DNA of 32,000 nucleotides, from assembly GCF_000015805.1 (NCBI RefSeq), contig NC_009073.1, positions 1,200,001 to 1,232,000 of the forward strand, given 5' to 3'. The notes beneath the pieces were generated by a model. It did not search any database, was not told the origin of the DNA, and saw nothing but the letters and a program-made list of their open reading frames with translations. Shown here piece by piece: positions 1 to 32,000 of this stretch (position 1 is the stretch's first letter; the number at the start of each line of letters is the position of its first letter). A program made the position numbers and the translations under genes. The DNA comes from Pyrobaculum calidifontis JCM 11548. Lineage in GTDB: Archaea; Thermoproteota; Thermoprotei; Thermoproteales; Thermoproteaceae.

Positions 1-375
1 AATATGTTCCTAAGATCAGAAAGAGCTAGAATGGCAAAGTTGTACTACGCCGCACCAGACCCGCTTAATCAAAAGGCATGGTTCCTTGGCCTACCAAGAG
101 AGCAGAAGGGCACAGGCTATCATATCAACGACATAGAGGTGAAGAGAAGGGCTTCGCCTATCTTTGTTGCGTGGCATTCCATCCAGCATGTATTCGGAGG
201 CGGAGGCTATATTTCCATATTTCTCTCGCAAGATTGGCCTACTCAACTTACTTGGGTAGGAGAGAGCGGTAGAAAACTAATTCAGATAAATGAACAAACG
301 CTCCGAGATGCCAAGTCGGCCTTCCTTGCTCTCTTAAACCAATTCGGGTGGAAGCCGCAGAGGGTATGGCCCTAG
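1..375 (+). CDS. 3' part of a gene running off the left edge; possibly a CRISPR-associated RAMP-like protein of the Cmr module
   Basis: The frame is open from base 1 to TAG at 373-375. It overlaps the cmr6-like ATG at 366 by 10 nt, suggesting an operon. It contains RASPIFVAW...FGGGGY, a glycine-rich stretch reminiscent of RAMP G-rich loops. The family cannot be assigned by eye. Confidence 0.35.
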   Translation, partial: NMFLRSERARMAKLYYAAPDPLNQKAWFLGLPREQKGTGYHINDIEVKRRASPIFVAWHSIQHVFGGGGYISIFLSQDWPTQLTWVGESGRKLIQINEQTLRDAKSAFLALLNQFGWKPQRVWP

Positions 376-1070
376 CCTGCCTCAGACCGGGCTACAACAT
401 CTACAGTTGCGTAGTGAGGCACATCATCAGCGCTTACGAGGGCCCCGGGTCTCCAAAGTTCACAGAACTAAGTAATCAAATTACAGTTGAGCTAAAGGAT
501 GTGAAAATTGACACGGCCCCCATCTCCGCCTACCTGATGTACCTAGAGGAGAAGCTCAAGGGAGGCTCCCTCGTGGCGCGGATAGAGGCAGAGGTGACCA
601 CCCCCCTCGTCGTCCACGTGAGAAACCCCTACATGCCCCTGGAGATAGGCCTGGCGTGGCACCCCTACTTCAACGCCCCCTACATCCCCGCCACCACCAT
701 AAAGGGAGCCCTCAGGGCGTACTCCCCGCCCCAGATCTGCGGAAGGCCGGCCGCAGAGGTCTTTGGCACAGTAGGCGACCAAGGCGCACTAATAGTGACA
801 GACGCCCTCCCCATAACCCCAGACGTGTTGGGCGCCGACGTGATAACCCCCCACTACAAAGAGCCAGACCAGGTAGAAGAACACAAGGTGAGACCGATCC
901 CCATAGTCTTCCCCGTGGTAAAGCCCGGCGCGAGATTCGCCTTCCACATAGCCTCCACAGAGCTAGAACAGCGGTGCCTCTCCGAGATATGGCCAGCCAT
1001 AGACAGAGCCTTCGCAAAAGGCATAGGAGCAAAGACAAAGATAGGCTATAGCAGACTCAAAAAACTATAA
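366..1070 (+). CDS. cmr6: Type III-B CRISPR RAMP protein Cmr6
   Basis: RAMP motif NAPYIPATTIKGALRAY. The ITPHYKEP motif and the C-terminal G-rich loop KGIGAKTKIGYSRL are typical of Cmr6. A CRISPR array lies 2.3 kb downstream. The start is uncertain (GTG 348 or ATG 366). Confidence 0.8.
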   Translation: MALACLRPGYNIYSCVVRHIISAYEGPGSPKFTELSNQITVELKDVKIDTAPISAYLMYLEEKLKGGSLVARIEAEVTTPLVVHVRNPYMPLEIGLAWHPYFNAPYIPATTIKGALRAYSPPQICGRPAAEVFGTVGDQGALIVTDALPITPDVLGADVITPHYKEPDQVEEHKVRPIPIVFPVVKPGARFAFHIASTELEQRCLSEIWPAIDRAFAKGIGAKTKIGYSRLKKL

Positions 1071-1094
1071 AAGCATTAGCGTGAGAATCAGACT

Positions 1095-1919
1095 ATGAAA
1101 CTCAAAGTGCAAAACCTTAAGCACATTACCGAGGCTGTGCTGGAAGGCGACAGAATCATCTTATATGGTCCTAATGGCGGGGGCAAGTCCACGCTGATAC
1201 ACACTGTGGCCCTAATCCTTGGGGCCGCTCTCGGAGTAAAGGCCCACGACGAAAATATTATAAACCAAGGGGACTTCCACGACGACACATACGTGAGGTT
1301 TGAAGATTTCGACGTGTTTGAGATCAGACAACGTAAGCTGTGGTGGAGGGGGAGAGCCTACCCCCTCACGGAGCCCCTTAAAGTCGCAGACTTCTCTCTA
1401 TGGCATATAACCGAGTCCTATTTCGCCATATACGGTAGAGTTCCGCAGTGCTTGGGCGACCCCATTGAGGGAGTTCCCTCGGGCGTCATAGGATACAGCT
1501 ACTTTGATATAAGAGTGCTTTGTCCAGCGGCAGCTGAAGCCTCGGAAGACCTTTTTAAAATCTACTACAATGTGGCCGAGATAGGACTCGACGGAGCGAC
1601 GACGTGGACTACGCTGTCCCGCCTCTCCTACGGCCAGAGGAGGGCCATCGTTATCCTCGCCGCCCTCGAGCTCGGCGGTTATGTCTTAATTGAAAACTTG
1701 GAGTCCGGTCTCCACCTCGATTTACTAGTGTATGTGCTTAACGCCGCCTCGGTTTCAAAGGGCAAAGTTATTGCAGAGACCCACAGCGGATTAGCCCTTA
1801 AGCTAGCTGTAAAATACGGTATACAGCCATACTACGTTGAAAGAAGCGTAGAGAAGATAACAAACTTTGACATCAAGTTATTTAAGCGTGAAGCAGAAGT
1901 TTTTTCATCCTTAATATGA
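1095..1919 (+). CDS. ABC/SMC-like (AAA_21-type) P-loop ATPase, CRISPR-adjacent
   Basis: Walker A is LYGPNGGGKSTL. The ABC-signature-like motif is LSYGQRRAIVILAAL. The Walker B region is YVLIENLESGLHLD and the H-loop is AETHS. The stop overlaps the next ORF's start (ATGA at 1916-1919). Confidence 0.75.
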   Translation: MKLKVQNLKHITEAVLEGDRIILYGPNGGGKSTLIHTVALILGAALGVKAHDENIINQGDFHDDTYVRFEDFDVFEIRQRKLWWRGRAYPLTEPLKVADFSLWHITESYFAIYGRVPQCLGDPIEGVPSGVIGYSYFDIRVLCPAAAEASEDLFKIYYNVAEIGLDGATTWTTLSRLSYGQRRAIVILAALELGGYVLIENLESGLHLDLLVYVLNAASVSKGKVIAETHSGLALKLAVKYGIQPYYVERSVEKITNFDIKLFKREAEVFSSLI

Positions 1920-2359
1920 GACTTACTACTAATATAAAAACTCTAAGAGGTCTATCCATCTATATACAAAATAAAAATGTAAACTCTCTAAAATGTAGTG
2001 ACGATTTATGCAAAGCGCCATTTACTGGCAACTGCCTTGAGTGTTGCTGTAGTCCTGACTATCCCGAGTGTAGAGATATATTTAAGTGTTGTTGTTGTGT
2101 AACAAGACGCGGCGATTATGATTTTATATGTAAAAGTAAAAATAAAATAGTAGCTATAGAAGTAAAAGACGTAGAAGAATTAGATGAATACATCGAAAAT
2201 ATTGAGAATAAAGATAAAAACAGCAGAACATATTGGAGTATAGCTGAAGTTTACATTGTCGTCTATGGTAGAGGAAAATCGAAACGAGGCAAAGAAAGGC
2301 TAAAAAAGATAGGTAAAGTAATACACTGCACGCATGGTCTCACATGTAGGATATGTTAA
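1916..2359 (+). CDS. Cysteine-rich small protein with a PD-(D/E)xK-like nuclease motif
   Basis: 147 aa with 20 Cys, including CLECCC and KCCCC runs and a C-terminal HCTHGLTCRIC. GDYDF...(12 aa)...VAIEVKD fits the D-x(n)-E-x-K motif. The ORF is very AT-rich compared with its flanks. It overlaps both neighbouring ORFs (ATGA at 1916; 7 nt at 2353-2359). Confidence 0.5.
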   Translation: MRLTTNIKTLRGLSIYIQNKNVNSLKCSDDLCKAPFTGNCLECCCSPDYPECRDIFKCCCCVTRRGDYDFICKSKNKIVAIEVKDVEELDEYIENIENKDKNSRTYWSIAEVYIVVYGRGKSKRGKERLKKIGKVIHCTHGLTCRIC

Positions 2360-2898
2360 TCGCCCTCTTGGAGAAGGGCATCTGCGGCGGAGGGTGTGGA
2401 GGGCTGGGGAAGGCCTTGGAGGTGCTGGGGGAGGGGGAGCCATACCTCGCCGAGTGCAGATACGGGGACTACTTCGCCTTCTGCCACCCCGGCGACAGGT
2501 ACGACTACCTAGTCCTCAGGTTAGACACGTCGAGGTTGGAGGGAGACCACGACCCTGAGGACTACAAGCCTTCCGCCGTGTCCAAAGATCTCGTGTTGAA
2601 GAAGCTCCTGGAGCTGAAGGACGTAGTGTGCGCCATCTGGGAGAGGCTCCGACCCCTCGTCCTAATCTTCACTACAAACCCCTACATCCAGGACTACACC
2701 CTGGGCCCCGGCATGATGCCCTGGGACGTGATAGAAGTGGCCTGGCGCCCCCAAGGCGCCGAATGTGCAAAGATCATAGACGTGCGCGAGCTCCCCGACC
2801 TCGAAATACCCTTCGTCAAAGTAAACGTGTGGGAAAAGCCCCCCACCCTCTGCATCCAAGCCGCCGAGACAGCGGAAGGCCGCCGCCCAGAGAAATAG
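2353..2898 (+). CDS. Hypothetical protein, third gene of the cmr6-proximal cassette
   Basis: 181-aa ORF with native GC-rich codon usage. Its start overlaps the previous stop. It shares a CxRxGDYxFxC motif with the preceding ORF (ECRYGDYFAFC versus CVTRRGDYDFIC). No family is recognised. Confidence 0.55.
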   Translation: MLIALLEKGICGGGCGGLGKALEVLGEGEPYLAECRYGDYFAFCHPGDRYDYLVLRLDTSRLEGDHDPEDYKPSAVSKDLVLKKLLELKDVVCAIWERLRPLVLIFTTNPYIQDYTLGPGMMPWDVIEVAWRPQGAECAKIIDVRELPDLEIPFVKVNVWEKPPTLCIQAAETAEGRRPEK

Positions 2899-3289
2899 GC
2901 TCCGCCCCTCAGGCTCTATTCCTCACGCTGGAGACGAGGGTTGCGCGAGTATGCCACCGCGTCTAACGGCTTGTGGCATAGTAAAGAAGCAACGAGGGAA
3001 GAAGACGTGAGAGAAGCCCTAAGACGCATTTTACAACAATAGACTACATAGACGTCGGCGTTTTTAAAACGTCGTGCAACTCTCCCTTGGCATTTGTCAA
3101 TATTTCAGCTCTCCCCGCCGTACGGCGTTTATATATCGTGGAGATCCAATTTAAAAAACGTCGTGCAGGAGAAAAGCGTACACCGGCGCCGAGAGTTGAA
3201 GATACGCCTTCAACTATTCCACAGTTGAAAGAGGTGGCAGACAAGCCGTAAGGGATCAATTCTAGTAAACTCAAAAGCACGCCGCACAC

Positions 3290-3350
3290 CCTCTAAAAGA
3301 CACCAAAGAAAAACTTAAAAACTAACAAAAACAAATGCCCAAGAAACCCA
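3290..3350 (+). promoter_or_regulatory. CRISPR leader with putative promoter
   Basis: An A-rich, low-complexity tract sits immediately 5' of repeat 1 (CTCTAAAAGACACCAAAGAAAAACTTAAAAACTAACAAAAACAAATG...). The TATA-like CTTAAAAAC lies about 30 nt upstream of the first repeat. Confidence 0.55.
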
Positions 3351-5855
3351 GAATCTCAAGAAGAGGATTGAAAGGTTGTACGCCGCCGAGCGGGAGCGAC
3401 GCGGTGGTTTGGTTTGAATCTCAAGAAGAGGATTGAAAGTCCTCTTGGATCAACTACCACCGTTACCACTACGACTCAGGTGCGAGAATCTCAAGAAGAG
3501 GATTGAAAGACTGTCAGCGATCCAGCTCCACCACCCGCTCCGGAGGACACGAATCTCAAGAAGAGGATTGAAAGCTCTATACGCCGTCGCCAGGATAAGC
3601 TCATTGCTTACAACAGTGAATCTCAAGAAGAGGATTGAAAGTCCAAAACCTAGACGCCCTCCTCCAGTCACCGTCGGGACTTTGGAATCTCAAGAAGAGG
3701 ATTGAAAGAATCACTCCGGACCCGCTATTAATCGTGGCGGGGTTCAACCGTCAGAATCTCAAGAAGAGGATTGAAAGATATATTGAATCAATAAGGTCCG
3801 ACGACACCCGTTCAAGCAGGGACCCGGAATCTCAAGAAGAGGATTGAAAGTGACCTCTGGGGTCTCCTCCTCTTTATCAACGTAGACCCTTTTGTGAATC
3901 TCAAGAAGAGGATTGAAAGACTCTATGCGGCCCACGAATTCCTCAGACTCAAGCGTAGGAATCTCAAGAAGAGGATTGAAAGGCCCTCACCGTGTTGATA
4001 TTGACGCTCGCATACATATTCATTGTGAATCTCAAGAAGAGGATTGAAAGACAGACCTCTTGAGGAGGTTCGAGGGGTCGCAGGTGTCCCTCGCCGAATC
4101 TCAAGAAGAGGATTGAAAGATTGGCGTTGGCGTCCCGGTGAAAATACTGCGCCACGATGGGAGGGAATCTCAAGAAGAGGATTGAAAGATAGTACTTGCC
4201 AGAGCCTAACACGACTATAGTGTTCCATATGAATCTCAAGAAGAGGATTGAAAGCATTTTTGCGGCGGCGAGCTCCTCGCCGAATAGCAAGCGGAATCTC
4301 AAGAAGAGGATTGAAAGTCTGGCGCACCAATCTCGTACACGTCCCCCACCTCATCTACGAGAATCTCAAGAAGAGGATTGAAAGTTGGGCGCCTTTACCA
4401 CGGGGGCCGCATTTATGATTACTATAGATGAATCTCAAGAAGAGGATTGAAAGTTTCCAGTGTGAAAAAATATCGGTTACTACAGTGTGAATTATGCGAA
4501 TCTCAAGAAGAGGATTGAAAGCCGCACCCGCGATAGGCACTAACCACTTCATGATGCTATGAATCTCAAGAAGAGGATTGAAAGTCCTCGCCACCTGCCT
4601 GACGACGAGGGCGCACTCCTCCGCAGCGGAATCTCAAGAAGAGGATTGAAAGTAGCTTTGGTAGCGGCAGTGTGAAGTGCCCCTCTGGGCCATCAAGAAT
4701 CTCAAGAAGAGGATTGAAAGATTTCAAAGCCACGTTTGGGTAAAACTGTATAACTCTGTCCAAGAATCTCAAGAAGAGGATTGAAAGCTCCTGGCGCAGA
4801 TGTTATTGCATTTGGCAGAGATGTGCGGAATCTCAAGAAGAGGATTGAAAGTATTGCTCCCTCAGCTCCCTAGCCAGCCTCTGCGCCCTGTCAGAATCTC
4901 AAGAAGAGGATTGAAAGAGTCCACCAGCACCGCGGTGGGCGCACGCGCGTGCGCAAGGGCCGGAATCTCAAGAAGAGGATTGAAAGTCTTTTTTGGGGGG
5001 CGTTCCTGCGCCCCCTAAACCCCCTTTGCCGAATCTCAAGAAGAGGATTGAAAGCCTACGTGGCCAATCTCGTGGCCGACCAGCTTCTCAGTCGGAATCT
5101 CAAGAAGAGGATTGAAAGCAGGCTGGCACAGAGTGGGGACCTGCCCCTCGTCCTCCTACGAATCTCAAGAAGAGGATTGAAAGTTATTACCGTGCGCCTT
5201 ATTTTGCCAATAGTGTCTTCCTCCTCGAATCTCAAGAAGAGGATTGAAAGTACGTATTTGGGCCCACACGTCTTGTGTAATCGCACGAGACCACGAATCT
5301 CAAGAAGAGGATTGAAAGCACTTTGGGCATGGGTCGCTGTGGTGCAACAGCTTTCCTCTACGAATCTCAAGAAGAGGATTGAAAGTCGCCCGCAACGCCA
5401 ACAGGCGGGTCTGCAGGCATTCGGCCCTGAATCTCAAGAAGAGGATTGAAAGTCGCGGAGAGGAATATCGTGTATAACTACGGAGAGACGCGGAATCTCA
5501 AGAAGAGGATTGAAAGATGTAGCGCGCCAGTATTCCGATTATATAGCCAGCCACGTATTGGAATCTCAAGAAGAGGATTGAAAGTGTATGAATCCCACTA
5601 TCGCATCGCTAATAGACTTAAACTCAGCCGAATCTCAAGAAGAGGATTGAAAGCAGACCGTGAGGCCGCCCCCACCGGTTAAAGGTGTTATGGAATCTCA
5701 AGAAGAGGATTGAAAGCTTTATCTCGCTCTCCCCTTTTTGCTCTACTACGTTACCCATGGGAATCTCAAGAAGATGATTGAAAGCATGGGAGACGTAAAC
5801 GCCGTTGTGTCCAACGTCTATGCAGTAAACGGAATCTCAAGAAGAGGATTGAAAG
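3351..5855 (+). CRISPR. CRISPR array, 38 repeats and 37 spacers
   Basis: The 24-nt repeat GAATCTCAAGAAGAGGATTGAAAG runs from 3351-3374 to 5832-5855. Spacers are unique and 39-49 nt long. The penultimate repeat (5761-5784) carries a G>T change (AAGATGATTG). Three things set the orientation to +: the 3' ATTGAAAG tag, the leader position, and the degenerate repeat at the distal end. Confidence 0.98.
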
Positions 5856-5995
5856 GTCTGTAGACCACGTAAAGAAGATAGATGTGCTGGTGGGGTTGGG
5901 GTGGGTCTGGTGGGGTTTTTGAGGGGCCTGTGAGTTTTCGTTTTTGTTTGTGGAGGGGGCTTTGTGGGGTGATGGGGTGGCGCCGCTGGTTTTGA

Positions 5996-6564
5996 GGGGT
6001 GGGGGGGCGCTACCTGTTTTGGGTGGTGGATGTGGAGAGGGTGGGGGAGGAGATGGCGCTTAAGCTTTTGGAGGCGCCGGGGAGGGTTCAGCTTTATGGG
6101 GGGTCGGCGTCGTTGGAGGTGGTGGAGGGGGTTTTGGAGGAGGTGTCGCCGCTTCGGCGTGGCCGTTTTGTGTCTGTGCGGTTTTTGACGCCTGCGCTTT
6201 TGCAGTATCCTAAGCCTCCGAGGGTGAGGGCGCCGTCGGTGAACGCGCTGTATCCTCAGCCGCGGCTCGTGGTGCTTAGTCTGGTGAATAGGGCGAGGGT
6301 GTATGGGGTGGAGGCTCCCCTTTCCCTGTACGTCTACGCGCCTTTTGACCTTGTGGAGTCTACCCACGCCATTAAGCCGGCGGCGGTGACGTGGGGCCTC
6401 ACAGGGCTGTGGGGTTTGTGGGGCCGGTGCTCTACAGGGTGAACGCGCCTGAGAAGAGGTGGCGGTGGCTCTCTCTGCTCCTCTCCCTGGCGAGGTACAT
6501 CGGGGGGGGGGGGCGGGCCACGTCGATGGGGTTCGGCTGGGTGGAGGTGACGCCGGTAGACTAG
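5996..6564 (+). pseudogene. cas6: cas6-like remnant, 5'-truncated and frameshifted
   Basis: The first frame (5999-6442) gives RFVSVRFLTPALL and YPQPRLVVLSLVNRA. A second frame (6376-6564) gives GFVGPVLYRV...LARYIGGGGRATSMGFGWVEVTPVD*, the Cas6 C-terminal G-rich loop. The two frames overlap at 6376-6442, implying a 1-nt indel. Only about 189 codons are present and an in-frame stop lies at 5993-5995, so the N-terminal ~1/3 of a typical Cas6 is missing. Confidence 0.6.
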
Positions 6565-6791
6565 GCGTTTAAATGTCACAGACCTCCCCGCTTGCCACAG
6601 TCTTCCGCTCGACGGACTCCGTGTCGTATTGCCTTTATGTGGACAGATTCTGCGTTGGCGGCGTGTCCCCCTTATACCATGTGTGTCTCCTGTTTGAAGT
6701 TGCCTTTGTCTCATTGCGCGGTGCTTAAGCAGGCTAGATTGTCGTTCTCCTGCTGTTTGGGCCATATGTTTAGCTTGTGTGGAGTCAGCTT

Positions 6792-7733
6792 TTAGGGTAG
6801 TGATAGAAGGGCAAGCTTTGCTAAAATTCGCTTCGTATCATCTATATGTTTGCTTGTATTTTCTTTTGAGAGGGATTTTGCTAGCCGAGCCCAAAGCGTC
6901 CTGTTTCGCATACTGGTAACTTGCTTATGTTCTGCGATGATCTTTGCCTTGTCCATGTGGCCCTCGGCGATGAGTCTTATGATTTCTACTAATTCAGACG
7001 AAGCTAGAGTGATTTCGAGTTCTAGGTCTTCTTCTGTTTCTCTAAAGAGGTTGTGTGCGTGATTAGTGCCAAGTTTTTCATTAACGTATTTTTTAAAGGC
7101 GTTTCGACTTTTTGCCGCGCGAAGCAATTTGGAACACTCCTTTTCCATAACTATTGCCATTAGAACCGACGCCGCACAGACTATGTGATCTGTCACATCA
7201 CACTTGGAAAGGTAATGGTTCCATACCTTAATGCAATTTTCTACGTCGCATTGCCCCTCTTTTAGACATTTGAGAACTATTTGGTAGTATGGATGAGAGT
7301 GCAATAGGGCATTTCTCGCTTTATAAAAGTCTTCTTTTGTGTCGGCGCCATGGAGCATCAATAGGCCTGAAACAAGGGCCCAGTTGTAAGGGTCTGAGAT
7401 TATAATTCTTTGCATTTTTCTATATTCTTCTATTGCGTTAGCTAAATTATTTTCTAATAGGTGGGCTATTATACGAGATGAGGCGAGATCACTATCAATT
7501 ACTTGTGTTTCACTTATTGTAATTTTTAACAATTCTAATGCAGTATCTTCGTACTGTGTTTTCAATAATTCTTTGGCAATTTTTTGGCATATTTCTATGA
7601 AGAATTTTATTTTTATATTTTGTAAATATCTAGTACAAAGATCTATAAATTTGCTGTGAAGTGTATTTTTGTCAAGAGAACAAATAGTGATCATCCGTGT
7701 TAGAAAGGAGAAGATACATCTAAAGAGTTCCAT
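6792..7733 (-). CDS. AT-rich alpha-helical repeat (TPR-like) protein; possibly the detached C-terminal part of the upstream NTPase
   Basis: 313-aa ORF from ATG 7733 with a helix-rich, Leu/Lys/Glu/Ile-rich sequence. The same frame stays stop-free for a further 83 codons upstream (7734-7982) and contains no ATG, GTG or TTG there. Confidence 0.6.
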   Translation of the reverse strand: MELFRCIFSFLTRMITICSLDKNTLHSKFIDLCTRYLQNIKIKFFIEICQKIAKELLKTQYEDTALELLKITISETQVIDSDLASSRIIAHLLENNLANAIEEYRKMQRIIISDPYNWALVSGLLMLHGADTKEDFYKARNALLHSHPYYQIVLKCLKEGQCDVENCIKVWNHYLSKCDVTDHIVCAASVLMAIVMEKECSKLLRAAKSRNAFKKYVNEKLGTNHAHNLFRETEEDLELEITLASSELVEIIRLIAEGHMDKAKIIAEHKQVTSMRNRTLWARLAKSLSKENTSKHIDDTKRILAKLALLSLP

Positions 7734-7966
7734 TATGGCGTCTTCTGTGTTATAAAAAGTATATTCAATATCTAAATATTCTTTTGCTTCTTCTCTTATT
7801 ATTTCATATATATATTTAGATAGTTGTTTTAAGTTTTCAACAACTAGGGATATTAGTCGGCTACATATTGGTGATTTTCTGAATAGAGATAACGGAATTT
7901 TTGTGGCTAATATGAGTGATGCTAGATTGCATTTAATACTATTATATGAATTACAAATATCGTTTA

Positions 7967-10846
7967 TTATTCTTCGATTTTCTCAATCATGTATTTGTGT
8001 TCTGTTATCTCTGTGTTATATAGTAAACTTATTAGAGCTTTTCCATAGTAAATTTTTCCAATCCAATTTAATTTGCTAGGTTCGATAAACTTTACAAGGT
8101 TTTGGTCATAGGAGGATAGCTGAGCAATAATGACGGCGGCCTCGTTGAACATCTCCCTTTCAATTAGATGGCGTATGAACTCCCTGGCCCATGTCAGTGC
8201 CTCTTCTGTTGGTATGATGTTTCCTATCTGTTTGGCGAGTACTTTCCATGCCTTGTCTATGCATTGCCCTAGTCTGCCTTTCGAGAGAGCTAAGATGGCT
8301 AGGGGTGTCGGTTCAAGTAGTTCTCCTCTTTCTATGGCTCTTTGGTGGAGATGTTCTATAGCTTGACAGTGGTCAATGATATAGGTAAATCTATGTACTG
8401 ATTTTTGTAAAAATAAAATTACAGATAACGGCATGTAGTTATCTACAAATATCCATTCGCCAAGATCGCCCCTCTGAGATTTTATCTTCGGATAAACTAA
8501 TTCTACTCTTACATTCAACAAGGATTCACCCACTGCTTCAAGGAATTCCCAGGTGTGTCTTTCTATTGCTTCTCTTAGTTCTTTCCTTTGTGCAAGTTGT
8601 TCGAAGAGTACGTCGACGGGGTCTCCTCCTCCACAGTTGCCGACTACTCTGGCTGGCGACTTTAGTCTTTCTGCTACTTCGGCGAGTGTGTTCTCGATAT
8701 TCATTATATATTTAAGCGCTGTCTTTCCTTTTAGCATTGGCTCTACCTGTGCGGATAAGGTGCCTTGGGCTAGTTCTTTTATGACTTCTTCGATTAAGTC
8801 TTCATGTTCTTCTGCTAGCCACTTCTTGATGAATTCCCTTGCTTCGTCGCCTCCCTGGATTGGGACGCTGTGGAGTGGGGTGTTGCAGTATAGTGTGTTG
8901 TCTCTTGGGTCTATTTGTGGGATTTCTTCTAGCCACTTTGGGGGCATGGGGCCGAGTTTGGCGCGGGCGAGGAAGGGTATTGCGAGGGCCCATAAGAGCC
9001 GGCTGTCGCCTTGGAAAATGCCTTTGTATATGTACAGGGCGAGGAAGGTCTTGGCGTTGCCGCCGCCTGCCTCTACGGCTTTTGCCACGTTGGTTGCGCA
9101 ACCTGCCTGTCTTAGCCACTCGCCGGCATATCTGGCCACTAGGGTGTAGCCGCCTTCGTATTTCTCGGCTATTTCACGTCCGATTTTTTGATATACCTCG
9201 TCTTTGCACGTGGTGCCGCTGTATGCTTTTACGATTTCTGCTAGGAATTGGGGCTGGCGTAGGTCTACCTCCACTGCCATGTGGGCGTCAAGGCGTTGTT
9301 TGAGTTCACTGGGCAATGTAGCGTATATGTCGTTTGGCAGTACCACTACCACGGGTATGGGGCTGCCTTCCTCTAGCAACCTCTCGTGTAGGTCTAGGAG
9401 GTGTCGGATTATTTGGCCTATAGCCGTGGGCTGAGGCGCGTCAGAAGGCGCTTCGTAGTACGGGGGTGTGGCTGGGTCGTAGAAGAGTACGGGAGTGTGG
9501 AGTGCCATCTTCACCGTTATGCTGAGTTTGTGGAATTCCTCGGTTGGCTCCTTATGCGTCGGGCCTATCTTGTATACGCGGAAGTTTCCTGTGCTTAGTG
9601 CCTTGGCTAGGGCGTATAGCGTCAGCGTAGATTTGCCGATGCCCTTCTCTCCCCGTACGACGACAAATTTGCCTTCGCGTATCCCGTCTAATATTTCCTC
9701 CGCCTGCTTTGCGAAGCTGTCTGTGACTACTAGGGGCTTGTCCGAACCATAGACGTGGAAGACCCCCCTCTCTAGATCGAAGCCGAGGTCCTTCGGCCTC
9801 TTCCATACTTCGCTTACTATTCCTAATACTTGCAACTCGGTTTCAGCCTCTTCTACCCTTTTCTTGAGTTTTTCGAGCTCTTTCCACGCTTTGTCTAGTC
9901 TGTCTTCCAGCTCTTTCTTCAGCCTTTCTATGTCGTCTTTTGTGGCTATTTTAGAGCGGAGAAGCTTTGCGGCGTTTTCTGCGAGGGTTTTGAACTTCTC
10001 TATGCTTAGGCCCCACCCGTCGTTGGCCACCTCGGCTACTACGGCTTCGAAACTGGGGTTTTGTAGATAGGGGCTGGCTTCTGCGGCGGCTTTGGCGAAT
10101 TGTACCACCGCCTCGATAAAGTGGTCGCGTGCTCTGCCTTTTGTCAAGAGTTTTTCTAGTAGGTCCTCGCTTCTGATTCCCAGCCGGCTGGATAGCTTGT
10201 GCACTTTGTCTATGAGCCAGCTACCTGTGCCAGATCTCTCCAGTAGCTCTATTCCGAGGTGAAGGACTTCTGCAACTAGCTGGGCTCCAACTTTTGTTGC
10301 CAAGTCTTCTAGCACTTCGGCTAATAGCTCCTTTGCGCTTCTTTGTCGTGGACGTAGCCTTCTTATGGCTTTTATGCCTTTTTCAACTTCTAGGGGGTTT
10401 AGCTGAAGTAGAGATATGGAGATGCCTTCTGTTGTTTTTGCAATGTGTCTTAGCTTCTTGTAGCGTACTTTGGCGTAGTTGTAGCTACTTCCTAGAAGCC
10501 GTTGATAGATGGAGGGCAGGTCTATGACTTTTCTGCGTTTTGTGGCAAGGTGTTGATAGAGATCTCGTGCGGCCAGGTTGTCTAGGGGTATGGCTATGAC
10601 CTTGGCGTCTTCTTTGAGTATTTTGTCTTTGTCGAGGGGTTCTGTGCCGGGTTCGTCTGCCTTGTATGTTAGGATTTTGACGGGGGTGTCGCACTTTGCC
10701 GCCGCTCTTCTTGCCACTTCGTGTCGGGCTGAGCCCGGCGTTACTAATATCACAACGTCTGTCCCGGGGATGGCTCCGCAGAGTTCTTTTGCCACGTCCT
10801 CCGCCGCCTGGTTTACTAAGCGTTCAAAGAGGTCTGCAAGCAACAA
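7967..10846 (-). CDS. Large STAND/AAA-like P-loop NTPase with an N-terminal alpha/beta domain, a coiled coil and C-terminal helical repeats
   Basis: 959 aa. Walker A is VVVRGEKGIGKSTLTLYA. Candidate Walker B is TPVLFYDP, and a later PVVVVLPND strand follows. A coiled-coil segment (DDIERLKKELEDRLDKAWKELEKLKKRVEEAETEL) precedes the NTPase. The helical C-terminal half becomes AT-rich after about 8130. Confidence 0.8.
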   Translation of the reverse strand: MLLADLFERLVNQAAEDVAKELCGAIPGTDVVILVTPGSARHEVARRAAAKCDTPVKILTYKADEPGTEPLDKDKILKEDAKVIAIPLDNLAARDLYQHLATKRRKVIDLPSIYQRLLGSSYNYAKVRYKKLRHIAKTTEGISISLLQLNPLEVEKGIKAIRRLRPRQRSAKELLAEVLEDLATKVGAQLVAEVLHLGIELLERSGTGSWLIDKVHKLSSRLGIRSEDLLEKLLTKGRARDHFIEAVVQFAKAAAEASPYLQNPSFEAVVAEVANDGWGLSIEKFKTLAENAAKLLRSKIATKDDIERLKKELEDRLDKAWKELEKLKKRVEEAETELQVLGIVSEVWKRPKDLGFDLERGVFHVYGSDKPLVVTDSFAKQAEEILDGIREGKFVVVRGEKGIGKSTLTLYALAKALSTGNFRVYKIGPTHKEPTEEFHKLSITVKMALHTPVLFYDPATPPYYEAPSDAPQPTAIGQIIRHLLDLHERLLEEGSPIPVVVVLPNDIYATLPSELKQRLDAHMAVEVDLRQPQFLAEIVKAYSGTTCKDEVYQKIGREIAEKYEGGYTLVARYAGEWLRQAGCATNVAKAVEAGGGNAKTFLALYIYKGIFQGDSRLLWALAIPFLARAKLGPMPPKWLEEIPQIDPRDNTLYCNTPLHSVPIQGGDEAREFIKKWLAEEHEDLIEEVIKELAQGTLSAQVEPMLKGKTALKYIMNIENTLAEVAERLKSPARVVGNCGGGDPVDVLFEQLAQRKELREAIERHTWEFLEAVGESLLNVRVELVYPKIKSQRGDLGEWIFVDNYMPLSVILFLQKSVHRFTYIIDHCQAIEHLHQRAIERGELLEPTPLAILALSKGRLGQCIDKAWKVLAKQIGNIIPTEEALTWAREFIRHLIEREMFNEAAVIIAQLSSYDQNLVKFIEPSKLNWIGKIYYGKALISLLYNTEITEHKYMIEKIEE

Positions 10847-10911
10847 GTAGTAGTCGCCGTGTTAATAAAAGCTTTTTGTGTTTTGTTTTATATTTGTGAT
10901 ATTGTTTTGCT
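10847..10911. promoter_or_regulatory. Putative bidirectional promoter between the NTPase (-) and the NurA-like gene (+)
   Basis: A 65-nt AT-rich spacer with two TATA-like elements. GTTAATAAAAGC can be read on the minus strand and TTTTATATTTG on the plus strand. Each lies about 20-30 nt from its respective start codon. Confidence 0.4.
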
Positions 10912-14040
<3,129 letters not shown>

Positions 14041-14233
14041 GGCTACGCGCACATGCGCATTTAAAACACTTAGCCTCCGCAGACTTTCTAAAGGCCGCGG
14101 AGAGCACGGCGCGCTTGGGTACGGCGCACGCTTGCCAGAGGTGGAACATGGGCAAAGCCCCGCCGCGGGCGGCGACCAGCGCGCTGGAGGCGGCGCTCTG
14201 TATCCGCCTAAACGCAACGCGGTTTGACAAGTC

Positions 14234-14734
14234 TCAAGAGACTTGGCCGCTCTCCCTCTGCTTCTTCTTCCTCAGCGCGATTCCCCTCATTATCGAGGCG
14301 TATATCAACAGCTTCCAAGCCCCCGGCACGTCTCCGTGCTCGTCTACAAACTTTCTGGCGAGTTCTCGGAGCTCGTCGGCCTCTTCCAGTGTGAGCTCCT
14401 CCTTTTCCACAAGCTCTCTAATCCGCCTCAGCTCCTCCTCGGTGAGGGGGTTGAGGCGGGCGAGCCTAGCCAACTCCCCCTTGACAAAATCCACATCCCT
14501 CGCCTCAAGAACACCCCTAAAACCCAAAAACTCAGCAAAAAACTCAAATTGGTCACGAGTAGCCCTAGCCAGCTCGTTAAATCTTCTATCGAATTCGTCA
14601 AATCTCTTGTCGATCTCGGCGAACCTCTTCTCTATTTCGGCGAATTTTCTGCCGAGCCAATACGCCAAAGAGGCAGTTGAAGCTACTACTGCGCCTATTG
14701 TCCCAATAGCTGTGATAAGTAGCTCAACGGACAC
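14234..14734 (-). CDS. Membrane-anchored coiled-coil protein with heptad repeats
   Basis: The N-terminal TM helix is LLITAIGTIGAVVASTASLAYWLG. It is followed by the 7-aa repeats FAEIEKR/FAEIDKR/FDEFDRR/FNELARA. The start is set at GTG 14734, about 24 nt downstream of TTTTTAA. The ORF-track N-terminal extension is low-complexity. Confidence 0.6.
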   Translation of the reverse strand: MSVELLITAIGTIGAVVASTASLAYWLGRKFAEIEKRFAEIDKRFDEFDRRFNELARATRDQFEFFAEFLGFRGVLEARDVDFVKGELARLARLNPLTEEELRRIRELVEKEELTLEEADELRELARKFVDEHGDVPGAWKLLIYASIMRGIALRKKKQRESGQVS

Positions 14735-15082
14735 GAAATGTTCTCCGCCTGTGTTAAAAACCTTTGCTCTGCCGTGTCTGCCGCTTGGTTTCTGGAAGAT
14801 GCACACGACAGGCTGGGCAGGAGGTTGTGCCGCGGCAGGCGTTGCCCGCCGCGCAGTGGCCAATGGGGGTTGCCTTTGTGCGTCTTGGATGGTGGAGCTG
14901 GGCAATGGGGGGTGCTAGGCATGTTGCGTGGTCTTTGGGAGAGGGGCTGGCGGGCGGGAGGGGCTTTGACTGCATCTCTACGGGCCGGCCCTTCTCAGCC
15001 AGGCGCCGTCTCGTTTGCCTCCCGCGCATTGGTCCGCCGTGTGTAGTGCCGACAGTATTGAGAGGGACCTCTGCGTCGGCTC

Positions 15083-16177
15083 CTAGTTGCTGCGGGAGCC
15101 TTGTTCTGCCAGGGCTTTCCTCAGTAGCTCCTTGTAGGCGGGCATTTGCCAGGCGTAGTACTGCCCCACGCCTAGGTCTTTGTCTATGGGTGGGGGCTCG
15201 AAGGGGGACTTCACTATGGACTCCCCGCCGAGGGGTATGCCTCTTGGCAGGTCCATTACGAGGTTTTCCTTGATCAGCAACTCTCTCAGGTCTCCGAGGC
15301 CGCGTTCCTCTCCGAGGTAGAGGTAGTCCACGTCCTCTATGACCTTCACCGCCAGCTCGGCAAGCCCCCTCTCCCTTAACAACTTCGCCACTCTCCTCAT
15401 CTCTTTCTTGTCCATGAGGAGTTTCAAGTGCTCTTCCACGTCCCAGCCCAGCTTTGCCAACTCCTCTAGCCCCCTCGGATTTCCGCCGTAGAGTCTCCAC
15501 ACCTCGTCGAAGGGTGGCGCCTGGCCGGGGTAGAGCTCCCTCGCTCTGTAGTACAGCTCTTCGAAGTCCCGCCGGGGGAGATTCCATATGTACCTCTGGT
15601 CCACGTAGTTGTGCCGTGACAACAGGTCTCTGGCGTATCCCTCTGATGTAGGCGCGAAGAAGTTGACTATGACGTCTTTCAACTCCTCTGGTCTCCCCAC
15701 GTTCATGGTGGATTCCATGGATTTGGCATATGCCTCCACATTGACGAATGTGGTGGTGACTTCGTCTACTACGATGAATATCCGTTTTACGTCCTTGGTT
15801 TTGACGTATTTTGGTATCGACGTGGCCATGATGGCAAAGAATTCGCCGAAGTGCGTGATTTGGGAGAGGCTCCTAAACATGGCCTTGGCTAACTGCTTGG
15901 CCAGCTTTTTCACGTCTACGGGCGCGGTGGCAATTACGGCCTCGGCGAGCTCGCTCTTCCTCGTGTCTACAAGGACCGCCACACCGTCGGGGTACCACTC
16001 TCTAAATCTCCTCACCGCCTCTTTAAACAGTCGGGATTTACCGCACCCCTCGGGGCCAAAGACGAAGATGGGGAGGTACACTTGTCTCGCGTTGTACCTC
16101 CTTATCGCCTCCAGCTCCGCGGCTCTCCCAACGAAGGGCAACTCCACGTCTGTGTCTGCGGGCGGCGTTATAAGCAT
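15083..16177 (-). CDS. 'Archaeal ATPase' family (PF01637-like) P-loop protein
   Basis: FVGRAAELEAI..IFVFGPEGCGKSRL (Walker A) and RIFIVVDEV (Walker B). The length of 364 aa and the architecture are typical of the Arch_ATPase family. Confidence 0.85.
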   Translation of the reverse strand: MLITPPADTDVELPFVGRAAELEAIRRYNARQVYLPIFVFGPEGCGKSRLFKEAVRRFREWYPDGVAVLVDTRKSELAEAVIATAPVDVKKLAKQLAKAMFRSLSQITHFGEFFAIMATSIPKYVKTKDVKRIFIVVDEVTTTFVNVEAYAKSMESTMNVGRPEELKDVIVNFFAPTSEGYARDLLSRHNYVDQRYIWNLPRRDFEELYYRARELYPGQAPPFDEVWRLYGGNPRGLEELAKLGWDVEEHLKLLMDKKEMRRVAKLLRERGLAELAVKVIEDVDYLYLGEERGLGDLRELLIKENLVMDLPRGIPLGGESIVKSPFEPPPIDKDLGVGQYYAWQMPAYKELLRKALAEQGSRSN

Positions 16178-16349
16178 TTAGCCTCCCTTTCGCGCTAAAT
16201 GTTGCGCCGCTTTGGAGGTGGCTCCGTTGTGGCTTGGCCGATTGCATGCCGCTCTGTAGCACCTGTGTGTGGGTGGCGCGTGCTCGTAGGCGTGGCCGTG
16301 GGTTGGGGCGGGGAGGGGCGTCGTGTTGTACTTTTAGTACATTAAGTTT

Positions 16350-17825
16350 TTGTGTGTGGACGTGGTGGCGGCTGTGAGGAGGTCTGTCCTTGCGTTGGTG
16401 GCGGCCTTGGCTGTGGTGGCTGTGGTGTTGCTGGTGGTGCCGTTTTTTGCTTCTACGGGGCTTAGCTCTGCAGGGGGCATTGAGCCGCTTGCCAGGGGGC
16501 CCTTTATGACGGGTCCGTGGGCGCCTCCCTCTGGTGGTTGGCAGTCTTACGACGCTTCGGCGTCTGCGAGACTGCCTCCTCAGTACACGGCGACTACTGC
16601 GCCTCCTCAGGCGACTACTACTACTGCGCCTCAAGGGGCGGCGGGGTCCCGCGTGGTTGTTAAGGAGGGGTTTGTTAGGCTGATTGTCTCCGATGTGGAG
16701 GTGGCCGCGTCTAGGGTTCTTGGGGAGGTGGAGAGGCTGGGGGGCTACTTGGTTAAGGACGAGGGTGGGATTGGGCAGCGCACCTTGACTGTGAGAGTGC
16801 CGTCGGATAAGTTGGACGAGTTTGTGGCGTTTTTGGGCGGGGTGGGGATGCTCGAGTCTTTTTCCGTCTCGGCGACCGACGTGACGGAGACTTACGTGGA
16901 CTTGGGCGCTAGGCTTAACTCTACCCGCGCGTTGGAGAAGAGGCTTTTGGAGCTTTTGTCTAGGGCTGGGAGTGTGGATGAGGTGCTCAAGGTGGAGGGG
17001 GAGCTTTCGAGGGTTAGGGCTGAGATTGAGAGGCTGGAGGCTGAGCTGAGGAGTTTGTCTACGAGGGTGGCGTATTCCACGGTGGTGGTGACGTTGGTGG
17101 GGGGCGCCGCCTCCCGCGACGTGGTGGTGACTGTGGAGGTGGATGACGTGGCGAAGTCGGCGCGTGGGCTGGTGGAGGCTCTTGGGAGAGTTGGGAGGGT
17201 GGTCCGCGGCGAGTTCAGCGACGCGCGTGGGGTGGTCAGCGTGGAGATTCCCACTGGCAGACTCGACGAGGTGGAGAGGCTGATCCCGGGCAGGGTGGTG
17301 GAGCGGAGGGAGTCTGTGAGCCCCTCCTCCACGGGCGTCTCCACTGTCACAATAAACCTCGTGGGGCGCTCCGTGGCCTACGCCGTGGAGATCCGCCTAG
17401 AGGTCCCCGACGTGGAGGAGGCGTTTAGAGCCCTGCTGGGCCTGGGGGTTGGCAGAGTGGAGCAGGCCGCCGTGTGGGGGGACGGGGGGGTCGTCGTCAT
17501 CTCACTGCCGCCTGGCAACTCCACGAGGCTGGAGGAGCTTCTCCCGGGCAGAGTGGTGTCTAAGAGGACCGACCTCGTAAACGCCAGGGAGTCTAGGTAC
17601 ACCATCCGACTACAGAAGCGCGTAGACCCGGTGGCCCAGGCCTTGCAAAACGGCGTGGAGGCCCTCAAGTTCGTCGCCTTGGCCCTGTTGGCGCTCGCCA
17701 TAGTGCTCGTGCCCCTGGGCCTGGCGGCGTACGGGGGATACGCGGCGTATATGCGCGTCAAGAAGAGAAAAGCCGCGCCGGGTCCCACGCCCCCAGGCGG
17801 GGCCCAGGAAGGCGGCGGTTCATAA
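16350..17825 (+). CDS. DUF4349-like membrane protein
   Basis: N-terminal TM/signal segment (LALVAALAVVAVVLLVV). TDVTETYVDLGARLNSTRALEKRLLELLSRAGSVDEVLKVEGELSRVRAEIERLEAEL matches the DUF4349 core pattern. A C-terminal TM segment (FVALALLALAIVLVPLGLAAYGGY) is followed by a basic tail. Confidence 0.7.
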   Translation: MCVDVVAAVRRSVLALVAALAVVAVVLLVVPFFASTGLSSAGGIEPLARGPFMTGPWAPPSGGWQSYDASASARLPPQYTATTAPPQATTTTAPQGAAGSRVVVKEGFVRLIVSDVEVAASRVLGEVERLGGYLVKDEGGIGQRTLTVRVPSDKLDEFVAFLGGVGMLESFSVSATDVTETYVDLGARLNSTRALEKRLLELLSRAGSVDEVLKVEGELSRVRAEIERLEAELRSLSTRVAYSTVVVTLVGGAASRDVVVTVEVDDVAKSARGLVEALGRVGRVVRGEFSDARGVVSVEIPTGRLDEVERLIPGRVVERRESVSPSSTGVSTVTINLVGRSVAYAVEIRLEVPDVEEAFRALLGLGVGRVEQAAVWGDGGVVVISLPPGNSTRLEELLPGRVVSKRTDLVNARESRYTIRLQKRVDPVAQALQNGVEALKFVALALLALAIVLVPLGLAAYGGYAAYMRVKKRKAAPGPTPPGGAQEGGGS

Positions 17826-17936
17826 GACACAACACGCCCCCGAGAGCCGCGTCCCGTGGACCCAGTGCGCCTCGCACAGCGTTCAATGTCCAGCCCCCCG
17901 CTCAGGAGGGCAATTCTTATATTTCCCGCCGGGGGC

Positions 17937-18443
17937 GTGGAGGAGGTGGGGCGCCAGTGGAAGGACTTGAAGAAGTATGTAGAGGCGCGCGTGGCGGAGG
18001 CGGTTGCGGAGTTTGAGTTGGCGGGGGAGTTTCTTGAGGGTGGTCTGCTCAGGGGCGCGGCTGGGAGGGCGTTTCAGGGGTGGAGGGCGGCGCTGGCGGC
18101 GGCCGCGGCGGTGAGGCGGGAGGCGCTGAAGGGCGAATACGCGGGCTTTGTCAAGACTAGGGAGGGGGAGAGGGTTGAGAAGGTGGACTTCGTGGTGGCG
18201 GTGATGCCCACGTCGCAGATGAAGAAGGTGGCGAAGGTCCTCTCAGGGGACTTCGGCGACGTGGTCGTCTTGCTCACAGAGCTGGCCTTGGACCTCCGCG
18301 AGTTTCGGCACAGTGGGCTCGACCCGGCGGGGGTGCTGAGCCGCTACGCCGACTTAAGGGACGTGGAGGACGACGTGAGGCTCCTCGTGGCTAGGGGGAG
18401 GGAGTTTGTGGAGGGGGTTAGGAGGGGCTTGGCGGGGGGCTAG
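17937..18443 (+). CDS. PaREP1-like helical protein
   Basis: YVEARVAEAVAEFELAGEFLEGGLLRGAAGRAFQGWRAALAAAA and the later LALDLREFRHSGLDP resemble the PaREP1/PaREP8 pattern (..NAAGKAFQAWKA.. and ..LHEYFYHG..). The start is placed at GTG 17937, about 20 nt after the TATA-like CTTATATTT. The ORF-track start is 17856. Confidence 0.55.
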   Translation: MEEVGRQWKDLKKYVEARVAEAVAEFELAGEFLEGGLLRGAAGRAFQGWRAALAAAAAVRREALKGEYAGFVKTREGERVEKVDFVVAVMPTSQMKKVAKVLSGDFGDVVVLLTELALDLREFRHSGLDPAGVLSRYADLRDVEDDVRLLVARGREFVEGVRRGLAGG

Positions 18444-18470
18444 TTTTTAAGGTGGTGGCCCCTCTTCTCC

Positions 18471-19160
18471 ATGGCCGCGGGGCGGTGGCTTCACCACGTG
18501 GTTTCACCGGGTGGGTGGCTGGTGGTTTTTGACGAAGTGTTTTTCCTCGACGCTGTCCCTCTGCCGGGGGCTAGGGCTGTTGACTTGGGCGGAGGCGGGG
18601 GCCCCCTTCCTGTGTCGCTTGTGGGGGTTAGACGGGTGTCTGAGGCGCGTGGGGGGCTGAGGCTGGAGGCGCCTCTCCTGGGGAGGTGGTACGTGGCTAG
18701 GCTGGCGCCTGCCAGAGAGGCGCGTGGGGCGCTTGGGGGCGCGGCGCATGTGTTAGAGGTGGAGTGCGACGTCTGCGACTTGTCTCTCCTCCTGGCCCTC
18801 ATGTCCCCGTCGCACTACCCGGCCTACGCGGCGAGGGTGTTTAGAGCCGTGGCGTGGGCGAGGGAGGCGCGGCGGGCTAAGACGTGGGAGGAGTTGGTCA
18901 GGGCCCGTGTGGAGGACTTCACAAGGCTCATGGCCGGCGCCTTCGACGCCTTGTCCAACCCCAAGTGCCTCAAGACCTTCTGGGCCCTGGCCTACGACAA
19001 GTCGCCGAGGGTGAGAGAGGCCGCTGTGAAGTGCGGCTTTTGGAAGCCGGCGGAGGAGGGCGGGGGCTTCACCGTCTTGGGGGCCCTCGCCTACCTCCCA
19101 GTGGCCCACCTACTCCCCCCACAGTGCAACTACCTGCCCCCGGGCTTCGAATGTCTGTGA
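18471..19160 (+). CDS. Hypothetical protein
   Basis: 229-aa ORF with ATG about 25 nt downstream of AGTTTTTAAGG. Codon usage is native. No family is recognised. Confidence 0.6.
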   Translation: MAAGRWLHHVVSPGGWLVVFDEVFFLDAVPLPGARAVDLGGGGGPLPVSLVGVRRVSEARGGLRLEAPLLGRWYVARLAPAREARGALGGAAHVLEVECDVCDLSLLLALMSPSHYPAYAARVFRAVAWAREARRAKTWEELVRARVEDFTRLMAGAFDALSNPKCLKTFWALAYDKSPRVREAAVKCGFWKPAEEGGGFTVLGALAYLPVAHLLPPQCNYLPPGFECL

Positions 19161-19399
19161 GACTTTGCGCCCCTCCCTACTACCTCTACACGCTGAGGGA
19201 GTGGCTGAGGTACATCGAGCCCCTGTTGGAGGAGCTGAGGGTGCCCCTTCGCGTGGAGGCGGTGGGGGAGTGCGGCGACGTGTTTATAGAAGTCTGCGGG
19301 GCGCAGTTCCGCGGCCTCCCCGACAACGAGGGCGCCCTCCTAGAGCTCATCCTGTCCCAATGCGGCGCCGGACCTCCCCGAGGAGGGGAATCTCCCTGA
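19151..19399 (+). CDS. Hypothetical small protein
   Basis: An ATG at 19151 overlaps the preceding stop by 10 nt. The 82-aa product (MSVRLCAPPYYLYTLREWLRYIEPLLEEL...) has ordinary composition. The longer ORF-track version (18884) lies out of frame inside the previous gene. Confidence 0.45.
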   Translation: MSVRLCAPPYYLYTLREWLRYIEPLLEELRVPLRVEAVGECGDVFIEVCGAQFRGLPDNEGALLELILSQCGAGPPRGGESP

Positions 19400-20069
19400 G
19401 CATCTCCTCTGTGACGTACTCCCAGTAGATGCCGCGGGGCTTGGCGTCTACGCGGCGCACGCGGATTAGGCGGGTGGGCGTGGCCACGATGTCCACGGGG
19501 AGGTCGAAGGGCTCCCGCGGCACCTCCTCCACCAGCTGGAGGTCGTGCACAGTGGTGGCCACCGGCGTCTCCTCTCCCGCCTTGCCGAAGAGAGTCAAGA
19601 GGCCCCACTCAATCTCGGCGTATCCATGGGACTTCCCCAGCCTCCGCCCCGTCCGCGGGTCCACCGCCACGGAGCCCACCACCACGAGGTCCACCCTAGG
19701 CAAGTCCCACGGCTTGACCCCCCGCCCCCACTTAAACGCCCCCGCAATAGTGGAAGCCTCCGCTGGGTCCTTCACCTCAGAGGGGTCTAGGAGGAGGAAC
19801 CCCTCCCTAATCCTCGGAGTAGGCATAATCAACACCTTGCCCCTCTCCAGCGCCGCCCTCCTACAAGGCCTCTGCGGGGCGTCTGGGTTAACCTTCACAA
19901 CCCGCGCCGCGGCGAACTCCGGCGTCGCCACCAGCCTCGCGCAAGCCTCCTCGGCCCCCCTGAAGTTGGGAATTCTCCCAAACACCGGCCTGGGAAAAGC
20001 CGCCACCCCCCGCTCCTCCAAAACCCGCCAAACCCGCTCCCTAATAGCCCGCTTAACCTCCTTCACCAC
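19347..20069 (-). CDS. 5-formyltetrahydrofolate cyclo-ligase family protein (archaeal type)
   Basis: IRERVWRVLEERGVAAFPRPVFGRIPNFRGAEEAC...VVKVNPDAPQRPCRRAALERGKVLIMPTPRI matches the conserved pattern of the archaeal 5-FTHF cyclo-ligase-like family. The start is placed at GTG 20069, about 20 nt after TGTTTTTAAC. The ORF-track start is 20111. Confidence 0.7.
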   Translation of the reverse strand: MVKEVKRAIRERVWRVLEERGVAAFPRPVFGRIPNFRGAEEACARLVATPEFAAARVVKVNPDAPQRPCRRAALERGKVLIMPTPRIREGFLLLDPSEVKDPAEASTIAGAFKWGRGVKPWDLPRVDLVVVGSVAVDPRTGRRLGKSHGYAEIEWGLLTLFGKAGEETPVATTVHDLQLVEEVPREPFDLPVDIVATPTRLIRVRRVDAKPRGIYWEYVTEEMLREIPLLGEVRRRIGTG

Positions 20070-20172
20070 GCCCCCCAGCCAGCCCACAGTTAAAAACATT
20101 CGAACCCCCACAGCCAGGCGGTATCCTCGCCCCCAAAGGCGGCCGCCAGCAAAGACGCGGCCTCCCCCCAGA

Positions 20173-20395
20173 CTAGAGGAGGGCCTTTGCTCTCTCTAGG
20201 TAGTGCTCCACCCCGCGTATTAGGGGCACGCACTCCCACCTCTTCGAAGATCTGCCCGTAGAAGCACTCGCCGTGAAGCCTTCCCCTTGCCTCAACGAGG
20301 AAGGTGGCTAACTGCTCGCCTTGGTAAGACTTGACCACGGCCCCCTCTGCGAATTCTTCTCTGCCGTGGGCGGCGTAGAACTCTTCGCATAGGTC
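20173..20395 (-). pseudogene. Possible PaREP1-like C-terminal remnant (frameshifted, no start codon)
   Basis: One frame reads DLCEEFYAAHGREEFAEGAVVKSYQGEQLATFLVEARGRLHGECFYGQIFEE. A second frame reads WECVPLIRGVEHYLERAKALL*. The L..FL.EA..LH..FYG pattern resembles the PaREP1 C-terminal half. No usable start codon is present. It sits in an otherwise empty 520-nt gap. Confidence 0.25.
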
Positions 20396-20588
20396 CCGAC
20401 GCCTGCGCAGAGGGATAGGTTTAGGGTGGTTTTGAAGAAGCTTCTTGTGGCGAGTAGGTGGGGGCGGGGAGGGGCATAGGCTAGCCGCTGAATTTCTGCG
20501 CGTCATTAGTTGCAGGGGCAGGCTCTTCGCCTTTGGGGGCGCCTCGCTGGCTGGTGCGCTGTACAGGCTTATATACTTGGGCATATGC

Positions 20589-21482
20589 GTGGTTGTGGAT
20601 CTTGCCCAGCTTAAGGCCGCTCTTCTCAAGCTGTTGAAGGAGGATGAGGAGTTTAGGTACGCAGTGGCTGGGCTAATTGGGCTAGAGGAGATTCTGAGGA
20701 GGCTTGATAGACACGAGGAACTTCTCGTGGAACTCTTCAAGAGGCTTAAGAGACACGAGGAGGAGCTTGTGAAAATTTGGGAAGAGCTGGCAAGGCTGAG
20801 GGAGGACATGAACAAGGGGTTCCAGCGTTACGACCAACTCTTTGCCGAGGTATTTAAACGGTTGGATCGCCATGAGGAGGAGCTTGTGCGTTTAAGAGAA
20901 GACATGAATAGGGGGTTCCAACGCTACGACCAGCTATTCGCTGAGGTGTTCAAGAGGCTGGATCGCCACGAGGAAGAGTTGGTGAAGCTTAGGGAGGACA
21001 TGAACAAGGGGTTCGCGCAACACGAGGAGAGGATTGGGGGAGTGGAGAAGGAGCTTGCCAAGCTTAGGGAAGATATGAATAAGGGCTTTGACCGGCTTCA
21101 GCGTCGTCTTGATGCCCTGGGCGCTAGGTGGGGCGTTATGAGTGAGAAGGCTTTCCGCGAGGGCCTTCGTGGCGTTGTGGAGGAGGAGCTTGGCCTCAGG
21201 GTAGAGAGGTGGACGGCGTACGACGGGGAGGGCAAGGTGTTCGGCTTCCCAAGCGAGGTAGAGGTGGACGTCGCCGTTAAAGACGGCAAGGTCATACTCA
21301 TCGAAATTACGTCACACGCCAGGGCGCCTGACGTGATCATCTTCAAGAAAAAGGCCGATCTATACGCCGAGAAAGAGGGCAGAAGGCCAGACAGACTTAT
21401 TATTATCACGCCCTACGCCGAAGAAGATGCGAAAAAAGTCGCGGAGAGGCTGGGAATTGAAATCTACACGGGGGGCGACTAA
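20589..21482 (+). CDS. Coiled-coil repeat protein with a C-terminal PD-(D/E)xK-like (DUF3782-like) domain, paREP-type
   Basis: Four LREDMN(K/R)GF repeats lie in a coiled coil. The C-terminus (FPSEVEVDVAVKDGKVILIEITSHARAPDV..LIIITPY) has a restriction-endonuclease-like E-x-D...E-x-T/K layout. The start is set at GTG 20589 or 20595, just downstream of the TATA-like CTTATATAC at 20568-20576. The ORF-track start is 20445. Confidence 0.7.
   Translation: MVVDLAQLKAALLKLLKEDEEFRYAVAGLIGLEEILRRLDRHEELLVELFKRLKRHEEELVKIWEELARLREDMNKGFQRYDQLFAEVFKRLDRHEEELVRLREDMNRGFQRYDQLFAEVFKRLDRHEEELVKLREDMNKGFAQHEERIGGVEKELAKLREDMNKGFDRLQRRLDALGARWGVMSEKAFREGLRGVVEEELGLRVERWTAYDGEGKVFGFPSEVEVDVAVKDGKVILIEITSHARAPDVIIFKKKADLYAEKEGRRPDRLIIITPYAEEDAKKVAERLGIEIYTGGD
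20796..20987 (+). repeat. Tandem 96-bp (32-codon) intragenic duplication
   Basis: Unit 1 (20796-20891) encodes LREDMNKGFQRYDQLFAEVFKRLDRHEEELVR. Unit 2 (20892-20987) encodes LREDMNRGFQRYDQLFAEVFKRLDRHEEELVK. Nucleotide differences are mostly at third codon positions. Partial further copies start at 20988 and 21063. Confidence 0.85.
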
Positions 21483-21685
21483 GGGCATGTGTTTTGTGTT
21501 TGTTGTTTGGCCTTGGCCAACTGCTTTGCCAGCCTCTTCACGTCCACTGGCGCTGTTGCCAACACTGCTCTCTCAAGCCTCTCCTCCCTCACGTCTACCA
21601 ACACCGCGACGCCGTCGGGATACCGCTCTTTAAACCTCTTCACTGCCTCCAGCTCAGCCATCCTCCCCGCGAAGGGTAGCTCCAC
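21479..21685 (-). pseudogene. Fragment of an 'archaeal ATPase' paralogue lacking the P-loop
   Basis: MELPFAGRMAELEAVKRFKERYPDGVAVLVDVREERLERAVLATAPVDVKRLAKQLAKA aligns with residues of the 15083-16177 protein. It skips the 30 codons containing GPEGCGKS and stops after about 68 codons. Confidence 0.75.
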
Positions 21686-21712
21686 GTTGTTGCCAGGGGC
21701 AGAGATATAAGC

Positions 21713-22528
21713 CTACGCTACAGCGGCTGGCCCGCTTGGCGGCTGTGGGTCATCAATGGAGGGACTAACTTGGCCGCGTCGCGCGTCTTGCCACAGTAGT
21801 ATAAACGCGGTGATGAGCGCCCAGAAGACCACGGCGTATGTTACCACCACCAGCGTGGGTCGTGCTGGCAATTGGTCGTAGCCCGCGGTGCCCAGCACTA
21901 TGACCTCCACAGTTTTCTCTTCGCCTGGCCCCACTTCCACGGTGACGGGCAGGCTCTCTCTGCCAAGGGCTGTGACGCGTATGGTGTATTTGCCCGGCGG
22001 CACCTCAAGCCCCCTAGGCGGCGTGGAGAGCTCCACAGCCACCGGCCCGGTTATAACCACAGCAGTGACGTATCTGTCAATTGACCTCCTGTCGTCGTCT
22101 AAGACGACTATGTTCAACACAGCAGTGGGCACTTGCATCGTGAGGGTCTGGTTTTGGCTTGGCTTCACCTCCACGGTTTGGGCGTATTCTTTGCCGGGTG
22201 CTGTGGCTTTCACAGTGTAGCGGCCGGGAAGCACCTCCGCGCCCACAGCCCCACGGCCCGTGGCGTAGAACACATCTCCCGTGGAGGCGCAGGCGGCGAA
22301 GTATCCGCTCTCTCCCCTCAGCCAACCCGCCGCCGAGCCGCTTTCTCTATCCAATAGGACGACGACTGGGGACTGCCGGGGCAGATCTGAGTACCCCACA
22401 ACGGCGACGTAGTTGCCGAAGAGACACGCGGCGAGGGCGTAGTCTGGCCCCGGCGTTGGGTTAAAAGAGGCAACCCACTGGGCAAGGGCGAGAACGGCGG
22501 CGAGGGCGGCAAGCAACAGAGCTTTCAC
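21713..22528 (-). CDS. Secreted/membrane-anchored protein with PEGA/CarboxypepD_reg-like beta-sandwich repeats
   Basis: The signal peptide is MKALLLAALAAVLALA. The repeats are PGRYTVKATAPGKEYAQTVEV and PPGKYTIRVTALGRESLPVTVEV. The C-terminal TM is LVVVTYAVVFWALITAFILLW. Confidence 0.7.
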   Translation of the reverse strand: MKALLLAALAAVLALAQWVASFNPTPGPDYALAACLFGNYVAVVGYSDLPRQSPVVVLLDRESGSAAGWLRGESGYFAACASTGDVFYATGRGAVGAEVLPGRYTVKATAPGKEYAQTVEVKPSQNQTLTMQVPTAVLNIVVLDDDRRSIDRYVTAVVITGPVAVELSTPPRGLEVPPGKYTIRVTALGRESLPVTVEVGPGEEKTVEVIVLGTAGYDQLPARPTLVVVTYAVVFWALITAFILLWQDARRGQVSPSIDDPQPPSGPAAVA

Positions 22529-22788
22529 TGTGGGGCGGCCGCCTGCTGGCTGGCGAGCCAGTTTAGCAACTCCTCTATCTCGGCCTCGTCGAAGTTTGCC
22601 ACTTGGAGCCGCTTCGCCAGATCCGGGTCTCCCACGACTATGGCGAACTTCTGCTTAATGTATGCGTGGGGGTCTGCCACTTTTTCTACTCCTGGGCAAT
22701 CGGCCGTGCAGACAATTCGGAAGCCCCACTTGGCTAACGCAAGGGCACGTTCGGGGGGACATCTTGTGAATAGAAAGACCACATCCAC
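22525..22788 (-). CDS. Hypothetical small protein
   Basis: 87-aa ORF whose stop overlaps the start of the downstream gene by 4 nt. An AT-rich promoter region lies upstream (22789-23051). Confidence 0.5.
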   Translation of the reverse strand: MDVVFLFTRCPPERALALAKWGFRIVCTADCPGVEKVADPHAYIKQKFAIVVGDPDLAKRLQVANFDEAEIEELLNWLASQQAAAPQ

Positions 22789-23051
22789 ATTGGTAAATTC
22801 GCACAGTTTTTAAATGTTGATTGTTCAAATATTTATATTTGACCTTTTATTAAATTTCAGAAACGCCTTCAATTTTTCGATTTGATTATTTCCGTTTTAA
22901 AATTGCGTCTTAGAAATTGAAACGTGTATTAAGCTACATATAGTATATGTATGCGTATATATAGCTTGAGGGCCGTGCTTCAGTGTGCATTTACGCAAAG
23001 TTTCAATTTTTGGCTATTAAATAGTTATAAACATCTCAAATTTTTTAGTCA

Positions 23052-23843
23052 ATGTCGGAGCGTCGGGTTTTGTGTGAGCTTAGGGATGGAGTGGCTTGGG
23101 CTGTGTTGAATAGGCCCGAGAAGTTGAACGCCATGGACTTAGAGCTCCGCAAGGAGCTTCTCCAGTGTCTTCAAGAGGCTGAGAGGAGGGAGGATGTGAG
23201 AGTGGTTGTCATTAGGGGGAGCGGCAAGGCGTTTAGCGCCGGTGCCGACATTAGCCACTTGAAGATGTTGTCTGAGATGACGTTGGCGGACTTTGACAAG
23301 TTGAAGGGGTTTGGCATAACGGATATTGGGCTTTTCATACGGAGCATGTCTAAGCCGGTTATCGCCGTGGTGCATGGGTACTGCGTAGGCGGGGGGATGG
23401 AGCTCATACAGTACTGCGACTTGGTATACGCCACTACTGACGCGGTGTTTTTCCAAGGGGAGATAAACGTGGGGATTATCCCAGGAGGCGGGGGGACACA
23501 GCTACTGCCTAGGCTTATCGGCGAGAAGAGGGCCAAGGAGGCCATCTTCACCGCACGGCGGATTACCGCCCAGGAGGCCAAGGAGTGGGGGCTTGTCAAC
23601 GAGGTGTGCCCGCCTGAGAAAATCGACGAGTGTGTCAACAAGGTCGTTGAGGAAATTAAGCAGAGGAGCCCCGTGGCCATTGCCCTGGCGAAGAGGGCCA
23701 TAAACGCGGCTCTTGAGCTACCTCTCTCCAAGGGCCTTGAGTACGAGGCGCTGATGTTTCAAAGGGCCTTGGTGTCTGAGGACGGTAAAGAGGGGCTTAG
23801 GGCGTTTCTAGAGAAGAGGAAGCCTGTCTATAAGGGGCGATGA
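23052..23843 (+). CDS. Enoyl-CoA hydratase/isomerase (crotonase) family protein
   Basis: VLNRPEKLNAM, VVVIRGSGKAFSAGADI and VHGYCVGGGMEL are classic crotonase motifs. The ATG lies about 25 nt after the TATA-like TAGTTATAAAC. Confidence 0.9.
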   Translation: MSERRVLCELRDGVAWAVLNRPEKLNAMDLELRKELLQCLQEAERREDVRVVVIRGSGKAFSAGADISHLKMLSEMTLADFDKLKGFGITDIGLFIRSMSKPVIAVVHGYCVGGGMELIQYCDLVYATTDAVFFQGEINVGIIPGGGGTQLLPRLIGEKRAKEAIFTARRITAQEAKEWGLVNEVCPPEKIDECVNKVVEEIKQRSPVAIALAKRAINAALELPLSKGLEYEALMFQRALVSEDGKEGLRAFLEKRKPVYKGR

Positions 23844-23945
23844 TGCGCGTGTTTGTAATTGGGGCTGGCACAATGGAACATAGAAGTGGCCGATGGCAAG
23901 CTCGGCAGAAAGAGCGGGGAGGGGTTCTATAGGTATGCCTCTTAG
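23840..23945 (+). pseudogene. Remnant of a 3-hydroxyacyl-CoA dehydrogenase gene with almost the whole body deleted
   Basis: ATGATG at 23840 encodes MMRVFVIGAGTM, the N-terminal NAD-binding GxGxxG motif. About 10 nt later, in another frame, EVADGKLGRKSGEGFYRYAS* matches the conserved C-terminus (G.LG.K.G.GFY.Y). Only about 105 nt remain of a ~1 kb gene. Confidence 0.65.
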
Positions 23946-24876
23946 CCCTATACTAAGGCAAATTCTCCAACAGTTGGCCGCGCAGTTGCAGTTTAGACCC
24001 GACATGGACGTCAAGACGGTGAGAGAGCAGTTTGAGAAGTCCTCCCTCATCCTCGTCAAAATGGCCAATGAGCCTATTCACCGTGTGGAGGACATCACGA
24101 TTCCGGGCAGGGGCGGGCCAATTAGGGCTAGGGTTTATAGGCCGCGGGATGGGGAGAGGTTGCCCGCGGTGGTGTACTACCACGGCGGGGGCTTCGTCTT
24201 GGGGAGCGTGGAGACTCACGACCACGTGTGTAGGCGGTTGGCCAACCTCTCCGGGGCAGTCGTCGTCTCTGTGGACTACCGCCTAGCCCCCGAGCACAAA
24301 TTCCCCGCCGCCGTGGAAGACGCATACGACGCCGCCAAGTGGGTCGCCGACAACTACGACAAGCTCGGCGTCGACAATGGGAAAATCGCCGTGGCTGGGG
24401 ACTCGGCGGGGGGCAACTTAGCCGCGGTGACGGCCATCATGGCCAGGGACAGGGGGGAGAGCTTTGTGAAATACCAAGTGTTAATCTACCCCGCGGTCAA
24501 CCTCACTGGGTCTCCCACAGTGTCTAGAGTGGAGTACAGCGGGCCCGAATACGTCATCCTCACCGCCGACTTAATGGCGTGGTTTGGGAGACAGTATTTC
24601 TCAAAGCCGCAAGACGCCCTCAGTCCCTATGCCTCTCCCATATTTGCAGATTTGTCAAACCTCCCGCCCGCCCTGGTGATAACCGCCGAGTACGACCCGC
24701 TACGCGACGAGGGAGAGCTCTACGCCCACTTGTTGAAGACTAGGGGAGTTAGGGCCGTGGCGGTGAGGTACAACGGCGTCATCCACGGCTTCGTCAACTT
24801 CTACCCCATATTAGAAGAGGGGAGAGAGGCAGTTTCGCAAATTGCGGCCTCAATAAAGTCGATGGCTGTGGCGTAA
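23935..24876 (+). CDS. Carboxylesterase, hormone-sensitive-lipase (HSL) family
   Basis: HGGGF oxyanion motif, GDSAGGN nucleophile elbow, and C-terminal DPLRDE and HGF motifs. The product is 313 aa from ATG 23935 (MPLSPILRQILQQL...). As I recall it, this is the published Pyrobaculum calidifontis VA1 esterase. The ORF-track start at 23893 is an over-extension. Confidence 0.93.
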   Translation: MPLSPILRQILQQLAAQLQFRPDMDVKTVREQFEKSSLILVKMANEPIHRVEDITIPGRGGPIRARVYRPRDGERLPAVVYYHGGGFVLGSVETHDHVCRRLANLSGAVVVSVDYRLAPEHKFPAAVEDAYDAAKWVADNYDKLGVDNGKIAVAGDSAGGNLAAVTAIMARDRGESFVKYQVLIYPAVNLTGSPTVSRVEYSGPEYVILTADLMAWFGRQYFSKPQDALSPYASPIFADLSNLPPALVITAEYDPLRDEGELYAHLLKTRGVRAVAVRYNGVIHGFVNFYPILEEGREAVSQIAASIKSMAVA

Positions 24877-24927
24877 TTCGCGGGGGCTGACTTGATAAAG
24901 GAGATGGATACGGCGTGGAGATTATAA

Positions 24928-24940
24928 TTTTTCGTTTTTT
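24928..24940 (+). terminator. T-tract, putative archaeal terminator after the esterase gene
   Basis: TTTTTCGTTTTTT lies about 50 nt after the esterase stop, before the next gene's TATA-like element. Confidence 0.3.
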
Positions 24941-24980
24941 GTCTAAACAAAGGTAAAGATATGTGGCAGAATTTAGGATA

Positions 24981-26186
24981 ATGGTTGACCCATATCTCAT
25001 CCCCGAGCAGTATAAGTCGGAGATTGAGCTGGTCAGAAAGACGGCGCGTGAATTTGCCCAGAGGTATTTCACGAGAGAGCTCGCCCGCGAGGTGGATCAC
25101 AAGGAGGAGTTTCCATGGGACTTGTATCGGAAGGCGGGCGAGTTGGGGTTTATTGCCGCTACTCTGCCCCCGGAGTACGGCGGCGGGGGGCTTACGACGG
25201 AGCTCGCCTCGGCGGTTATAACCGAAGAGTTGGTGAGGGCTGACACCACGCTGGGCCAGGGCATTCTCTCCGGGGCCTTTGGGCTCTACGCGTTGTATCT
25301 CTTCGGCACCGAGGAGCAGAAGAAGCAGTACATACCGCCCGTGGCTAGGGGCGAGAAGACCTTCTTCCTCGCTTTAACAGAGCCGGACCATGGTAGCGAT
25401 ATAACACAGCTCTCCACTGTGGCGAAGAAGGAGGGGGACTACTACGTGTTAAAGGGGATTAAGACGTTTATTACAAATGCCCCAACGGCCGAGTACGGCC
25501 TCATCCTTGCGCAGACTGAGCCTGAGAAGGGGTACAGGGGCCAGACGCTGTTCCTCATTCACACGGATTGGCCTGGCGTAGACGTTAAGCCGCTGAAGGG
25601 GAAGATGGGGCAGAGGGCATCCCCCCTGGGCGAGATTAGGCTAGACGGAGTAAAAGTGCCCAAGGAATACGTGGTGGGCGGGCCGGAGGGACTTAATAAG
25701 GGCTTCTACTGGGCTCTCCAGTATTTAAACATTGGGAGAGTGCACGTCGGCGCCGTGGCGCTTGGCATGATGCTTGCGGCTTTTGATAGAGCGTACGACT
25801 TCGCTCAGAAGAGGGTCCAGTTTGGCAGACCCATCATAGAGTTCCAGCTTATTCAACAGAAGTTGGCCGAGATGGCGCAGTTGATAGACATATCTAGACT
25901 CGCCGTGTATAGGGCGCACTTAATTCTCGACGAGTACATCAAAGGCGCCGTGGAGCCGCGCACAATGGCGGCAATTTCCTCAATCACTAAGGTCTTTGTC
26001 ACTGAAAATGCCACAAAGGTGATAGACCACGCAATTCAGATCCTGGGCGGAAGCGGCTACATGGAGGAGTACGACGTGGAGAGGATCTGGAGAGACCACA
26101 GAGTTACCCGCATCTACGAGGGGACTACCGAGATAAACACTTTGACAATTGTTGACTCGCTGAGGCGGGGGTTCTACACTTTATGA
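24981..26186 (+). CDS. Acyl-CoA dehydrogenase
   Basis: LTEPDHGSD, ITNAP and IYEGTTEI are ACAD motifs. ATG 24981 lies about 25 nt after GTAAAGATATG. The ORF-track start is GTG 24963. Confidence 0.9.
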   Translation: MVDPYLIPEQYKSEIELVRKTAREFAQRYFTRELAREVDHKEEFPWDLYRKAGELGFIAATLPPEYGGGGLTTELASAVITEELVRADTTLGQGILSGAFGLYALYLFGTEEQKKQYIPPVARGEKTFFLALTEPDHGSDITQLSTVAKKEGDYYVLKGIKTFITNAPTAEYGLILAQTEPEKGYRGQTLFLIHTDWPGVDVKPLKGKMGQRASPLGEIRLDGVKVPKEYVVGGPEGLNKGFYWALQYLNIGRVHVGAVALGMMLAAFDRAYDFAQKRVQFGRPIIEFQLIQQKLAEMAQLIDISRLAVYRAHLILDEYIKGAVEPRTMAAISSITKVFVTENATKVIDHAIQILGGSGYMEEYDVERIWRDHRVTRIYEGTTEINTLTIVDSLRRGFYTL

Positions 26187-27346
26187 GAAAAGTCGCCGTA
26201 ATAGGCGTGGGGCAGTCGGTTTTCGGAGTTAGGGGTGATGTCACGTTGCAGGAGCTGGCTTGGGAGGCGGTGAGGGAGGCGTTGGAAGACGCCGGGATTA
26301 CGCAGAAGGACGTCGACATAAGCGTCGTGGGGACTGTGGGGACTAGGGGGTACGAGCTAATGCCTGCCCAGCCCGTGAACGACTACGTGGGAATGACGCC
26401 GAAGGGCCCCATTAGGGTGGAGATGGCTTGTGCCACAGGGCTGGCGGCGCTTACCGTGGGGTATAACTTTATTGCGAGCGGAAACGCCGACGTGGTATTG
26501 GCCATAGGGGTTGAAAAGATGAACGAAGTGGACACGCCTACCTCCCTCGCCGTTGGGGGGAGGGCTGGGAACTATCTATGGGAGTTCCACTTCTACGGCA
26601 CTACTATGCCGGCTGGCTACGCGCTCTACGCCACTGCGCATATGGCCAAGTTCGGCACCACTGAGGAGCACATGGCCCTTGTGGCTGTGAAAAACCACTA
26701 CTACGGGTCGCTGAATCCCAAGGCCCATTTCCAACACCCAGTTACCGTAGAAGAGGTGCTTAAGTCTAGGCCTGTGGCGTGGCCAATAAAGCTACTCGAC
26801 TCTTCGCCTATTAGCGACGGCGCCGCCGCCGTGGTGCTGGCCTCCGAAGACGCGGCGAGAAGGCTTAAAGTGGACACGCCGGTGTGGATAGCGGGCATAG
26901 GCTACGCCAACGACACCCCCATACTGACCCGTAGGCCGGACTACGTGGGCTACAGAGCCACTAGGCTAGCCGCCGAGATGGCGTACAAGAGGGCGGGCAT
27001 CGCCCCGCAGGACGTGGAAGTGGCAAACGTCCACGACGCCTTCACCATCGCCGAGATTATCGCCTATGAGGACTTGGGGTTTGTTAAAAAGGGCGAGGGG
27101 GCCAAGCTAATCGCCGAGGGGCAGACCTACGCAGGGGGAAAAGTGGCCGTCAACATAGACGGCGGTTTGAAGGCAAAGGGCCACCCCCTGGGCGCCACGG
27201 GGCTCGGCATGGTGTATGAGCTGACTAAACAGTTGAGAGAGGAGCGTGAGGGCAAGAGGCAGGCTCCGCTCAAGAGGTACGTCGCCTTGGCGCACAACGT
27301 GGCCGGGGTGGGACACGTAGCATATGTGGTCGTGTTGAGGCGATGA
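26183..27346 (+). CDS. Thiolase-like acetyl-CoA acetyltransferase (archaeal, SCP-x type)
   Basis: VEMACATGLAAL contains the active-site Cys. GGLKAKGHPLGATG and the GVG C-terminal motifs are present. The start overlaps the upstream stop (ATGA). Confidence 0.88.
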   Translation: MRKVAVIGVGQSVFGVRGDVTLQELAWEAVREALEDAGITQKDVDISVVGTVGTRGYELMPAQPVNDYVGMTPKGPIRVEMACATGLAALTVGYNFIASGNADVVLAIGVEKMNEVDTPTSLAVGGRAGNYLWEFHFYGTTMPAGYALYATAHMAKFGTTEEHMALVAVKNHYYGSLNPKAHFQHPVTVEEVLKSRPVAWPIKLLDSSPISDGAAAVVLASEDAARRLKVDTPVWIAGIGYANDTPILTRRPDYVGYRATRLAAEMAYKRAGIAPQDVEVANVHDAFTIAEIIAYEDLGFVKKGEGAKLIAEGQTYAGGKVAVNIDGGLKAKGHPLGATGLGMVYELTKQLREEREGKRQAPLKRYVALAHNVAGVGHVAYVVVLRR

Positions 27347-27798
27347 GTAGGAAGTACGTCAAAATTGAGGGGCCCTACGTGGAGTCTGTGCCGCTTGTGT
27401 ACAAGCACAAGATACCGATTCAGAAGACTGAGCAGTTCTGGAGGGGGCTCGCCGAGGGGAAGATATACGCCACCCGGTGTAAGAAGTGCGGCGCCGTCTA
27501 CTTCCCGCCGCAGGCAGACTGCCCCGTTGATATGAGCTCTGAGATGGAGTGGGTGGAGTTGCCCAGGGAGGGGGTTTTGGAAGCTTTTACTAAGGTTTAC
27601 GCCAGGCCTCAGGGCTTCGACGACTTAGAGCCGTACGTCATTGGCATAGCCACGCTTTCAAATGGCGTAAGAGTTATGGGCTGGGTAGAGCCCCCCGACG
27701 AGAGATGTATAAAAGTTGGAGACGCCGTTGAAGTAGGTACAAAAAGTGTTAAAGATAAATATATTATAGTTTTAAAGCTTAAAAAGAGTTGTACATAA
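27343..27798 (+). CDS. DUF35 Zn-ribbon/OB-fold protein (thiolase partner)
   Basis: CKKCGAVYFPPQADCP zinc ribbon followed by an OB-like C-terminus. ATGA coupling to the thiolase gives the canonical archaeal thiolase-DUF35 pairing. Confidence 0.85.
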   Translation: MSRKYVKIEGPYVESVPLVYKHKIPIQKTEQFWRGLAEGKIYATRCKKCGAVYFPPQADCPVDMSSEMEWVELPREGVLEAFTKVYARPQGFDDLEPYVIGIATLSNGVRVMGWVEPPDERCIKVGDAVEVGTKSVKDKYIIVLKLKKSCT

Positions 27799-27864
27799 AC
27801 ATCAAATGTATTTTTTATTAACTTAAATTGGAAAAGTATATAAACAAGAGAAACTCCCTAAACC

Positions 27865-28911
27865 GTGAGGGCGGCGGTGATCAAGGAGTGGGGCACGCCG
27901 CTGGAAGTAACCGACGTGCCCAAGCCCGAGCCTGGACCAGGCGAGGTCTTAGTCCGCATATCTGCCTCAGGGGTGTGTCACACAGACATCCACCAGTGGA
28001 AGGGAGACTGGCCCCCGGTACAAGCCCTGATGATTCAACACGGCGTGCGGATCCTCGGCCACGAGGGGATTGGGGTGGTAGAGGAGGTCGGGCTTGGGGT
28101 CTCTACCCTCAAGAAGGGGGACAGAGTGGGAGTCCCCTGGATGAACTACTGGTGCGGCCGGTGTGAGTACTGCCTCTCTGGCTACCCCCACTGGTGCCCC
28201 CACGCCAAGTACACCTCTGTCCACGTGGATGGGACACACGCCGAGTATGCTATTATTAGCGAACGCGCGACTCCTCGTATACCCAAGGAGATTAGCGACG
28301 TCGAAGCCGCGCCGCTTATGTGCGCCGGGGTGACGGCCTACGGCGCGGTGAGGAAGTTGATCACCGAGGCGGCGATACCGCCAGGGAAGCCCATAGCGAT
28401 TATAGGCGCTGCCGGCGGCCTAGGCCACTACGCCGTGCAAATCGCCAAGGCTTTTGGGTACACGGTGGTTGGAATAGACGTGGGAGCGGAGAGAGTGAAG
28501 TTCGTGGAGAAGCTCGGCGCCGATTATGCAGTAGACGTGGGAGAGGCTGATAAGTTTGTAATGGACAAGTGGGGCGGAGTTTATGCCTCAGTTGTCTTTA
28601 CGCCCAGGCTAGAGGGCTATAGGCTGGGGCTGAGGCTTTTGAGGCCTCTTGGGGCCTTGGTGTTCGTGGGCCTCCCAGACATGAAAGAGGGCGGCCTTGA
28701 GCTCTACCCCCTCGTAGTCGTGGGGCGCGGCATTAGGATATTTGGGAGTTCGGTCGGCGTAACCCACGAGTTTGAAGAATTGTTTAACCTAGTGGTGCAG
28801 GGGAAAGTGAAGAGCCACGTTACAAAGACGGCCTCTCTAAGCGAAATAAATGAAGTATTCAAAGACTTAGAGGAGGGAAAGATCGTGGGGAGGGCAGTCT
28901 TAAAAATCTAA
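27865..28911 (+). CDS. Zinc-dependent alcohol dehydrogenase (MDR family)
   Basis: GVCHTDIH, GHEGIGVV, the structural-zinc cysteines CGRCEYC and GAAGGLGH (NAD-binding). The GTG start lies 25 nt after GTATATAAAC. Confidence 0.9.
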   Translation: MRAAVIKEWGTPLEVTDVPKPEPGPGEVLVRISASGVCHTDIHQWKGDWPPVQALMIQHGVRILGHEGIGVVEEVGLGVSTLKKGDRVGVPWMNYWCGRCEYCLSGYPHWCPHAKYTSVHVDGTHAEYAIISERATPRIPKEISDVEAAPLMCAGVTAYGAVRKLITEAAIPPGKPIAIIGAAGGLGHYAVQIAKAFGYTVVGIDVGAERVKFVEKLGADYAVDVGEADKFVMDKWGGVYASVVFTPRLEGYRLGLRLLRPLGALVFVGLPDMKEGGLELYPLVVVGRGIRIFGSSVGVTHEFEELFNLVVQGKVKSHVTKTASLSEINEVFKDLEEGKIVGRAVLKI

Positions 28912-28926
28912 TAAGTAAAGAGAGAG

Positions 28927-29356
28927 TGGCCTCTCTTCGAAATTGTGTTGAATAGGTCTGCGGTGTTAAACGCAATTAATGCTTCGAAGTATGAGGAGCT
29001 ATACTCGGCGCTGTGGAATGCCAGGCTGGATAGAAGCGTGAAAGTGATTGTTATTAGGGTGAGTGGGCGCACTTTTACGCTGTACAAGATGTGAGAGATT
29101 TTGCAGAGACATATTCAAGCGATATGAGCTTTGTTTCAAGCTTGGCCTTGAGCGAGGGAGAGAGTATTCACTCTAATTCGGGAGTTTCCCAAACCTATAG
29201 GTGGTAGAGCGCGTGGGGAAGGCCAGTGTTAGTTTTAGCTTTAGATTTTTCGGGATTGCAGAATTGAAATATCAAGGAAAGATTGTAGATGTGTTTAATG
29301 ACAAGAGTAAGATAGAAATTCGATGTGAGAAACGTTTAGAAAAGTTTATTAAGTAG
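28927..29356 (+). pseudogene. Decayed enoyl-CoA hydratase (crotonase) gene
   Basis: Crotonase-like pieces occur in three different frames, separated by stops. They are PLFEIVLNRSAVLNAINASKYEELYSALWNARLDRSVKVIVIRVSGRTF, then QDVRDFAE, then LIREFPKPIGG.A.GEG, then FFGIAELKYQG. Total length is about 430 nt against ~790 nt for the intact paralogue at 23052. The region is AT-enriched. Confidence 0.55.
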
Positions 29357-29371
29357 TGTAAGGTGCGTTAC

Positions 29372-30109
29372 ATGCCGGTGGCCGTTGTCACAGGCTCTGG
29401 GAGAGGCATTGGGCGTGCCATAGCGGTGAGGTTTGCGAGAGAGGGGTGGAGAGTGGTTGTAAACGCGAAGAAGGGGCGGGAGGAGGCCGAGGAGACTCTC
29501 CGCCTTGTGAAAGAGGCGGGGGGCGACGGGGTTGTGGTAATGGCCGACGTGGCCACGCGGGAGGGCTGTAGGTCGTTGGCGCAGGCGGCCCTGGGGCTGG
29601 GCGGGCTAGACGTGTGGGTCAACAACGCGGGGCTCGGCCTCTACTCCCCCTTTCTAAGCGCAGACGACCGGCTCATCGAAAAGCAGTTAGAGGTGACGTT
29701 GAAGTCTGTGATCTACTGCTCGCAAGAGGCGGCGCGTGCCATAAGGGAGGGGGTCATAGTCAACGTGGCCTCTATAGCGGGGATTAGGCCCTTCCCCGGG
29801 CTGTCCATATACAGCGCGGCGAAGGCTGCCATTCTCAATCTTACGCAGGCGCTCGCCGTGGAGCTTGCGCCTAGGATTAGGGTAAACGCGGTGGCCCCCG
29901 GCGTCGTCAAGACTAAGATGGGCGACAGCTTGCTCAAGATGCTGGGCCTCTCGGAGGAGGAGTTCGCCAAGAGGTACACCCTGGTGGAGAAGATGGTGAC
30001 TCCGGAGGATGTGGCAGAGGTGGTGTGGATGTTGGTAAAAGTGCCGACAATTACGGGGCAAGTGGTGGTGATAGACGCCGGCGAGATGTTAAAGGCCCAG
30101 TTGCACTAG
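29372..30109 (+). CDS. Short-chain dehydrogenase/reductase (SDR), 3-oxoacyl reductase-like
   Basis: VTGSGRGIGRA (TGxxxGxG), NNAG and the YSAAK catalytic motif. ATG 29372 lies about 24 nt after GTTTATTAAG. Confidence 0.9.
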   Translation: MPVAVVTGSGRGIGRAIAVRFAREGWRVVVNAKKGREEAEETLRLVKEAGGDGVVVMADVATREGCRSLAQAALGLGGLDVWVNNAGLGLYSPFLSADDRLIEKQLEVTLKSVIYCSQEAARAIREGVIVNVASIAGIRPFPGLSIYSAAKAAILNLTQALAVELAPRIRVNAVAPGVVKTKMGDSLLKMLGLSEEEFAKRYTLVEKMVTPEDVAEVVWMLVKVPTITGQVVVIDAGEMLKAQLH

Positions 30110-30310
30110 CCGTCTGAGTCTGGCGGCTGTTTGCCATCGCCAAGTGCATAGGGAGCAGATTTGGCAAGAGTTGGTTTTTCCGTGGTAAAAAGTTCAGCGT
30201 CTTACAAGGATCTAGCGGCGGGCGGCATCTGGCCACCATGCTGCACGTGGAGGGGTCTAAGGAGGTAAGATAGAGCTGTCTAGGAGTTGCGACTACGGCG
30301 AGGCTTGGAG

Positions 30311-31933
30311 TTAGAGTGCCATCCAGCTGAGCCCCTCTGCCGCCTTCCTGGCGGTGGCTTGGTCGATGTCTTTTTTCAAGAGTTCTGTCTGTATGTAGAT
30401 TTTGCCCATGGCTTGCGCCCACTCTTCGCCGAGGTCCTCTGCCCATCTTTGGAACAGCGCCGCGGCGTATAGAGTGCCGAGGGTGGAGAGGAGGCGCTTG
30501 GAGTGGAACTCGACGCCGTCGTTTAACGCATAGGCGACCTCGTCTCGCGCCTGGGCAAGCGCGGCGGAGAGCTTCTGCCTAGCCTCCTGGCCTCCTATCT
30601 TTGAAATCTCCGTGGAGACCTCCTCCACGTAGGCCCGCCCCGCGTCTTTTCTAAAGAAGGCCTCCGCCATGTCTAAAGACTGGATGTTGCTCGTGCCTTC
30701 CCATATGGAGGTTACCAGGGCGTCTCTGTGGAGCTTCGCCAGGGGGAACTCCTCTAGGAAGCCTATGCCGCCGAGTAGCTCCATGGAGTACCTCGTCACG
30801 TCTATGGACACCCACGCGGCCATGTTTTTCACAATGTGGGTCAACAGCCTCGCGTAGTGGTACGACGGGGTGTAGGGCGGCCTTTCCCTAGACGCGTCGG
30901 AGAACAGCTTCGCCGCCTTCAAGGTGAGGAGGAGGGTTGCCTCTAGCTTTGCCTCCATTTCCACCAAGTCGCGGATGTAGAGGGGGTGCTCCACGAGCCT
31001 TTTCCCAAAGGCCCTCCTCTCTTGGCCGTAGAGGTAGGCCTCCCAGAGGGCCTTCCTGGCGAGGCCCAGCCCCGCTGTCGAGTTGTCTATTCTGGCTATG
31101 GTGAGGATTTCAAGCGCTATGTATATCCCAGTGTCCACGGTGCCGAGCAGATGCGCCACCGTGTCCACGAGCTCTACCTCGCCAGTGGGGACTGTGACTG
31201 TGCCAAGCTTGTCCTTTAGGCGCAGTATGCGCCAGTTGGGCTCGCCGTCTGGCCTATACGCCGGGGCGAAAAAGGCGGCGACGCCCTTGGCCCCCGGCCT
31301 CGGCGGGTGGGGCTTAGCCGTTATTATGGCCGCGTCTGCGAGACCCACGTTGCTTGTGAAATACTTAATGCCGCGTAGCCTCCACCTCCTCTCCCCCTCT
31401 TGATACGCCACAGCCTCGGTGGACCCCAAGTCGCTCCCCGCCTGCACCTCTGTGTAAAAGGTGGCGCCTAGCCACGGCGACTCGGACTTGAAGAAGTTGG
31501 GGAGGTAGTAGGCCTTCGCCTCCTCGTCGCCGTACTTGGCTAGCCCATACGCCGTCTGCTCTGTCACCGTTATTGTGCAGAAGAAGCCCGCGTCTGAGAT
31601 GACGTAGCCGCTTACGAAGTGGTAGAGCAGGTCTTGGTTTAACAAAGGCTTAGACACCACGCCGTATTTGAGGAGCTGACGTACGGCCTCGAAGTGCTCG
31701 GGGGCCACTTGGACGTAGTTTATCTCCCTGCCCCTCACGCTCCACCTCTTTAACACAGGCCGCGCGTAGTGATCTACCACATACGCCACCTCCATCATCT
31801 TCGTGGAGACGTACTGCCCCAGGTGAGACAAGTCTTCATCCCCCTCGAAGCCTATGTAGCGGAGAAAAAGCTGGAGAGGCTTGTCATCGTCGTAGTAGTT
31901 CTTGCCATAACTCAGCCAAATTTCCCGAAACAT
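30311..31933 (-). CDS. Large acyl-CoA dehydrogenase family protein (AidB-like, with C-terminal extension)
   Basis: TEVQAGSDLG, FTSNV and IWEGTSNIQ are ACAD motifs, followed by a ~130-aa helical tail. ATG 31933 (MFREIW..) lies about 25 nt after TTAATAAAT. The ORF-track ATG at 31951 abuts the TATA element. Confidence 0.85.
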   Translation of the reverse strand: MFREIWLSYGKNYYDDDKPLQLFLRYIGFEGDEDLSHLGQYVSTKMMEVAYVVDHYARPVLKRWSVRGREINYVQVAPEHFEAVRQLLKYGVVSKPLLNQDLLYHFVSGYVISDAGFFCTITVTEQTAYGLAKYGDEEAKAYYLPNFFKSESPWLGATFYTEVQAGSDLGSTEAVAYQEGERRWRLRGIKYFTSNVGLADAAIITAKPHPPRPGAKGVAAFFAPAYRPDGEPNWRILRLKDKLGTVTVPTGEVELVDTVAHLLGTVDTGIYIALEILTIARIDNSTAGLGLARKALWEAYLYGQERRAFGKRLVEHPLYIRDLVEMEAKLEATLLLTLKAAKLFSDASRERPPYTPSYHYARLLTHIVKNMAAWVSIDVTRYSMELLGGIGFLEEFPLAKLHRDALVTSIWEGTSNIQSLDMAEAFFRKDAGRAYVEEVSTEISKIGGQEARQKLSAALAQARDEVAYALNDGVEFHSKRLLSTLGTLYAAALFQRWAEDLGEEWAQAMGKIYIQTELLKKDIDQATARKAAEGLSWMAL

Positions 31934-32000
31934 AAAGACGAGTATGCTCATATTTATTAATATGGGCGCCGGGGGGTCTGTGGCCCGCGACCTCTTCGAC

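Follow-up and report, generated by a model that had tools for sequence, protein, structure and literature searches.

The window analysed here, a 32,000-nt stretch of Pyrobaculum calidifontis JCM 11548 DNA, begins near the end of a type III-B (Cmr) operon, and all features described below lie on its + strand. At the start of the window is the 3′ end of cmr1 (Pcal_1286, positions 4–375), whose C-terminus aligns with the 343–391-residue RAMP protein that precedes cmr6 in three related loci (L007, L008 and L010). The gene list of PMC3396285 names Pcal_1286 cmr1; it is not cmr5. Next is cmr6 (Pcal_1287, 348–1070; TIGR01898, E=3.6e-27; PADLOC Cmr6, E=1.8e-33), the final core gene, belonging to a cmr4–cmr1–cmr6 submodule.

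Following cmr6 are three open reading frames with 100% protein identity to Pcal_1288, Pcal_1289 and Pcal_1290. ORF1 (Pcal_1288, WP_011849970; 1095–1919) encodes an ABC-type (AAA_21/Cas_RecF) ATPase of 274 residues, recognized by Pfam, TIGR and PADLOC profiles. ORF2 (Pcal_1289; 1916–2359) encodes a 147-residue protein that we propose, from conserved residues and subthreshold profile matches, to be a nuclease effector, and ORF3 (Pcal_1290; 2353–2898) the 181-residue RFas (‘RecF-associated’) protein, identified by PADLOC model PDLC01095 (cas_RFas). The end of cmr6 and the start of ORF1 are separated by 24 nt, ORF1 and ORF2 overlap by the tetranucleotide ATGA (1916–1919), and ORF2 and ORF3 overlap by 7 nt (ATGTTAA, 2353–2359); the three genes are translationally coupled. 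The coordinates, overlaps and gap given in the initial annotation were all exact, and its statement that none of the three is a core Cmr subunit holds.

Overlapping the cmr6 stop codon is a candidate BRE/TATA element (1059–1073), read directly from the sequence as a purine-rich run followed by TATAAAA (1066–1072) and centred ~26 nt before the ORF1 ATG, which suggests an archaeal promoter giving a leaderless transcript. A/T-rich boxes are found 20–35 nt upstream of the ATPase start at the related loci L007, L008, L009, L012/L013 and L014, with a weaker one in L010. The trio probably has a leaderless promoter of its own within the terminal part of cmr6, and may also be transcribed by read-through from the cmr genes.

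Downstream of ORF3 is a non-coding spacer with the CRISPR leader (2899–3350), which is devoid of conserved ORFs and contains an 18-nt direct repeat, including a T5 run, with copies at 3061–3078 and 3150–3167. The CRISPR array (3351–5855), ‘Crispr6’ of P. calidifontis, is composed of 38 repeats of GAATCTCAAGAAGAGGATTGAAAG (Rfam CRISPR-DR45) and has the same coordinates as the array at 1203351–1205855 in PMC3396285. An Rfam scan gave no family besides the CRISPR repeats. The first repeat (3351) is located 452 nt past the ORF3 stop, so that the earlier placement of the cassette about 390 nt before the leader fits a leader of ~60 nt.

The ATPase–ORF2–ORF3 order recurs in 11 lineages (the window with L006/L011/L022; L001/2; L003–5; L009, from P. 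oguniense; L010; L014; L017; L018; L020; L021; and L008), with ATPase identity falling to 33%. The contig of L008 ends inside ORF2, making its copy partial, and the full trio is present in 10 lineages. The ATGA overlap is kept in at least six lineages. At 10 of 10 loci with a detected cmr6, this gene directly precedes the ATPase, with a gap of ~20 nt even though these lineages are only 33–50% identical. The linkage that the initial annotation proposed to test is found across genomes, and the trio is a conserved operon following cmr6 in Pyrobaculum and Thermoproteus type III-B loci. The array, to which that annotation had tied the placement of the cassette, is reversed in orientation at some trio loci and missing in L010; the conserved neighbour of the trio is cmr6, not the leader, and linkage to the array is loose. 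Gene order is, here, the sole link between the trio and Cmr.

All three genes are under purifying selection, with dN/dS of 0.15–0.23 for the ATPase, 0.18–0.22 for ORF3 and 0.23–0.72 for ORF2. This selection and the recurrence in 11 lineages make the trio more than a chance arrangement. In two metagenomic lineages the ATPase (1 nt lost from Walker A) and ORF2 (differing nonsense codons) are both disrupted, while RFas is intact; this joint loss supports a coupling between ATPase and ORF2. The ATPase clade has some autonomy, as it occurs with other partners in L012, L013, L015 and L016, of which the variant contigs L015 and L016 carry it without cmr6; in L007 the ATPase stands alone. A recombination breakpoint and mosaicism are also seen. 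Scans of genomes, metagenomes and viruses found no member of the family outside Thermoproteaceae type III-B loci. A viral origin was rejected, since scans of IMG/VR and PHROGs gave no viral relatives (the ORF2 and ORF3 alignments being too divergent to serve as queries).

Judged from its motifs, ORF1 is a minimal ABC-type ATPase in which the Walker-B catalytic glutamate is replaced by asparagine throughout the family. Its match to AAA_21 (E=7.5e-13) and ABC_tran (6.9e-6) in Pfam bears out the class first assigned to it, and it is matched as well by RecF (TIGR00611, 9.6e-5), SMC_N and RecF N-terminal models. PADLOC contains no model specific for Pcal_1288, its top defence-model match being AriA (9.4e-13). 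Among proteins of solved structure, AriA of PARIS (E=1.6e-10) and PtuA of Septu come closest to the ATPase; its closest relatives, taken together, are AriA, PtuA, AbiLi and NsnB. The Walker A (GPNGGGKST), signature (LSYGQRR) and H-loop (ETHS) motifs are invariant or nearly so across the family (alignment A2). The Walker B motif reads VLIEN in Pcal_1288 and (I/V)EN throughout the family, aligning to LIDEPE of AriA, with E–N in place of D–E.

ORF2 looks, from its sequence, like a fast-evolving cysteine-rich DNA nuclease. Behind an N-terminal cluster of cysteines (C27, C32, C43–45, C52 and C60) come a PD-(D/E)xK-like core (D69, C72, E82, K84 and K99) and a C-terminal Cys147, in agreement with the earlier description of a Cys-rich D..ExK protein (D69...E82-x-K84). 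Across 10 lineages (alignment A8) about nine cysteines are conserved and D69, E82 and K99 are invariant; K84 is lysine in 7 of the 10 and threonine in the other three, and the invariant K99 could take its place. Subthreshold matches were obtained from differing members of the family to YraN (the window protein; E=0.015, 15 bits against a cutoff of 111), VRR_NUC (the L014 homologue; E=2.3e-4, 21.6 bits against 23.8), NERD (member P0022; E=0.1) and Hjc (P0022 again; E=1.8e-3, 18.6 bits against 21.1). These matches share one core segment, and in three ORF2 members, independently, the best Pfam/NCBIfam match is a PD-(D/E)xK family. No ORF2 protein matched a nuclease family of Pfam or NCBIfam at curated thresholds; the ORF2 consensus searched against Pfam gave Hjc alone (E=0.27), and NCBIfam searched with all members gave YraN alone, for the window protein only. 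Searching PDB sequences with ORF2 profiles gave no credible match. The AlphaFold2 (AF2) model of ORF2 is unusable (pLDDT 36, pTM 0.25; the runs on ORF2 and ORF3 had 3–5 input sequences), its one segment consistent with an α-β-β-β-α-β core being β(78–82)–helix(86–102)–β(111–121).

Among 1.84 billion (1.84e9) representative proteins, ORF2 forms three clusters only. It is the fastest-evolving gene of the trio and has the lowest GC3 in 10 of 10 trios measured; in the window its GC is 33%, its GC3 25% and its codon adaptation index 0.42, against 0.62–0.75 for neighbouring genes. Pcal_1289 has no WP accession in RefSeq, is matched by no profile library and is absent from the literature searched, survey supplementary tables lying outside that search. 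Paralogy between ORF2 and ORF3 was rejected (hhalign probability 0.1%). The high dN/dS and nonsense alleles of ORF2 are also compatible with dispensability.

Residues 1–181 of ORF3 align with positions 1–171 of the 171-position cas_RFas profile (E=1.8e-92). The N-terminus is conserved as ML(I/L)xLLxKG(I/L)CGGGCG (alignment A7). Membrane association has been suggested for cluster 108 in Shah 2019 (PMC6546367); a membrane-bound RFas is not favoured here, because the N-terminal segment MLIALLEKGICGGGCG, inspected by eye, is short and broken by E and K. The AF2 model of ORF3 is weak (pLDDT 54.8; topology a-a-bbb-aa-b-b-a), and a search with it found no structural neighbours. ORF3 is an orphan α/β protein with a proposed role as adaptor or regulator. 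The initial annotation, which left this protein without an assignment, was right in that it has no Pfam, NCBIfam or PDB match, and was overtaken in that it had already been catalogued as RFas.

The trio is a Cas_RecF/RFas-type accessory operon in its three-gene form, located at a crenarchaeal type III-B (Cmr) locus, and its recognition here is mostly a rediscovery. Published catalogues have included Cas_RecF/RFas modules since 2014, among the accessory genes most strongly associated with CRISPR, as type III accessory genes of Crenarchaeota to which no function was assigned (PMC3973734, Table 5; PMC6546367, Table 2), and the two surveys covered Pyrobaculum and even the P. calidifontis genome. 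Cas_RecF and RFas are mutually obligate (Vestergaard 2014, PMC3973734; Shah 2019, PMC6546367), appearing in the latter survey as cluster 17 with clusters 83/84/108/211, and Cas_RecF co-evolves with its CRISPR-Cas partner (Vestergaard 2014, PMC3973734). As the ATPase and ORF3 are already members of known Cas accessory families, the cassette is less novel than it had been taken to be, ORF2 remaining the unmatched part. Newly recognized are the nuclease-like assignment of ORF2 and its strict conservation in the operon, the invariant E–N Walker B and the odd evolution of ORF2.

We give about even chances to the reading that the trio constitutes an accessory of Cmr, a nuclease module gated by ATP and formed by the ATPase, the PD-(D/E)xK-like nuclease and RFas. 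With Walker A, signature and H-loop intact, the ATPase would form ATP-sandwich dimers, and because its Walker-B catalytic glutamate is invariably asparagine it would hydrolyse slowly and serve as a nucleotide switch or sensor instead of a motor. Held or licensed by it would be the ORF2 nuclease, the core of which appears to resemble those of Hjc, VRR-NUC and YraN, which are structure-specific DNA endonucleases, and the fold of which probably owes its stability to a cysteine cluster binding Zn or Fe-S. RFas may serve as the adaptor or regulator, possibly contacting the Cmr complex. With such a module, Cmr immunity would gain a DNA-cutting output that needs no CARF/SAVED sensor, and a possible trigger is the ATP state of the cell, altered by Cas10 cyclase activity or by infection, comparable to the ATP-restrained PtuAB of Septu. 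A more detailed version of this scheme, which we find conceivable and rather doubtful as a whole, is a CARF-independent type III-B arm in which the hydrolysis-impaired ATPase would read nucleotide state or Cmr and free a metal-cluster-stabilised, structure-specific DNA endonuclease with a fast-evolving surface shaped by an arms race with archaeal viruses, RFas tethering the assembly to Cmr6.

As read in L006, the adjacent Cas10 possesses the HD dyad as well as GGDD, and genes for Csx1/Csm6 effectors lie close by, so there is no missing activity for the trio to fill; a role as stand-in for a DNase missing from Cas10 was accordingly rejected.

The initial annotation had left it undecided whether the cassette is an accessory effector or an independent defence unit, and the cmr6 neighbourhood and lack of viral relatives in the scans described above favour the type III accessory. 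That the trio is instead an abortive-infection or innate cassette of the PARIS/Septu type, residing in the CRISPR island and functionally unconnected to Cmr, we consider unlikely. The relatives of the ATPase (AriA, PtuA, AbiLi and NsnB), its occurrence with other partners and, in L015 and L016, away from cmr6, the candidate promoter of the trio, and the breakpoint and mosaicism, which point to cassette exchange, all speak for such independence, as does the character of the region, a defence island that also carries nurA-CARF-herA and a STAND-like NTPase. The ~20-nt spacing from cmr6 at 10 of 10 loci with 33–50% identity is, however, far tighter than co-residence in an island would predict, the family was not found beyond Thermoproteaceae type III-B loci in the scans of genomes, metagenomes and viruses, and Cas_RecF is reported to co-evolve with its CRISPR-Cas partner (Vestergaard 2014, PMC3973734).

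The trio could, rather than being an effector nuclease, take part in the assembly, loading or turnover of the Cmr ribonucleoprotein, with the ATPase switching in the manner of a chaperone or clamp within a RecF–RecO–RecR-like division of labour, ORF2 as a metal-binding nucleic-acid binder with a nuclease fold and RFas as the adaptor. The asparagine at the Walker-B catalytic position, the change of Lys84 to Thr in three lineages, an RFas free of catalytic-looking motifs and the location of the trio at the extreme end of the cmr structural operon would suit this role; an invariant D69, E82 and K99 would be unexpected in a purely structural fold, the rapid, arms-race-like evolution of ORF2 is atypical of housekeeping, and many type III-B loci function without the trio genes, so that we regard it as quite improbable. 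Very unlikely, in our judgement, is a reading of the whole cassette, or of ORF2 at the least, as a selfish or decaying leftover, either a toxin–antitoxin-like addiction element or a recent low-GC import, with no role in immunity. The base composition and codon adaptation of ORF2, its missing WP accession, the metagenomic nonsense and frameshift alleles and a dN/dS reaching 0.72 are what such a remnant might show, yet ORF2 is intact with its conserved Cys, D, E and K in nine lineages with saturated synonymous sites, the pooled dN/dS is clearly below 1 and translational coupling is conserved.

Compared with the published Cas_RecF/RFas modules, the trio shares an ABC/RecF-like ATPase adjoining a type III module and small orphan partners of ~170 residues, with a full-length cas_RFas match for ORF3 and co-occurrence of ATPase and RFas across lineages. 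It differs in that the published small partners are described as free of recognisable domains and are given no function, whereas the middle gene here is PD-(D/E)xK-like, and in that Pcal_1288 has 274 residues against the ~330 quoted for cluster 17. The ORF2 core is equal in size to those of Hjc, VRR-NUC and YraN and has the same D...E-x-K spacing (for example, YDFICKSKNKIVAIEVK), but their N-terminal helix is replaced in ORF2 by the cysteine cluster of ~60 residues, K84 is variable with the invariant K99 lying in the following helix, and the matches are below curated thresholds.

The likeness to Septu and Gabija drawn in the initial annotation is reasonable as an ATPase–nuclease analogy, AriA and PtuA being the nearest solved relatives, and fails as membership, there being no HNH, TOPRIM or UvrD partner. 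Septu has an AAA_21/AAA_15-clade ATPase with a nuclease partner, and structural work reportedly shows ATP binding to restrain that nuclease, the model adopted for the trio here; similarity to PtuA is weak (E~6e-4; PADLOC, 1.7e-4), Pfam and PADLOC gave no HNH or PtuB match in ORF2 or ORF3, and the trio differs in having three genes and a CRISPR linkage. GajA models of Gabija cover the P-loop only (E=1.6e-4), and neither TOPRIM nor helicase was detected in the cassette with Pfam and PADLOC.

PARIS offers the closest solved relative and the best defence-model match, and the same logic of an ABC ATPase with a small nuclease, AriB being a TOPRIM nuclease. In AriA a coiled-coil insertion is present and Walker B is of the canonical D–E form. 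In contrast, Pcal_1288, at 274 residues against 464 in the solved AriA chains, is without the insertion and has E–N; the likeness to AriA covers no more than the P-loop plus the signature/Walker B/H-loop block, the trio includes a third subunit and has cmr6 as an obligate neighbour, and a PADLOC scan found no AriB (DUF4435/TOPRIM)-like partner in it. The three-part layout is that of Lamassu, with an ABC/SMC-type ATPase (LmuB), a nuclease effector (LmuA, often PD-(D/E)xK) and a small LmuC, but LmuB is large with coiled coils, the PADLOC LmuB model covers the P-loop only (E=2e-4), and the trio has no similarity to LmuA or LmuC. If ORF2 is an ATPase-controlled nuclease, the accessory genes of CRISPR systems would be joined to PARIS, Septu and Lamassu by a common ABC-ATPase/nuclease logic.

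The CARF-nuclease effectors (Can1, Can2/Card1 and Csx1/Csm6) are likewise ancillary nucleases adjoining type III modules, and Can1, Can2 and Card1 also have a PD-(D/E)xK domain. To our knowledge, almost every type III accessory effector characterised so far is activated by cyclic oligoadenylates through CARF or SAVED domains. No such domain was found in the three proteins with Pfam, NCBIfam or PADLOC, and any coupling to Cmr would therefore have to bypass the binding of cyclic oligoadenylates to CARF. An ATPase-controlled ORF2 nuclease would, in that case, provide type III systems with a second, cyclic-oligoadenylate-independent route to DNA.

Between cmr6 (348–1070; TIGR01898, E = 3.6e-27) and a CRISPR array of 38 repeats of GAATCTCAAGAAGAGGATTGAAAG (3351–5855) are three plus-strand open reading frames: ORF1 (1095–1919, 274 aa), which encodes an ATPase, ORF2 (1916–2359, 147 aa) and ORF3 (2353–2898, 181 aa). 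ORF1 begins 24 nt beyond the end of cmr6, ORF1 and ORF2 have ATGA in common, and ORF2 and ORF3 share the 7-nt ATGTTAA; on re-reading the sequence, the ORF coordinates, overlaps and cmr6 gap of the initial annotation proved right in every detail. The proteins are Pcal_1288, Pcal_1289 and Pcal_1290, with ORF1 100% identical to WP_011849970 (Pyrobaculum calidifontis JCM 11548). Pcal_1289 has a GenBank entry (ABO08713.1) and no RefSeq WP_ accession, both its neighbours having one, and this conserved gene is apparently omitted from the current RefSeq annotation. The array has the same coordinates as ‘Crispr6’ (1203351–1205855) of Bernick et al. (2012, PMC3396285), who identify Pcal_1285–1287 as cmr4, cmr1 and cmr6 and leave the trio genes unmentioned.

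The ATPase and ORF3 belong to known and catalogued, albeit uncharacterised, Cas accessory families. In the PADLOC library of defence-system profiles, model PDLC01095 (‘cas_RFas, Unknown function’) matches ORF3 over its whole length (E = 1.8e-92); Pfam, NCBIfam and PDB gave no match. Vestergaard et al. (2014, PMC3973734, Table 5) define Cas_RecF as an ATPase with a RecF domain, encoded close to type III systems of Crenarchaeota and always together with RFas, the RecF-associated protein, a name covering diverse small proteins of ~170 aa. Cas_RecF is cluster 17, and cas_RFas clusters 83, 84, 108 (representative Pcal_0278) and 211 (representative Pars_1112), of Shah et al. (2019, PMC6546367); there these clusters are among the accessory genes most strongly associated with Cas, the small cas_RFas proteins have no domain matches, and the ATPase is offered, as speculation only, as a possible energy supplier. 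As Shah’s phrase ‘Type III coevolved’ reappears on the PADLOC NurA and HerA models, PDLC01095 most probably corresponds to cluster 211. We are highly confident that the trio is a Cas_RecF/RFas module. Initially described as an uncharacterised cassette, it is as an entity already known, its ATPase and RFas families having been catalogued in 2014 and 2018 from this group of genomes, with a public HMM that recognises ORF3; novelty falls away for the ATPase and RFas. Three points were absent from the literature searched: the strictly conserved middle gene, whose core is nuclease-like, an ATPase Walker B that is invariably E-N, and the odd evolution of ORF2.

Homologues are rare, with 10 clusters for the ATPase, four for ORF3 and one for ORF2 in a search of 5.8 billion clusters, and only three for ORF2 when HMMER was run exhaustively against 1.84 billion representatives. 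Relatives on other genomic or metagenomic contigs (L001–L022) were collected from fetched gene contexts and ATPase-alignment scans of genomes and metagenomes, followed by local profile searches. The order ATPase–ORF2–ORF3 recurs in 11 lineages: P. calidifontis with near-identical contigs L006, L011 and L022; L001/L002; L003–L005; P. oguniense TE7 (L009); a Thermoproteaceae MAG (L010); L014, L017, L018, L020 and L021, one lineage each; and, partially, a Thermoproteus MAG (L008) whose contig ends inside ORF2. Across these lineages ATPase identity to the window goes down to 33%, the ATGA junction is retained in at least six, and all ORF2 homologues detected are flanked by ATPase and RFas genes. 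Directly 5′ of the ATPase, usually at ~20 nt, is a cmr6 homologue in every locus with a detected cmr6 (10/10). The CRISPR array keeps its place less strictly: L003, L004 and L009 have it inverted, and L010 lacks it, with housekeeping genes (carB among them) lying 3′ of the trio. No relative was detected in IMG/VR and no match in PHROGs.

The ATPase clade is modular. In L007 the ATPase stands alone. Its 3′ partners in L013, L015 and L016 (L013:1425–2011, L015:2003–3984, L016:2217–4702) are a protein of 115 aa, one of 406 aa with a Zn-ribbon, and another AAA_21 ATPase; L012 is of the same type, its contig stopping at the ATPase stop codon. The L013 variant adjoins cmr6, and L015 and L016 have no cmr6 upstream. 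Among these partners the 115-aa protein is an orphan and the second ATPase a canonical AAA_21/AAA_15 member. Part of the module occurs twice in P. oguniense TE7 (L009:3715–7352): ATPase–ORF2–RFas is followed by a second ATPase (Pogu_1164) and then by a truncated RFas N-terminus that reaches into the first CRISPR repeat.

About 26 nt 5′ of the ORF1 ATG is an A/T-rich box (TATAAAA at 1066–1072, overlapping the cmr6 stop), and most other loci have a comparable box at equal distance from the ATPase. Read in the light of archaeal promoters in general and of the leaderless mRNAs of Pyrobaculum, the box suggests that the trio may be driven by its own promoter. Between RFas and the array is an 18-nt direct repeat (TTTTTAAAACGTCGTGCA / TTTAAAAAACGTCGTGCA, within 3056–3167, copies 89 nt apart), whose T5 run could end the trio transcript. 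The penultimate CRISPR repeat (5761–5784) carries a single substitution (GAGG to GATG); this variant and the 3′ ATTGAAAG handle fit plus-strand transcription of the array from the RFas side. Rfam places the repeats on the minus strand, which we take as an arbitrary model orientation.

ORF1 matches Pfam AAA_21 (7.5e-13) and ABC_tran (6.9e-6), its N-terminus weakly RecF/SMC_N; its best PADLOC matches are AriA, AbiLi and NsnB, and among solved structures AriA of PARIS is closest (E = 1.6e-10), with PtuA a weaker match. AriA, PtuA, GajA and LmuB have coiled-coil insertions, whereas the 274-aa ORF1 has none. Nearly or fully invariant in the ATPase alignment are Walker A GPNGGGKST, the ABC signature LSYGQRR and the H-loop ETHS. 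Walker B reads (I/V)-E-N in all members and aligns with L-I-D-E of AriA, so that Glu replaces the metal-binding Asp, and Asn the catalytic Glu. E-to-Q mutants of ABC ATPases trap ATP-bound dimers, and by this precedent the E-N Walker B predicts ATP binding, dimerisation and slow hydrolysis. By analogy, the substitution predicts that the ATPase would act as a switch and not a motor.

Invariant in ORF2 across 10 lineages are C27, C43-C44-C45, D48, D69, C72, E82, K99 and a C-terminal Cys; C32, C52 and C60 are almost so. In the YDFICKSKNKIVAIEVK segment D...E-x-K residues are spaced as in minimal PD-(D/E)xK nucleases, and it is always on this segment that best profile matches of ORF2 members fall, to differing PD-(D/E)xK families and all below curated thresholds: YraN for the window protein (E = 0.015), VRR-NUC for L014 (E = 2.3e-4, 21.6 bits, cutoff 23.8), and Hjc (E = 1.8e-3, 18.6 bits, cutoff 21.1) and NERD (E = 0.1) for another member, P0022. 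In three lineages K84 is Thr, and the invariant K99 of the next helix could take over the role of K84. ORF2 has no significant match among PADLOC, Pfam or PHROG models, and its AlphaFold model is unusable (pLDDT 36). We consider it likely, though unproven, that ORF2 adopts a PD-(D/E)xK nuclease fold and carries a metal-binding cysteine cluster at its N-terminus.

RFas has no detectable relationship to ORF2. Its conserved positions are chiefly glycines and hydrophobics, with polar D/E39, D51, R56, T59, Y71 and R100 and a highly conserved N-terminus, ML(I/L)xLLxKG(I/L)CGGGCG. A structural comparison of the AF2 model (pLDDT 54.8, pTM 0.58; topology a-a-bbb-aa-b-b-a) with the PDB gave no neighbour.

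ORF2 is the least conserved trio gene in 38 of 45 pairwise comparisons and lowest in GC and GC3 in 10/10 trios (window, L001, L004, L009, L010, L014, L017, L018, L020 and L021). In the window the GC3 values are 0.25 (ORF2), 0.57 (ATPase) and 0.81 (ORF3), and the codon adaptation index of ORF2 is 0.42, compared with 0.62–0.75 for 18 other genes. Its dN/dS of 0.23–0.72 shows purifying selection, though weaker than that on cmr6, the ATPase and ORF3 (0.14–0.23). Candidate causes of its AT-richness are poor translation of a toxic gene, repeated exchange with low-GC relatives and relaxed selection. Nucleotide identity to L022 (L022:3449–4716) is 72–86% over 1095–1594 and 93–99% over 1595–2359; this jump at ~1500–1600 places a recombination breakpoint within the ATPase gene and implies a later exchange for its 3′ half and ORF2 than for its 5′ half. 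In two lineages, L001/L002 (L001:913–2146) and L003–L005, both from the REYS20 hot-spring metagenomes, the ATPase has a 1-nt deletion in the Walker A Asn codon. Their ORF2 is interrupted in frame, by TAG in place of E51 in L001/L002 and by a stop codon in place of E111 in L003–L005; these nonsense codons recur in independent assemblies, which is assembly-level evidence. RFas is intact in both lineages despite these lesions, and the co-inactivation hints that ATPase and ORF2 are a functional pair.

Further along are nurA (+), a small CARF/Cas_APE2256 gene (+) and herA (−) at 10912–14217 (PADLOC ‘Type III coevolved’ NurA, E = 1e-104; HerA, 9e-171), a cluster described by Bernick et al. (2012, PMC3396285). 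Just 3′ of the array, a minus-strand block of low GC and low codon adaptation (6334–10846) encodes two orphans (143 and 313 aa) and a protein of 959 aa whose only matches are weak P-loop/STAND ones (AAA_22, nSTAND3); its proteins have no PADLOC match, and it may hold an uncharacterised defence gene. Within a coding region is a 96-nt tandem repeat (20780–21014; 2.4 copies, 74% matching).

We propose that the module would serve as a type III-B accessory operon, in which an ATP-bound, slow-hydrolysing ABC ATPase dimer would control ORF2 as a cysteine-cluster-stabilised PD-(D/E)xK endonuclease, with RFas as adaptor or regulator, possibly contacting Cmr6. This mechanism as a whole, its nuclease and ATP-gating steps being inferred, we give an even chance. 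Against it, HD and GGDD motifs are already present in the local Cas10 (as read in L006), Csx1, Csm6 and NurA–HerA are encoded nearby, the ORF2 nuclease matches are subthreshold, and the ATPase clade also lives with other partners. The AriA- and PtuA-like ATPase and its alternative partners would also suit an independent PARIS- or Septu-like cassette that just happens to sit in the island; set beside the recurrent neighbour cmr6, that reading seems unlikely. The same neighbour would suit a factor that assembles or loads Cmr without catalysis, which the invariant D69, E82 and K99 of ORF2 leave distinctly unlikely, and the frameshifts and stops would suit a decaying or selfish element, which we hold to be very improbable beside the purifying selection on ORF2.

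No CARF or SAVED domain was found in the trio proteins (Pfam, NCBIfam, PADLOC), so activation of the proposed nuclease would have to go through direct Cmr contact or the cell’s nucleotide state. The finding joins rediscovery of a catalogued accessory module to a concrete new testable hypothesis; an ATP-gated nuclease, if real, would be an output of type III immunity independent of cyclic oligoadenylate. Its control by nucleotide state is proposed by analogy with Septu, in which ATP reportedly restrains PtuAB.
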